Positions 1-64,000 of a stretch of 64,000 nt of DNA are shown here, in pieces. The translations under genes and the position numbers were made by a program. The stretch's first letter is position 1; every line of letters begins with the position of its first letter. Location: NCBI GenBank assembly GCA_027491735.1, contig JAOZGP010000006.1:1-64000 (forward strand), given 5' to 3'. This DNA is from Thermoproteota archaeon. GTDB lineage: Archaea > Korarchaeota > Korarchaeia > Korarchaeales > Korarchaeaceae. The notes beneath the pieces are model-generated. The model was not told the origin of the DNA. It worked only from the letters and a program-made list of their open reading frames with translations, and searched no databases.

Positions 1-426
1 GGGCTTGACAGCCGTCCATGGCCACATAACCCTGACCCGAGGACGAGGTGGGCTCCCTAAGGAGGTTCCATCGAGGTCCTGCTGCAGCACAACACGCTAT
101 TTGAGCGGAATGAGGCGGCGGGGACAACGAGTAATGCCCCTGATGCTATGTTACTGCTCACCCACTTCCTCTGCTGCTGGTATCTCCTCGCTCTCGTAAG
201 GAGACTTAGCAGCAGCGACAAAGTTGAGGATTGTGGGCCATACTAGGATTTCGATCGATGCCTGATGAAGGCCTTGAAAAAGTTTCTCACCGATACAAGG
301 TGATAACGATCTTCAATCGACTAGCAACACCGCATCCTGTGAGGATATGGCTCCAGCGAACCTCTCCGAAGTTGGTGGTCGGAAGACCTGGTCCGATGAT
401 CGGAGGGTAGTTTGTGTCCCGAGATC

Positions 427-699
427 TCAGGGTCTGTAGACCCTGTATACAACTAGATAGGAGTTCACGGCTATTCTGTCCGCTGAAACCACCTCAATCT
501 TGGAGCCCAGCGCTGCTTCGAGCTTGAAGGCCAGATCATCGAAGTAGTCGCATATCCCCACTAGAGAATAGCAAAAGGTGCCCGACATTTCTATATGAAT
601 GAAATCCTCGCTTCTCCTGACGAACCTAGCGATGGCGTTAGACGTCTTTCCGTTGAACTCCTTTATCGCTTTGAGTATTGCTATGTCCTCCAGGGACAT
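427..699 (-). CDS. small hypothetical protein (90 aa)
   Basis: Clean ORF with protein-like composition and an AT-rich TATA-like tract upstream (about 715-737). No recognisable motif. Confidence 0.55.
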   Translation of the reverse strand: MSLEDIAILKAIKEFNGKTSNAIARFVRRSEDFIHIEMSGTFCYSLVGICDYFDDLAFKLEAALGSKIEVVSADRIAVNSYLVVYRVYRP

Positions 700-824
700 C
701 AGATGTCGAGGCGAGTAAGAAAATAAAAAGGTTTATCTGGATTTTGGAGAGCGGGTTCGAGAAGCCAGACATCGCCAGCTGACGAATATATCAACACTGG
801 AAAAATGAGAGCCTCTTGACCCAC

Positions 825-1298
825 TCAGATTTGCTTGCTTAGTTCTCCGCTGACCTCAGTCCTTCGAATCCTGGTCTGACCCATGACCCAGTACTCGCCA
901 TCCTCTCTCTTCTCAAGCTTGAATATGGGAACCTCACGTTTGATCCTCTCAAGGACCCTTTGAGCCGTTGAGAAAGCGATTCCTCTGTTGACAGCGGATA
1001 CCAAGATGTAAACCGTAGGATCTCCAGGCTTTAGCCTTCCTACTCTGTGATAGATCCTGACGTCCAGGACCTTCTCTCCTCTGGACTCCTCCTGGGCTAT
1101 CTCCTTCAGCTTCTCTGAGGCGTAAGGATCATAGGAGGAGTACTCGAGCTCTTTCACCTCCTTACCATCAACCACTCCCTTGACGAAGCCCACAAACACA
1201 ACTAAGGCTCCACCAGCTCCAGGAGTAAGCATCTCAGCCGACTCCTTGGATAGATCTATCTCCTCCCTCACAATCCTTCCCAGAGGCACGTCAACCAC
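825..1298 (-). CDS. moaE: molybdopterin synthase catalytic subunit
   Basis: GALVVFVGFVK, LEYSSYDPYA, IYHRVGRL, IKREVPIFKLE motifs. Directly downstream of moaD. Confidence 0.93.
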   Translation of the reverse strand: MVDVPLGRIVREEIDLSKESAEMLTPGAGGALVVFVGFVKGVVDGKEVKELEYSSYDPYASEKLKEIAQEESRGEKVLDVRIYHRVGRLKPGDPTVYILVSAVNRGIAFSTAQRVLERIKREVPIFKLEKREDGEYWVMGQTRIRRTEVSGELSKQI

Positions 1299-1545
1299 CA
1301 GAGGCAGGGGGCATCAGGGCCACCTCAGCGTCACAATCCACCTCGAAGAGGGGGCTTCTCGCCGTCCCGTTCACCAACACAGTCACTGGAATTCTCCTTC
1401 TCGCCCTCATTACGCCAGGAAATTTGACTTCTATCTCGTGAACGAGGTCCTTGAGCTTCACACCCCTCCTGACTCGAAGTCTCGCCTCGCTCACGCCTGC
1501 AGCGTCAGCAAGAGCAGATAGGAACCTGATCCTCACCTCTATCAT
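1291..1545 (-). CDS. moaD: MoaD/ThiS ubiquitin-like sulfur carrier
   Basis: VRIRFLSALADAAG N-terminus, VLVNG, and C-terminal VALMPPASGG di-glycine. Start moved to ATG 1545 (1554 also possible). Confidence 0.88.
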   Translation of the reverse strand: MIEVRIRFLSALADAAGVSEARLRVRRGVKLKDLVHEIEVKFPGVMRARRRIPVTVLVNGTARSPLFEVDCDAEVALMPPASGG

Positions 1546-1608
1546 CTCACACATCAGGACTCTCCTAGAGGGGAGATTTTTTAACGTTTGAGTTGGGATG
1601 AAGGCCTG

Positions 1609-2682
1609 ATGGGGGAGCTCATCAGACAGCACAAGGAGGATGATGTGAAAAGGTACAGGGAAAGACTGGCGTCAGATCTGAGCAGGAGGAACTCAGACCT
1701 TCTGATGGAGTACGACGCTTATATGAGGAGGAGGGGGCTCACCAACGACACAAGGTACACCCATCTGAAGGTCGTTCATGATTTCCTCTCCTACCTGGAG
1801 GAGAGAGGGGTAGACGTGGAGAGCATGAGACCCAGAGATGTGAGGAGGTGGATGAACTCAGTCGCCAGCTCCTGTGCTGTCAGCACAACCTCCAGGAAGT
1901 ACATGGTCATCAAGGGTTTTCTCCGCTTTCTCATGAGTGAGGAGGAGGTGGAGCTGGAGGAATGCTATCAGGCCATCAGGAGGCCCAGGTTGAAGAGAGT
2001 CCTTCCTGACGTCCTCTCGGAGCCGGAGGTTATAGATATAGTCTCCAGGATAGGCAGCCTGAAGGGGAAAGCTCTGTTCGCCATTTTGTATGAGACAGGG
2101 GCAAGGAGGAGTGAGATCCTCGGTGTGAGAATGGGGGATGTGGAGCTAGGGGATGAGGTCAGCTACATAACCATAAGGAGTAGCAAGAGTGAACCCCGAA
2201 GGATTCCCGTGATACTGTTCAACGGGTTGCTCCACATGTACATCAGGAGCCACCCCGCCTCCGGTGACAAGAGTGCTTATCTCTTCCACAGCCCGTCAAG
2301 CCCTCGAAAGCCCATGAGCCCTAGCTCGGTCGGCATGTTCTTTCTCAGGCTCTCGAGGAGGATAGGAAGGCGCGTTCATGCCCACATGTTGAGGCATAGC
2401 AGGGCCACATGGCTCCTCAGAAGAGGAATGCCGGAGAAGGAGCTCATGTACCTGTTGGGGGAGAGGACCAGGGACATGATAGACGTATACGTCACCCTCA
2501 CGGGGAGGGATGTGGAGGAGAAGGTGAAGAAGATGTACGGTCTCAAAGCTGCTGAAGAGCTGGATCTGGTGAGGTGTCCCTCCTGTGGCCAGCCTATACC
2601 CGTGGGAAGCCCGATCTGCCCGAGGTGTGGGAGGTCTCTCCATGATAAAGATAGCGGTGGTCGGAAGGAGGAAGGCGGGTAA
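1609..2682 (+). CDS. tyrosine recombinase/integrase (Xer-like) with C-terminal double zinc ribbon
   Basis: LYETGARRSE (catalytic R), SSKSEPR (K), HAHMLRHSRAT (HxxR), DMIDVY (Y), C-terminal CPSC..CPRC. TTTTTTAA TATA-like box about 25 bp upstream of ATG 1609. Confidence 0.9.
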   Translation: MGELIRQHKEDDVKRYRERLASDLSRRNSDLLMEYDAYMRRRGLTNDTRYTHLKVVHDFLSYLEERGVDVESMRPRDVRRWMNSVASSCAVSTTSRKYMVIKGFLRFLMSEEEVELEECYQAIRRPRLKRVLPDVLSEPEVIDIVSRIGSLKGKALFAILYETGARRSEILGVRMGDVELGDEVSYITIRSSKSEPRRIPVILFNGLLHMYIRSHPASGDKSAYLFHSPSSPRKPMSPSSVGMFFLRLSRRIGRRVHAHMLRHSRATWLLRRGMPEKELMYLLGERTRDMIDVYVTLTGRDVEEKVKKMYGLKAAEELDLVRCPSCGQPIPVGSPICPRCGRSLHDKDSGGRKEEGG

Positions 2683-3124
2683 GACGACCCTCGTGGAGAT
2701 GATCGTTAGAAGGCTCTCCGGACGTTTCAAGATATTCACGCTGAAGAGGGCGGGAGAGTTGGACCTGGACGTTAAGGGAAAGGACACGTGGAGAATGTAC
2801 AGCTCAGGATCTGTAGGTGTGCTGGCCGTCTCCCCCAGTGAGACCTTTCTCCGCGTCAGAGAGGTGCTCAGTCTGAGGGATGCATTGGACCTCGTTGAGA
2901 GGTTAGCTCAACCTGATGTGGTGCTCATAGAGGGGTTTAAGCGTGAGGTGAGGGAGATGGAGGACGTCATCAGGATAATTATAGCTAGGAGCGGAGAGGA
3001 GCTTGATGATCTCACCTCCGCTGTCGGAAGGGCTGATCTCGTTGTCGGAGAGGGCGAGTTGGAGAGGGCTGTGGAGTTCGTAGAGAGACTGCTTGAAGCT
3101 AAACCTGGATTTTGTATTTCCTGA
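2642..3124 (+). CDS. mobB: molybdopterin-guanine dinucleotide biosynthesis protein B
   Basis: P-loop GRRKAGKTT, DVKGKDTWR, DVVLIEGFK. Next to moaD/moaE. Confidence 0.85.
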   Translation: MIKIAVVGRRKAGKTTLVEMIVRRLSGRFKIFTLKRAGELDLDVKGKDTWRMYSSGSVGVLAVSPSETFLRVREVLSLRDALDLVERLAQPDVVLIEGFKREVREMEDVIRIIIARSGEELDDLTSAVGRADLVVGEGELERAVEFVERLLEAKPGFCIS

Positions 3125-3145
3125 GATTTACGGAGGCGAAGGATC

Positions 3146-3823
3146 ATGGATAGGCCCGTCGTCTACTTTCCGCTGACTATGTTGATAATGCTTCTCCTCT
3201 TCGTTATGCTCCTTCCCCTGGCCATGATAGTCTTCGTGGGCGCTGTCGGAAGGGCCTTCCTCAGGGTTGGGTTAACCCCGGGAGAGACCTTCTTCCTCCT
3301 CATGATGTCCCTCCTCGGCAGTGCTGTCAACATACCCATAGCTGAGAAGGTCACCTACGAAGTGACAACACCGGAACAGAGTCCTCTGCTCTCACTAATC
3401 AACTTCTCACCTATCAGGGTGGAGAGGAGGATAATCCTGGCGGTGAACCTTGGAGGAGCTGTGATACCGACCCTGATATCCATCTACCTGCTCTGGATGG
3501 TTGGGCTCCAGCCCGGCATAGTGATATCGATAATCGCTGTCACAGCGATGTCTTATGCCTTCAGCAGACCCGTCAGGGGTGTTGGTATAACGATGCCTTT
3601 CTTCGTGACCCCTCTGGCCGCTACCCTCTTCTCTCTACTGTTCGCTCATGCTATAGCGGGGATCTGCGCCTACATATCCGGAACGCTTGGCGCCCTCATA
3701 GGAGCTGACCTGCTCAGGCTCAAGGATCTGGAGAGGATAGGAAGCGGTATTGTGAGCATAGGGGGCGCAGGCGTCTTCGATGGGATATTTCTCTCGGGAG
3801 TGTTAGCAGTTCTGTTGAGCTGA
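3146..3823 (+). CDS. DUF1614-family membrane protein
   Basis: SLLGSAVNIP, AVNLGGAVIP, LIGADLL, SIGGAGVFDGIFLSG motifs. Multiple transmembrane (TM) helices. Confidence 0.85.
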   Translation: MDRPVVYFPLTMLIMLLLFVMLLPLAMIVFVGAVGRAFLRVGLTPGETFFLLMMSLLGSAVNIPIAEKVTYEVTTPEQSPLLSLINFSPIRVERRIILAVNLGGAVIPTLISIYLLWMVGLQPGIVISIIAVTAMSYAFSRPVRGVGITMPFFVTPLAATLFSLLFAHAIAGICAYISGTLGALIGADLLRLKDLERIGSGIVSIGGAGVFDGIFLSGVLAVLLS

Positions 3824-4449
3824 TGTCCATGTGGGAGCTTGGAGATGTGCTCTTCAGGGTAGTAGGAGAAAGAACAATACTTCTCACAGAGATAGGAAGC
3901 AGATGCTTTGGGGATCACCACGAGAGATCTGATCTAGACCTCTTCGAGGTGCACGTGGACCCTCTGAGGGAAGTCTTGTTCAGAGGACCCTCAACCTCAG
4001 GAAGACACCTGCGGTCGGGGCGCGTGGACCTTCACTCGTACGAGGTAAGCCACGTCGTCAGGGAGATAGTCAGGGGCAATGTGAACTTTCTCATAGGAGT
4101 TCTGAGCCCAATAATCCTTTTCTCAACCAAAGAGGGATCCCTTCTGAGGGATGTCACCTCAGCTAACATCCACAAGGGATTTTACAGGAGCATAGAGGGG
4201 ATAGTGAAGGCGAGGCTCAAGGCGGGCAGCGAGAAGGACATCAGGATGGCAAGGAGATACATCTCCCTGGGTTTCTCCCTGGTGAGAGATGGGGTGCTGT
4301 CCCTTTCCTCCTTTGAAGGAGACCTCGAGGAGCTCAGACGTGAGTTCACATCGTCATCCCTGAAGAAAAGAGCTGATGAGGAGGAGCTGATCGATGCGGT
4401 GGTCAGAATAAGGCTCTCAATGGCGGGACTTTCCAAAATCGACTGCTAA
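3823..4449 (+). CDS. DNA polymerase beta-superfamily nucleotidyltransferase (YcgL/RlaP-like)
   Basis: GSRCFG..SDLDL (GS..DxD) motif, DLHSYEV, GNVNFL. Confidence 0.65.
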   Translation: MSMWELGDVLFRVVGERTILLTEIGSRCFGDHHERSDLDLFEVHVDPLREVLFRGPSTSGRHLRSGRVDLHSYEVSHVVREIVRGNVNFLIGVLSPIILFSTKEGSLLRDVTSANIHKGFYRSIEGIVKARLKAGSEKDIRMARRYISLGFSLVRDGVLSLSSFEGDLEELRREFTSSSLKKRADEEELIDAVVRIRLSMAGLSKIDC

Positions 4450-4641
4450 GCCTTGAAGAACGGGACCTGTGGATTATTCAGATGTGAGGCCAGCGTGTAG
4501 GTTGGTTGACGACAGCTCAACCTACAAGAGCTAGGTCTCTAGGTTCAAGGACGCGATCAACATCGTGTTGAGGGGCTGTGGAATGACTTGCTGGAGACTT
4601 GGAGCATCGACCGATGTGAACCTGATCGCTGTGAAGGGAGG

Positions 4642-5442
4642 TCATATGCTCTCTATCTTGTATATCTTTATTATGTGAAAGTCGTCATCCTTGCCGTACC
4701 CCTTAGCTGTGACCAGCTTGCTCGTCAGGGATTCAGGTGACTCTCCAAAGAAGACGGCAGAGAAGATACCGCTCTTGTCAGCCACTCTGTATCTGAACAC
4801 CTTTCTGCTGTCTGGTTCCCTCACTAAACCGTGTTCTGGACAGTAGAGGTCTGAGTCCCTGGTGTCCAGGCTACGACCGCATATAGGGCATGCAAGGTAC
4901 TCCGAGGTCTGCTCGTCTATCACTGCAAACTTCACCAACCTGTATCCCTTGCTCTTTATCGCCACAGCTAGAGAAGCCCAAGCTGGTTTGAGCCTCGTTA
5001 TGGGTGGAAGTGCGTCGTCGGGAAGCACCTCCACTTTGGAGGACTCGGCTGCCCTGAAGGCTTTCTCCCCTCCAAGTCTGGTCTCCACGTACCTGCTTAT
5101 CTTCACAACTCGGTCCTCGCTGTCCTCAAGCTTGGAGATGTTCTTCTCTCCGAAAGCAACACAGAAGTACCTTCTGTTCTCATCAACCAGGGTGAGAAGC
5201 CTGTAGGGGACTCCCTCTACTGTTAACCTGACTGGGGACATGTAGAGGACCCTGCCCACTATAGGAGGATGCAGAAGGTCCCTCACATCTGCCCCCAGCT
5301 TGTTGGCAGCCAGTATGGCCAAGGCCCTGTCGTTCAGCTTCACCTTCCTTCTAAGATCCTCAACCTTCTCAATAAACTCCTCCTTGGAGATGGGAATCTG
5401 ATCCTTTATGACCTTCCATATCTCGACAACTTCCTTCGACAT
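4642..5442 (-). CDS. replication protein A-like ssDNA-binding protein (OB folds plus Zn finger)
   Basis: N-terminal helical domain, OB-like segments (LLTLVDEN..CVAFG; YRVADKSG..AVFFG), and inserted CPIC..CPEH zinc finger. Confidence 0.7.
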   Translation of the reverse strand: MSKEVVEIWKVIKDQIPISKEEFIEKVEDLRRKVKLNDRALAILAANKLGADVRDLLHPPIVGRVLYMSPVRLTVEGVPYRLLTLVDENRRYFCVAFGEKNISKLEDSEDRVVKISRYVETRLGGEKAFRAAESSKVEVLPDDALPPITRLKPAWASLAVAIKSKGYRLVKFAVIDEQTSEYLACPICGRSLDTRDSDLYCPEHGLVREPDSRKVFRYRVADKSGIFSAVFFGESPESLTSKLVTAKGYGKDDDFHIIKIYKIESI

Positions 5443-5544
5443 CTCGAATCAGCTCACGGAGTAAAGGGATAAACCTTTTAGTTTAACGACCGTGTTAGGA
5501 GTAAAAGATCTCAACCACGGAGGAGTTGACGAGGGGGAGCTATT

Positions 5545-7317
5545 TTGAGACTGCCGAGAAACCTCAGCTATCTGGAGAAGTGGTTTGTATGCGGCGTGCT
5601 CGTCGGTGTAGTGGCTGGCCTAGGTGCTGTTGTCTTTGCTGAGCTCCTCAAACTGACAACGAGTTTCTTCTTGGTCGATATAGTGCACTACGCTCCCCCC
5701 TCTCCTGCGGGAGAAGGAGTGACCGTTACACCGAACTTCTCTGAGGTGAGGTGGAACCTCTTCCCCATCGTGGTCACCATTGGGGGACTGATATCAGGTG
5801 TTGTAGTTTACACCCTTGCTCCTGAGGCCGAGGGTCACGGTACGGACTCCGTAATAAAGGCCTTTCACAAGATGGGAGGTTACATCAGGAGGAGGGTTCC
5901 TCTTGTGAAGCTCATAGCTTCCGCTGTCACAATAGGTTCTGGAGGAAGCGCTGGGAGGGAAGGGCCCATAGCTCAGATAGGAGCGGGCTTCGCCTCCTTT
6001 CTATCGTCAGTTCTCAAGCTCAGCGAACATGACAGAAGGATTCTCGTCGCATGTGGTGCTGGAGCAGGGATAGGGAGCATCTTCAGAGCTCCATTGGGAG
6101 GAGCACTCTTCAGTGCTGAAGTGCTCTACAGACAGGACCTCGAGACGGAAGCCCTCCTGCCGGCTTTCATAGCGTCGGTCATAGGTTTCGGAGTTTACTC
6201 GATGTTCGAGGGGACGAGGCCCATATTTGAGATACCTTCCCTCGTACCCTCCCTGGACCCATTGAGTCTCCTGTCATATGTCTTACTTGGCTTTGTGAGT
6301 GGAGTGTTCGCCGTGATCTATGTAAAGACGTTCTACGGGCTCAAGTTCAACGTGTTCGATAGAATGCCGATACCCAACCACATCAAGCCGGCTATAGGAG
6401 GCCTCGTAGTTGGGCTCATAGCTCTCGTGGTCCCCCAAGCCACGGAGATGGGTTACGGATGGCTTCAGCTGGCTATGTGGAACAAGATACCCCTCACGCT
6501 CCTGATCGTTATAGCTATCACGAAGATCCTGACAACGAGCTTCACGATAAGCTCAGGAGGGAGTGGTGGTGTGTTCGCGCCCTCGTTGGTGATAGGGGGG
6601 ATGCTGGGTGGCGCCGTTGGGGTGCTGCTCAGCAGCTACGCGAACATCAATCCTGCAATCTTCGTCGTCATAGGGATGATGTCCTTCTTCGCGGGAGCTG
6701 CTAAGGTTCCACTGGCCTCGATAATAATGGTGGCTGAGATGACCGGCGGCTACAGCATGCTGGTTCCTGCCATGCTCTCATCGGCGATCTCCTACGTCGT
6801 ATCCGGTTCCAGCACGATATACTATGAACAGGTGAGATGCAGACCCCTGTCCCCTGCTCATAAGGAGGAGTTCAGCGTTCCCCTGCTCAAGAAGATGTTG
6901 GTGAGAGAGGCCATGACCGAGAACGTGGTGACCGTTGGTCCCAAGACTACGGTGAGGGAGGCCCTGGACATGCTGACGAGGCACAACATAGGGGGACTTC
7001 CCGTCGTTGATGTGCATGGGAACCTGATCGGCATGGTGACTTTCACTGATCTAGTGCAAGTTCCGGCTGAGCATCAGCGAAAGATGTATGTGGAGCTGAT
7101 AATGACCAGGGATGTGATAGTCACCTATCCGGAGGAGACGCTGTACGATGCCTTCAGGAAGATGATCATGAACCAGGTGGGGAGACTTCCAGTCATAGAG
7201 GCCCCTCACAGCAGGAGGGTTGTGGGCATACTGGCCAGAGCGGACATAAGGAACTCCTACGAGAGAGAGGTTAAGAAGCTCCTCGAACGACAGGATGAGG
7301 CAGATGAGGGATTGTAG
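5545..7317 (+). CDS. CLC-family Cl-/H+ channel/antiporter with CBS pair
   Basis: GHGTD, GSAGREGP, GGSGGVFAP signatures. Two C-terminal CBS domains. Confidence 0.95.
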   Translation: MRLPRNLSYLEKWFVCGVLVGVVAGLGAVVFAELLKLTTSFFLVDIVHYAPPSPAGEGVTVTPNFSEVRWNLFPIVVTIGGLISGVVVYTLAPEAEGHGTDSVIKAFHKMGGYIRRRVPLVKLIASAVTIGSGGSAGREGPIAQIGAGFASFLSSVLKLSEHDRRILVACGAGAGIGSIFRAPLGGALFSAEVLYRQDLETEALLPAFIASVIGFGVYSMFEGTRPIFEIPSLVPSLDPLSLLSYVLLGFVSGVFAVIYVKTFYGLKFNVFDRMPIPNHIKPAIGGLVVGLIALVVPQATEMGYGWLQLAMWNKIPLTLLIVIAITKILTTSFTISSGGSGGVFAPSLVIGGMLGGAVGVLLSSYANINPAIFVVIGMMSFFAGAAKVPLASIIMVAEMTGGYSMLVPAMLSSAISYVVSGSSTIYYEQVRCRPLSPAHKEEFSVPLLKKMLVREAMTENVVTVGPKTTVREALDMLTRHNIGGLPVVDVHGNLIGMVTFTDLVQVPAEHQRKMYVELIMTRDVIVTYPEETLYDAFRKMIMNQVGRLPVIEAPHSRRVVGILARADIRNSYEREVKKLLERQDEADEGL

Positions 7318-7374
7318 CCTGAGACTCATCTCCTCACCGGAAGGAAGCTCCTGAAGAACGACCTCAGGCATTAG

Positions 7375-7461
7375 CCTCCATCGCCACGGTGGAGGTCGTC
7401 GGCGGAGCCGAAACACATTGCATTCGTGTCATGATTGGCCTTCATGACACCGACCTCCGCT
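7375..7461. other. GC-rich multi-stem structured intergenic element (putative ncRNA or 3'UTR structure)
   Basis: Stems 7388-7398/7451-7461, 7399-7403/7407-7411 and 7426-7434/7442-7450. Competing hairpin at 7375-7395. Confidence 0.3.
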
Positions 7462-7663
7462 CGGGATTGTGAGGATGGGGTGGACTGGGGAGCTTGACCG
7501 ATGACTTGAAGGTGCCCTCAGGAAGGCCATCCCATCGAATCCCATGGGAGGCCCTGGACTGTGTGAGAGGAGCTGAGGGAGCGGCTGGTGGCCAAGACTG
7601 ATCTGTTTGATCATCTAGTAGTGTAAATTTTTTAGTGAGATCTTCTCCAATTCGAGATGATCT

Positions 7664-8995
7664 ATGCAAGCGTGGAGTAAACTTGATCGTTCCAAGATCG
7701 AGAGATTCTGTGCTGAATACCTGAAATTCATCGGAGAGGTCCGAACGGAGAGGGAAGTTGTCGATTCACTGGTTGAGGAGGCGGAAAGGAGGGGATTCGT
7801 GAGGATAGATAGGGCGGAGCTCAAGCCAGGAGTCAAGGTTTACGACACCTTCAAGGGAAAGTCCTTCATAGCCGCAGTGCTGGGTAGAAGACCAATTAAG
7901 GAGGGTATAAGACTGATCGCCGCTCATGCAGACTCCCCAAGACTTGAACCAAAGCCCGTTCCTTTGGGGGAGGACAAAGACTCCAACCTCTCCTTCCTCA
8001 AGGTTGGATGGTATGGGGGAGTGGTCCTTCATCAGTGGACCTCCATACCGTTGGCCCTCAGGGGTGTCGTTGTGAAGAAGGACGGCGCCAGGGTATACAT
8101 AAAGACGGATGATAGAGGTATAACCTTCGTGGCTCCTGAGCTTCTCCCACACCTCAGCAAAAAGAGGTTTAATGAAAGAAAGGCCAAGGATGTGGTTAAA
8201 GGTGAAGAAATAAAGCTTCTTCTCACAAATACACAGGAAGAAGATTCGTTCAAGAAGAAGGTTCTCAAAATACTGAAGGAGGAGTACGGAATAGAGGAGG
8301 AAGACTTCCTTAGGGCCGACCTTGAGGTGGTGCCGGCGATCCTGCCAGCGGAGGTAGGCCTCGACAGGTCCATGATAGCGGCCTATGGACAGGACGACAG
8401 GGTGTGTGTTTACACAGGTTTCAAAGCACTTCTGGATGTTAAAAACCCCGAGCACACGGCGGTGTTCTGGGCAGTCGACAAGGAGGAGGTAGGAAGCGAG
8501 ACGAACACCTCAGCTCAGGGATCATTCCTCCAGAGATTCGTTCTGAGGCTCATAAGCAATCCCTCTCAGCTCGAGCTCATGGAGTGCTTTTCCAACTCAA
8601 AGGCCGTGTCAGCCGACGTTAACGCAGCCATGAATCCGTCGTTTAAGGAAATATACGACTCTGAAAACGCTGCCAAGCTGGGGAACGGTGTTGTCCTCAG
8701 CAAGGTGGGGATAATTGCTGGGGAGTATGACGAAAGTCTGCCACACGCTGAGTTCATGGCCTGGGTGATAAAAGTTCTGGATGATGCGGGTGTCCCATGG
8801 CAGGTGGGAGCCCTGGTCAGCAAGGCTGAGAGAATTGGAGGGGGAGGAACGATAGCAAAATACCTTGCTAGGCTAGGGATGGATGTCGTGGACATGGGGT
8901 GTCCCATACTAGGCATGCACTCCCCATATGAGGTCAGCAGCAAGGCCGACGTCTACTCCTGCTATCTGGCCTACAGGGCCTTCTACCTGAGGTGA
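7664..8995 (+). CDS. M18-family aminopeptidase
   Basis: AHADSPRL, YGQDDRVC, DKEEVGS, SADVNAA, GGGTIA, MHSPYE metal-ligand motifs. Confidence 0.93.
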   Translation: MQAWSKLDRSKIERFCAEYLKFIGEVRTEREVVDSLVEEAERRGFVRIDRAELKPGVKVYDTFKGKSFIAAVLGRRPIKEGIRLIAAHADSPRLEPKPVPLGEDKDSNLSFLKVGWYGGVVLHQWTSIPLALRGVVVKKDGARVYIKTDDRGITFVAPELLPHLSKKRFNERKAKDVVKGEEIKLLLTNTQEEDSFKKKVLKILKEEYGIEEEDFLRADLEVVPAILPAEVGLDRSMIAAYGQDDRVCVYTGFKALLDVKNPEHTAVFWAVDKEEVGSETNTSAQGSFLQRFVLRLISNPSQLELMECFSNSKAVSADVNAAMNPSFKEIYDSENAAKLGNGVVLSKVGIIAGEYDESLPHAEFMAWVIKVLDDAGVPWQVGALVSKAERIGGGGTIAKYLARLGMDVVDMGCPILGMHSPYEVSSKADVYSCYLAYRAFYLR

Positions 8996-8999
8996 ACCG

Positions 9000-9977
9000 A
9001 TGCTCCTGAACCTGGCCTTTTTGGGATTTGGAAACGTGAACAGAGCTTTTGCTGAACTCTTAATCAAGAAAAAAGACTTTCTGAAGAATTTGGGATTTGA
9101 TGTGAGGGTAACAGCAGTTCTCACATCTAAAGGAGGAATTGTTCAGAGATCGATGGATCCGGAAGAACTCCTGGAAGCCAGACACCCCAGCCTCCTCGAT
9201 GGCTTCGTCCCCGACACCTCCGTGGACGATCTCATCGGAGTGGATGTGGTCCTCTTTGCGATACCTCCCAGCTACTCCACCGGCGAACCAAACATCAGCC
9301 TCATGAAGTCCCTGATGGAGAGAGGAACGGCTGTGATAACAGCCGACAAGACGCCCCTGGCCCATGCTTTCACGGAGGTGATGGACCTCGCCAGGTCACT
9401 CGGAACGTTCATAGGAATAAGAGCTACAGTAATGGCCGGAACACCTGTCATAGATCTGGTGAGAGGTCTCAGGGGAAGGGAGGTTACGAGGATAAGCGCC
9501 GTCCTGAACGGGACCACAAACTACCTCCTGACCCTCATCGAGAGGGGCTCCGGCTTTGAGGAAGCTGTGGACAGGCTGGTGGGTATGGGTCTGGCGGAGC
9601 CAGATCCCAGCATCGATGTGGAGGGGTTGGACTCGGCTGCGAAGCTGACGATACTTCTCAACCTTCTGGGCAAGGAGGTCACAATTTCAGAAGTGGAGAG
9701 AACGCCTCTCACAGAGATCAATGAGGAGGAGATCAGGAAGGCCAGGATGATGGGCAGAAGGTATAAGTATCTAGCGGTGGCCGACCTAGAGAAGGAGGTC
9801 TTTCAGGTGAAGCCTGAGCTCCTGAAGGAGAACGATCCCCTGGCTGCAGTCGAGGAGAACTACAACGCCATTAAGCTGCACGTGGAGGACGACGTGATTG
9901 TGCTCACCGGCCCTGCAGGGCCACCACCAATCACAGCTAGGGCTATGTTCACCGACCTTCTCGAGCTCGCTGGGTGA
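9000..9977 (+). CDS. hom: homoserine dehydrogenase
   Basis: GFGNVN Rossmann motif, VITADK, ATVMAGTP, LNGTTNYLL, AEPDPSIDVEGLDSAAKL. Confidence 0.9.
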   Translation: MLLNLAFLGFGNVNRAFAELLIKKKDFLKNLGFDVRVTAVLTSKGGIVQRSMDPEELLEARHPSLLDGFVPDTSVDDLIGVDVVLFAIPPSYSTGEPNISLMKSLMERGTAVITADKTPLAHAFTEVMDLARSLGTFIGIRATVMAGTPVIDLVRGLRGREVTRISAVLNGTTNYLLTLIERGSGFEEAVDRLVGMGLAEPDPSIDVEGLDSAAKLTILLNLLGKEVTISEVERTPLTEINEEEIRKARMMGRRYKYLAVADLEKEVFQVKPELLKENDPLAAVEENYNAIKLHVEDDVIVLTGPAGPPPITARAMFTDLLELAG

Positions 9978-10897
9978 AGGCCATGGAGGCAATCTCCGTA
10001 GAGGAGCTCACGAAGAAGTTCGGCAGAGTTTATGCCTTGAGAGGAGCCACCTTTCATGTGGAAAGAGGGTCTGTGACTGCTCTTCTGGGTCCCAACGGGG
10101 CTGGAAAGACTACAACGATAAAGGTGCTCCTGGGCCTCCTCAGACCCAATAGCGGAAGAGTTAGGGTACTGGGCATGGACCCCTGGAGGGAGGAAGTCGA
10201 GGTCAGGAGATCTATTGGAGTTCTGCACGAGAGGCCTGTGTATCCCGGGGGTTTCAGGGTCAGGGATCTGCTGGAGTACGTGGCCAGGATAAGGGGTCTC
10301 AACGCTGACTCCGTCGATAGAGCTCTTAGGCTCACAGGACTTGGAAATCACGGGGATGCGAGGGTTTCCTCTCTTTCCAGAGGATATCTCCAGAGGCTCG
10401 GGATCGCTGCAGCAATAGTAGGAGATCCGGAGGTTCTGCTCCTTGATGAACCGACAGCGAACCTGGATCCAGCTGCGAGGATGGAGATACTGGACCTGGT
10501 ATCTCTCCTCAGCAGGGAGCTCGATGTCACAGTCCTGGTCTCCTCCCACATAATACCCGAGCTGGAGAGGATATGTGATCACGCGATCCTGATAAGCGAG
10601 GGAAGGGTCGTGGAACAGGGCAACCTGCGCGAGCTAGCTGAGAGATACAGGAGTTCGGTGATCCTAGAGGTCAAGGTTGACGAGCCCAGAGGTCTTGCCT
10701 CCAGATTGATGTCCATGGATGGCGTTATAGGGGTGGAGATCCTGGAGGGGGGCCTCTTCTTGAAGGTGAAGTCCGACAGGATTAGGGAGGTGGAGGAGGA
10801 CCTGATGTCGAGTGGGTTGTCAGTTACGTTTAGAACAAGCAGCCTTCAGGACATCTACACCAATGTGGTGGCCCGCGATGCCAACATCAGCGGATAG
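9974..10897 (+). CDS. ABC transporter ATP-binding protein (ABC-2 exporter type)
   Basis: GPNGAGKTT, LSRGYLQR, LLLDEPT, SSH. Confidence 0.93.
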   Translation: MKAMEAISVEELTKKFGRVYALRGATFHVERGSVTALLGPNGAGKTTTIKVLLGLLRPNSGRVRVLGMDPWREEVEVRRSIGVLHERPVYPGGFRVRDLLEYVARIRGLNADSVDRALRLTGLGNHGDARVSSLSRGYLQRLGIAAAIVGDPEVLLLDEPTANLDPAARMEILDLVSLLSRELDVTVLVSSHIIPELERICDHAILISEGRVVEQGNLRELAERYRSSVILEVKVDEPRGLASRLMSMDGVIGVEILEGGLFLKVKSDRIREVEEDLMSSGLSVTFRTSSLQDIYTNVVARDANISG

Positions 10898-11645
10898 GAT
10901 AGTCCTTTACATCGGAAGAAGGCTTCGCTGGCTCACGTATTCCTACCTGATAGTGCTCTTCATAGCCTCCTTCACATCCCCTCACCTCCTGATGAGGGTC
11001 TTGGTGTCCTCAAACGTAAGGACGATCTCGCCTATCCTAGCCCCTCCTTCCAGCTACACGACAGCTCAGCATCTGCTGATGTTCGGCTTCATCTTTGCCC
11101 TGATGTCCGTGGTCTCTGCCATTTCGATGACGAACGATCTGAGATCCTCTGCTCTATTTCACCTCTCCCAACCAATGAGCCGCGTCGATATAGCCATCTC
11201 CTGGATGATCCTCATCTCCTGGGCTCCCTCGATTCTATGTGTTTTGTCCGTGGTGGTCCCCCTCATGTGCTACATGCCCCATCTCCCCGGGCCCTTCCTG
11301 AAGGATCTCCTTCTTCTGTTCTCGCAGATGTTGATCACCTCCTCGATAGTGCTCGTTATCTCAGCCACAAGAAGAACTTGGCTCGTGCTGGCCACCTCCC
11401 TTCTCCTGGTGTTCTTCCTTCCGTTTCTCCTGGAACTCCTGGCATCCTTTCCCTTCACATCGCTAGGATACCTTAGTGAACTCGCCTCGACAGCGCTCAC
11501 AGTCCTCTATCCGATGATCGCCTCCATGACTCCCTCCAACCTCCCTCTAAGCCTAGAAACGGGATCTCAGTCCGCTCTAGTTCTAGCAGCAGCGATCCAA
11601 GCCCTGTACCTCATCTACTTCAAACTGAGGTTCGAGGTGGGCTGA
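10878..11645 (+). CDS. ABC-2 type permease (probable)
   Basis: About six TM helices, LSQPMSR motif. Overlaps the ATPase stop. Confidence 0.7.
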   Translation: MPTSADRIVLYIGRRLRWLTYSYLIVLFIASFTSPHLLMRVLVSSNVRTISPILAPPSSYTTAQHLLMFGFIFALMSVVSAISMTNDLRSSALFHLSQPMSRVDIAISWMILISWAPSILCVLSVVVPLMCYMPHLPGPFLKDLLLLFSQMLITSSIVLVISATRRTWLVLATSLLLVFFLPFLLELLASFPFTSLGYLSELASTALTVLYPMIASMTPSNLPLSLETGSQSALVLAAAIQALYLIYFKLRFEVG

Positions 11646-11689
11646 CGAAGATGTTTCAAGTCTCGCCCTCTAGTGTGGAGCAATGTTTA

Positions 11690-11847
11690 AAGGTTGAACT
11701 CATGAAAGCGGATTCGGTTGGATCCGATGTCCCCCATAACAGTGAGTTCCCGCAAGAGGACAGCCGCAACGGGAATGAGACCGTCTCCTTAGGTCTACTC
11801 CCTGCTCTTGCAGGAACCCTCGCCTTTCGGGGTGGGGAGGGGGTCAG
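11690..11847 (+). mobile_element. IS200/IS605-family right-end remnant (no transposase)
   Basis: GGAACCCTCGCCTTTCGGGGTGGGGAGGGGGTCAG (11813-11847) is a subterminal hairpin followed by ..GTCAG, matching the right end of archaeal tnpB elements as I recall them. Left boundary uncertain. Confidence 0.6.
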
Positions 11848-12543
11848 ATGCTGAAGTACGTTGGGCTGATCCTTCTGATCGTGGGGCTGGCGTCCTTCGC
11901 TGGAATGTCCCTCATGGAGGGTTCGATCGTTTACAGATCGCAGCTTCTAGAACACTCTCCTCCCATCGTTTTTATCACCAAGAAAAACGGAACGATCAGC
12001 AGCTCCCTTCCCCCATGCAGGACTTTCTATGTGTCATCATGCTTCAAGGTGAGCAGGCTGGAGGGAGTGGAGTTCTACCTCGACCTCGGCGCGCACATAC
12101 CTCCACAACACCCTCCGGTTGGGGGGATATGGGGGTACGTCCTCGACTGCAGCTCGCCGATAGGAATCGCTCAGAACATGAGCCAGTTCCTGGATAGGTT
12201 TCACCTGATGAAGGTGAGGCTCCGTCCCACAAGCGCTGCCTTCACTAGAGGATATGGGGCTCGGATATCCTTGGAGAACTTAACAGAAAGAGAGATCTTT
12301 GTGGTGGTTTATGGGAGGCTGAAAGCCCAGCAAAATCAATCCTGTGTGTTCTCAGAACCTCCGGTAATCCTGGCAGTTGCCCATCCGAGTCGAGGACAGA
12401 AGGTCAGGGTCCTCTACCTGACGGCTGCTGGAGCGCTCCTCCTGGTTCTGCATCACGTGAGAAATCCTGACGAATTCAGGAGATCGGTTGACCGACTTAA
12501 GAAGATGATCCCCAGGTCTAGAAGAAGGTCTTCTCCTCCCTAA
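11848..12543 (+). CDS. hypothetical membrane/secreted protein
   Basis: N-terminal hydrophobic helix and C-terminal TM segment. Confidence 0.65.
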   Translation: MLKYVGLILLIVGLASFAGMSLMEGSIVYRSQLLEHSPPIVFITKKNGTISSSLPPCRTFYVSSCFKVSRLEGVEFYLDLGAHIPPQHPPVGGIWGYVLDCSSPIGIAQNMSQFLDRFHLMKVRLRPTSAAFTRGYGARISLENLTEREIFVVVYGRLKAQQNQSCVFSEPPVILAVAHPSRGQKVRVLYLTAAGALLLVLHHVRNPDEFRRSVDRLKKMIPRSRRRSSPP

Positions 12544-13474
12544 GGATCAAAGCCCACAGGACAAAACTGAACAGGAGGAGAGGTGGGATCAGGTAGTCTG
12601 ACAGGAAAACCTTCTCCTCCACGTACTGGTTGGCCCTGAAACTGACCTTCTGAGTTAGCATCTTGCCCAAACCCCTGGACAGATTCGTCAGCCTGGACAC
12701 CATGGCGCTCACGCTGTTGACCGTGTACTCCCTTCCACCGGTCCTGCTCGCCATGTACTTCGCTTCCTCCTCTCCCCTATCGCCTCCAGGACCTATATAC
12801 AAAACGTAGATAGGTATTTTGTCCTTGCTGAAGTCTTTCAAGAGGACTCTGTACCTCGGATCTGCCGGATAACCATCGGTCACAAATATGAGGGCGCAGG
12901 ACAGGTTGAGATATCTGTAGGGTCTGAGCCAAGAGAGAGCTGTCATCAGAGGATTGGTGTACATTGTTCCTCCGAGCGGTCTCATCTCATCGATGACCCT
13001 GAGGACTGCTTTTCTGTCGCTCGTTATCGGGACCTGATTCACAACGGATCCTGAGAAAGCGATCAGCCCCACATCCACGCTCTCGTTAAGCTCCCTCAGA
13101 AAGTTTCTTAGAGCCTTCTTAGCGGCTTCGATCTTCACTCCTCCAGGGATCCTTTCTCTCATGCTACCGGAGACGTCCACGGCCAGAACAACAGACGGTC
13201 TCCCCAACCTTATGTGAAAACGAAGCTCTTTTGTGGAGTTCAACGCGACCTTCCTCTTCACGTTGATTGTGGGCGAGAGGACCATGGCCACGAGAACCGC
13301 CAACACCACCACCTTGAGCAGGAGCCTTCTCCAATCCATCCTCCTCCTCTGAGGAGGGAGGAACGCCAGTGGATATTCAAACACAAGCGAGGTTCTCAGG
13401 AACTTCACGACCTTGAAGCTCATGACTATGCTCAGAACTCCAGCAGCTAGGACTGCGATCCAGGCGTAATCCAT
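12518..13474 (-). CDS. membrane-anchored VWA-domain protein (BatA-like)
   Basis: MIDAS DVSGSM, GGT, VTDG. Flanking TM helices. Confidence 0.88.
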   Translation of the reverse strand: MDYAWIAVLAAGVLSIVMSFKVVKFLRTSLVFEYPLAFLPPQRRRMDWRRLLLKVVVLAVLVAMVLSPTINVKRKVALNSTKELRFHIRLGRPSVVLAVDVSGSMRERIPGGVKIEAAKKALRNFLRELNESVDVGLIAFSGSVVNQVPITSDRKAVLRVIDEMRPLGGTMYTNPLMTALSWLRPYRYLNLSCALIFVTDGYPADPRYRVLLKDFSKDKIPIYVLYIGPGGDRGEEEAKYMASRTGGREYTVNSVSAMVSRLTNLSRGLGKMLTQKVSFRANQYVEEKVFLSDYLIPPLLLFSFVLWALILREEKTFF

Positions 13475-14362
13475 CTAACCACCTGCCAACTCGAGCAGGA
13501 CGAGCGCCACCAACAAGGCCATGAGCAGAGCCCTTGGGGTTTCATAATCCCTCTCCAGAGCCTTGATCGTGGTCTCACCGCCGGCCTTGAGTGCAGCGTA
13601 CTTGCCCGAGCTGACTATGACCTCACCCAGCGACCCGACGTCCGGAGCCCCGAGGAGGAACCTCCCTCCCGTGATCTCAGCTATCCTTCTCATTAAGGAT
13701 TCGTTGGTGCTGGCGCCTTTTCCTATCTGCACGGCTATTACAGGAATTTTTGACTTCTTGAGAGCTTCAGCTGCTTTTATAGGATCAGATCCACCGTTGT
13801 TCCCTCCATCGGATAGGAGAACTACGATCGAAGGTCCATGAGCCAGACCTCTGGCGAAGGTGAGGGCGTCTCCGATTGAGGTGTACGTCTCGTTTGGACT
13901 CAGCTCAAGCACGAGGTTCCCTCCTTCCCCTGAGTAGACGATCTCGCTCGTCCCAGCGAACTTGACGATCTTGAGGCTGGAGTTCCTGAGGTGTCCGGCG
14001 ATCCCCCCGAGAATGCTCATCTCGGTGTTGAATCGATCGTCATAGCTCATGCTCCTGGAGACGTCCAGGAGAACTATCACATTACATCTCCTGTTGATTG
14101 CCTCTTCGATGGTCAAATTTCTTGTTTCAACAGTTAAAATGTAGGGAGAGGCCAGCAGCATAACGGCCACAGCCACAAGCAGTAGCTTTCCTGCTAGGGT
14201 CACCCAGAAGAGGATCCTCCATCTTCTGACCCCTAAAAACTCCAGTTCCTTCCTCAGCACGCTCACGTTCCTCCTGAGTTTGAGGATTAGGATCAGGATC
14301 ACAACCTCGAGTACGGGGATCAACAACAGGAGCTGTGGACGATCGAACAGGAGCTCAGTCAT
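13475..14362 (-). CDS. membrane-anchored VWA-domain protein
   Basis: DVSRSM, TSIGDAL, LLSDG, IAEITGGRF. Confidence 0.88.
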   Translation of the reverse strand: MTELLFDRPQLLLLIPVLEVVILILILKLRRNVSVLRKELEFLGVRRWRILFWVTLAGKLLLVAVAVMLLASPYILTVETRNLTIEEAINRRCNVIVLLDVSRSMSYDDRFNTEMSILGGIAGHLRNSSLKIVKFAGTSEIVYSGEGGNLVLELSPNETYTSIGDALTFARGLAHGPSIVVLLSDGGNNGGSDPIKAAEALKKSKIPVIAVQIGKGASTNESLMRRIAEITGGRFLLGAPDVGSLGEVIVSSGKYAALKAGGETTIKALERDYETPRALLMALLVALVLLELAGG

Positions 14363-15233
14363 CCGGCCTACCCTTCCACCCAGCGCCGGTGCCTTTCTGG
14401 AAGTACACGATCATGTCCTTGAAGAGCCCGATCTGGTATGAGAACCTCCCCCCCTTAGAGGGATCGAGTTCGTTCGCAGCTTCCACGAGATCTTTGCCCG
14501 GAGCTACACAAGTTTTCTTTCCATTTCTGGCGTTTAGGTATGCCTTCATTACCTGCTGGACGTCTTCTGGGTTCTTCCTCACGGCCTCAAGAAGAAGGAT
14601 CACCTGCGTGAGCTCGTTCATCAGGTCTGATGTCCTGTTCTCGGCGAGTTCCAACAGAGCCCTGTGCTCATCCGATATGAGATCGCTCCTGTTCACTCCT
14701 CTCATCTCCGAGAGAGAGTTCGATACAAGCTCATAGGCCTTGATGACGTTTTTTCTGATCATCATCCAGTGGGAGAGGGCCTCACTTACGTTGCCGGCGA
14801 TCAGAAGGTTCAGAGCATCCTCCAGATCCTCTCGAGATGAATCCAGAAGCAGGGCCGACGAGCTCAGATTTACAGAGGACTTATCAAGCATCAGATAAGC
14901 CCTTGAGCTTCTAGCTATCCTCGAGCCCAGCTCACCCTTTATCAGGGAGCTCGCCTTCAAGGACCTCCTCAACAGATCCTCTGACTCATCCCTCATCGAG
15001 AGGGCATGGTCGAGAGCTGCTCTGTTGATTGGTGAGGAAAGAGATCTCCAAGCCTGATACGAGGAGGTGTTGAGGGCCGTCATCGAGAGTTGCGATCCCG
15101 GGAGGATGAGCTTGAGGTGCTCAAGACTTATACTCGAGGTTGGGGCCATGAGGGATGGATATATGAACAGGAGGAGCAGGAACGCCACAACCGCCCCGAT
15201 GACGAGGGTGACGACCCTACTGCGGGAGAGCAT
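14355..15233 (-). CDS. membrane-anchored helical hypothetical protein
   Basis: N-terminal TM helix. Overlaps both neighbours in the DUF58/VWA operon. Confidence 0.65.
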   Translation of the reverse strand: MLSRSRVVTLVIGAVVAFLLLLFIYPSLMAPTSSISLEHLKLILPGSQLSMTALNTSSYQAWRSLSSPINRAALDHALSMRDESEDLLRRSLKASSLIKGELGSRIARSSRAYLMLDKSSVNLSSSALLLDSSREDLEDALNLLIAGNVSEALSHWMMIRKNVIKAYELVSNSLSEMRGVNRSDLISDEHRALLELAENRTSDLMNELTQVILLLEAVRKNPEDVQQVMKAYLNARNGKKTCVAPGKDLVEAANELDPSKGGRFSYQIGLFKDMIVYFQKGTGAGWKGRPDD

Positions 15234-16071
15234 TTCTGACCACCAGGTAGAGCATCATCAACCTGTGGCAGATCCTCTTGGCCTGCCCGGGATGAACGAT
15301 TTCCACATAAGGGATAAGGGATGTCTTCATCAGGGCGAACAGCTTCGATCGATGCCTCCTCACAGCCTCTTCGATCCCCCACAGATGGGAGGTTCCTTCC
15401 TCAGATCCGATGAGGAGAGCGGATCCCTTCGGAGGTCTGATCTCGCTGGAATCTGAGCAGAAAACAAAGCCTATTTCCCTCTCGGAGGATCTAACAATCT
15501 TCGTGAACCATTCAAGCTCATCCACTGGATGTGCTGTGTCCGTCAGGAGGAGGACGGGGATTCTGCCCAACCTCACCAGAAGTCTTGCCAGAAGCTTCAG
15601 ATCCAGTTTTTCTCCCCAGTTCTCCAATCTACACACGCTGTTCACCAGGATGTATGGAGCCATCTTCGGAGACACGTGTATGTGCCTGATCCTCCTCCCG
15701 GCCAGGATCAGGAGAAGCCTGTCCTTAAATCCCAGAGCCATTGATGAGATGAAGGAGAGAGCATAGAGAGCTGCAATCATCTTGTTCCTGTACATCATGG
15801 AGGAGGACAGATCCACAACTACAGCTGTTTCCATCGATCTCTCCGATCTTCTCTCCCTTAAAAGAATCCTGTTATTTCCGTCTGTTCCTACAGCCCGGCT
15901 CGAGATCCTCCAATCGATGAACCTCATGTCGTCTCCCTCGGTGTAGTCCCTGTAGTCCTCGGGCTCCACGCCAATACCTTTGGCCCTTATCGAGGTCTCC
16001 CCGACCACATAGGGGTTTGCCATCCTCCTAGCCATCTCTATGACCAGAGGAGCGACCCTGCAGATCTCCAC
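15217..16071 (-). CDS. DUF58-family protein (MoxR partner)
   Basis: GVEPEDYRDYTEGDDMRFIDWRISSR and VVDLSSSM. Start shortened to GTG 16071 (ATG 16035 possible) to avoid the divergent gene. Confidence 0.85.
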   Translation of the reverse strand: MEICRVAPLVIEMARRMANPYVVGETSIRAKGIGVEPEDYRDYTEGDDMRFIDWRISSRAVGTDGNNRILLRERRSERSMETAVVVDLSSSMMYRNKMIAALYALSFISSMALGFKDRLLLILAGRRIRHIHVSPKMAPYILVNSVCRLENWGEKLDLKLLARLLVRLGRIPVLLLTDTAHPVDELEWFTKIVRSSEREIGFVFCSDSSEIRPPKGSALLIGSEEGTSHLWGIEEAVRRHRSKLFALMKTSLIPYVEIVHPGQAKRICHRLMMLYLVVRNALPQ

Positions 16072-16108
16072 GGGTAAATTTTTAACTCCCAAAGTATTAA
16101 GTCTATCG

Positions 16109-16729
16109 ATGACGAGGTTCTGCGACGAGGAGGAGCTCAAGGGGGCTCTCGTGGTGGACAGCGAGGGATTGATATACGGAAGAGCCAGCTCGATAGTTGT
16201 GGAGGACGACGGGGTCAAGCTGGAGGTTCGTTCAGAGAACGCCAGGGACAGGAAGGGAGTCATTCCAACGGACGAGATAGAGTGCATTGCTGGTGGATCT
16301 GAGATTGTGCTTGTGCTCAACACAAGGAGGGAGGCCTCCTACAGGGGACTTCCTTCGAAGGAGCCAATGTACCAGGATCTCAGGGATGTGAAGGGAAAGT
16401 TGGTGGTGTCGCTCTCCGGGTCAGTTCTCGGCAGGGTGCTCGGCGTCGTTGTGGGACCTGGGGAGCCGGGGATAAGGGTGGGGGAGAGCGTGGTCAACTG
16501 GATAAGGCTCGTGAGGGGCGTCAAGAGGAGGGACGTCAAGCTAGGATCTAGGTTGGAGAACGCTCTTGATCCGCTCAAGAGCCCCAAGATCTCAAGAGAG
16601 GATGCTGAGGCTGTGCTGGGAGAACTTGGTGTTGAGGAGGATATCTCCAGCTATGTGGAGAAGGGAACCACTCGAGACATCCCCTGGAGTCGGATCCTTA
16701 AGATAGGCGACGTCGTACTGGTGAGGTAG
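16109..16729 (+). CDS. PRC-barrel domain protein
   Basis: LKGALVVDSEGLIYG, VKGKLVVSLSGSVLG, and IPWSRILKIGDVVLV PRC-like repeats. Confidence 0.7.
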   Translation: MTRFCDEEELKGALVVDSEGLIYGRASSIVVEDDGVKLEVRSENARDRKGVIPTDEIECIAGGSEIVLVLNTRREASYRGLPSKEPMYQDLRDVKGKLVVSLSGSVLGRVLGVVVGPGEPGIRVGESVVNWIRLVRGVKRRDVKLGSRLENALDPLKSPKISREDAEAVLGELGVEEDISSYVEKGTTRDIPWSRILKIGDVVLVR

Positions 16730-17782
16730 ATGGAGATAGATGACGTGAAGCGCTTATCCTCGGAGATAATCTCAGCGATGAGGAAAGCCATTGTCGGCTA
16801 TGAGAGAGAGATCAAACACATACTCATAGCTCTTCTGGCCGACGGACACGTTCTGCTGGAGGGCGTGCCTGGAGTCGCCAAGACCACGATGGCCAAGGGG
16901 TTAGCGCAGCTTCTGGGGGTTCAGAAGATCTCATCTAAGGTCTTCAGAGGCTTCAGCAGGATACAGTGCACGCCAGACCTCATGCCCTCCGACGTCACCG
17001 GATGCATGATCTACAATCAGAGGGAGATGAGGTTCGAGCCCAGGTTGGGGCCGATATTCTGTTATCTCCTTCTGGTGGATGAAATAAACAGGGCCATTCC
17101 CAGGACACAATCAGCCCTTCTCCAAGCCATGCAGGAAAAGGAGGTCACCATAGGGGACAGGGTCTACAAGCTGGAGGACAGGAGCAGGGGAAAGTTCTTC
17201 TTCGTGATGGCGACTCAGAATCCAGTTGAGCAGGAGGGCACCTATCCCCTGCCTGAGGCCCAGCTTGATAGGTTCCTGATGAGGATAGTAGTTGGTTACC
17301 CTGAGGACTTGGAGAGCGAGAAGCTCATACTGAGGCTTCATTCCAACAGAATCGCCGAACCCATCGACGATCTGAGCGAAGTGGTCCAACCTCTTTGGGT
17401 GACGGAGGCTCAGGAGGTTATAGCGAGGGAAATCTCTGTGTCTGAGGGAGCTTTGGAGTACATAACGAGGGGCATAAGGTACACCAGGCCGGAGGTATTT
17501 GAGCCCATTGGAGAGCTCCTCATTCTAGGAGCAAGCCCGAGAGCGGGCATAGCTCTTCTCAGGGCCGCCAAGGTGAGTGCAGCCATTAGGGGGGATGATG
17601 AGGTTCTGCCTGAGGACGTTGATTCAGTCCTCTACCCTGTACTGAACCACAGACTCCTTCCCAATCCAGAGAAGCTTGCTGAGCTGAGGATGGAAGGAGA
17701 GATCTTCGGCTCCCAGTACTCAGTAGCTGAGAGGGCTATGAAGCTGGCCTTCGACTCCGCTAAGAGGGAGATAGGGCTTTGA
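16730..17782 (+). CDS. MoxR-family AAA+ ATPase
   Basis: LEGVPGVAKT, RIQCTPDLMPSD, DEINRA, ATQNPVEQEGTYPLPEAQLDRF, GASPRA. Confidence 0.95.
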   Translation: MEIDDVKRLSSEIISAMRKAIVGYEREIKHILIALLADGHVLLEGVPGVAKTTMAKGLAQLLGVQKISSKVFRGFSRIQCTPDLMPSDVTGCMIYNQREMRFEPRLGPIFCYLLLVDEINRAIPRTQSALLQAMQEKEVTIGDRVYKLEDRSRGKFFFVMATQNPVEQEGTYPLPEAQLDRFLMRIVVGYPEDLESEKLILRLHSNRIAEPIDDLSEVVQPLWVTEAQEVIAREISVSEGALEYITRGIRYTRPEVFEPIGELLILGASPRAGIALLRAAKVSAAIRGDDEVLPEDVDSVLYPVLNHRLLPNPEKLAELRMEGEIFGSQYSVAERAMKLAFDSAKREIGL

Positions 17783-17828
17783 TCCCACCTCCCTCTTGAA
17801 TGTCCGGGGGAGGAGCTCTGTTCCTCTC

Positions 17829-18110
17829 CTAACCGCTCTGAGTATGACTTTCAGGCGACAACACCCCTGATAACGACTCCTTCAAGCTACCTAATCTTCC
17901 TTTCTCAAGAGCGCAGTCTCCGTCAGCCTCCTGTTGAGAGCACGGTGATCTGTTCTGGTTCCCCACCACCCTTATGACTTTCGATGCATTCGTAGCGGAT
18001 AGGGCCCTCCCGTCTCCACTCATCGACGGCTTTCAGGGGGAACAGATCCCTCCACATCCATCTTGTCGAAGCTCCGCCATCTCGGGCTTATCCCTTCTCC
18101 CTCACACTCA
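17829..18110 (-). mobile_element. degenerate IS200/IS605 (tnpB 3'-end-like) remnant
   Basis: Minus strand GATGTGGAGGGATCTGTTCCCCCTGAAAGCCGTCGATGAGTGGAG (18014-18058) resembles archaeal tnpB 3' ends and a copy at 29838-29876. Boundaries uncertain. Confidence 0.35.
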
Positions 18111-18168
18111 TCCGAGCGGAGCAGTTCACAGCCGCCACCTCACAGAGACCCCGACGTCATGAAGGCTG

Positions 18169-18486
18169 TCACGCTACAGATGTTATACGTCCCTGCCCTG
18201 AAGACTCATGGCATCCGAACCCGAGATCGTTGAGTCTCGAGAGATCGTACAACTTATCCTCCAGCGCCCTCAGCGCCTCCTTCTCGTCTTCGAACACACC
18301 AGTCCAAACACTTGTTGGAGTATGGATTCTCCTCCTGTCCTTAGCTCTCACTGTTATCAAGACTTCATACACAATGTTCTTCTCCTTCCGCTCGATGAGA
18401 AGGGCTTCTATCATTACCTCGTCTATGTGAGATGGTCCTGGGCAGATAACTTCCCTCGCCGCTAGGATCCTCGCCTTTACCAGCAA
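18169..18486 (-). CDS. hypothetical protein
   Basis: 105-aa ORF with typical codon usage and an SD-like GAGGGTG upstream. Confidence 0.55.
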   Translation of the reverse strand: MLVKARILAAREVICPGPSHIDEVMIEALLIERKEKNIVYEVLITVRAKDRRRIHTPTSVWTGVFEDEKEALRALEDKLYDLSRLNDLGFGCHESSGQGRITSVA

Positions 18487-18645
18487 GACCGTAACACCCT
18501 CGAAGAGGTTGGGGAGGGCATCATAAAGGTCTCACGATCCGGCGGGCTTGAGCGGGACCGTTAACGTGAGGGCTCGAGAGTGATACCTGATCCGTTGGAC
18601 AGAAACATTTTAAAGCTCCGTGATGGGACCCTCACCGGTGATGCC

Positions 18646-18861
18646 ATGGGGGAGAAGGTGCCTATAGAGATATCCAAGGACCTCTACGAGAGGCTGAAGA
18701 AGGCCTTGAGCAACTACGAGGGATTTAACAGTGTGGAAGAGCTTGTCGAGTTTGTATTGAATGAGTTCGTCTCTGAGGTCTCCGAGGAAGGACAGGAGAT
18801 CTACTCTCCTGAGGAGGAGGAAGAGATTAAGAAGAGGCTCAGAAGCTTGGGCTATCTCTGA
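18646..18861 (+). CDS. ribbon-helix-helix (CopG-like) regulator
   Basis: VPIEISKDLYERLKK..GFNSVEELVEFVL, C-terminal EEEEIKKRLRSLGYL. GGTGA SD before ATG 18646. Confidence 0.8.
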   Translation: MGEKVPIEISKDLYERLKKALSNYEGFNSVEELVEFVLNEFVSEVSEEGQEIYSPEEEEEIKKRLRSLGYL

Positions 18862-19139
18862 TCGTGCTCTGTTGGAGATTGACCTCACGACCTGATCCCT
18901 GAACTTGAGGTCCTGAACTGCCACAGCCCCCAAATCCCTAAAGGGCTTTCAAGTTTGTTCTTCAAAGTTTGAGTTTATGCCCTTCAGCGTTGCTCGAACG
19001 GAGGACTGTGTCGAGCTCATATAATCAGAGGTTCAGCGGACATATCCTTAGGGACGGGACTTGAAAAGTTCTTTGTCGGATCGAGGATGCTCAAGAGGAA
19101 GTCTTTAATATCTCCTGCAGGATCAGTTCTGGATAGAAG

Positions 19140-19610
19140 ATGAGCTTAGATCTTCCTGAGGACTCACCTGAGGAGTGGGCCAGAGCCGTCAAGTTGTTCT
19201 ATGATCGCGTAAGGGAGAGGCTGAGCAACAACTTCGTGGAGATGATAGCCTTATCAACGCCCGAGCCTGAGGTCTACTCGAGCAACGTGCTCGTTGTGGT
19301 CAGAAGGGTCACTCCCTCCCTGGCCGAGACGGTAACTGAGATCCTTGGGGAGGTCCACGAGGAACTGGGGCAGGACTACCTCATAATGCCCACAATGGCT
19401 CCCGACTTTGCTACTGAGGTGATAAATCAGTTCAGGGTTCACGTAAGGGGCGAAAAAGTGATTCCTGTGACCGTGGAGGATGAAGAGGAGAAGAGGGACG
19501 AGGGAGACTTGTCGGACTTCATGAAGGTCAGGAGGACAACAAAGGAGGAAAAGAAAGCTGAAGAGGAGAAAAGTTCGCAGAAACGAGATCCCTCTACTGT
19601 TGGCTCCTGA
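19140..19610 (+). CDS. hypothetical protein, possibly degenerate minimal-nucleotidyltransferase fold, with charged tail
   Basis: [10 protein letters not shown] segment, K/E-rich C-terminus, TTTAATA box upstream. Confidence 0.55.
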
Positions 19611-20667
19611 AGAACTCCAGGTGCTCCTCCTCATCTTTCAATATCTTCTCGAACATCTCAGCAGTCTTCGAGTCTCCTCTCTCCTTGGCTATCTTTATTA
19701 TCTTCGTGTAGAGCTTCACTGCTCCCTCCTCATCCTCGGCATCGAGCTCCATCATCTCCCTTGGACTCTCACCGACTCTCACTCTGGAAGGTTTCGTCGG
19801 AGGAATACCTCCGAGCTCTGTAAGTCTCTCTGCTATCTCCTCTGCGTGTTTCATCTCTTGAATGGCTATGTCCTTCAGCCTCTTCCCGATCTCGGTTCCC
19901 TCAAGCTTCACATGCTGCCACATGTACTGAATGGAGACCTGTAACTCCCTTATCACAGCTCTCTCCAGCAGATACTTCAGGTCATCGCTGTAGGTCCTGT
20001 GGCAGAACCACCAGTCGAAACACTCTACCTCACCCCTGGCTTTCGCTTCCATTCTACTTCTCTTCTCCTCAACCGATGAGGCAGGAGGAACTATGAGGTC
20101 ATCTCCCACAAGCTCGTTGTCCGGCCAGTTAGCTGGGAGGGCGGCTTTTCTCTCGTCGCTAACTTGAAGGGCCCTCACAAGCCTCAGTATCTCGTCAACG
20201 TTTCTTCCAACCTCCTGCGGATAGTACAGCATAGCCCTTATCTTTCCCTCGGGGTCCACCACGAAGACGGCTCTAACGGTGTTGCTTCCCTTTGAGGGAC
20301 TTATCATCCCGAGAAGATCGGCTACCATTCCTGAGTCATCTGCTATAACTGGAAAGTCAACTCTGACGCCGAGGTTCTCCTCAATCCACTCCAGCCACTT
20401 GATGTGACAGAAGACCTGGTCTATGCTCAGCCCTATGAGCTCACAGTTGATCTCCCTGAACCCATCATGCCTCTTGGCGAACGCTACAAACTCGGTGGTG
20501 CACACGGGTGTGAAGTCTCCAGGATGTGAGAAGAGGACGAACCATTTCCCCTTGAAAAAATCTGGAAGCTTTATCAGACCCTTAGTGGTCCTCACCTCGA
20601 GCTCCGGGAAGGGATCCCCAAGCTGAGGTGTGTGGATCTCCTCAACTTCGACATCTTCGAACCCCAT
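19594..20667 (-). CDS. peroxiredoxin (Prx6/archaeal type) fused to a C-terminal ferritin-like di-iron domain
   Basis: [36 protein letters not shown], then [27 protein letters not shown] in one ORF. Confidence 0.9.
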
Positions 20668-20860
20668 AGTTTACACCTCTCCAATATGAAAGGACTCTAT
20701 TCTAACCTCAATGTTCAGATATAAAAACTTAAGTTATCCGTAAACCGTTTCCGGTTGGACGCCATCTTGCAGATAGACCCGGCCCGGTTCTGGGACCATC
20801 GGATGAGGCTTACATCCCTTACCGAACTTTAAATAGCTGATCCGCTTAAACTATTACGAA

Positions 20861-22066
20861 ATGAGGTCGCTGTTCATCCTCCTGGTATTTCCTCTGATCC
20901 TCTCTCCGCTCTTCTCCCTGACGGGGAAGGTGCTGGTCATGAATGTCAATGGCCCAATAACGGAGGGTGTGGTTGCATACATGGAGGAGGTGGTTCACGT
21001 AGCGAGGCATGAGGGCGTCAATCGAGTGGTCGTGGTTCTCGACACAAACGGAGGGTTTCTCTCAGCGACAGAGAAGATAGTGTATCTGATGAGAAACTCC
21101 GGTGTGGAGTTCGCTGTGTATGTTCCCTCTGGTGGGAGGGCGTTCTCAGCAGGGTCGATAATCCTTCTAGCCTCCAAAATTGCTGGTATGGGTCCTGGAT
21201 CCGTGGTGGGTGCAGCTCAGCCCCGTCCATATGATGAGAAGATCGTGAATGCCATAGCTGGTTGGGCTAAGAGCCTAGCTGAGAGCTCTGGCAGAAACTC
21301 AACTGCTGCGGAGGGCTTTGTCAGGGACAACCTGGCCCTCTCGGCCGAGGAGGCACTGAGGCATCATGTCATAGAGCTCAAGGCCGACACGCTTGAGAGG
21401 TTCCTTCAGAACATAGGATGGACCGGTCCGATTCAGGAGGTAGATCCTGGTCCGAGGTCCTCCATCCTGCTGGTCGTCACAAATCCAGACGACGCTTGGC
21501 TTCTTCTGATGATTGGTGTTCTCATGCTCCTCCTCGGACTGAGCCATCCAACCTACATAGTTGAGGGCACTGGAGCAGCGCTTGTCCTCCTGGGGTTGCT
21601 GGGGATGGGCCTTGTAGGAGTCAACATGACTTCTCTGGCAATCACGATCTTAGGGGCAGCGACCATGTTCCTCGAGCTCAAGACGGGACATGGCGTCCTA
21701 GCGATGGTGGGGGCCTGTATATCAGCGTTGGGCCTGATGATGATATATGAGTCAGCTCCAATGCTTCCGATTAGCATCTGGTCCGAGGCCATGATGGGCT
21801 TGATGGTTTGTGCCTCGGGGCTTCTCGGCTTCTACCTCTATAAGATAAGAACTGCTCTCAAGAAGAGACCGATCGTTCACTCTCCTCGCTCTCTGATCGG
21901 CAAAGAGGGGATTGTTAAAAGGAGGATACCGGCAGGAGGAGAAGGAGTGGTGCTCGTGGAGTCCGAGCTCTGGACGGCGACCTCTGATGAGGACCTCGAG
22001 GAGGGTGAGAAAGTTTTAGTTATCGCTGCAGCGGGAATGAAGCTAGCTGTGACGAGGTGCAGGTGA
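20861..22066 (+). CDS. nfeD: NfeD-family membrane-bound serine protease
   Basis: LDTNGG, AFSAG, GAAQP, TM region, C-terminal OB domain (ESELWTA). Adjacent to stomatin. Confidence 0.9.
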   Translation: MRSLFILLVFPLILSPLFSLTGKVLVMNVNGPITEGVVAYMEEVVHVARHEGVNRVVVVLDTNGGFLSATEKIVYLMRNSGVEFAVYVPSGGRAFSAGSIILLASKIAGMGPGSVVGAAQPRPYDEKIVNAIAGWAKSLAESSGRNSTAAEGFVRDNLALSAEEALRHHVIELKADTLERFLQNIGWTGPIQEVDPGPRSSILLVVTNPDDAWLLLMIGVLMLLLGLSHPTYIVEGTGAALVLLGLLGMGLVGVNMTSLAITILGAATMFLELKTGHGVLAMVGACISALGLMMIYESAPMLPISIWSEAMMGLMVCASGLLGFYLYKIRTALKKRPIVHSPRSLIGKEGIVKRRIPAGGEGVVLVESELWTATSDEDLEEGEKVLVIAAAGMKLAVTRCR

Positions 22067-22067
22067 G

Positions 22068-22892
22068 ATGTTTGGTCTGATATCCACGACTGTAATCCTG
22101 GTCGTTGTGGTCTGGTTTCTGTTCTCCGCCATAAGGATAGTGCCGGAGTTCAAGAGGTTGGTCATACTGAGATTGGGAAGGTTCATGGGTGTCAGAGGGC
22201 CTGGAATAGTGTTCAGGATACCGATAATAGATCAGCTCCTCTGGGTGGATCTGAGGGAGAGCTACTTCGACGTCCCGCATCAGACCTGCATAACAAGGGA
22301 TAACGCTCCCACGGACATAGACTTCATAGTCTACTACAAGGTGATCGACCCGAAGGCAAGCGTTCTCAATGTTGCTGACTTCAAGGGAGCGGCCATAGGA
22401 ATAGCAACGACCACACTAAGGGCTGTCATAGGCGAGATGATGCTGGACGAGGTCTTAGCCAAGAGGGACGAGATAAACCAGATACTGAGGACAAAGCTGG
22501 ACGAGGTCACCGAGAGGTGGGGGGTCAAGATAACCAACGTGGAGATAAGGGAGATACTTCCACCCTCCAGCGTGCAGGATGCCATGATAAAACAGATGGC
22601 TGCTGAGAGATCCAGAAGAGCTATAGTCACCGAAGCCGAGGGAGAGAAGCAGGCAGCCATACTGAAGGCTGAGGGAGAGAAGCAGGCAGCCATACTGAAG
22701 GCTGAGGGATATGCCCTGGCTCTTCAGAAGATATCCAATGTGGCCAAGAAGCTCGACGATAACACGATGAAGCTCCAGTACCTGGACGGCCTGAAGGCCG
22801 TCGGCGAGTCCGGCTCCACGAAGATAATCATACCAATGGAGCTCCTGGATATGTTCAGGAACTGGCTCAAGAGGGCGAAGATGGAGGAGTGA
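22068..22892 (+). CDS. SPFH/stomatin-family protein
   Basis: RLGRF..GPG, ITRDN, TTLRAVIGEM, WGVKITNVEI, QMAAER, AEGEKQA. Confidence 0.93.
   Translation: MFGLISTTVILVVVVWFLFSAIRIVPEFKRLVILRLGRFMGVRGPGIVFRIPIIDQLLWVDLRESYFDVPHQTCITRDNAPTDIDFIVYYKVIDPKASVLNVADFKGAAIGIATTTLRAVIGEMMLDEVLAKRDEINQILRTKLDEVTERWGVKITNVEIREILPPSSVQDAMIKQMAAERSRRAIVTEAEGEKQAAILKAEGEKQAAILKAEGYALALQKISNVAKKLDDNTMKLQYLDGLKAVGESGSTKIIIPMELLDMFRNWLKRAKMEE
22638..22709 (+). repeat. perfect 33-bp tandem duplication inside the stomatin gene
   Basis: GAGGGAGAGAAGCAGGCAGCCATACTGAAGGCT twice, then GAGGGA. Confidence 0.9.
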
Positions 22893-22926
22893 GCACGTTC
22901 CAGATCACCCCACAGGAGGGTTCATC

Positions 22927-24330
22927 TTGCCCAACATTTTATTCTTCTTGACTGAACCTCTTCCTCCGAAAGTGAGACAGCTTCTCGATGGCGGGGAGCT
23001 TTCAAGAGCTGAGGAGGAAATAAAGAAACTGATATCGTCGTACGACGGTGAGATGAAGCTGAGGCTTGAGTTCGAACTCGAGAGGATGAGGAGATGGAGG
23101 CTGGAGTACAGATACTCGGAGGACGAGGCCTTCAGCCTGCTCAGGGAGGAGATCCTCGATCTGACCCTTGAGGAGTTCAGGAAGCTCATGGAGATGGGCT
23201 GTGTAGATCATAAGGTGATCGACGGGGAGCTTAAGATCCTGAGAAGGTTCATACCTAATGTCTTCTGGCTCTGTCCACATCTCAAAAACAGGAGGAGGAA
23301 GATCAACGAAACCGATAGGAGATCAAAGGAGGTTCTGAGGGAGAGAGCGGAGCTCGTCATGAGGACAGGAGTGGGTCACGTGCTTCCGCTCAGGTACAGA
23401 GTAAGAAGCATCGTGAGAGTGAAGGGGGGTGAGGTCCCCGGAGGAGAAAGGCTTAGAATCTGGGTGCCCATTCCGAGGGTATGTGACCTCCATCCTCAGG
23501 TGAGGATCGTGGGCTACAGCCAGGAGCCCTATCTAGCGGAGGCTAATCACCCTCAGAGGACTGCCTACCTCGAGATATCCTCTGGGAGGGAGGAGGCATG
23601 GATAGAGTACGAGTTTGTGTCCTTCGGCTTCTGTTCGAAGGTGGATCCCAAGCTGATCATGAAGTCCTCCTCAACCTGCCTGAGCAGATATCTCCAGGAG
23701 AGACCACCTCACATAGTCTTCACACGATACCTGAGATCCCTGGCTGAGAGGATCGTTGGAGGCGAGGAGAACCCTTACCTCAAGGCGGTCAAGATCTGGA
23801 GGTGGATCACAAGGAATGTTAGATATGCTTACGCTCACGACTACTCCTTGTATGACTGTATAGCTGAGTACGTTGCCAGAAACCTGAGAGGGGACTGTGG
23901 GATGCAGGCAATACTGTTCATAACTCTCTGCAGGATTGTGGGCGTGCCGGCCAGGTGGGAATCCGGCTGGTACATGAATCCGGTGAGATGGGGTATGCAC
24001 GACTGGGCCCGATTCTATGTGGAGCCCTACGGGTGGCTTTATGCAGATCCAAGCTTCGGCGGCCTGAGGCATGGAGAGGGCTGGAGAAGCATCTTCTACC
24101 TGGGCAGTGTGGAGGGGTTCAGACTGGCCTTCAACGCGGAGATATCGGAACAGTTCGATCCACCGAAGGTCCACTTCAGGTCCGATCCCGTTGACAACCA
24201 GAGGGGGGAGGTAGAGTCGGACAGTGGAAACCTCTATTATGACTGCTGGGACTTCGAGCTAAAGGTACTGGAGATCCACAGAGAGCAAGAGGATGCCTCG
24301 CTATCCAGTCGTGTTGTGACAACTCACTGA
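22927..24330 (+). CDS. transglutaminase-like (Cys-His-Asp) protein
   Basis: GDCGMQA, MHDWARFY, WLYADPSFG. Confidence 0.88.
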   Translation: MPNILFFLTEPLPPKVRQLLDGGELSRAEEEIKKLISSYDGEMKLRLEFELERMRRWRLEYRYSEDEAFSLLREEILDLTLEEFRKLMEMGCVDHKVIDGELKILRRFIPNVFWLCPHLKNRRRKINETDRRSKEVLRERAELVMRTGVGHVLPLRYRVRSIVRVKGGEVPGGERLRIWVPIPRVCDLHPQVRIVGYSQEPYLAEANHPQRTAYLEISSGREEAWIEYEFVSFGFCSKVDPKLIMKSSSTCLSRYLQERPPHIVFTRYLRSLAERIVGGEENPYLKAVKIWRWITRNVRYAYAHDYSLYDCIAEYVARNLRGDCGMQAILFITLCRIVGVPARWESGWYMNPVRWGMHDWARFYVEPYGWLYADPSFGGLRHGEGWRSIFYLGSVEGFRLAFNAEISEQFDPPKVHFRSDPVDNQRGEVESDSGNLYYDCWDFELKVLEIHREQEDASLSSRVVTTH

Positions 24331-25740
24331 GGAGTACCTGGTGAACTCCCCCAGGCCGTAGGCGTCAACTTCTATCACCCTTCCGTTCAGGACTATGTTG
24401 CCGGTCCAGTGTATAACGGCTCTCCCCCAGCTGGAGCATCCTTCAGGATCCCACCAAGCTCCCTTTCTGATAAACCACTTCTCCGGCCAGTAGATGAACG
24501 CCTCACCGATGAGATTCACGTAACCTTCAGAGAAATTACCCCTGATGACGAACTTGGATGGCTGTACGCATCCATCATCCTTCAGCTCGAACTCGGTCAA
24601 GGGGAAGGAGGTCCCGTTCCTGAAGTTTATTCTGGCCTGATGCTCGAACGGAACCGGTGGTTTGAGAGGAGATGGATTGGTTGTGCTGTCCATGATGAGG
24701 CAGAACTCCTTCTGACACAGAAACATGCATGAGAACGAGACAGGAGCGGTGCTTCCTCCCTCCACAGCTCTCCTGTAGTAGTAGGTGAGATGACCGGCCC
24801 TATCCATGAGGAAATATCCGTAGAAGGTGTAGCTCTTATCGTTCAGATGAAGCTCGGCGTTCATCTCTCCCACATCCCAGAAACCTCCCCATACATCGAG
24901 ATCCCTCTTGTTGACGGTGACTCCGTGGATCAGAAATGGACCTCCCCAGTCGCCAAGCCAAAAGGTCCTACCCTCGGCCCTGCCAACGATCCTCAGCCAA
25001 GGACCGCTTCCGTTAAGCGGTCTTATCTGATGGACCCAGAGCCTCTCAGATGGATTGTAGGTCAGCGTCTCCACGTATGTGTGGGAGGCATCATAGTTGT
25101 AGACGGTGTTACTGCTCTCGTTGTAGTAGAGGGGGCCGTGGAACATGGGGAACGGAGCTATCCATCGCCCGTTCATGTATATCTTCGGGACATGAGGCCC
25201 CTCTCCCGTGAAGGGATTCCTTCCTTGATAGACGAAGAGCCCTCCTTCCTTGGACTTGCCGTATGCCACGTATATGAAACAGCTGAGCTTCCACCTGAGA
25301 TCGTTTGAGGGATAGGCCAGGTAACCGTTCTCACTCATCACATACGCTTCACCGAGGGGCACGAAGTCGTGGACCGTCGGTATCCTCTTCATCTGGACGT
25401 TGTTGCTGGACAGGCTCCTATTTATGAGCCTGATCTTGGGAAGCAGAGGGACATTTTTTAGGCTTTTTACGGCTAAACGGTAGAAAATTTTTGCTTTCGA
25501 CTTATCTCCGTGCTTATAGGCCTGGCGAGCTCTGACCATGTACTCTCTAGCCTTGAACACATCATATCCCTGCCATCTCTTCCTCACGTACTCCTTCCTC
25601 AGTTCGCCAAGTCTCATGATCGATGTGAGACTCCTTCTCTTGATGCGATGTTGATTTGCTCCTTCAGTCAGTAGATATACTCCCACACAAGCGATGAGGA
25701 CTGCAGTGAGGACAACTGCCACAAGAGCTCGTCTGCTCAT
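24301..25740 (-). CDS. secreted/membrane-anchored aromatic-rich hypothetical protein
   Basis: N-terminal signal/TM helix and a W/Y/G-rich beta-type body. Family not identified. Confidence 0.7.
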   Translation of the reverse strand: MSRRALVAVVLTAVLIACVGVYLLTEGANQHRIKRRSLTSIMRLGELRKEYVRKRWQGYDVFKAREYMVRARQAYKHGDKSKAKIFYRLAVKSLKNVPLLPKIRLINRSLSSNNVQMKRIPTVHDFVPLGEAYVMSENGYLAYPSNDLRWKLSCFIYVAYGKSKEGGLFVYQGRNPFTGEGPHVPKIYMNGRWIAPFPMFHGPLYYNESSNTVYNYDASHTYVETLTYNPSERLWVHQIRPLNGSGPWLRIVGRAEGRTFWLGDWGGPFLIHGVTVNKRDLDVWGGFWDVGEMNAELHLNDKSYTFYGYFLMDRAGHLTYYYRRAVEGGSTAPVSFSCMFLCQKEFCLIMDSTTNPSPLKPPVPFEHQARINFRNGTSFPLTEFELKDDGCVQPSKFVIRGNFSEGYVNLIGEAFIYWPEKWFIRKGAWWDPEGCSSWGRAVIHWTGNIVLNGRVIEVDAYGLGEFTRYSSVSCHNTTG

Positions 25741-25816
25741 CGTCGTGATCGTTCAGTCTGATGAAAAATAGCTTTGTGAACAATCCATTCACAAGACTTA
25801 AATACATGTCAGCAGC

Positions 25817-26179
25817 TCACGGATCTCGATCAACAGTTGTCTCGACACTCTCGTCAGCCTTCCTCAGGCAGGAATCCATCCACCTGAGGTAGCCACCAAA
25901 TCCCCTCTTCACTGGAAGGAGGACTATCTCCGGGACCTCATAGGGATGAACCTCCCTGAGACAGACCTCAAGCTCGTTGTAGAGATCGGATCTACTCTTG
26001 ATAAAAATTAGATACTCTTCCGCTCCCTCAATTCTTCCTTTCCACCAGTATTTGCTGATGATGGGACCTAAGATCTGCACACATGCGGCTAGTCTTCTTC
26101 TGAGAAGCTCGTCAGCGATCCTCCTGGCTGCATCCCTGGAGTCCATAGTCGTCAGCACGACGGTGTACAACGAGGTCAT
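25817..26179 (-). CDS. cutA: divalent-cation tolerance protein CutA
   Basis: RLAACVQI, SKYWWKG, HPYEVPEI. Start moved to ATG 26179. Confidence 0.92.
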   Translation of the reverse strand: MTSLYTVVLTTMDSRDAARRIADELLRRRLAACVQILGPIISKYWWKGRIEGAEEYLIFIKSRSDLYNELEVCLREVHPYEVPEIVLLPVKRGFGGYLRWMDSCLRKADESVETTVDRDP

Positions 26180-26396
26180 CTCCTGATCTCCAGGCTCTTT
26201 CGTCATGAGATCATCACTAGAAAACAACAGTGCTTGGTTCTTTATTAAATCTGGTTTTAATGGTAAGTATGGAAATTTAGACGGTTCATGTTGGAAGGAA
26301 AACTTATATATTTTTTCTAAATTCACACCTATATAGAGACCGTTTTCGCACTCCTCTCTGGGTTCTCCTCACAGCTCATATTGGCGAGTGGGAAGG

Positions 26397-27656
26397 GTGA
26401 AGGCGAGCACCTTAGCCGTGATAGTGGTCGTGGCAATTATCGTGATAGCAGCGGGAGCGTATCTGGCCACCCAGAAGCCGTCAACCACAATCACCCGACG
26501 ACCACGCCAGCTACCACGACAAAGGAGGTCGAACCTCCTGAGCTGACGGGCAACCTGAGGAAGGATGTCATATCGCTGGGTGAGTTCTTCGAGTTGAAGG
26601 GGGTGCGCACCATAAAGTACACTGTCTGGGCGGCTGGAGATCCCAACAGCATCATGAGGATGTACGGCATAGTGGAGGCCGCCTACAGGATAAACAAGGT
26701 ATGGTCTGACAGTGGGATAAGCGTCAAGATAGATGTCAGCACTTACTGGCAGGATATACTTCGACGATGAAGACGTGACGGAGCTTCCTCCGAGCAAGAG
26801 GAATGTGGGCTTGGTCTTCCAGAACACGCACTTTATCCGCACATGACGGTCTTCCAGAACATAGCCTTTCCCTTAAAGCTGAAGAATCTGTCTGATGACG
26901 AGATAAAGAGAAAGGTATGAGAAGCAGCCAAGCTTTTGAAGATAGAGGTTCTGCTGAACAGATATCCATCTCAGCTATCAGGAGGGCAGCAACAGAGGGC
27001 CGCCTTGGCCAGAGCTCTCGTGAAGGAACCAAATGTTCTGCTCTTGGATGAGCCGCTTTCCAACCTAGATGCGCTTCTCAGAATATACATACGAGCGGAG
27101 ATAAAGAGACTTCAGGCTGATCTCGGGATAACCGCTATATACGTAACACGCGATCAGTCAGAGGCCATGGCCATAGCTGATCAGGTGGTCGTGATGAACA
27201 CAGGAGTGGTGCGACAGGTCGGTGATCCGAAGGAGGTCTACGCAAGGCCGAGAACGATGTTCGTGGCCTCCTTCATAGGAAATCCACCAGCTAACATGAT
27301 GATGGGGTTGGTCGAAGGTGAGGGTATTTGGCAGAGAACTTATCCTAAAGGACTATCTTCTTGAGAAGATAAAAGAGAGGAGGATAGGGGATGTGGTGGT
27401 TGCTTTCAGGTCGGAGCACGTGGAGATCTCAAGCGAACCATTGGAGGGGCACCTCTTCATCAGCGGGGAGATCTACGCTGTTGAGCCTCTGGGCAGGGAG
27501 ACGATAATAACCGCTCTGGTCAGTGGTGAGGTTATCAAGGCTGTTAAGCTCGGAAAGGTTGATCTTAAGATTGGAGAAAGAGTCTATCTCAACATAAGAC
27601 CTGATCACGTGAGGATATTTGATCCCTCAACGGAGCTCAGTTTGGAGCATCTCTGA
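26397..27656 (+). pseudogene. decayed sugar ABC operon: 5' fragment of a solute-binding protein joined to a broken MalK-type ATPase
   Basis: Signal peptide VKASTLAVIVVVAII, then a frameshift. At about 26745 the sequence switches to TGRIYFDDEDVTELPPSKRNVGLVFQN, with further frameshifts, an in-frame TGA, and [14 protein letters not shown]. Walker A is absent and the H-loop reads VTRDQ. Confidence 0.85.
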
Positions 27657-27761
27657 GGGCCTCTGTATTCTAATCTCAAACCAATGCTTTTGATCGCTAA
27701 GCATATTTTACGAAGTAAAACTTTATATCAAATCAATTTCCATAACCACAAAGAAGACGAT

Positions 27762-28181
27762 ATGGTGGAGACCTCTCTTTTTCACCTCGATGATCCTTCT
27801 GAAGACAGGAATGAGGAACTCAGAAGGGATTTGGAGCTGAAAATCGCAAGGTTAAACATGCTCAGGGAGAGGTTGGCCAGGGCAGAGAGATCTGTGAAGC
27901 TTAGATCGAAAATTTCGAAGTATATGATTGTGCTAAGTGCGTTCCTGATGGCTCTCTCGTGCATGAAGGAGTTCTCTCCTCTTCTGATGGTTGGATTGGT
28001 GATATTCGCCCTCTCGATCCTACCACACCTGTTCAAGAGGGAATCACCTGATAAGATGGAGAAAGAGATGCGGCTTCTCGCGAATGAGATAATGTCCATG
28101 AAACAGAGGATTAAGGAGGCAAGTCGGTCGAGCGAAGCAGCTGAGCTGTCAGGGAAACTTCTCGGAAAAAGTGGGGCCTGA
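27762..28181 (+). CDS. hypothetical two-TM coiled-coil protein
   Basis: Coiled-coil, TM hairpin, coiled-coil pattern. TTTATAT box upstream. Confidence 0.6.
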   Translation: MVETSLFHLDDPSEDRNEELRRDLELKIARLNMLRERLARAERSVKLRSKISKYMIVLSAFLMALSCMKEFSPLLMVGLVIFALSILPHLFKRESPDKMEKEMRLLANEIMSMKQRIKEASRSSEAAELSGKLLGKSGA

Positions 28182-28414
28182 ACGGACAGGTGGTGGAATG
28201 GGAAGGCCCTCACGGCCCGCCCTCTGGAAGGTTTTCGACATCGACTCGTTAAATTTCACTCAAAGGCGGCCATTGTGGTAACTTAGTGGGGGTATATTTT
28301 AGATTTTTCCTACAATTTTTCTGATAAACTCCCTTTTGATAAAAAAGTGTGTGATGTAAGTAATTCCGTTGATCGCCAGATCTGTTTTTGAGCACTACAT
28401 ATAAGGATGATCAC

Positions 28415-28918
28415 ATGGAACTGGAACCCTGCTTGGAGCTTCTTCTGACAAGGAGAAGCGTTAGGAAATTTAGGGATGTTCCTGTTCCTGACGATCTCGT
28501 CAGGAGAATCTTGGATGTGGCTCGCTATGCGCCCAGCGCCAAGAACAGGCAGCCTTGGAGGTTCTTCGTGGTGAGGGATAGATCCCTGATTAGGATCCTG
28601 AGCTCCATTCATAGATGGGCTAAACCCCTGGAAAGAGCTCCATTATGTCTCGTCGTTGTGTGTGACAGAAGGGAGGCGCCCATATCCTATCAGCTGGATG
28701 GAGCGAACGCTACAATATACATAATGCTCGCAGCCCACGCTCTCGGGCTCGGGAGCGTCTGGATCCAGACGCTCAGGGACATCCCCAAGATACAGAGGAT
28801 CCTTCACCTTGAGGAGGAGATCCCTGTGTCGATGATAGCCCTCGGATGGCCAGCAGAAAGTCCCTCTCCTCCTCCAAGAAAAGAGCTGAAGGATCTTTTG
28901 GTGGAGGTTGATGGTTAG
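28415..28918 (+). CDS. nitroreductase-family flavoprotein
   Basis: RRSVRKF, APSAKNRQPWRF, LAAHALGLGSVW. Confidence 0.92.
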   Translation: MELEPCLELLLTRRSVRKFRDVPVPDDLVRRILDVARYAPSAKNRQPWRFFVVRDRSLIRILSSIHRWAKPLERAPLCLVVVCDRREAPISYQLDGANATIYIMLAAHALGLGSVWIQTLRDIPKIQRILHLEEEIPVSMIALGWPAESPSPPPRKELKDLLVEVDG

Positions 28919-29199
28919 AAGGGAATTCCGGAGGGACGTCGCTCATTGACCACAAACCATTCTCCTCCTTCTTTTTATCTTTCTCCCATTCCGACCGATC
29001 TTCCTCGGATGGGAACTCACCGGAGACCGTCTTCAGTGAAGGCTGGCTGTGCTCCACCAACAGCTTTTGATGAAGGATCATCTCATCCGACTTGATCTGT
29101 TAAGAGCGTTATGAAAATCACCGTGCCACTCCGTCGATCCAGCAAGTGATCGGTCGAAATCTTTAACTTGTCGGAGTGACCGCGTAGGCTTGTGAGAAC

Positions 29200-29739
29200 A
29201 TGAGGGTGCTCGTGATCAGCGACACTCACGGTGAGCTAGGTAACGTCAAGAAACTTATGCTGAGAGCCCTTAAGCTCAGACCGGATCTGGTGATCCATCT
29301 GGGCGATAACTATGATGATGCAAACGTTCTCATGGAGAAGTTCAAGGTGATGAGGGTGCCTGGTGTGTACGAGGACGCCTACTTCAGTCCGGATGTGCCC
29401 AACAGGATCCTGATAGATCTAAAGGGATGGACAACCCTTCTGGTGCACTCTCTGAGACCTCATGAAAACGATCAGCCCTGGGACCTGGATCCCACAAAAC
29501 TGATATCCAAAGGAGTTGTTGACCTGGTTCTTCACGGTCACACCCATGTTCCTCGGGTGGAGAGGCATGAAGTGGTGCTTGTCAACCCTGGACACCTCAA
29601 GAGTGAGGACAAGAGGGGATATCCGCCGAGCTTCGCTGTGCTGGATGTCATAGAGGATGAGCTTAAGATTAGCATAGAAGAATTAAATTCGGAAAAGCTT
29701 CTTGCTGAAGGGCGGTTCCCCAAGAGAGCTGTTTCGTAG
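29200..29739 (+). CDS. YfcE/MJ0936-family metallophosphoesterase
   Basis: ISDTHG, HLGD, HGHTHVP, VNPG. Confidence 0.9.
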   Translation: MRVLVISDTHGELGNVKKLMLRALKLRPDLVIHLGDNYDDANVLMEKFKVMRVPGVYEDAYFSPDVPNRILIDLKGWTTLLVHSLRPHENDQPWDLDPTKLISKGVVDLVLHGHTHVPRVERHEVVLVNPGHLKSEDKRGYPPSFAVLDVIEDELKISIEELNSEKLLAEGRFPKRAVS

Positions 29740-29965
29740 ATGGTAAGAAGTGTAACGTTTTTTGTGATTTTTTAACGGTGTGACAATCTCTGATGTGTGG
29801 GTTTTAAGCTCGAATAAGGGCTGCTGAAATCCCTGAGGATGGGTCCTCCCCTCCGAAAGCCACCTGATGAGTGGAGGATTAGCCGCGACGATTCTTACAA
29901 ACTTTACAAAAGTTACGGCTAACCAGAACGGATCAACTTAAGAGCTGTGCCCAGCCCCTCCGATT

Positions 29966-30877
29966 ATGTCCTCGAGAATAGAGGGAATACTTCCTCCCCA
30001 CGTGACTCCTTTCGATAAGCTAGGGGAGCTCGATCTTTCAGCCTTGGACAGGCTTGTAGACTTCTGGATGGACTCTGGCGTCCATGGACTCGTGACCTGT
30101 GCCAGCAATGGGGAAGGGCTTTATTTATCACTGGAGGAGAGAGTCAAAGTTGTGGAGAGAGTTGTTGAGAGATCGAGGGGCAGGCCGGTCGTAGTGGGTC
30201 TGTCGTCCCCCACCACGGATGGACTGATAGAACAGGCAAGGGCTGTTCGGGACGTTGGGGCCTCTGCTGTCATGCCCACACCGATCTTTTACTACAGATA
30301 CAGTGACAGGGAGATCCTTGAGCATTACAGGAAGTTCCTGAGCCGCTGTGATCTCCCCGTCATTCTCTACAACGTCCCGAAGTTCGTGGGTTATAACATG
30401 AAGGTTGAAATCCTGGTCAGACTTACCAAGGAGTTCGATCAGGTGGTGGGAATAAAGGAGTCAAGCGGACTGGTGGGGAGGATATCGGAGCTGATCAGGT
30501 CAGCTAAAGCACCCGTTCTCGCTGGAACTGGGGATACGATCCTTCCGACTCTGGTCCTGGGGGGATCGGGAGCTGTGGCCGGTGTGTCGATAATAGCTCC
30601 GAGGATGTGCGTTAAGCTGTACGAGCTCCTGAGGTCGGGGGACCTCTTGGCAGCCTCTGAGCTCCAGCTGAGGTTAACTGAGCTGGACGAGATCGTGTTC
30701 AAGCGGTACAACCAGCTGAGCTCAGTCAAGGAAGTTCTGAACTTGATGGGCCTCCCAGGAGGTCTTCCCAGGAGACCATCGCTTCCTCTTAGCTCTCGGG
30801 AGAGAGAGGAGCTCAGGAGGTCGCTGGAGAGGTTCGGGCTCATTGGCCCTGACACCGGTTCTCAGGGCCAAGGATGA
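29966..30877 (+). CDS. DapA/NAL-family class I aldolase (dihydrodipicolinate synthase-like)
   Basis: VTPFD, ASNGEG, LYNVP, Schiff-base lysine in GIKESS. Substrate uncertain. Confidence 0.88.
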   Translation: MSSRIEGILPPHVTPFDKLGELDLSALDRLVDFWMDSGVHGLVTCASNGEGLYLSLEERVKVVERVVERSRGRPVVVGLSSPTTDGLIEQARAVRDVGASAVMPTPIFYYRYSDREILEHYRKFLSRCDLPVILYNVPKFVGYNMKVEILVRLTKEFDQVVGIKESSGLVGRISELIRSAKAPVLAGTGDTILPTLVLGGSGAVAGVSIIAPRMCVKLYELLRSGDLLAASELQLRLTELDEIVFKRYNQLSSVKEVLNLMGLPGGLPRRPSLPLSSREREELRRSLERFGLIGPDTGSQGQG

Positions 30878-31511
30878 CCAGGAAGGTGGCCACTCCCCTA
30901 TCGAAGATCTCATGACGAGCTTTCATCGAATTGAGAACCTCTTGAATCCATCCACCAAACTCACTTCTAGGAACTCCATGCATCGCCGAGATTGCCTTCA
31001 GCAGCACAACGGGGATGCCCATGATGTTCGAGGTCTTGACGAACTTCTCCTTGGGCGAATCGTAGGAGAGCTCAACGATCCAAGCCTTCCTTCTCGTGAC
31101 TCTGAGACATTCTCTGAAGAACTCCTGTGGTCTTCTGAGATGGTGCAGAGTTCCAGTGCTCACCAGGAGGTCAACGCATCCGTCCCTGAGGGGAAGAAGG
31201 TGAGCATCTCCCATCAGAAGGTGGCAGTCCACATTCGCAGCCATCCTCAGCATGGCGGGAGATATGTCGAGTCCAACCCTCTTCACTCCCTCGGCGTCGA
31301 TCATGCTCAGAAGGGAGCCCGTCCCACATCCCACGTCAAGGACAACATCCCCACTTGAGATGTTCGCGGATATCAACTCGGCCAGGTCCCGATGTAGACG
31401 TTCTATCACCCTCTCCGCAACCCTCTTGTAGATGCCGGCTATTGGAGAGGGAATCCCTTGGGAACTTCTCTGGATCCTCCTGAACACCCTGTTGATGAGG
31501 CGAAGGAGCAT
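30840..31511 (-). CDS. class I SAM-dependent methyltransferase
   Basis: VLDVGCGTG, GLDISPAML, GDAHLLPL, LHHL. Confidence 0.88.
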   Translation of the reverse strand: MLLRLINRVFRRIQRSSQGIPSPIAGIYKRVAERVIERLHRDLAELISANISSGDVVLDVGCGTGSLLSMIDAEGVKRVGLDISPAMLRMAANVDCHLLMGDAHLLPLRDGCVDLLVSTGTLHHLRRPQEFFRECLRVTRRKAWIVELSYDSPKEKFVKTSNIMGIPVVLLKAISAMHGVPRSEFGGWIQEVLNSMKARHEIFDRGVATFLVILGPENRCQGQ

Positions 31512-31661
31512 GCTAGACCTTCCTCCACTGGATCCCTTTAAAATGTTGCTCAGATGCCTTTTCTGAGGTGCCTCTACACCATCAAACAACTGATGATAGG
31601 TCTCAGCTGATCAAGCTCGGCCTTGGCAAACGCTTAAATTAGTGGTGATCTCGATCCGTCG

Positions 31662-32594
31662 ATGAAAGATAGTTCAACAGCAGTGCTTCTCCTGACAGTC
31701 CTGGTCCTGTTAGCTTCAGCTTTGATCCACACATCAGCTCAGGAGAGACTCACAGCCTCCATATCACCAAGCTCCATCTCCGTCAAACCTGGGGAGAGGG
31801 TGAGCCTCATCCTAACCATCAGAAACATGGGCGACGAACCCATCAACGTGACGGGGATAAGGCTATCTGTGCTCTCGGAGCGAATGTTCGGCGTTTCCCT
31901 GGAGACGGGACTGGGAGAGTATCCCATACCCTTTGAGAAATCGGTCAAGGTCGATCCCGGTCAGGAGAAACCAATAAAGAGAACCGTTGAGGTACCAAGG
32001 GTTCCGCTGGCCGGAGACTTCAGGATCAGGATTGCGGTCGAGACGACAGGAGGCATTGCCTACACCCAGCTCAAAGTCCACATGGGATACACCACAGGGG
32101 CGAGGCTTTTACTCCTTCTACTGGTCCTCATAGTCTTCAGCCTGATATACCTGATCTACAGAACCATTAAGGGCAGAATCTCCAAGAAGAAGAGAACGAA
32201 GAAGAGGATAAGCAGGGCAGAAGAACTGATAAAGAAGAGGGACAAGTACACAAAGCTCCTCAACAAACTGGAGGAGGAGAGGTCCGAAGGTAGGGTTGAC
32301 GAGGAAGGATACAGAAAGCTCAGGGATGAGTACGAATCCAGGATATCTGGGGTTCAGGAGGAGCTCGAGAGGCTTCTTCCACTCTTGAACGAGGATATCA
32401 AGCGTGTGACCAGCGAGGTGAGCAAGCTTGAGGACGAGGTGAGGGAGCTGAAGGCCAGGATGAGCGTGGGAGAGATCAGCAAGAGAGCAGCGATGTCCAG
32501 GATAAAGCAGAAGGAGAAGATGATGAAGGAGAAAAAGAACTTTCTGTCCGAGATGAAGGTCCTGGTCAACAGGATAAGAAATGGGAGGGGATAG
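31662..32594 (+). CDS. membrane protein: signal peptide, Ig-like domain, TM helix, cytoplasmic coiled coil
   Basis: SISVKPGE..LTIRNMG Ig-like pattern, hydrophobic helix, long K/E/R heptad region. Confidence 0.7.
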   Translation: MKDSSTAVLLLTVLVLLASALIHTSAQERLTASISPSSISVKPGERVSLILTIRNMGDEPINVTGIRLSVLSERMFGVSLETGLGEYPIPFEKSVKVDPGQEKPIKRTVEVPRVPLAGDFRIRIAVETTGGIAYTQLKVHMGYTTGARLLLLLLVLIVFSLIYLIYRTIKGRISKKKRTKKRISRAEELIKKRDKYTKLLNKLEEERSEGRVDEEGYRKLRDEYESRISGVQEELERLLPLLNEDIKRVTSEVSKLEDEVRELKARMSVGEISKRAAMSRIKQKEKMMKEKKNFLSEMKVLVNRIRNGRG

Positions 32595-32612
32595 GCTGCG
32601 GAAGCCCCATCC

Positions 32613-33854
32613 TCATATCCTCATCTTCGAGAGTATGGACGCCAGAACCTGCGGTGGATAGTCCCCCAGACCGATCACTGTGGCTCGGCTTCTCGGCCAG
32701 ACAACGTCTGACTCCAGAGCTATCTCATAGTGAATGGAGAAATCGCTCGGAAGGCTGTCGACGCTTACCTCCTCTCCAGGAAACAGAACTCTGTCTATCT
32801 TGATTTTATCATCCCCTCCCAGAACAACCTTCTCGACCTTTATTGGTCTGTCAGAGGAGTTCCTTATCACTCCACCCTTCTCTCCTCTGATGAGCGAGAG
32901 GTGAGGCTTGAAGCTAAGCTTTCTCCCAAAGAACTGAACGATGGGCTTGGCAGAGATATCGTCATCCTTAACACTGGCCACCATCTGGAGCCTGTAGTCT
33001 ACATCAAGCACGTAGATGTATTTGTCAGAGTACTCGCCCAGGACACCCTGATACCTCTTCTCCTCTCCCTCGACATCGCTCACCTTGACGGTTACCAGTC
33101 TGCCTATGCTGTTCTCCAGAAGCGGGTCGTAGGTCTGTCCAACAATGCCTCCTATGGCCTTCGTCTGAGCCTCTTGGACAGCCTTCTGGAGGTCCTTCGG
33201 AAGGATACCTGTCAGAGTTCCAGTGGTCGACGTGAGAGTTGAGGCGAGCTTGTCCTTCACGTAGCTGAGAGCGTTGTACACCCTTCTTCTGACTCTGTGG
33301 ATGAACGCCCTCTTGTAGAGATCGACCAGCACCTTCCATCTCCTCCTCCTTTCCTCCTCGCTCATGTACTCGACGAAGCTTATCATCATCCATAGGTCCT
33401 TGAGCTCGCTTGGGTATACCTTCCTCGACACCAGGCTCGGAGGAGCCCAGGAGTTTATATCCACATCCTCAATCCTCATGTCCCTTGGGATCAGGCCGTT
33501 CTCCTTGAGAGATCTCATCAAAGATTCAGCTCTCCTCAGAAACTCCTCCTTCTTGGTCTCATGGTAGTTCTCCACAAGGAAAGCTACGAGGGACAGCGGG
33601 TTCTCGATGTCCGTTTCCATGTAGAACACCTCGAAGCCTCCCTTGCTCCTGGGTGGTATCTCCAACCGCCCGAAGTGAACCTCCCTCCCTATGAAGACAA
33701 ATGCCCTGTGCCCTCTGACGAGCTTGAGAACTCTGTCCACAGAGAAAAGATCAATCAGCGAGAATATGAGGGAGATAACAGCACCTATGATCACGAGATA
33801 GACCACGGGCAGGAGAGGTCTAAGGTCCTGCTCCAGGGAGGCTAGATCCATCAA
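32613..33854 (-). CDS. membrane-anchored hypothetical protein
   Basis: 413-aa ORF with N-terminal TM, SD-like GGAGGG and TTTAAA box upstream. Confidence 0.75.
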   Translation of the reverse strand: MMDLASLEQDLRPLLPVVYLVIIGAVISLIFSLIDLFSVDRVLKLVRGHRAFVFIGREVHFGRLEIPPRSKGGFEVFYMETDIENPLSLVAFLVENYHETKKEEFLRRAESLMRSLKENGLIPRDMRIEDVDINSWAPPSLVSRKVYPSELKDLWMMISFVEYMSEEERRRRWKVLVDLYKRAFIHRVRRRVYNALSYVKDKLASTLTSTTGTLTGILPKDLQKAVQEAQTKAIGGIVGQTYDPLLENSIGRLVTVKVSDVEGEEKRYQGVLGEYSDKYIYVLDVDYRLQMVASVKDDDISAKPIVQFFGRKLSFKPHLSLIRGEKGGVIRNSSDRPIKVEKVVLGGDDKIKIDRVLFPGEEVSVDSLPSDFSIHYEIALESDVVWPRSRATVIGLGDYPPQVLASILSKMRI

Positions 33855-34735
33855 AATCCCTCCTTCATGTAGAGGAAATCTATTTAAATGTCTGACTTCC
33901 TCTAGAATCCTTTAGGCTGTCTGTATACCTTATGAAGAGGCTTAACGTGGGTTCTCGGGCTCCAATCCCCATCCGAGCTTCCCAACACTCTTCACGACTG
34001 GACCTTTTAAACAGTACCTCCTCCGACGGACATCCTCCTCGCTGAGCCTTTGCCTGAGGCTCTCATGCGGACTATACGAAGAAGCTCCTCTACCACATCT
34101 GCTTTTCTCCCGAGATCCTCTGCTGTATCCAGTGAAATAGAGCCTTCCTCCTCAGATAACCCAACAACTCCGCGAGAATCCTCTCGGGGGTGGTTCTCCC
34201 CTAACTCCTAACTTCCCCTCGCTCACCTGAGCCCATGAAATTCATGCATATATAAGTTTTTGTTTACGAACGACGCGTTCCTCCGAAAGCTTCCTTTGCT
34301 GATCGCCTTTTTTGGGATCCTCAAGTCGGCACTGACTTACGATAGGCTGAAGAGGGCGCCGTGATCTCCGGAGGACCTTCATGGCCTCGAGAGCTTGGAC
34401 CACACCAGGGTGGTCACTCTCAACAAATCCCAGACGGAACCCCAACGGCGAGTCAGAGGACTTCTCAAGGATAGATGCATCTCAACCTCCCCAACTCCTC
34501 CGAAACGACCACGACATCTGTACAGTTGAGGTCGGTGAGCCCCCGTCATGGAACAAAGAACGTGGACCTCGAGATCCGGCCTCTCTCTGAACGTGGTTCT
34601 TCAAGCACCCATCGGAGATCTGGATGAGGAGGATGGCGAGCGCCTGTGTTGCAGACGCAACAGATCTCATCGATTTTGAATTATTAATTACAAAAATATT
34701 ATATATTGGATCCAGAACTGGGCTCAGGTGGTTCG

Positions 34736-35929
34736 ATGAGGGTCGTGCTCGCCTACTCCGGTGGTCTGGACACATCAGTCATGCTCAAGATGATCCAGGA
34801 GAGGCTCGGCGCTGAGGTGATCACGGTCACAGTCGACGTCGGGCAGAAAGATGACTTTGAGGCGATAGAGGAAAAAGCCCTCAAGCTGGGTGCTGTGAAA
34901 CACTACTTCTTCGAAGCGAAGAGGGAGTTCGTGGAGGGATATGTGTTCAAGGCCGTGAGGGCAAACGCCCTGTATGACGGCGCCTATCCCCTCTCATCGG
35001 CTCTAGCAAGGCCCCTGATAGTTGAAAAACTTGTTGAGGTCGCTAAGAAGGAGGACGCTGATGCCATAGCCCATGGCTGCACGGGAAAGGGGAACGATCA
35101 GGTCAGGTTCGACCTCGGGATAAAGTCCCTTCACCCGAAGATCAAGGTCCTGGCTCCCGTCAGGGAGTGGGGACTGACCAGGGACTGGGAGATGGAGTAC
35201 GCGAGGAAGCACGGGATACCTGTGAGGGATAAGATATACAGCATAGACGAGAACCTCTGGGGGAGGTCCATAGAAGGGGGATCCTTGGAGGATCCAGCAG
35301 CAGAGCCCCCGGAGGAGGTCTTCGAGTGGACTGTCCAGCCAGAGGTGGCACCAGATGAGGCGGAATACCTGGAGATCGAGTTCAAGGAGGGGGTTCCCGT
35401 GGGGATAAACGGGGAGAGGATGGATCCGGTGAGGACCATAGAGATGCTGAACTTGATCGGCGGCAAGCATGGGGTCGGGAGGATAGATCACATGGAGAAC
35501 AGAGTGGTTGGAATAAAGAGCAGGGAGGTCTACGAGGCTCCGGCAGCCATCCTGACGATAGAAGCACACAAGGATCTGGAGAAACTCGTGCTCACAAAGT
35601 GGACAACCAAGTTCAAGGAGATAGCCGATCTCGAGTGGGCATGGCTAGTCTACAGCGGCCTCTGGTTCGAACCCTTGAGGAAATCCCTGGATGTCTTCAT
35701 GGAAGAGGTGGAGAGGGTTGTCAGCGGGACCGTCAGGGTCAAACTGTACAGGGGAGGATTCATCGTGGTGGGGAGGAGCTCGGACAACTCCCTGTACGAT
35801 CTCGACATGGCCTCCTACGAGAGCTTCAGCAGGTTCGATCAAAAACTGGCTCTGGGCTTCATAGAGCTCTTTGGGGCCCAGAGCGTTGCTGCTTTCAGAA
35901 CACTGAAACCCATAAAGGTCAGCGCGTAG
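34736..35929 (+). CDS. argG: argininosuccinate synthase
   Basis: LAYSGGLDTS, HGCTGKGNDQVRF, SIDENLWGRS, KSREVYEAP. Confidence 0.97.
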   Translation: MRVVLAYSGGLDTSVMLKMIQERLGAEVITVTVDVGQKDDFEAIEEKALKLGAVKHYFFEAKREFVEGYVFKAVRANALYDGAYPLSSALARPLIVEKLVEVAKKEDADAIAHGCTGKGNDQVRFDLGIKSLHPKIKVLAPVREWGLTRDWEMEYARKHGIPVRDKIYSIDENLWGRSIEGGSLEDPAAEPPEEVFEWTVQPEVAPDEAEYLEIEFKEGVPVGINGERMDPVRTIEMLNLIGGKHGVGRIDHMENRVVGIKSREVYEAPAAILTIEAHKDLEKLVLTKWTTKFKEIADLEWAWLVYSGLWFEPLRKSLDVFMEEVERVVSGTVRVKLYRGGFIVVGRSSDNSLYDLDMASYESFSRFDQKLALGFIELFGAQSVAAFRTLKPIKVSA

Positions 35930-35939
35930 CGGTGGTTGG

Positions 35940-37325
35940 ATGTACAGGAGGGCCCTTCTCGGCGGGGAGGACCTTGAGATCCAGGAGTACATATCCTCAA
36001 TTGATGGGGACAAGGAGATTGCTGAAGAGGTCCTCCGCTGCCTCATGAACCACGTGAGAGCTCTAATGGATTGCGGACTGGCTCCAAAGGAGAAATGCAT
36101 CAGAATCCTCGATGAACTTGAGAAACTCATCAGGGATCCGAGCCCTGTCCTCTCCATCAAAGCTGAGGACATACACGAGGCCCTGGAGATGTACCTGAGG
36201 AGGAGGATCGGCGATGACGAGGGATACCTTGCTCTGGGGAGGAGCAGGAATGATCATGTTTCGTGCGCACTTAGGCTGAAGACGAGGAAGCTTCTGATAA
36301 ACCAGATAAAGGAGATCGTGAACCTCAGGAGGATAATCCTTGACAGAGCTGAGGAGCACCTGAACACCTTGATGCCGGCCTTCACCCACCTCAGGCCCGC
36401 CCAGCTCTCAACATTCGCTCACTACCTCTGTTATCTGGCGGAGACACTGTCGGACTACACGAGCTTCCTGATGCTGGCCCTCAAGATAACCGATAGATCC
36501 CCCCTAGGTGGAGGAGCAGTCTCTGGGACGAGGGTCCCCCTCGACAGGAGGCTCATGGCAAGAGGGCTCTTCAAGAAGGTCCTACATAGCTCCATCAGGG
36601 CGTCGAGCGGGAGGGACTTCATGGCCCTCACTTCGTCAATCGACGCCTGCCTTTCGGTGTTCCTCTCCAGGGTGGCCGAGGACCTGATAGTGCTCTCCTC
36701 CCCCAACTTCGGCTACCTGATCCTTCCGGACGAACATCTCTCCACAAGCAGCATGATGCCTCAGAAGAGAAATCCGGTTACGATGGAGGTTGCCAGGGCA
36801 TGGGGGTCCGAGAGCGTAGGCCATCTGGTGGCAATCCTCGGTATCCTGAAGGCCCTCCCATCTGGCTACAACCTGGACATGCAGGAGGCGAACGGCCATC
36901 ATCTGAGAGTAGTGAAGGGAACTACAGAAGCCCTCAGGATCTTCTCGAAGATCTTCAGCGGGCTCAGGGTGAACGAGGAGAGGGTGCTTGATGACCTGAA
37001 CTCGATCCCGATCCTGGCCACCGATCTGGCCGAGGAGATCTCGATGAGGACGGGTGAACCTTACAGAAAGGTCCATGAGGATATAGCTAAGATCCTGAGG
37101 GAATCCAAAGGGACTGAGGAGTTCTACTCGGAGGTCGAGGATAGGTACGGGGTCAGGATGTCCCCCGAGGAGTGCATAAGGAGGCCTGTGATCGGGTCAC
37201 CTAATCCGGATCATGTCAAGAGGTGCATTGAGGTCGAGAGGGGCAACCTGAAGAGGGATCTCATCACACTGAAGGACATGGGTTTCGATCTGGGTGAAAG
37301 TGAGGAACATGAGGGAAGCGGATGA
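35940..37325 (+). CDS. argH: argininosuccinate lyase
   Basis: GRSRND, MPAFTHL, SSMMPQKRNP, GYNLDMQE. Confidence 0.95.
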   Translation: MYRRALLGGEDLEIQEYISSIDGDKEIAEEVLRCLMNHVRALMDCGLAPKEKCIRILDELEKLIRDPSPVLSIKAEDIHEALEMYLRRRIGDDEGYLALGRSRNDHVSCALRLKTRKLLINQIKEIVNLRRIILDRAEEHLNTLMPAFTHLRPAQLSTFAHYLCYLAETLSDYTSFLMLALKITDRSPLGGGAVSGTRVPLDRRLMARGLFKKVLHSSIRASSGRDFMALTSSIDACLSVFLSRVAEDLIVLSSPNFGYLILPDEHLSTSSMMPQKRNPVTMEVARAWGSESVGHLVAILGILKALPSGYNLDMQEANGHHLRVVKGTTEALRIFSKIFSGLRVNEERVLDDLNSIPILATDLAEEISMRTGEPYRKVHEDIAKILRESKGTEEFYSEVEDRYGVRMSPEECIRRPVIGSPNPDHVKRCIEVERGNLKRDLITLKDMGFDLGESEEHEGSG

Positions 37326-38442
37326 CTCAGACAAAAAGGCGTTTCTCGTGCTGGAGGACGGAACCATCCTGAGGGGGAGGGGGTTTGGAGCCGAGGGATT
37401 GGTGTACGGGGAGGTGGTGTTCACAACAGCCATGACGGGCTACACGAAGTCCCTCACAGATCCCTCCTACGAGGGACAGATTCTGATCATGAGCTACCCC
37501 CTGATAGGGAACTATGGGGTTCCAAGCGAGGAGCTCACGGAGTTCGGTATTCCGATCCATAGGGAGTCGGAGAGGATACACGTCAAGGGGCTCGTCATCT
37601 CCAAACTCATGAGGGGTAGCCATTGGTCGAGCTGCATGAGCCTGGACAAGTGGCTCAGGATGGAGGGAGTTCCCGGAATCGAGGGAATCGACACGAGAGC
37701 CCTTGTGAAGAGGATAAGGGAGAGGGGAGTGATGATGGGAGCTCTGTCCTTCGGAGGTCCTGATCCGGGGGAGGTCCTCCAGAAGGTGAGAAGGATGAGC
37801 TACGAGGAGATGAACCTCGTCGAGAGGGTGACCCCGAGAAGGGTGATAGTTCACAGGACAGGAAGCAAGCTCAGGGCTGTTGTGGTGGACTGCGGGGTGA
37901 AGTACGGGATAGTAAGGGAGCTTCTGAGGAGGGGGGTAGAGGTCGTCAGAACGCCCTGCTGGTATGATCCAGTGGACGCTCTCGAGAGGTTCGGGGCTAG
38001 GGGGGTTGTCCTGAGCAACGGACCTGGGAACCCCTCCCTCCTTGAAGATCTCGTGCGCAGGGCCAGGACGCTGGTGGAGGAGGGCATCCCGACCCTGGGG
38101 ATATGCCTAGGCAACCAGATACTCGCTCTCGCTGATGGAGGAGAGGTTTTCAAGCTGAAGTACGGACATAGAGGGGTGAACAAACCTGTCAGAGACTTAA
38201 AGAGCGGTAAGGCGTTTGTCACAGCTCAGAACCATGGATACGCCGTCTCACCCGAGAGCTTGGGGGAATTCCGGGTGTGGATGATCAACATCGATGACGG
38301 GAGCGTTGAGGGGATATGCCATCCCGAGAAGCCCCTCATGGCTGTTCAGTTCCATCCCGAGGGGTCTCCAGGACCGCTGGACTCGACCTGGATATTCGAT
38401 CTCTTCTCAAGAGTGATGAGGGATAATGGTGAAGCCATCTAA
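37294..38442 (+). CDS. carA: carbamoyl-phosphate synthase small subunit
   Basis: GEVVFTTAMTGY, LTDPSY, SNGPGNP, GICLG, QNHGY, QFHPE. Confidence 0.96.
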   Translation: MKVRNMREADDSDKKAFLVLEDGTILRGRGFGAEGLVYGEVVFTTAMTGYTKSLTDPSYEGQILIMSYPLIGNYGVPSEELTEFGIPIHRESERIHVKGLVISKLMRGSHWSSCMSLDKWLRMEGVPGIEGIDTRALVKRIRERGVMMGALSFGGPDPGEVLQKVRRMSYEEMNLVERVTPRRVIVHRTGSKLRAVVVDCGVKYGIVRELLRRGVEVVRTPCWYDPVDALERFGARGVVLSNGPGNPSLLEDLVRRARTLVEEGIPTLGICLGNQILALADGGEVFKLKYGHRGVNKPVRDLKSGKAFVTAQNHGYAVSPESLGEFRVWMINIDDGSVEGICHPEKPLMAVQFHPEGSPGPLDSTWIFDLFSRVMRDNGEAI

Positions 38443-41400
38443 GGTCCTCATGATAGGCTCGGGGGCCATAAAGGTCGGGGAGGCAGCCGAGTTCGACTAC
38501 AGCGGGAGTCAGGCTCTGAAGGCCATGAAGGAAGAGGGCATAGAGACTGTCCTGGTGAACCCGAATGTGGCAACGATTCAGACAAGCCCGGAGATGGCTG
38601 ATAGAGTTTATTTAGTTCCTCTAAACGTAAAGTTCGTCGAAAAGGTCATCGAGAGAGAGGAACCGGATGGGCTGCTGCTCGGCTTTGGGGGACAGAGCGC
38701 CCTGTCCCTGGGGGTCCTCCTCCATGATCTGGGGATTCTCAAGGAGCACTGTGTTGAGGTGCTCGGAACTCCTGTGGATGGGATAAGAAGGGCGCTGGAC
38801 AGGGAGATGTTCAAGGAGACTATGAGATCCGCTGGGATACCTGTGCCGAGGAGCATGGCTGCTACAAACATGGATGACGCCGTCAGGGCCGCTGAGGAGG
38901 TGGGCTTCCCTGTCATAGTGAGAGTCAGCTTCAACCTCGGCGGGAGAGGCTCCTTCATAGCCTGGAACATGGAGGAGTTCAGAAGGGGAGTGAGGAGGGC
39001 CTTCGCACACAGCGAGATAGGGAAGATCCTGGTGGAGAGGTCCTTGAGGGGATGGAAGGAGGTGGAGTTCGAGGTTGTGAGGGACTCCGATGGGAACTCA
39101 GTCGCCGTGGCCTGTCTGGAGAACGTGGATCCAATGGGGGTTCACACGGGGGATTCGGTGGTGGTCGCCCCATCTCAGACCCTGACGGATAGGGAGTATC
39201 AGATCCTCAGAAGCACCTCCCTGAGGGTTGCCGAGGCGATAGGTCTCGTTGGGGAGTGTAACGTCCAGTTCGCGCTGAGCCCTGGATCAGAGGAGTTCTA
39301 TGTGATAGAGGTCAACCCAAGGATGAGCAGAAGCAGCGCCCTCGCCAGCAAGGCGACCGGCTACCCCCTGGCCTACATATCGGCCAAGCTTGCCCTGGGG
39401 CACCGTCTGGATGAGCTGATGAACGGGGTGACAGGAGCAACGACGGCAGCTTTCGAGCCAAGCCTGGATTATGTGGTCGTCAAGGTGCCGAGATGGGACC
39501 TTGAGAAGTTCGAGATGGCTGAAAGGGTCGTTGGCTCCGAGATGAGGAGTATAGGGGAGGTCATGGCCATAGGGAGGAACATCCACGAAGCCCTTCAGAA
39601 GGCGTTCAGGATGGTGGACATGGGGGATGAGCTCATAGGAAACTACTACGAGAAGGACGAGCCACTGGATAAAGTTCTGGAGAGGATAAGGTCCTACAGA
39701 CCGTATGTGCTGATGCACGTGGCCAAGGCCCTGAGGCTCGGAGCCAGCGTGGAGGAGGTGAACGAGATCACTGGGATAGACAGGTTCTACCTCTACGTCA
39801 TCGAGGACCTCGTCAGGATAGCTGAAAAGCTCAGATCTGGCAATACTGATGTCGTTGAGGAAGCTAGGAGGCTTGGTTTCAGTGATGAACAGATAAGAAA
39901 GCTTACCGGTGGAAAAAGCGTTCCTGGAGGATTTAGCGTGAAGCAGATAGACACACTGGCTGGCGAGGTTCCTGCGAGAACCAACTACCTCTATCTGACG
40001 AGGGATGCATGTGAGCATGACGTCTCGAGCTCGAGCAGGCCGAAGGTGATGGTCCTCGGTGCGGGGGTGTTCAGGATCGGCGTGAGCGTTGAGTTCGACT
40101 GGGCCGTCGTCAACTTCGCCAGGGCTGCGAGGAGAAGGGGCTACGAGGTTTTGGTTCTAAACTACAATCCTGAGACGGTCTCGACGGACTGGGACGTCAA
40201 CGACAAGCTTTACTTCGATGAGATATCCCTTGAGAGGGTCCTGGAGATATACGATTTCGAGAGACCAGAGGGGGTCGTTGTGTTCGCTGGCGGTCAGCTC
40301 GCCAACTCCCTGGCTAAGAGGCTTGAGGAGAAAGGAGTCATCCTTCTGGGAAGCTGCGGGATCAGCGTGGACTCAGCTGAGGATAGGTCCAAGTTCTCAA
40401 AGCTTCTTGAGAGCCTCGGGATAAGACAACCTCCCTGGATCGAGGCGAGGAGCGTGAAGGAGGTCCTGGAATTTGCCGAGGAGGTCGGATATCCTGTGAT
40501 GGTCAGGCCAAGCTATGTGCTGAGTGGGACGGCGATGAAGGTAGCGAGCAACGAGGAGGAGCTGAGGGACTACCTTATGAGGGCTGCGAAGGTATCTCAG
40601 GAGCACCTAGTAGTGGTCTCGAAGTTTCTGGACGCATTGGAGGCGGAGCTCGATGCTGTCTCGGATGGAAGGAGCGTCGTGGGGGTCACCCTGGAGCACA
40701 TTGAGAGGGCTGGGATCCACAGCGGGGACTCGACCATGGTCACCCCCTGCAGGATCTTGAAGCCGGAGAGCCTGAGGAAGATGCATGAGATAGCCCTGGA
40801 ACTTGCCACAAACCTGGAGATAAGGGGTCCCTTCAACCTTCAGTTCCTGATTAACAAGGAGGTTCAGGTTCTCGAGCTGAACCTCAGGGCCAGCAGATCT
40901 ATGCCCTTCTCCAGCAAGTCAAGAGGTGTGAACCTGATGGAGCTGTCGGCCCAGGCGGTTCTGGATGGAAAGCTCTCAATTGGGATTGATGGAGAATACG
41001 TGGAGGTTCCAGCTAGGGATTTTGCTGTTAAGACCCCCCAGTTCTCCTGGTCTCAGATGAAGGGAGCATATCCATGCCTGGGCCCGGAGATGAGGTCCAC
41101 CGGCGAGGTTGCAGCGCTCGGCAGGTCATTTGAGGAGGCTCTGCTCAAGAGTTGGCTCTCGGCCAGGCCGAACAGGATGCCGGAAAGACGCGTGCTCATA
41201 TACGGCTATGAGGACAGGGATCTCCTCCAGGAGGTTGCCGAGGGGATCAGCTTTGCGGAGGTGATCACAGTCGACAGCTCCCTCGACATCCCGTCGGTCG
41301 ATCAGAAGACCGCCAGGAGGATGATGAGGGACGGGGCCATAGACCTCGTGGCCACATCCGGTCACAGCATATCCAGGGACTACTGGCTAAGGAGGACTGC

Positions 41401-41560
41401 GGCGGACCTCAACATCCCACTGGTCCTGGACGCAAGGCTGGCCTCGGAGCTCTTCAGGGCGATGGGGATGTTCATGGAGAAGGAGCTCGATGTAAGGGAG
41501 CTCACGGAGCACTGGCCAGTCCTCGAGACGAGCAGGAGTTGCGCATGGCACAAAATTTAG
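38426..41560 (+). CDS. carB: carbamoyl-phosphate synthase large subunit
   Basis: EFDYSGSQA, GVHTGDS, NPRMSRSSALASKATGYP, second ATP-grasp with HSGDS, GPEMRSTGEV. Confidence 0.97.
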   Translation: MVKPSKVLMIGSGAIKVGEAAEFDYSGSQALKAMKEEGIETVLVNPNVATIQTSPEMADRVYLVPLNVKFVEKVIEREEPDGLLLGFGGQSALSLGVLLHDLGILKEHCVEVLGTPVDGIRRALDREMFKETMRSAGIPVPRSMAATNMDDAVRAAEEVGFPVIVRVSFNLGGRGSFIAWNMEEFRRGVRRAFAHSEIGKILVERSLRGWKEVEFEVVRDSDGNSVAVACLENVDPMGVHTGDSVVVAPSQTLTDREYQILRSTSLRVAEAIGLVGECNVQFALSPGSEEFYVIEVNPRMSRSSALASKATGYPLAYISAKLALGHRLDELMNGVTGATTAAFEPSLDYVVVKVPRWDLEKFEMAERVVGSEMRSIGEVMAIGRNIHEALQKAFRMVDMGDELIGNYYEKDEPLDKVLERIRSYRPYVLMHVAKALRLGASVEEVNEITGIDRFYLYVIEDLVRIAEKLRSGNTDVVEEARRLGFSDEQIRKLTGGKSVPGGFSVKQIDTLAGEVPARTNYLYLTRDACEHDVSSSSRPKVMVLGAGVFRIGVSVEFDWAVVNFARAARRRGYEVLVLNYNPETVSTDWDVNDKLYFDEISLERVLEIYDFERPEGVVVFAGGQLANSLAKRLEEKGVILLGSCGISVDSAEDRSKFSKLLESLGIRQPPWIEARSVKEVLEFAEEVGYPVMVRPSYVLSGTAMKVASNEEELRDYLMRAAKVSQEHLVVVSKFLDALEAELDAVSDGRSVVGVTLEHIERAGIHSGDSTMVTPCRILKPESLRKMHEIALELATNLEIRGPFNLQFLINKEVQVLELNLRASRSMPFSSKSRGVNLMELSAQAVLDGKLSIGIDGEYVEVPARDFAVKTPQFSWSQMKGAYPCLGPEMRSTGEVAALGRSFEEALLKSWLSARPNRMPERRVLIYGYEDRDLLQEVAEGISFAEVITVDSSLDIPSVDQKTARRMMRDGAIDLVATSGHSISRDYWLRRTAADLNIPLVLDARLASELFRAMGMFMEKELDVRELTEHWPVLETSRSCAWHKI

Positions 41561-41634
41561 TTTTCTGAAGCAGATGATACGAAAGAATTAAATTTCCTCT
41601 TTGGGCTTTTGAGAATCGCTGGTGAGGTGGTCGC

Positions 41635-41796
41635 ATGGCCGAATGTCCCGTGTGCGGATTCAGGATAGACCTAAATGAGGTTCAGGTTCATGAGGTGGTC
41701 GAATGTCCCGCGTGCGGATCTGAGCTTGAGATTGTCTCCATAGATCCAATGGTCCTCGAGGAACTCCCTGAGATAGAGGAGGACTGGGGAGAGTAG
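41635..41796 (+). CDS. lysW: amino-group carrier protein LysW (53 aa; absent from the ORF track)
   Basis: Read by hand: MAECPVCG..VVECPACGSELE..EIEEDWGE*. Two CxxC pairs, C-terminal EDWGE, SD GAGGTGG upstream. Confidence 0.96.
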   Translation: MAECPVCGFRIDLNEVQVHEVVECPACGSELEIVSIDPMVLEELPEIEEDWGE

Positions 41797-41824
41797 CAGA
41801 CAGCCGGGAAGGAGGAACCTCCAG

Positions 41825-42661
41825 ATGAGGATAGGAATAGTTTACACGATCCTGAGGCAGGAGGAGATGATGCTGAAGGAGAGGGCCAATGACCTCGGGG
41901 ACGCAGTCATGATAAACGACAGGGAGGTGATCCTCCCGAGAGGCCGGGCGAACCCTGACCTCGATCTTGATCTGGCCATAATGAGAAGCGTGAGCCATTT
42001 CAAGGGCCTCTACCTCGCCAGGCTGTTTGAGGAGCTTGGAGTCACCACTCTGAACCCCTTTTGGATCATGCTTGAGGCCGGAGACAAGTTGCTCTCGACC
42101 CTCAGGCTCAGAAGGAAAGTCCCGGTTCCGAGGTGGAGCGTGGCATTCGACAAGGGGTCGGCCATGAGGGCTGTAGAGAACATCGGGTATCCGGCGGTGA
42201 TGAAGCCCGTCTTCAGCAGTTGGGGGAGGATGGTGAGCAAGGTCAACGACAGGGATGCGGCGGAGGCCCTGATAGAGCACAGGTCTTGGATGGGAAACCC
42301 ACTTCACAAGATCTACTACATTCAGGAGTACGTCGAGAAGCCTGGGAGAGACATAAGGAGTCATGTGATAGGAGGGGATTTCATAACGGCCATATACAGG
42401 TGCTCCGACCACTGGATAACCAACACCGCGAGAGGAGGGAGGGCAGTTCCGTGTGACGATGAGGAGGTGAGGGAGATCTCTGTGAAGGCCTGGGAGGCGT
42501 TCGGCGAGGGAGCCCTGGCCTTCGACATATTCGAAGGAAGAGGTGGCCTCCTGGTGAACGAGGTGAACCCAGCGATGGAGTTCAAGAACGTTGTGAGGGT
42601 GACCGGTGTGGACATAGCCGGTAAGATAGTTGAGTACGCCGTCAGCATAGCAAGGAGGTGA
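41825..42661 (+). CDS. lysX: LysX/ArgX ATP-grasp amino acid-LysW ligase
   Basis: KPVFSSWGR, YIQEYVEKPGRDIR, HWITNTARGG, NEVN, MEFKNV. Follows lysW. Confidence 0.93.
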   Translation: MRIGIVYTILRQEEMMLKERANDLGDAVMINDREVILPRGRANPDLDLDLAIMRSVSHFKGLYLARLFEELGVTTLNPFWIMLEAGDKLLSTLRLRRKVPVPRWSVAFDKGSAMRAVENIGYPAVMKPVFSSWGRMVSKVNDRDAAEALIEHRSWMGNPLHKIYYIQEYVEKPGRDIRSHVIGGDFITAIYRCSDHWITNTARGGRAVPCDDEEVREISVKAWEAFGEGALAFDIFEGRGGLLVNEVNPAMEFKNVVRVTGVDIAGKIVEYAVSIARR

Positions 42662-42676
42662 GGAGGGTGAAGGAGC

Positions 42677-43669
42677 ATGATAAAGGCAGCGGTTGTTGGA
42701 GCAAGCGGATATATAGGAGGGGAACTCATAAGGCTCCTCTGGGAGCACCCGGAGGCGGAGATAACAGCCCTCGTGTCGAGGAGGTATGAAGGGGAGAAGG
42801 TTCACAGGGTGCATCCAAACCTGAGGGGCCTCAACCTGAGGTTCACCGGCCCCAAGGAGCTCGACGCCGATGTGATATTCCTATCGGTCCCTCACGGCAC
42901 CTCCATGAGGATCATAGATGATTACGCTGGAAGCTCAAAGGTGATAGATATGAGCGCTGACTTCAGGGTTCCTCTGGAGCTCTACAGAGAATACTACGGG
43001 GAGCATCTCAGACCGGAGCTCTTAGAGGAGTTCGTCTATGGGCTTCCCGAGCTGCACAGGGACGAGATAAGGAGAGCCGAGCTCATAGCCAATCCCGGAT
43101 GCAACTCGACGGCGGTCATACTGGCGCTTCATCCTTTCAGGGACCTCGTCGATGAGGCCACGGTCGACCTGAAGGTCGGATCGAGTGCTGGGGGAAGGAA
43201 AGGTGGTCTTCCGAGGATGCATCCCGAGAGGAGCAACGCTGTGAGGGTGTACAGAACACATCACCACAGGCATGAGGCGGAGATACTAAATGAGACCGGC
43301 GTAAGGGCCCATCTGACGGTCCACTCGGTCGACCTGGTCAGGGGGCTCATGGCGACGATGTACCTCAGGATCGAATCTGACAGGAGGGAGATCTACAGAA
43401 GGCTCCTCGGATACCTGAAGGAACCATTTGTGAGGATTGTGAAGGATAGAAGGGGAATCCAGAGGCTTCCCGATCCAAAGTACCTGATCGGGAGCAACTT
43501 CGTCGATATAGGATTTGAGTGCGATGAGAACAACGGGAGGGTTATCCTCTTCTCAGCCCTGGACAATCTGATGAAGGGAGGGGCTGGTCAGGCGGTCCAG
43601 AACATGAACCTGACCTTCAGCCTTGAGGAGACCACGGGGCTGAGGAGGCTTCCGATATATCCCGTCTAG
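42677..43669 (+). CDS. lysY: LysW-gamma-aminoadipyl/glutamyl-phosphate reductase
   Basis: GASGYIGGEL, DMSADFR, YGLPEL, ANPGC, DNLMKGGAGQAVQ. Confidence 0.92.
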   Translation: MIKAAVVGASGYIGGELIRLLWEHPEAEITALVSRRYEGEKVHRVHPNLRGLNLRFTGPKELDADVIFLSVPHGTSMRIIDDYAGSSKVIDMSADFRVPLELYREYYGEHLRPELLEEFVYGLPELHRDEIRRAELIANPGCNSTAVILALHPFRDLVDEATVDLKVGSSAGGRKGGLPRMHPERSNAVRVYRTHHHRHEAEILNETGVRAHLTVHSVDLVRGLMATMYLRIESDRREIYRRLLGYLKEPFVRIVKDRRGIQRLPDPKYLIGSNFVDIGFECDENNGRVILFSALDNLMKGGAGQAVQNMNLTFSLEETTGLRRLPIYPV

Positions 43670-43677
43670 GTGATCCC

Positions 43678-44400
43678 ATGAGGGTCCTCAAAATAGGGGG
43701 TGGTGTTGCCAGAAGACTTGACCTCTTGGACCTGGACGGGGATGTGATAGTGCACGGGGCATCGGACCAGGTGGATGAGCTGTGCAAGAGGCTCGGGATC
43801 GAGATAAGGAGGCTCGTCAGCCCATCTGGAGTTGAGTTCAGGCACACACCCGACGAAGTCCTTGAGGTGTACCTGATGGCAGCGATGAAGCTCAACAAGG
43901 AGATAGTGGCCCACCTTCAGGGCAGGGGGATGAAGGCGATCGGGGTGAGCGGGATGGATCTAGGGATTGTGAGGGCTAGAAGGAAGAGGTTCGTAAAGGC
44001 CGTTGTTGACGGAAGGAAGTTCGTCCTGAGGGATGACAACTCGGGCATCATAGAGGAGGTTGACTCAAGGAGGATAAGGGGGCTCATGAATCTCGGCATT
44101 CCGGTAATCGCCCCCATAGCGATCAGTGAGGAGAACAGGCCTCTCAACATAGATGGGGACAGGATGGCAACGGAGATCGCTGTAAGTCTCAGTGCCGATG
44201 AGCTGGTGTTCCTGAGCGATCTACCATTTCTTGTGGACGGGAGGGCCGTCGATAGGTTGAGCTCCAGCGAGGTCCGTGGCCTCCTGATGCATGCGAGAGG
44301 TGGGATGAGGAGGAAGCTCATGATGGCCGAGGAGGCCCTGAGGAGGGGAGTCGGAATGGTCGTGATAAGGGGATTGGATGGAGAGACGGTGATAGTTTGA
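43678..44400 (+). CDS. lysZ: LysW-aminoadipate/glutamate kinase
   Basis: [33 protein letters not shown]. Confidence 0.9.
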
Positions 44401-45506
44401 GGGAGCTAAACCTCTACAGGAGGAGGCTCAGGATAGTCAGGGGAAAGGGGGTTTACATCTGGGACGACGAGGGGAGGAGGTACCTGGACGCTATAGCTGG
44501 GATAGGGGTTGCAGTCCTCGGTCACACGCATGAGGAGTTCAGCTCGGCTATGAGAGAGCAGATGGACAAGCTCGTTGTCGCTGGACCGATGTTCAACCAT
44601 GAGGAGAAGGATCAGGCGATCGAGGAGCTCTCAAGGTTCTCGAAGTTCGAGCACGTCTACTTCTGCAACTCCGGAACGGAGGCCGTCGAGGCGGCCCTCA
44701 AGTTCGCCAGGCTGGAGACCGGAAAGAAGGAGGTGGTTGCGATGACCGGGGCCTTTCATGGGAGAACTTTCGGCTCCCTGAGTGCTACATGGAGGAGGAG
44801 GTACAGGGAGGGCTTCGAGCCCCTCGTCCCGGGGTTCAGGCACATCCCCTTCAACGACGTGGAGGCCGCCAAGGAGGGCATCACTGGGGAGACAGCTGCG
44901 GTGATCCTCGAGCCGATACAGGGTGAGGGGGGCGTGATCCCAGCAAGGGAGGAGTTCGTCAGAACCCTGAGGGATGTCACGGAGGATAAGGGGGTCCTAC
45001 TCATAGCCGATGAAGTGCAGAGCGGGCTCAGGACAGGTAAGTTCATGGCCCTCGAACACTACGGGGTGCAGGCGGACATAGTCGCCATGGGGAAGGGAAT
45101 AGCGAACGGGGTGCCAATCGGTCTTACCCTCCTCAACTTCGACGTCCCGAGGAGCAAGCACGGCTCAACGTTCGGAGGAAATCCCCTATCCTGCAGGGCT
45201 CTGGCGACGACCCTGAGGATACTGAGGAGGGATGGACTGATGGAGAAGGCCCTGGACAAGTGGATAGATGTTCAGGGCCGAGATGTCATCCTAACCAGGG
45301 GCAGAGGGCTGATGATCGGCGTTCTGCTGAGGAAGGATGCCTGGAGCTACGTCCTCAAGCTTCAGCAAAGGGGGCTCCTGGTCAACACAGCTGGGAGGAG
45401 GGTGATAAGGCTCCTTCCTCCCTTGATAATAACGAAGGAGCAGATGAGCTGGATCAAGGGGTTGATGGAGGATGTCCTTCAGGAGGACGAGGAACGGAGG
45501 AGCTGA
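44397..45506 (+). CDS. lysJ: LysW-semialdehyde aminotransferase (class III PLP)
   Basis: [40 protein letters not shown]. Confidence 0.92.
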
Positions 45507-46500
45507 GGAGAAGGTTGAGTTCCTGGAGGAGCTCCTGAGGATCTACAGCCCAAACGGGAGAGAGAAGGAAGTGGCTGAGCTCATCCTTGATGAGCTCAAA
45601 AGGTGCGGGGCTCATGCCTGGATCGATGACGTCGGAAACGTCCTGGCGGAGAAGGAGGGGAATGGGCCATCGATCCTCTTAGCCGGTCACATGGACACCG
45701 TGGCTGGCTTCATACCCGTCAGGATCGAGAACGGATACATCTGGGGAAGGGGGAGTGTGGATGCAAAGGGACCCCTCTCAGCCCTCCTCTTCTCCTTCCT
45801 CGAGTCCGATGGCAACCTGATGTTCGCTGGGCTTGTGGATGAGGAGGGATCATCCAGAGGTGCTAGAAACCTCGAGCTCCCGAGGAGGCCGAATTACATA
45901 ATAGTTGGGGAGCCTAGTGGTCACGACTGTGTCACGATAGGCTACAAGGGGAGCTTGACAGCGAGGTTCAGGGTCGAGGTCGAGAGGTTTCACGAGAGCT
46001 CCTGCATGAAGGGAGCCGCGGAGCTCCTGATCGAGAGGTGGGTGGAGATCAGCAGGGAGTTCGGTGATGGCTTCTACGGACTGAGCGGGAGAATATTGAG
46101 CTTCAATACCTCGGAGGACGAGTTCCACTTCCTTGGGGAGATGGTGGTGAACCTCAGAACTCCTCCAGGCTACAGGCCCCCGGAGGAGTGGGAGATAATC
46201 AGCTTCACGCCTGCCTACGAGGTCTCCCCGAGGAGCGTGCTGGTCAGGACATTTGTGAGGGCCATAAGAAGGATCGGAGCCACTCCCAGATTGAAGAGGA
46301 AGAGCGGGACCGCCGACATGAACATACTCGGCCCAGCCTTCAGTGCTGATTCCGTTGCGTACGGACCGGGCGACTCCAGGCTTGATCACACGCCCCATGA
46401 GCACCTGAGCATAGAGGAGTACCTCATGTCCGTGGATGTGTTGAAGCTTGTCATCGAGGAGCTCTCAAGGGCCCCATCTCAGGCTCAGGCTGTTCACTAG
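45472..46500 (+). CDS. lysK: LysW-lysine/ornithine hydrolase (M20)
   Basis: [41 protein letters not shown]. Confidence 0.92.
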
Positions 46501-47305
46501 CAGCTCTCCTGGCGAGCAGGGAGTTCGCGGCGTACCTGGAGACCGCCGCCACAGCGAGCACGATCACGGAGGACACCGTTATACAGGCCCCAACAGGCCA
46601 GTCGAGTAGATAACTCAGCATCAGACCTGAAAGCGATGAGGAGGATCCTATAATCGGCGATAAGATCATCTGGATGTTTGCTCTCTTGGATACAACCATG
46701 GAGGCTGCCATTGGGTTGTAAAGGAGGGAGAAGACGAGGAAGCCTCCGGTCAGCTTTAAGGTGAGCGCTATGGCCGCCCCGACGAAAAGGAGGATCGCCA
46801 GGATGTGGACCCTGACATCTATCCCCTCAGCCTCAGCGAGCTTCTTGTCGAACAGAATGGCTTCCAGCTGCTCCTTGAAGGAGGTTGTGTAGAGAAGAAA
46901 CGCCGCCAGGACGGATATCATGATGGCCAGCTTCAGGGGGGTCGTAACTAGGACGCTCCCCCAGAGCACAGACGATATCGAGGCTGTGGCCAGGACGGTG
47001 GTGTTCGAGATGTATATCATGAGCAGCGCGATCGCGTTGAATGCTGAGAAGAAGGCCATCGACGCAAGCTCCCTCATCCTGGTGAGACTTCTGAGGGCCA
47101 ATCCCATGAGGAAAGCAAGGCATACCGAAAAGGATGCGGCCGTTAGCGTCATGTCCGTTCCGAGAATCATCGCCAAGGCCGCCCCAGCCAGGGCTGCGTG
47201 GGCCACACTGAAGCAGAGGGTCACCACGCCGAGCCTCTCGACATAATACCCAAGGGTCCCGCACAGGACTCCGGCCAGGATCGAGGCAACTACTGAGAGG
47301 ATCAT
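46451..47305 (-). CDS. metal ABC transporter permease (ZnuB/MntB family)
   Basis: VAHAALAG, AEAEGI (EAA-like) loop, multiple TM helices. Confidence 0.88.
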   Translation of the reverse strand: MILSVVASILAGVLCGTLGYYVERLGVVTLCFSVAHAALAGAALAMILGTDMTLTAASFSVCLAFLMGLALRSLTRMRELASMAFFSAFNAIALLMIYISNTTVLATASISSVLWGSVLVTTPLKLAIMISVLAAFLLYTTSFKEQLEAILFDKKLAEAEGIDVRVHILAILLFVGAAIALTLKLTGGFLVFSLLYNPMAASMVVSKRANIQMILSPIIGSSSSLSGLMLSYLLDWPVGACITVSSVIVLAVAAVSRYAANSLLARRAASEQPEPEMGPLRAPR

Positions 47306-47997
47306 CCCAAGCCTTCCACACGATCTAAGCTTTTAACTCTCCCGTCGCTCATCAGGACAACCCTGTCAGCAAGATCCCTCACCGGGGAGGTGTCGTGACT
47401 CACCATGACAACAGCGGTGTAGCTCTCATCGACCTCGCTCCTCAGCATCTCAGCTATCCTCCTCCTGAATCCTTCATCAAGGCTTGAGAAGGGCTCGTCG
47501 AGGAAGAGAACCCTTGGCTTCCTTATCAGGGCCCTGGCCAGGAAGACCCTCTGCTGTTGTCCTCCACTCAGCGTCCCAATGGGCCTCTTCAGCAGGCGAT
47601 CTATCTCGAGCTCCCTTGTCACCTCTTCAATCACCTCTCGGGGTGGCTGCTCTTTCAGGGATGCCAGGCCAAACCTAATCACCTGCTCGGCCGTGTAGTA
47701 ATCATGAGGAGGTCTCATGAAGTCCTGGGGGACGTAGCTACACTCCTTTCTTGCAGTCATGATCCTCCTGCTGCAGGTGTCCACGCCCAGAAGAAGAGCT
47801 CTCCCCCTGAGGGGCCTGAGAATTCCGAGGCAGGTCTCCACCAGGGTCGTCTTTCCAGCCCCGTTTGGTCCGGTTATCAGGACGAACTCCCTCTTCCTCA
47901 CGGAAAGGAATGCATCTACTATAGCAGGCCTTCCAGACCCGGAGTAAGATACCCAAACCCCGCTCAGAGATACTGCCTCTCCTCCAGGAGGTTCCAA
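47302..47997 (-). CDS. metal ABC transporter ATP-binding protein
   Basis: [36 protein letters not shown]. Confidence 0.92.
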   Translation of the reverse strand: MEPPGGEAVSLSGVWVSYSGSGRPAIVDAFLSVRKREFVLITGPNGAGKTTLVETCLGILRPLRGRALLLGVDTCSRRIMTARKECSYVPQDFMRPPHDYYTAEQVIRFGLASLKEQPPREVIEEVTRELEIDRLLKRPIGTLSGGQQQRVFLARALIRKPRVLFLDEPFSSLDEGFRRRIAEMLRSEVDESYTAVVMVSHDTSPVRDLADRVVLMSDGRVKSLDRVEGLG

Positions 47998-48392
47998 AGG
48001 TCCTCCTCCTCCACGGACCTGGCGGCTTCGTCCATGCCCTCTGCCGCCGAAACCTCCTCTATCCTCCCGGCCACTCCCTTCCTTATCCTCACCTCAAGCT
48101 TCCTCCCATCCCTTCTGTCCTCAAATATGAACTTCATATCCTCAGAGCTTCCATCGATCAGCTTTATGGAGAGCTTGCCGAGGGTGCAGCCCGATGAGCA
48201 TTGTATCCCGTCCAGGGAGCATGTGTAAGGGGTTTTCGCTGGGAGGTAGGCCGTGCAGATCAGGTCGTGCTCGGAAGAAGGTCTGAGGACCTCTCTGGCC
48301 CTCATGCCTATTCTGTACCCAAGGACGAGCCATGGTCCCTTATGTCCATGGAGTCTGGCAGCCTCGTCTAGAGAGAGGCCAAAATTCCCCAG
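47964..48392 (-). CDS. FmdE-family metal-binding protein (probable CTG start)
   Basis: The frame upstream of the track start (48305) encodes EAARLHGHKGPWLVLGYRIG, then CSLDGIQCSSGCTLGK (FmdE HGH..C..C). SD GGAGGTGA lies 6 nt before CTG 48392. Confidence 0.8.
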   Translation of the reverse strand: MGNFGLSLDEAARLHGHKGPWLVLGYRIGMRAREVLRPSSEHDLICTAYLPAKTPYTCSLDGIQCSSGCTLGKLSIKLIDGSSEDMKFIFEDRRDGRKLEVRIRKGVAGRIEEVSAAEGMDEAARSVEEEDLWNLLEERQYL

Positions 48393-48398
48393 AAGAGC

Positions 48399-49373
48399 TC
48401 ACCTCCTCCTTATCAACAGGGCTATGAGCAGCATCACTGCTATCGCCAATGAGATCAGTGCCACAGATCTCCAGATCTCGACCTCATGCCTGAGCTTCAA
48501 GGTGGACTTCACGTAGGACGCCCTTTGAAGACCCCTGGCCAGGAGCTTCGAGTTGTACTTCATGACCTGTGTCATGTTGTTGAGCCCCGGTGCTGTCCCC
48601 GGGAAGTTCGTCATGGCGACCTCGACAGCGCCAACCTCGTCGGCCATCCTCACACCGAGATCGGTCCCGCTCTGGAGGTTGTCTATCACCAGAAGTGCAT
48701 TCTCCTTGGTGGCGTTCTTCACCACCTCTCTGTACTCCTTGGCGGAGACCATCTCAGGAGGCCTGAAGGTCCCCACAACCCTGAACCCCATGTACCTGAC
48801 GAAGGGCTTCTGCCAGATCATGCAGACAACAGGCTTCCCGACAAATCCGTTGCTCCTCGAGTAGTTCTTGAGCCAGGAGCCGGTCTCATCTATGCTCTTG
48901 AGACATCTGCTCAGTCTCAAGCTCAGGTCAACACCGAGCTCCTTCTCAATTACACCAGCAACTCTCTCATACAGGGACTTGAGGTCCTCCGGGGTCGACC
49001 AGGAGCCCTTAACCCTGATCACAGCGGCTTTGGACCCAGACGCCTCCTTAAGATCCTTAATCCAGGGCTCAAAGCCGTGCATCAATATCAGGTCTGCTCT
49101 GCCGAAGATCTCCACATCGCTCGGCCTTATATCGTAGTGCGCTGGGCACACAGACGGGCTGGCGATCACGTACACGTCCACATAGTCTCCGGCCAAGTCC
49201 TCAACCACGCTTCCGAGGACCGTGGTGGTGCACACCACGAGCGGCCTCTTCGGCTCAGCGGACGCTGGCACCAAGGTTCCTGAGGTGAGGATCACCAGGA
49301 CCACTGAGGTCACGAGGACTGTGAGCGCTCCCCTTCTCACGGACATCACCATCGACGGATGATCAATTTCCAT
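48399..49373 (-). CDS. metal ABC transporter substrate-binding protein (cluster A-I/ZnuA-like), C-terminally anchored
   Basis: VVCTTTVLGSVV, CPAHYDIRPSD, ADLILMHG.EPW. Signal peptide and C-terminal TM. Start may be 49351 or 49345. Confidence 0.85.
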   Translation of the reverse strand: MEIDHPSMVMSVRRGALTVLVTSVVLVILTSGTLVPASAEPKRPLVVCTTTVLGSVVEDLAGDYVDVYVIASPSVCPAHYDIRPSDVEIFGRADLILMHGFEPWIKDLKEASGSKAAVIRVKGSWSTPEDLKSLYERVAGVIEKELGVDLSLRLSRCLKSIDETGSWLKNYSRSNGFVGKPVVCMIWQKPFVRYMGFRVVGTFRPPEMVSAKEYREVVKNATKENALLVIDNLQSGTDLGVRMADEVGAVEVAMTNFPGTAPGLNNMTQVMKYNSKLLARGLQRASYVKSTLKLRHEVEIWRSVALISLAIAVMLLIALLIRRR

Positions 49374-49387
49374 CCGTTAAGATTTAA

Positions 49388-49414
49388 GTGTTACTTCTTA
49401 TTACATCATAATAC
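49388..49414. promoter_or_regulatory. NikR-like operator
   Basis: GTGTTA-N15-TAATAC imperfect palindrome abutting the minus-strand TTAAAT box of the metal ABC operon. Confidence 0.5.
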
Positions 49415-49905
49415 AGTCTTGAGAGCTCAATTCCTAGAGGATTGATGGAGGAAGCTCATCAGCGGAGCACCTGCGCGTCAGCTTCACTGTCAGATCACCA
49501 AGTAGCCTCAGATCGTTCCAGAACCGGAATTAACTCAAGGGGTCGCTGAGCTGGAAGCTGTGTTGAATAACGCCTGTAAGGAGGTTCCTGTAGACAACTC
49601 AGTGGGCTGTGGTGGTAGGGGCGGATGTCATAAAAATGGAGTGATCAGGTTTGTCCTCACTCGTAAAAGGACAGAAGGAGAAGAAGGAGAAAGAAGCTGA
49701 AGATGGATTATGTGTTCGCTGTCTATCTCATCTCGAGCTTCTGAACAGCTCCATGATCTCCTTAAGCCGTCGATCCCCCTTTCAATCCTCTTTACATTGA
49801 GACACTGGTTTTCTACAGACTTCATGCAAGCCAACCTTCTCTACACCTTCATCGGAACTGTTCTTTTGATCATAGCTGCTCTCTTCTTTGGGAAGGGAAT
49901 CGGGA

Positions 49906-49929
49906 ATAAATAAAAATAAAAATAAAAAA
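49906..49929 (-). terminator. oligo-T terminator-like tract after the array-embedded gene
   Basis: Minus strand TTTTTTATTTTTATTTTTATTTAT immediately after the stop codon at 49933. Confidence 0.5.
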
Positions 49930-49932
49930 GGA

Positions 49933-50247
49933 TTAAAAGATCCTCCAAGCTTCCTCTTCTGCTTCTTCCTCTTCTTCGTCCTCTTCAAAGAACCTCCATG
50001 TTCCCTTCCGCTCCCACGGAAGGGGCTTCGACTTATTTGATCCATCAGGCTCCGATGCGATCCCCGGCAACAAGCCTCCTCTCTCTGCGTAGTTTCTATA
50101 ACATTCAAAGGAGCAGAAGTGGCTCTCGTCTATGTCTCCGAGGGCACCTCTTCCCTCTCTCACTATTATTACCCTGTCCGGCTCTATCCCGGCTCCACAG
50201 TTGTCGCACACGTACCAGGTCTCTCCAGATATGGTGCGCTTTCCCAT
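49933..50247 (-). CDS. small zinc-finger (TRASH/treble-clef-like) protein with acidic tail, encoded inside the CRISPR array
   Basis: CDNC..HFCSFEC and FFEEDEEEEEAEEEAWRIF. AATATAA box and GGGGGAG SD upstream, T-rich tract after the stop. Confidence 0.75.
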   Translation of the reverse strand: MGKRTISGETWYVCDNCGAGIEPDRVIIVREGRGALGDIDESHFCSFECYRNYAERGGLLPGIASEPDGSNKSKPLPWERKGTWRFFEEDEEEEEAEEEAWRIF

Positions 50248-53200
50248 CTTCTCTCCCCCAACTTATATTCTTGTGGTCAACTTTACTTCCCAACATAGAT
50301 CCTTTCAATCCTCTTTACATTGAGACAAATAAGCTTTTAAAGAGTATAAAAGTATTTCGCAAGTATCTTTCAATCCTCTTTACATTGAGACTTTGTCTGG
50401 CTTTGTTAACCCCCTTCAACTAGGCATGTCTTTCAATCCTCTTTACATTGAGACCTGAAGATCGACGGCGTTGATACAGGCGCCGTTGTCAACTTTCAAT
50501 CCTCTTTACATTGAGACTTGGAGGAGGTGAAACAGCCAGATGACATCCAATTTTGACTTTCAATCCTCTTTACATTGAGACGACATCGTCAAGCCACTTC
50601 AACAGGCTCTCGGCTGGGTCTCTTTCAATCCTCTTTACATTGAGACTAGCACTTCTCCACGAGCTTTTTGGGGAAACATTGGATTTCTTTCAATCCTCTT
50701 TACATTGAGACGAAGATGCTTACCTTCCACGTGGGTGGAAGGTAAGCTACTTTCAATCCTCTTTACATTGAGACCTACCGTTTACAGCGACGTGGATGGA
50801 ACCTTATACGTCTTTCAATCCTCTTTACATTGAGACCTCCGTGGGTTTTACCCTGGACGAGCTCTTTCCAATCTTTCAATCCTCTTTACATTGAGACGCA
50901 GCTAAGGTCCAGCAGGCCATTTCGAAGAAGAGAAGGACTTTCAATCCTCTTTACATTGAGACTTAGCAGTGAAAGACCGAGTTATACAACGTGCATCTCT
51001 CACCTTTCAATCCTCTTTACATTGAGACCGGGAACGAGCTGGAAGTTGATTGAACTTAGACCCTACACCTTTCAATCCTCTTTACATTGAGACAGCGGGC
51101 CCAATTCCCTTTTCCTGTTCAAAAGGGCTGTCTTTCAATCCTCTTTACATTGAGACCCATTGACAACAGGGTTAAGCCTGTCGTAGCGGCCTTAGCTTTC
51201 AATCCTCTTTACATTGAGACCTAGACCATGTCACATTAGCATATATCGTATCTATTGGACTTTCAATCCTCTTTACATTGAGACTACATTTATAGTATTC
51301 TTTCTAATAACAGATTATATGATCTTTCAATCCTCTTTACATTGAGACGATATCTGCATCCTTCTCTTTCTCTTCTTCTACAACTATAAACTTTCAATCC
51401 TCTTTACATTGAGACTTTGATCCAAGGAGCGATTTTCCGTGCTATGCTGTCATCCTTTCAATCCTCTTTACATTGAGACCGAGTTCCGCAGCAGGTACCC
51501 AACAGCGAGTGAAGCAACTTTCAATCCTCTTTACATTGAGACATGTTGTTGTACCTCCGCAGGGTGGCCTCCATGCGGTAACTTTCAATCCTCTTTACAT
51601 TGAGACCCAGCTCTTGGCATGAACTAAACAACAAGGTAGAAAGCTTTCAATCCTCTTTACATTGAGACAAACTCCAGAGGAGGAGGAGAAGGAGAGGAGG
51701 AGAACTTTCAATCCTCTTTACATTGAGACTTTCAGAGAATAAACTGTCTTACTATGAAGTAGAGTCAACTTTCAATCCTCTTTACATTGAGACCGTTCTC
51801 GCTGCTAGAACCATACCTTAAAGCACTCTCCGCTTTCAATCCTCTTTACATTGAGACAGCTTGGATGCAGTGAGAGTCAAGCGAGGAATCTTCTTCTTTC
51901 AATCCTCTTTACATTGAGACTTGGAGACCATATCAGGCAGCAAAGCTTGTCCTATTAAGCACTTTCAATCCTCTTTACATTGAGACGAGCAACCTGGCGC
52001 CGAACCCGGCTCTCAGCTCTATCCCTTTCAATCCTCTTTACATTGAGACATTGAGACAGTGGTTATACCGCGAAACTATACCTGCTGGCACTTTCAATCC
52101 TCTTTACATTGAGACCTGCTGAAGGAGATACTGCCTTCTCCTCTTTTTCATCTCTTTCAATCCTCTTTACATTGAGACTCAAAGTCGAAGCCATTGTGCC
52201 ACACGGGATCCACTTCTCCTTTCAATCCTCTTTACATTGAGACAGAGAGAGGAGCTATTCTGTCTCAGGAAAGGACTGGAACTTTCAATCCTCTTTACAT
52301 TGAGACTCTCGACAGCTTGCCTGTCCACCTCGGCTGTTGCGTTGCCTTTCAATCCTCTTTACATTGAGACCATGGGACTCACTGACTTCGACATCTTCCA
52401 AATAGACTTCTTTCAATCCTCTTTACATTGAGACATTTAAGTGTGTGCATAAAATAGTAGGGTGAGAAAATGGCTTTCAATCCTCTTTACATTGAGACCT
52501 AGGAACTTAGCACGGAATTCTACTAGAACCGGTAAAGCTTTCAATCCTCTTTACATTGAGACCTCCTGATAGCCAACCAACCACACCCTTGTATACATCC
52601 TCTTTCAATCCTCTTTACATTGAGACTTCGAACCCAATCACTATGGACCTCAATAAAGCCGAAATCCCTTTCAATCCTCTTTACATTGAGACAACAATGT
52701 CTACCGGTGGAAGGATGGGGACGCACATAAACTTTCAATCCTCTTTACATTGAGACCCAGTCCTCGAGCTCCATCTTCACCTCCTTGATCTTTTCTTTCA
52801 ATCCTCTTTACATTGAGACAGACTGGCACAATGGCTTCGACTTTGAGACCTGACTCTCCTTTCAATCCTCTTTACATTGAGACCTGCGTGGAGATGAACT
52901 CCTCGAGGATGCCCGGCTTCCGGCCGGGTGGAATGTGCTTTCAATCCTCTTTACATTGAGACCAGAAATGGGGAAATAAAACTTGAGTTTCATGAAGGCA
53001 ACTTTCAATCCTCTTTACATTGAGACATAAAATAGAGGAGAGATCATTTTCAGAAGAAGATATAAGACTTTCAATCCTCTTTACATTGAGACTTACGAAA
53101 AAAAGGATATAGATTTACTCTACGAAAGCGGCTTTCAATCCTCTTTACATTGAGACTAATTACGCTAATGTAAAAGGAAAGGAGCTTGCTCTTACCTTTC

Positions 53201-56200
53201 AATCCTCTTTACATTGAGACTGGGGTACTTATGACCCCGAGACCTCTTGTCGTTTTAGCTTTCAATCCTCTTTACATTGAGACGTATGTTAAGAAGAATC
53301 TGGTAGTCTGCTAAGTTCAGGTCTTTCAATCCTCTTTACATTGAGACTTTTGTTATAATACATCTTTTAAACAACTATTACTGGATCTTTCAATCCTCTT
53401 TACATTGAGACCTCTCAGCGTGGAGATTTCGTTTATCTCCGCAATTTCAGCTTTCAATCCTCTTTACATTGAGACCTATGCTTGGATGAGATCTCTCCCA
53501 AAAAGAGGGATTTTCTTTCAATCCTCTTTACATTGAGACTTAGAACTGGCGGCTTAAGTAAGTTTAAGAGATCAAATCTTTCAATCCTCTTTACATTGAG
53601 ACCCGTGGGCGCCTGGTCGAGGTAGTGTGGGAGGACTATGAACTTTCAATCCTCTTTACATTGAGACTTCAACGAGCCATATTTCTGTATCGAGCTGCCT
53701 GCTATCTTTCAATCCTCTTTACATTGAGACCATGAAGAAATCCAGGCATAATCACGCTCCAACATTTAGCTTTCAATCCTCTTTACATTGAGACTTAAAG
53801 TTTGGAGGGATGGCGATGACTGAGGAAAACTTCCCTTTCAATCCTCTTTACATTGAGACAAAACATTATACTACATCGGAGGCGCTGAGGGAGTTATAGC
53901 TTTCAATCCTCTTTACATTGAGACTGAACTACTACTACAGGGAGATCATGGCTAAAGGGTCTTTCCTTTCAATCCTCTTTACATTGAGACCTTCCATTCC
54001 TGAGCACCAGAACGAGTACATTCAGGATCTTTCAATCCTCTTTACATTGAGACCTAAACACCCTGCTGTGGTCAGGAGATGGGAGCTATTCCTTTCAATC
54101 CTCTTTACATTGAGACCAAAGAGGTAAGATGGGCCCCATGACGGAGAGTATATTCTTTCAATCCTCTTTACATTGAGACTGAAGGTGTGTCCCCGATGCG
54201 AAAAAGTCTACAGTTACATCTTTCAATCCTCTTTACATTGAGACAGACTGAAGGTACTCGCTGTAGTATCTTGCCTTCTTTTCCCTTTCAATCCTCTTTA
54301 CATTGAGACGGACATAACCGACTTCATCCAGAACCTGCCCTCCGAGATCTTTCAATCCTCTTTACATTGAGACTACCTCTAACAGTAATGGCCATAGTCC
54401 TCGGTATTATCGCTTTCAATCCTCTTTACATTGAGACATTACGTTTACATCGCTCAAATTGAAAACACCATATAACTTTCAATCCTCTTTACATTGAGAC
54501 CTCTAATTTCAACATCAGTAAGACCATACGACGAGAACTTTCAATCCTCTTTACATTGAGACGGCCACAGCACCTCCACTATTTTGCCAAACAGAGCGTT
54601 TCTTTCAATCCTCTTTACATTGAGACCAGACCAACTCACCGTATTCAGGCACCGGGGGATCGCACTTTCAATCCTCTTTACATTGAGACGGTGAGAAGCT
54701 GTGGTCCGATTGGGGCCAGCCAATGCGCTTTCAATCCTCTTTACATTGAGACATAAGTCCCTTGGAGAGAGGTCAGGTTGAACCATACATCTTTCAATCC
54801 TCTTTACATTGAGACATGGCACTATACATGATTGTAATGCTCTTTGCTATTTACTCTTTCAATCCTCTTTACATTGAGACCTTAAAAACATAGTGCTTGA
54901 TAACATACGAGAAATAGACTTTCAATCCTCTTTACATTGAGACATTCTCCGCAAGGCCCTGACGAAGGGCCTACCACAGCCCTTTCAATCCTCTTTACAT
55001 TGAGACTTTCCCTTACTGTTGGGATCTCGACGGGGAAGACATCCCCTTTCAATCCTCTTTACATTGAGACAAATCTTAGGGGAAAGAGTGAGCGCTAGCT
55101 GGGGGGTATACTTTCAATCCTCTTTACATTGAGACGAGATGTCACGGGTTCTGTTCAAAGAACCCAGAGCGTTCCCTTTCAATCCTCTTTACATTGAGAC
55201 ACACTAGTTTCCTTCCCTTGTGCGTCATTAAAGAACGTTCTTTCAATCCTCTTTACATTGAGACAGATCGACATCGAGCCAGTTACCTTTTCTGTCCCCC
55301 CTTTCAATCCTCTTTACATTGAGACAAGGAGCCAGTGAGGATATGGCTTGAAAAGAACATTATCTTTCAATCCTCTTTACATTGAGACGCACCGTTTTTC
55401 GAAACTTCAGACATAGTCGATCTTATCTTTCAATCCTCTTTACATTGAGACCTACCTGTGGGTCGGTAGGAGGGAATAGTCCCGAGGACCTTTCAATCCT
55501 CTTTACATTGAGACTAATGTACTGTATTGGAACGCTACCGTTCACGAGAGCGTTCTTTCAATCCTCTTTACATTGAGACTCGACCCCCTCGTTAAGCTGA
55601 GGAGGGGGTGGCTCGTCAACTTTCAATCCTCTTTACATTGAGACTAGTGGAACATGGGGTAGCTATGATCCCGAAACCGACACTTTCAATCCTCTTTACA
55701 TTGAGACTTACTTCCCGCGGGGAAGTGAATACCTTTCATGTCGCATTCTTTCAATCCTCTTTACATTGAGACGTGCCCTACAGGGGGAAAGCTGGCGTAG
55801 AAGTGAGCAAAGCTTTCAATCCTCTTTACATTGAGACTCATTTTGAGGTAATGCAAGCACTTGCCCCTAGGCCACTCTTTCAATCCTCTTTACATTGAGA
55901 CATACCGTGAAATTGAGAACAAATACAAACAGCTCTATTTCTTTCAATCCTCTTTACATTGAGACTCCGGGGAGCTTGCTGAGGTTGTCTGGGAGGACTA
56001 TAACTTTCAATCCTCTTTACATTGAGACGTTAACTTCGTCCCAGCTTTTGGCCGAGATGTGAGTTTCCCTTTCAATCCTCTTTACATTGAGACCAATGTT
56101 GCTATTAGATATTATGTAGTCTATTGCTTTAGATCTTTCAATCCTCTTTACATTGAGACAGAAACAAGATGCCACTCTGCCGTGGACACCGCTAAGATCT

Positions 56201-58909
56201 TTCAATCCTCTTTACATTGAGACGGGTACATACGGTTCCTCCTGGCAAGGCTCAGCTCTCTGCTCTTTCAATCCTCTTTACATTGAGACTAGCGTATCCC
56301 CTTCTTATACTAAAGGCGGTGGAGGATGACTTTCAATCCTCTTTACATTGAGACTAGCACATCTTCCCAGTTTATGCTATCCATCTTCTCACTACTTTCA
56401 ATCCTCTTTACATTGAGACAAAGTACAAGATTGGCCTTTTAACATTACAGGAAGCTGTCTTTCAATCCTCTTTACATTGAGACACCACATATGGCAATTC
56501 GTGTGGGGGCAGCAGGTTCGTCTTTCAATCCTCTTTACATTGAGACGTTTTGACTTTGACCATCGTCAATCGCTTAAAATAGCCTTTCAATCCTCTTTAC
56601 ATTGAGACTTTTAGATTATAGGCTTCAGATCCTCCTTCTTTATCTCCTTTCAATCCTCTTTACATTGAGACGAAGAAATAAAAAACAAAACGGCCGTTGG
56701 GGGCTTCCCAATCTTTCAATCCTCTTTACATTGAGACATGTCCCTCTTCCAATCCTCCAAAGTATAAGCTGAAAGTCTTTCAATCCTCTTTACATTGAGA
56801 CTTGAGGAGAGCCTACGTAAGGGGGCTAAAGGACATTAACTTTCAATCCTCTTTACATTGAGACAAACGGCCAACCCGCCGTATTCAGGCGGTAGAAGAA
56901 AAACTTTCAATCCTCTTTACATTGAGACAAGAGGAGATCAGCTCGTCTTTTGTGTAGTTAGAAATTCTTTCAATCCTCTTTACATTGAGACCGAGGATGC
57001 CCGTCTCCCGAGAGGCTGGAACATAGGGTACTTTCAATCCTCTTTACATTGAGACAAAATAAGTAAAAAGATATATGAGACTAGCGAAAAAGGAAACTTT
57101 CAATCCTCTTTACATTGAGACGTAAGATTTATATATGGCCAAAACACTAATATACTATTGGCTTTCAATCCTCTTTACATTGAGACTTCCAATAAAATAC
57201 ATTGAAGAGCTCACAGAGTATTTTAACTTTCAATCCTCTTTACATTGAGACGTTGCTCCACCTTCCTTATATAACAGCTTCGCTATTAACTTTCAATCCT
57301 CTTTACATTGAGACTAAGTGTGTGCATAAAATAAGTAGGTGGTGAAAACATGACTTTCAATCCTCTTTACATTGAGACTTACTGGCAGGGCTTTCTCTTT
57401 AGGGAGGGGAAGTGAAAACTTTCAATCCTCTTTACATTGAGACCTCCAGCTTATACCCCTTAGCTCAAGGCAAAAGCAGGACTGCTTTCAATCCTCTTTA
57501 CATTGAGACATAAAACCCAAGAAGCTCTGATCTAATTTTTTATTTTTCTTTCAATCCTCTTTACATTGAGACTGAACAAATATATTAAATCGGACACACT
57601 AAACTACATCTTTCAATCCTCTTTACATTGAGACCAGTTACCTTTTCTGTCCCCCGCTCCGCGGGGGTAGAGACTTTCAATCCTCTTTACATTGAGACAC
57701 CTCCATTTACTGCCCACAGCCTGTCATGGGAAGGAGCCTTTCAATCCTCTTTACATTGAGACTCGCTGAAGTGCCTAATGTACTTCAGCCAAGTTAAGAG
57801 CCTTTCAATCCTCTTTACATTGAGACCCAACGAAACTATCTGGATTTACAAAGATATCTTTTACACTTTCAATCCTCTTTACATTGAGACAATTGGAGAG
57901 GAAATAAAATACCTTAAGGACCTCTTCACTTTCAATCCTCTTTACATTGAGACATTCGTTTTGTTGAGAAAGAAATAGGAGAGGAAGAAGGCTTTCAATC
58001 CTCTTTACATTGAGACCGACATTTAAGGTAGGAGACATAGACCCGCTCTCGATATCTTTCAATCCTCTTTACATTGAGACAGGTCCCATAGCCGGCATCA
58101 ATGGATCAACATTGCTGGCTTTCAATCCTCTTTACATTGAGACTTCCATAAGTATAGTGCATTAGGCCAAAGATCGCTGAAGCTTTCAATCCTCTTTACA
58201 TTGAGACAAAAATAAGCGAAGGAAGAAAAGTATTTTCTAAAACACTCTTTCAATCCTCTTTACATTGAGACAGACGATGACTGAGCAAAACTCTTCTTCT
58301 CCTTTTTCTTTCTTTCAATCCTCTTTACATTGAGACATACTCTACCTTCACGGAAAAACAAAAGATGTTTGGGGTCTTTCAATCCTCTTTACATTGAGAC
58401 CTGAGGATTGAGGCAGGACTGGACTCAAACACTTTGGGCTTTCAATCCTCTTTACATTGAGACCGTAGCAATTCTTCCCCTTGAGGACGAGAGGTTCAAA
58501 TCCCTTTCAATCCTCTTTACATTGAGACAAAATTTTGAAATGCCATGCAACTAATTTACCCACTGCACTTTCAATCCTCTTTACATTGAGACAAAAAGTA
58601 AACTTCTTATTTCTCCTGCCTCCTTTTTTCTTTCAATCCTCTTTACATTGAGACTGAAGAACAAGGTTCAGAGCTTCTTAAGGGAAATACACTTTCAATC
58701 CTCTTTACATTGAGACTAAGATGAAGACACAAAAGCACGGGTGAAAAAATGGGAGCTTTCAATCCTCTTTACATTGAGACATCTCTATGAGTGGTGGCCA
58801 GGACAATACCTCATATACGCTTTCAATCCTCTTTACATTGAGACTTAGAGCATAACCCAGAAAGGGTTAGTAAAGGACATGCAGCTTTCAATCCTCTTTA
58901 CATTGAGAC

Positions 58910-59190
58910 ATATAGTACTCTAACAATTATCAAGCTGATTTCATGACTCTTCTGTCCCTTTACTCTTACATCGAAACTAACAAAAACTTTACGTAGAAAG
59001 ACTTATTTGTGATTAGCTGTTTGTTCGAGTAAAAACTTTTGTATGACCAAATCATCTACTTCGAAAGAGGGAAAAGATGCTTAGGATGTTCGAGTCTAAT
59101 TCATCACATAATACTTTATTTTTGGTAAATACACACGTCAGGAGCCCACAAATTTCATTAAAAGATTCGTCCTTCAGTTGGTGGGAGCTG
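58910..59190 (-). promoter_or_regulatory. CRISPR leader / divergent cas1 promoter region
   Basis: AT-rich non-repeat region between the last repeat and cas1. Confidence 0.7.
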
Positions 59191-59193
59191 TCT

Positions 59194-61373
<2,180 letters not shown>

Positions 61374-61399
<26 letters not shown>

Positions 61400-61916
61400 A
61401 GAGGTTGAGGAATACTTCTTCTGCCCGATGCTATTCTACTACAAAAACTTTCTCGGAATGGAGAGGCCTAAGGGCCTCTGGTCCGATCTCGGCAGAGAGA
61501 TACAGGAAGAGATCTCGAAGTTTGTTAGGAGCAAGTTCAAGGTTGTGGACAGTCAGGTACTCCTCAAGAGCGAGAGACTTGGCGTTGTCGGTAAAGTAGA
61601 CTTCCTAGTTGAGGTTGATGGTAAGGTGCTCCCTCTGGAGATCAAGTACAGCAGAAGGATGAGACCCTGGTGGAGGTACACACTGGTCCTCTACGGGATG
61701 CTTCTCGAGGATCTGATAAAGAGACCCGTGAAGTCCGGTTTCCTTCTCCTGAAGAAAAGGATCCTCAGAATCGACTTCAGAGATGAAGACAGGAGGTATG
61801 TCACGCAAGCAATAGAGAAGTGCAGGAGGATAATGAATGGTGACGTTCTACGATCCTTCACCTCTAGGAGCTGTGAGAACTGTGACTTCAGGTCAATGTG
61901 CCTCGATATCAGCTGA
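61374..61916 (+). CDS. cas4: CRISPR-associated Cas4
   Basis: EYFFCP, GKVD, PLEIK, C-terminal CENCDFRSMC Fe-S cysteines. Confidence 0.93.
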
Positions 61917-62820
61917 CAACCTTGTACCACCCAAAGCCAAAGCTACTCCTCTTTCCCACATGAGATAACTGACAGAAGGCCAGAGATTTCCTGATCCATG
62001 AGGTGGGTGCTCCAGAGCAGACCATATCTCCCAAGAGAAAAACTTGTTCTTCCCCCTTATACCTGAACCGTACCTCCCTTAACGAGCTCTCGATGATCTT
62101 GATCCTCTCAGCGCTCTTGAGAACCTCCTCAGCGTTAAACCCCGGCTCTTTCATGAGGTACTGATGATATATTGCTGAGAGCTTCCTCGACATGAAGGAC
62201 ATCAGATCTCTGAAGCTTGGATCTCTTAGAAGCCGCCCTTCTCTGATTAACCTGAAGGGAGTCAGGAACCTCAACATGAACATCCTTCCAATTCTGATCG
62301 AGAGATCTCTCTCTGAGATCCAGCTCCTCGTTTTGTACATTTTTCCATTTTCATAAAATATTTCTCTCTCTCGTCTGAATGGGTTCTCAACAGCAACTCT
62401 CCTCAGGACAAGCCTCCCCTTCTTCCCCTTCACACCAAGACCATGCCTGCACATGTCCTTCACGGCCATGAACAGGGGGTTCTCGAAGGAGACAGCATCT
62501 CCAAAGAGAACTAGGGAGAAGGTGAGTGAATCTCCCTCGGAGAAGTCCATCTCTGATGTGAGAGGGGGTTTTATCACGTAAGGTTTTGTAAAACCACTTA
62601 TCTTCTTGAGAACCAGGCCCTTGGATGGGGTCTTATAGAGGTAGCCGTAAGGGCACCTGAAGATCATTGAACATAGATCGCACTTTCCATCCTCCCTCAG
62701 ACAGAACTTCCTCTTCAGGTGGAGTCCTATGACCCCCCTGATGAGGTTCCCCTTCCAGGGTGGGAGAGTGGCCCTCTCCTCGAACTCAATTTCGAATTTA
62801 TAAAACCTACATATCCTCAA
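61909..62820 (-). CDS. cas6: CRISPR pre-crRNA endoribonuclease Cas6
   Basis: GNLIRGVIG, Cys cluster, FLTPFRL, C-terminal G-loop HVGKRSSFGFG. Confidence 0.9.
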   Translation of the reverse strand: MRICRFYKFEIEFEERATLPPWKGNLIRGVIGLHLKRKFCLREDGKCDLCSMIFRCPYGYLYKTPSKGLVLKKISGFTKPYVIKPPLTSEMDFSEGDSLTFSLVLFGDAVSFENPLFMAVKDMCRHGLGVKGKKGRLVLRRVAVENPFRREREIFYENGKMYKTRSWISERDLSIRIGRMFMLRFLTPFRLIREGRLLRDPSFRDLMSFMSRKLSAIYHQYLMKEPGFNAEEVLKSAERIKIIESSLREVRFRYKGEEQVFLLGDMVCSGAPTSWIRKSLAFCQLSHVGKRSSFGFGWYKVVS

Positions 62821-62910
62821 GTCCCCACCCTGCTCAGTTCTGAATCAGGATCTTAAATAATTACATGATGCCCTGTGGACCATCTGTTTCTATGTCTTGG
62901 ATACCAATTC

Positions 62911-63624
62911 TCAGGCTTGTGTGTCAGCTATGATGTCTGAGCAGTGAGTCCGTGCGCAGATAAGAACCTTGAGGAAGTCCTCCACAACACTACCGAAAAC
63001 TGTATGAGTACTTCGATTTTTTGAACCTTCATAATCACAAATAACTGCTATGAGCAGGAGTCGTAGGGCTTTCTTGGCAAAACTTCCATGAAATGCATGC
63101 CAAATCTCGCTAATTATATCTTTTACCTTTTCTGCTGCAGCATTCATGTCAAGATTTTTTAGCACATCGACAACGTTTAACACGCATCTCTTATCAGCAT
63201 AATTTTCTAGGATTTCAGCTAATTCGTGCAGAACTTCATCGTTTATTCTTATTTGGATTTTCTTAAGCTTTTCCAATCTATTTTTCATTTTCATCGCGTG
63301 ATGATGAAATATTATTGGAAATAAATATAGCAATTCTTGCTCCTGCACTCTCTTTTCATAAACATTGATGAATTCTTCCTCAAACACCTTCCAGAAAACG
63401 TAGGCTGATACAAATTCATGTCCCGGGAAGCTAAGCTCATCGCTATCTTTCTGATAGACTACTTTTCCTATATCGTGAAAGACTATAACCCTCTCAACGA
63501 ACACTTCATCGAATTCATCGAGCCATAGCTTAGTTTTCTTAATCTCACTCAATGCCTTCAAGCATTCATCTATATGCTCCTCAAGTGTCTGACTTTTATC
63601 ACCTTTCTTAAAGGCGTAGATCAT
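62911..63624 (-). CDS. cas3'': Cas3'' HD nuclease
   Basis: TLEEH, FHDIGK, GHEFVS, FHHHAM, CDYEGS. Confidence 0.88.
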   Translation of the reverse strand: MIYAFKKGDKSQTLEEHIDECLKALSEIKKTKLWLDEFDEVFVERVIVFHDIGKVVYQKDSDELSFPGHEFVSAYVFWKVFEEEFINVYEKRVQEQELLYLFPIIFHHHAMKMKNRLEKLKKIQIRINDEVLHELAEILENYADKRCVLNVVDVLKNLDMNAAAEKVKDIISEIWHAFHGSFAKKALRLLLIAVICDYEGSKNRSTHTVFGSVVEDFLKVLICARTHCSDIIADTQA

Positions 63625-64000
63625 TTCTCACACCTCAAGCCCGTTTCGCTATCGTAAGATACAGCAGCAGTAAAGGCAATCGGTGAAACAAGTCTTTTCT
63701 TATCTTCAATCCAAATTCCTCTCAAAAGCATTTTAGGGCTTAAAAAGACCTTCTTTTTCTCAAACACAACCCTATCATTTTCATCGACATAAAGAAAACC
63801 AGTAATATCTAAAGATCTCAGCATCCTTGCAGATACCGGTATGCAGAGCTTGGAAATAAGCTTGCTAAGCTCTTTCTCATTCTTTCCAACGAACTTATTA
63901 AGATGTTTTATCGGAACTATGTTAACCTGATACTCCTCTCTCACGAAGCTACCTTCAAGCCTGAGCAAAATTTCAACAGCATTCTCAGGACTTTCTAGAT
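63621..64000 (-). CDS. C-terminus of the upstream cas gene, probably Cas3' helicase (runs off the window)
   Basis: Frame open to the window edge, ends YDSETGL.., overlaps the cas3'' start by 4 bp. No helicase motifs visible in the window. Confidence 0.6.
   Translation of the reverse strand, partial: LESPENAVEILLRLEGSFVREEYQVNIVPIKHLNKFVGKNEKELSKLISKLCIPVSARMLRSLDITGFLYVDENDRVVFEKKKVFLSPKMLLRGIWIEDKKRLVSPIAFTAAVSYDSETGLRCEK

What the first reader, a model, noticed from the sequence alone, without database searches (positions are those of the whole stretch)
49779..50326. A complete protein-coding gene held as a 498-bp 'giant spacer' inside the CRISPR array
Seen: two perfect repeats (49779-49803 and 50302-50326) enclose 498 bp, against about 39 bp elsewhere. 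The insert holds an intact 104-aa minus-strand ORF (49933-50247; CxxC..FCSxxC zinc finger plus acidic tail) with an AATATAA box, an SD and a downstream oligo-T tract. It has no terminal inverted repeats, and the only flanking duplication is the repeat itself. Established: Cas1-Cas2 integration duplicates the repeat, and Cas6 cuts 8 nt from the repeat end leaving an ATTGAAAG-type handle. Inference: the ORF is co-oriented with the pre-crRNA, so Cas6 would release a roughly 520-nt handle-bearing RNA that is also an mRNA. This would be Cas1-mediated capture of a whole, probably viral, gene. The acidic zinc-finger protein could be a retained regulator, a nucleic-acid mimic or anti-CRISPR-like, but its function is unknown.
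Basis: partly seen in the sequence, partly recalled or inferred. Interest (0 to 1): 0.92.

Follow-up and report, generated by a model that had tools for sequence, protein, structure and literature searches.

The report
Gene-sized pseudo-spacer ending a CRISPR array
The last "spacer" of a 136-repeat archaeal CRISPR array is a 498-bp piece of DNA that carries a complete small zinc-finger gene between two perfect repeats; this rare structure has one published precedent, and how it arose is still unknown.

Summary
One array has 136 identical 25-nt repeats (49779-58909). Of its 135 spacers, 133 are 36-42 nt, one is 54 nt and one is 498 nt (49804-50301).

The AT-rich leader and the cas1-csa1-cas2-cas4 genes (type I-A) lie at the high-coordinate end. 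The 498-bp unit is therefore the terminal, leader-distal unit, not an internal one.

Its 104-aa minus-strand ORF is a real gene:
- It has two relatives (79% and 58% identical in the three-way alignment) that keep the four Cys, a PW.R motif, the acidic tail and a C-terminal W.
- Its codon usage is host-like.

The family has only three members in 5.8 billion protein clusters. It was not found in 42 other genomes of the phylum or in the virus and plasmid collections searched.

The AATATAA box lies only 16-22 nt before the ATG, too close for a canonical archaeal promoter. The Shine-Dalgarno-like motif and the T-tract terminator are well placed. Expression, if any, would most plausibly ride on the pre-crRNA. 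This is inference; no RNA data could be obtained.

Sulfolobus islandicus LAL14/1 has a published equivalent: SiL-E1, a ~2-kb, five-ORF plasmid fragment lying exactly between two repeats of a type I-A array.

Verdict: a second example of a rare known kind, with donor, origin and function unresolved. Viral origin and Cas1 capture are not shown. No sequencing run was listed, so no reads could be laid on the junctions.

The parts
49779..49803 (-). Terminal (leader-distal) CRISPR repeat, a perfect copy
   Evidence: 0 mismatches; orientation
49804..50301 (-). 498-bp pseudo-spacer, the last unit of the array; single copy in the genome
49905..49929 (-). Oligo-T tracts (U6-A-U5-A-U5-A-U3) starting 3 nt after the stop codon; a likely archaeal intrinsic terminator for the ORF and for the pre-crRNA (inference)
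   Evidence: sequence; the function rests on general knowledge of archaeal oligo-T termination
49933..50247 (-). 104-aa ORF: a four-Cys zinc-finger domain (CxxC...HFCSxxC), a linker, and an acidic C-terminal tail ending in WRIF
50253..50259 (-). Shine-Dalgarno-like GGGGGAG, with GGAG 5 nt before the ATG
   Evidence: sequence
50263..50269 (-). AATATAA box, 16-22 nt before the ATG; too close to act as a canonical TATA box for this start codon
   Evidence: sequence; the znuA promoter of the same contig, for comparison, has its TATA-like box at least 33 nt before the likely start
50302..50326 (-). Penultimate repeat. Cas6 cleavage 8 nt from its 3' end would leave ATTGAAAG plus a 54-nt 5' UTR on the ORF RNA (inference)
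   Evidence: cas6 gene; the cleavage position is from general knowledge, not tested
50327..58909 (-). Remainder of the array: 134 spacers of ordinary or near-ordinary length (133 of 36-42 nt, one of 54 nt) and 134 further perfect repeats
58910..59190 (-). AT-rich leader; the repeat-proximal motif ATATAGTACTCTAACAAT is shared with a relative's mini-array leader
59077..61916 (+). Type I-A adaptation genes: cas1, csa1, cas2, cas4
   Evidence: Pfam E-values 2e-66, 2e-65, 3e-15, 5e-13
61909..62820 (-). cas6
   Evidence: PF10040, E 5e-12

Best explanation
The 498-bp segment is a gene-sized 'pseudo-spacer'. It is a piece of accessory, probably mobile-element-derived DNA that occupies a spacer position at the leader-distal end of a type I-A array, precisely between two intact repeats.

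The most likely origin is a repeat-preserving, CRISPR-linked route. Two versions are possible. In the first, the Cas1-Cas2 integrase acted ectopically at the then-terminal repeat and integrated an unprocessed long DNA, which duplicates the repeat. In the second, recombination with an element already matched by the resident terminal spacer(s) replaced them with the intervening element DNA. Both were proposed for the only published equivalent, SiL-E1. Either route would bring in the small zinc-finger gene as cargo.

In its present place the gene has no promoter at canonical distance. If it is expressed, it is expressed as the tail of the pre-crRNA. Cas6 would cut in the upstream repeat and leave an 8-nt handle, a 54-nt UTR with a Shine-Dalgarno motif, and the ORF. 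The T-tracts after the stop would end the transcript before the terminal repeat. Trimming of the same handle-bearing RNA could also give an ordinary-length crRNA against the donor.

Shown here: the structure, its position and orientation, that the gene is real, and its rarity. Inferred: the route of entry, the transcript and its processing, and any function.
For: 1. Exact spacer-like geometry.
- Both flanking repeats are perfect, and identity between the two ends stops one base outside the repeat on each side.
- There are no terminal inverted repeats and no other target duplication.

2. The unit is unique.
- 133 of 135 spacers in this array are 36-42 nt.
- None of 674 spacers in the arrays of three relatives with the same repeat family exceeds 80 nt.

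3. The array orientation is fixed.
- The leader and the cas1-csa1-cas2-cas4 genes lie beyond 58909.
- A relative has the same leader motif next to the repeat and the same arrangement next to cas1.
- The ORF is on the crRNA strand.

4. The ORF is a real gene.
- Two relatives, 79% and 58% identical in the alignment, keep C14, C17, C45, C49, H43, PW.R, the acidic tail and the C-terminal W.
- The codon-usage score is at the 74th percentile of host gene windows. The other five frames score far lower.

5. The gene is accessory and rare.
- It was found in 0 of 42 other genomes of the phylum and 0 of 40 relatives.
- Only 3 proteins match in 5.8 billion clusters, with a single-sequence query or a profile. 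Only 2 true relatives appear among 1.84 billion representatives.
- The insert is single-copy in its own genome.

6. It is not a conserved neighbour of the adjacent znuA operon. No repeat or ORF relative lies beside the znuA orthologue in any of the 4 loci examined.

7. Repeated sampling of the same foreign regions. Three pairs of this array's spacers overlap by 19-24 nt. This makes two neighbouring spacers against one element plausible.

8. Precedent. SiL-E1 in S. islandicus LAL14/1 is about 2 kb with 5 ORFs and comes from a pING1-like plasmid. [quoted passage not shown]

9. Expression signals. The AATATAA box is centred about 19 nt before the ATG, GGAG lies 5 nt before the ATG, and T-tracts start 3 nt after the stop.
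Against: - No donor was found. There was no protein match in IMG/VR viral contigs, phage records, plasmid records, GTDB species genomes or JGI metagenomes. The repeat itself is not in IMG/VR.
- None of 808 spacers (134 own, 674 from relatives) matches the insert beyond 17 nt, and that match lies in the A-rich tract.
- The composition is host-like rather than spacer-like. ORF GC is 52.6%, the genome 49.5% and the ordinary spacers 44.6%.
- The system's length ruler is otherwise strict. The position is also leader-distal, opposite to normal Cas1-Cas2 polarity.
- The genome is a metagenome-assembled genome (41 contigs, 88% complete), and no reads could be laid on the junctions.
- There are no transcription data of any kind.
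Confidence: 0.45

Rival explanations
1. A small DNA segment or mobile cassette carrying the gene inserted into the last ordinary spacer, without any CRISPR machinery. The route would be illegitimate recombination, or a transposition type that leaves no inverted repeats. The outermost bases of the 498 bp would then be remnants of that spacer.
For: - There are 54 nt before the ATG and 129 nt after the stop that match nothing, so up to about 39 nt of spacer remnant could hide there.
- Mobile elements in or beside archaeal CRISPR-cas loci are described in the literature (introduction of PMC3973734, passage read).
- Lone copies of this repeat family occur outside arrays in 2 relatives, one of them inside a tRNA gene cluster. 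This shows that repeat-bearing DNA moves in this lineage.
Against: - The insert has no terminal inverted repeats, no target-site duplication, and no transposase or integrase.
- It is single-copy in the genome and has no copies in 42 related genomes.
- The sub-terminal regions show no significant hairpins (z-scores -1.05 and +1.16).
Confidence: 0.2
2. The gene is resident DNA at the array's trailer. The repeat at 49779 is an orphan left by array decay or rearrangement, for example the remains of a longer or second array trimmed by repeat-repeat recombination. On this reading the gene could be a TRASH-like metal-binding partner of the neighbouring znuA-fmdE-ABC transporter operon.
For: - Codon usage and GC are host-like.
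- The gene lies on the same strand as, and directly upstream of, a ZnuA / FmdE-domain / ABC ATPase operon.
- The C-x2-C...C-x3-C motif with FCS resembles metal-binding TRASH / zf-FCS fingers (resemblance recalled, not tested).
- A degenerate, inverted repeat-like 25-mer lies at 49424-49448 (17 of 25 matches; 11 of 2000 shuffles reach this). This hints at older array debris in the flank.
- Orphan repeats exist in relatives.
Against: - The gene is absent beside the znuA orthologue in all 4 loci examined, and from 42 genomes of the phylum.
- No TRASH, YHS or zf-FCS Pfam model matched at E <= 1.
- The insert has no leader-like motif next to the terminal repeat.
- No known process creates a perfect repeat copy 498 bp beyond an array without an insertion or a deletion inside an array. 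This reading therefore largely collapses into the others.
Confidence: 0.2
3. Assembly artefact: the assembler joined unrelated pieces of a metagenome through the 25-nt repeat.
For: - The genome is a metagenome-assembled genome of 41 contigs.
- CRISPR arrays are classic places for misjoins.
- No run was listed, so no reads could be examined.
Against: - The insert would have to abut a repeat at both ends in real reads for any assembler k-mer longer than 25.
- The array lies inside a 121-kb contig with unique flanks on both sides.
- The identical protein is on record on 4 contigs of the protein collection. Their independence is unknown.
Confidence: 0.07

Closest known systems
SiL-E1 pseudo-spacer in CRISPR_2 of Sulfolobus islandicus LAL14/1 (Jaubert et al. 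2013, Open Biol, PMC3718332; passages read)
   Same: - Gene-bearing DNA far longer than a spacer lies precisely between two complete identical repeats.
- The repeat ends in ATTGAAAG.
- Both hosts are hyperthermophile-type archaea with type I-A cas genes.
- There are no attachment sites or inverted repeats.
- The element is not found in related genomes.
- The mechanism is unknown.
   Different: - SiL-E1 is about 1.9-2 kb with five ORFs. It has an identified donor (82% identity to pING1-like conjugative plasmids, collinear up to the repeats). It is followed by further spacer-repeat units, so it is internal.
- Here the segment is 498 bp with exactly one complete gene, and no donor is known.
- It is the terminal, leader-distal unit.
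- The gene is co-oriented with the crRNA, and a terminator follows it.
Canonical Cas1-Cas2 spacer acquisition (type I-A with Csa1 and Cas4)
   Same: The repeat is duplicated exactly, there is no other scar, and the adaptation genes are present next to the leader.
   Different: The length is 498 nt against 36-42 nt for 133 of 135 spacers. The position is leader-distal. No protospacer or PAM could be examined.
Insertion of IS elements, MITEs or toxin-antitoxin cassettes in or beside archaeal CRISPR loci (mentioned in PMC3973734, passage read)
   Same: Non-spacer DNA with coding capacity interrupts or adjoins an array.
   Different: There is no transposase, no inverted repeats, no duplication other than the repeat, no second copy, and no toxin-antitoxin signature.
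Small zf-FCS / MYM / TRASH-like and DUF7576 zinc-finger proteins
   Same: A four-Cys C-x2-C...(H)FC-x3-C pattern in a protein of about 100 aa. The nearest language-model clusters are small viral hypothetical proteins and MYM-type proteins.
   Different: No Pfam model reaches its threshold: DUF7576 scores 23.1 bits against a cut-off of 27. The Cys spacing is x27. The conserved PW.R motif and the acidic W-ended tail have no named counterpart.

Membership tests
Canonical CRISPR spacer (Cas1-Cas2 acquired) | Lies between two intact direct repeats, with the repeat as the only duplication | tested here: met
Canonical CRISPR spacer (Cas1-Cas2 acquired) | Length within the system's ruler range | tested here: not met
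   498 nt; 133 of 135 spacers are 36-42 nt and one is 54 nt
Canonical CRISPR spacer (Cas1-Cas2 acquired) | Matching protospacer with a PAM in a foreign element | tested here: inconclusive
   No donor was found in viral, phage, plasmid, genome or metagenome collections, so the PAM cannot be read
Gene-sized pseudo-spacer (SiL-E1 type) | DNA much longer than a spacer, carrying ORF(s), precisely between two complete identical repeats of an array | tested here: met
Gene-sized pseudo-spacer (SiL-E1 type) | Similarity to a known plasmid or virus extending up to the repeats | tested here: not met
   No similar sequence in any collection searched
Gene-sized pseudo-spacer (SiL-E1 type) | Absent from related genomes | tested here: met
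   0 of 42 other genomes of the phylum. No conspecific strain was available, so this is weaker than the strain comparison made for SiL-E1
IS / MITE / transposon insertion | Terminal inverted repeats or sub-terminal hairpins, a target-site duplication, a transposase, and multiple copies | tested here: not met
DUF7576 (PF24461) | Score at or above the Pfam gathering cut-off (27 bits) | tested here: not met
   23.1 bits; 24.3 bits in the genome scan; the relatives score 18.2 and 16.5 bits
TRASH / zf-FCS (MYM) zinc finger | Match to the family models; C-x2-C-x19-22-C-x3-C spacing (spacing recalled from memory) | tested here: not met
   No such Pfam family at E <= 1. The spacing here is C-x2-C-x27-C-x3-C. 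The FCS motif is present
Type I-A CRISPR-Cas locus | csa1 together with cas1, cas2 and cas4 next to the leader; cas6; repeat ending in ATTGAAAG | tested here: met
   and the sequence. Interference genes beyond 63.6 kb were not examined

The most novel reading that the evidence does not exclude
The terminal unit is not debris. It is a maintained, array-embedded gene whose mRNA is produced from the pre-crRNA by Cas6 cleavage, giving an RNA with a crRNA 5' handle that is also translated. This would tie synthesis of a small acidic zinc-finger protein to array transcription, with possible roles as a regulator or a nucleic-acid mimic. The relatives of the gene would then also lie between CRISPR repeats. 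One relative was called on a 644-bp contig, about the size that an assembler breaking at repeats would leave, but this is only a lead.
Probability: 0.1. Interest if true: 0.85.

Novelty: new member of a known kind. Interest (0 to 1): 0.5.

Why it matters
Gene-sized inserts that sit exactly like spacers are very rare. My literature searches turned up one described case, from 2013, and its mechanism is still open.

A second case in a distant archaeal lineage shows that the phenomenon is not a one-off of one Sulfolobus strain. It is smaller (one complete gene), and its ends are cleanly defined.

It offers a compact substrate for two questions. Can type I-A adaptation proteins, or spacer-guided recombination, place long DNA between repeats? 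Can such a unit still yield a working crRNA, or even an mRNA?

It is also a practical warning for array-calling software, which splits or truncates arrays at such units.

Tried and rejected
Reads and expression. The look-up of sequencing runs listed no run, DNA or RNA, for 49300-50800 ('none was listed'). Read laying could therefore not be used. Junction support and expression remain untested.

Donor search. All of the following were negative:
- Viral contigs by protein and by repeat pattern;
- Genome contigs by protein and by alignment;
- Metagenome contigs by alignment;
- phage and plasmid records by tblastn.

Truncated second gene. The + strand frame is open for 35 codons from the insert edge and looks like a membrane helix. 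No paralogue exists in the genome, and no longer protein matched it (weak evidence, 3 candidates only). The idea is left open and not used.

Second array with its own leader. The insert has no leader motif next to the terminal repeat. Rejected.

Half-repeat at the ORF stop (49925-49939, 13 of 15 matches). At full repeat length it is 15 of 25, within the shuffle range (95th percentile 16). Treated as chance.

Structure. The AlphaFold2 model built on the 3-sequence alignment had mean pLDDT 45. It was too poor for fold searches, so none was run.

PDB and long-protein hits. These are C2H2 / KRAB zinc-finger arrays that match through a 'GE..Y.C..CG' resemblance. All 3 of the 3 long hits I checked are of this kind. 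The other 32 long hits were not checked. Rejected as relatives.

Metal-transport partner idea. The znuA orthologue loci lack the gene (0 of 4).

PADLOC: no match.

Literature. Searches gave nothing relevant. led to PMC3718332. Searches found no other paper using 'pseudo-spacer' in this sense or citing SiL-E1 by name within the held library. Supplementary files were not consulted.

Taxon. From memory I guessed that the small phylum (43 species genomes) might be Korarchaeota. I used that word only as a literature search term. No call establishes it.
Full report
WHAT IS THERE

The window is part of a 121-kb contig of a metagenome-assembled archaeal genome (41 contigs, 1.36 Mb, 88% complete). The genome has a single CRISPR array. 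The array has 136 copies of CTTTCAATCCTCTTTACATTGAGAC, all on the + strand and all without a mismatch, from 49779 to 58909. Shuffled sequence gives none.

The 135 inter-repeat stretches have these lengths:

| Length (nt) | Count |
|---|---|
| 36 | 3 |
| 37 | 7 |
| 38 | 37 |
| 39 | 47 |
| 40 | 27 |
| 41 | 11 |
| 42 | 1 |
| 54 | 1 |
| 498 | 1 |

ORIENTATION AND POSITION

The reverse complement of the repeat ends in ATTGAAAG, so the crRNA strand is the minus strand. Beyond the repeat at 58885-58909 lie about 280 bp of AT-rich leader, then cas1, csa1, cas2 and cas4, with cas6 and an HD-domain gene next. This is a type I-A adaptation module.

A relative with the same repeat family (G013) has the same motif directly next to its first repeat (ATATA..ACTCTAACAAT), followed by a cas1-like reading frame.

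The 498-bp unit is therefore the last, leader-distal unit of the array.

On its other side lie 405 bp of unassigned DNA. After that comes a minus-strand operon for a ZnuA-like binding protein, an FmdE-domain protein, an ABC ATPase and a fourth ORF at 46451-47305, taken to be the permease but not scanned against Pfam.

THE GENE IS REAL

The ORF at 49933-50247 (-) encodes 104 aa with pI 4.5.

Homologues:
- A search of 5.8 billion protein clusters returned the ORF itself (on record on 4 contigs, the longest being this one) and two relatives of 92 and 102 aa. These are 79% and 58% identical in the alignment.
- A profile of the three found nothing more.
- An exhaustive HMMER scan of 1.84 billion representatives found the same two relatives.
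- Its other 35 hits are long multi-repeat proteins. The three I checked are KRAB / C2H2 zinc-finger arrays that match through a linker-like resemblance (the same applies to the PDB hits).

Conserved features in the three-way alignment:
- M1, Y12-I21 (YVCDNCGAGI), H43-F44-C45 and C49 are invariant.
- A PW.R motif, acidic residues and a Trp four residues from the end are also kept.
- The linker between the finger and the tail varies. This is the pattern of a protein under constraint.

Codon usage matches the host. The mean log synonymous-codon score is -1.06, against -1.12 +/- 0.09 for 5000 host-gene windows of 104 codons (74th percentile). The other five frames score between -1.23 and -1.50.

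Family assignment is weak:
- DUF7576 stays below its threshold in all three proteins.
- There are two weak PHROG hits of unknown function (E 5e-4 and 1e-3).
- PADLOC gave nothing.
- The nearest language-model clusters are small viral hypothetical proteins and MYM-type finger proteins (scores 0.92-0.93).
- The AlphaFold2 model was unusable (pLDDT 45).

I call it a four-Cys, FCS-type zinc-finger protein with an acidic, aromatic-tipped tail. Its biochemical role is unknown.

EXPRESSION SIGNALS

Read on the minus strand, the 54 nt between the repeat and the ATG end in GAATATAAGTTGGGGGAGAGAAG-ATG.
- GGAG lies 5 nt before the ATG, a good Shine-Dalgarno spacing.
- The AATATAA box occupies -22 to -16 and is centred about 19 nt before the ATG. 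Archaeal TATA boxes are centred about 26-27 nt before the transcription start (established knowledge). This box would start transcription inside the ORF, so it cannot serve a Shine-Dalgarno-led mRNA.
- For comparison, the TATA-like box of the znuA gene on the same contig, conserved in G019, lies at least 33 nt before its likely start codon.
- Nothing better placed is visible in the 54 nt.
- Three nucleotides after the stop come U6-A-U5-A-U5-A-U3, a typical archaeal oligo-T terminator.

The most economical reading is that the ORF is transcribed as the tail of the pre-crRNA. Cas6 would cut in the repeat at 50302-50326 and free its 5' end, leaving the 8-nt handle and the 54-nt UTR. The T-tracts would end it before the terminal repeat. 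All of this is inference. No RNA or DNA run was listed for the locus.

ORIGIN

The insert is single-copy in its genome, also at low stringency.

The protein was not found in:
- 40 relatives (two junk hits with internal stops);
- 42 other genomes of the phylum, searched with the alignment;
- the GTDB species genomes;
- JGI metagenomes;
- IMG/VR;
- phage records and plasmid records.

Further tests:
- The repeat is not carried by any IMG/VR contig.
- The arrays of G003, G013 and G019 use the same repeat family (1-2 differences). They share no spacer with this array, and none of their 674 spacers is longer than 80 nt.
- None of 808 spacers matches the insert beyond 17 nt.
- The znuA orthologues in G019 and in three metagenome loci have neither a repeat nor a relative of the gene beside them. 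The gene is therefore not a conserved part of that operon.
- The insert has no terminal inverted repeats, no duplication other than the repeat (27 nt identical, one extra base on each side; chance about 7%), no notable end structures, and no leader motif.

Taken together, this is a lineage-specific accessory segment placed exactly like a spacer, with an unidentified donor. Its host-like composition argues neither for nor strongly against a mobile element adapted to this host.

PRECEDENT

Jaubert et al. 2013 (PMC3718332; abstract and passages read) describe SiL-E1 in S. islandicus LAL14/1:
- It is a 1.9-2-kb 'pseudo-spacer' with five ORFs, 82% identical to pING1-like conjugative plasmids.
- It is absent from other strains, and its similarity to the plasmid runs up to the repeats.
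- They wrote that such large spacers had not been described before.

I found no later paper naming SiL-E1 or using 'pseudo-spacer' in this sense in the held library. The present case is the same kind of object.

MECHANISM: BEST ACCOUNT AND RIVALS

I favour a CRISPR-linked, repeat-preserving route (0.45). Both versions explain two intact repeats with nothing else at the junctions.
- In the first version, Cas1-Cas2 acted at the terminal repeat and integrated an unprocessed long fragment.
- In the second, a double crossover through the terminal spacer(s), which matched an element, replaced them with the element's intervening DNA.
- The second version gains some plausibility from three pairs of overlapping spacers elsewhere in the array (19-24 nt shared). 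These show repeated sampling of the same foreign regions.
- Against the first version stand the otherwise strict length ruler and the leader-distal position.

Rivals:
- Plain insertion into the last spacer, with spacer remnants hidden in the unmatched ends (0.2).
- Resident DNA beside an orphan repeat left by array rearrangement (0.2). One oddity supports this: a degenerate repeat-like 25-mer in inverted orientation at 49424-49448 (17 of 25 matches; 11 of 2000 shuffles reach this). Lone repeats also exist in relatives.
- Misassembly (0.07). This cannot be excluded without reads. It is unlikely, because both junctions would need read support at any k-mer above 25.

FUNCTIONAL CONSEQUENCES (INFERRED)

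In type I-A and type III systems, crRNA 3' ends are trimmed after Cas6 cleavage (established knowledge). The handle-bearing RNA could therefore still yield an ordinary-length crRNA from the first ~40 nt of the insert. The unit could then remain a working spacer against its donor.

The T-tracts would also shield the znuA operon from array read-through.

Whether the protein is made and does anything is open. The boldest reading is an array-embedded gene expressed through Cas6 processing and kept by selection. I put it at about 10%. The 644-bp contig of one relative is compatible with repeat-bounded assembly, but that is only a lead.

VERDICT

The finding is a new member of a rare known kind. Interest is moderate (0.5). 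It is a clean second example that makes an old open question testable, but it rests on one assembled contig, with no reads, no donor and no expression data.

Noticed in passing
window 49424-49448: A degenerate repeat-like 25-mer in inverted orientation (AGCTCAATTCCTAGAGGATTGATGG) matches the crRNA-sense repeat at 17 of 25 positions. Only 11 of 2000 shuffles of the 405-bp flank reach this. It may be debris of an older or inverted array, and it lies just upstream of the znuA promoter.
   Followed up: partly
window 52179-52218 / 52820-52858; 52435-52473 / 57315-57353; 55265-55300 / 57635-57673: Three pairs of spacers in the same array overlap by 19-24 identical nt, one pair on opposite strands. 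The same protospacer regions were therefore sampled repeatedly.
   Followed up: no
window 52884-52937: One spacer is 54 nt, well outside the 36-42 nt range of the other ordinary spacers.
   Followed up: no
L024 (G019) 12506-12585 and 7472-7497: In a relative's 113-repeat array the last, leader-distal spacer is 80 nt and one internal spacer is 26 nt. The terminal repeat is perfect there too.
   Followed up: no
L021 (G013) 2818-2842; L023 (G002) 3583-3607: Lone copies of the repeat family occur outside arrays. One sits between tRNA genes. The other is preceded by a leader-like motif (GTTAGAGTATAA), that is, a leader with a single repeat.
   Followed up: partly
window 49806-49913 (+): A + strand frame is open for 35 codons from the very edge of the insert and encodes a membrane-helix-like peptide that ends at the shared AT-rich tract. 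It could be the 3' end of a truncated convergent gene. No relative was found.
   Followed up: partly
window 47964-48305 (-): An FmdE-domain gene lies inside the ZnuA / ABC-ATPase operon next to the array trailer.
   Followed up: no
window 49779-58909: All 136 repeats are identical, including the terminal one. No degenerate trailer repeat is present.
   Followed up: yes
ORF residues 3-60 (window 50068-50241, -): The N-terminal 'GETWYVCDNCGAG' resembles the eukaryotic C2H2 linker-finger consensus closely enough to pull KRAB / PRDM9 zinc-finger arrays at E down to 1e-32 in large searches. This is a trap for automated annotation.
   Followed up: yes
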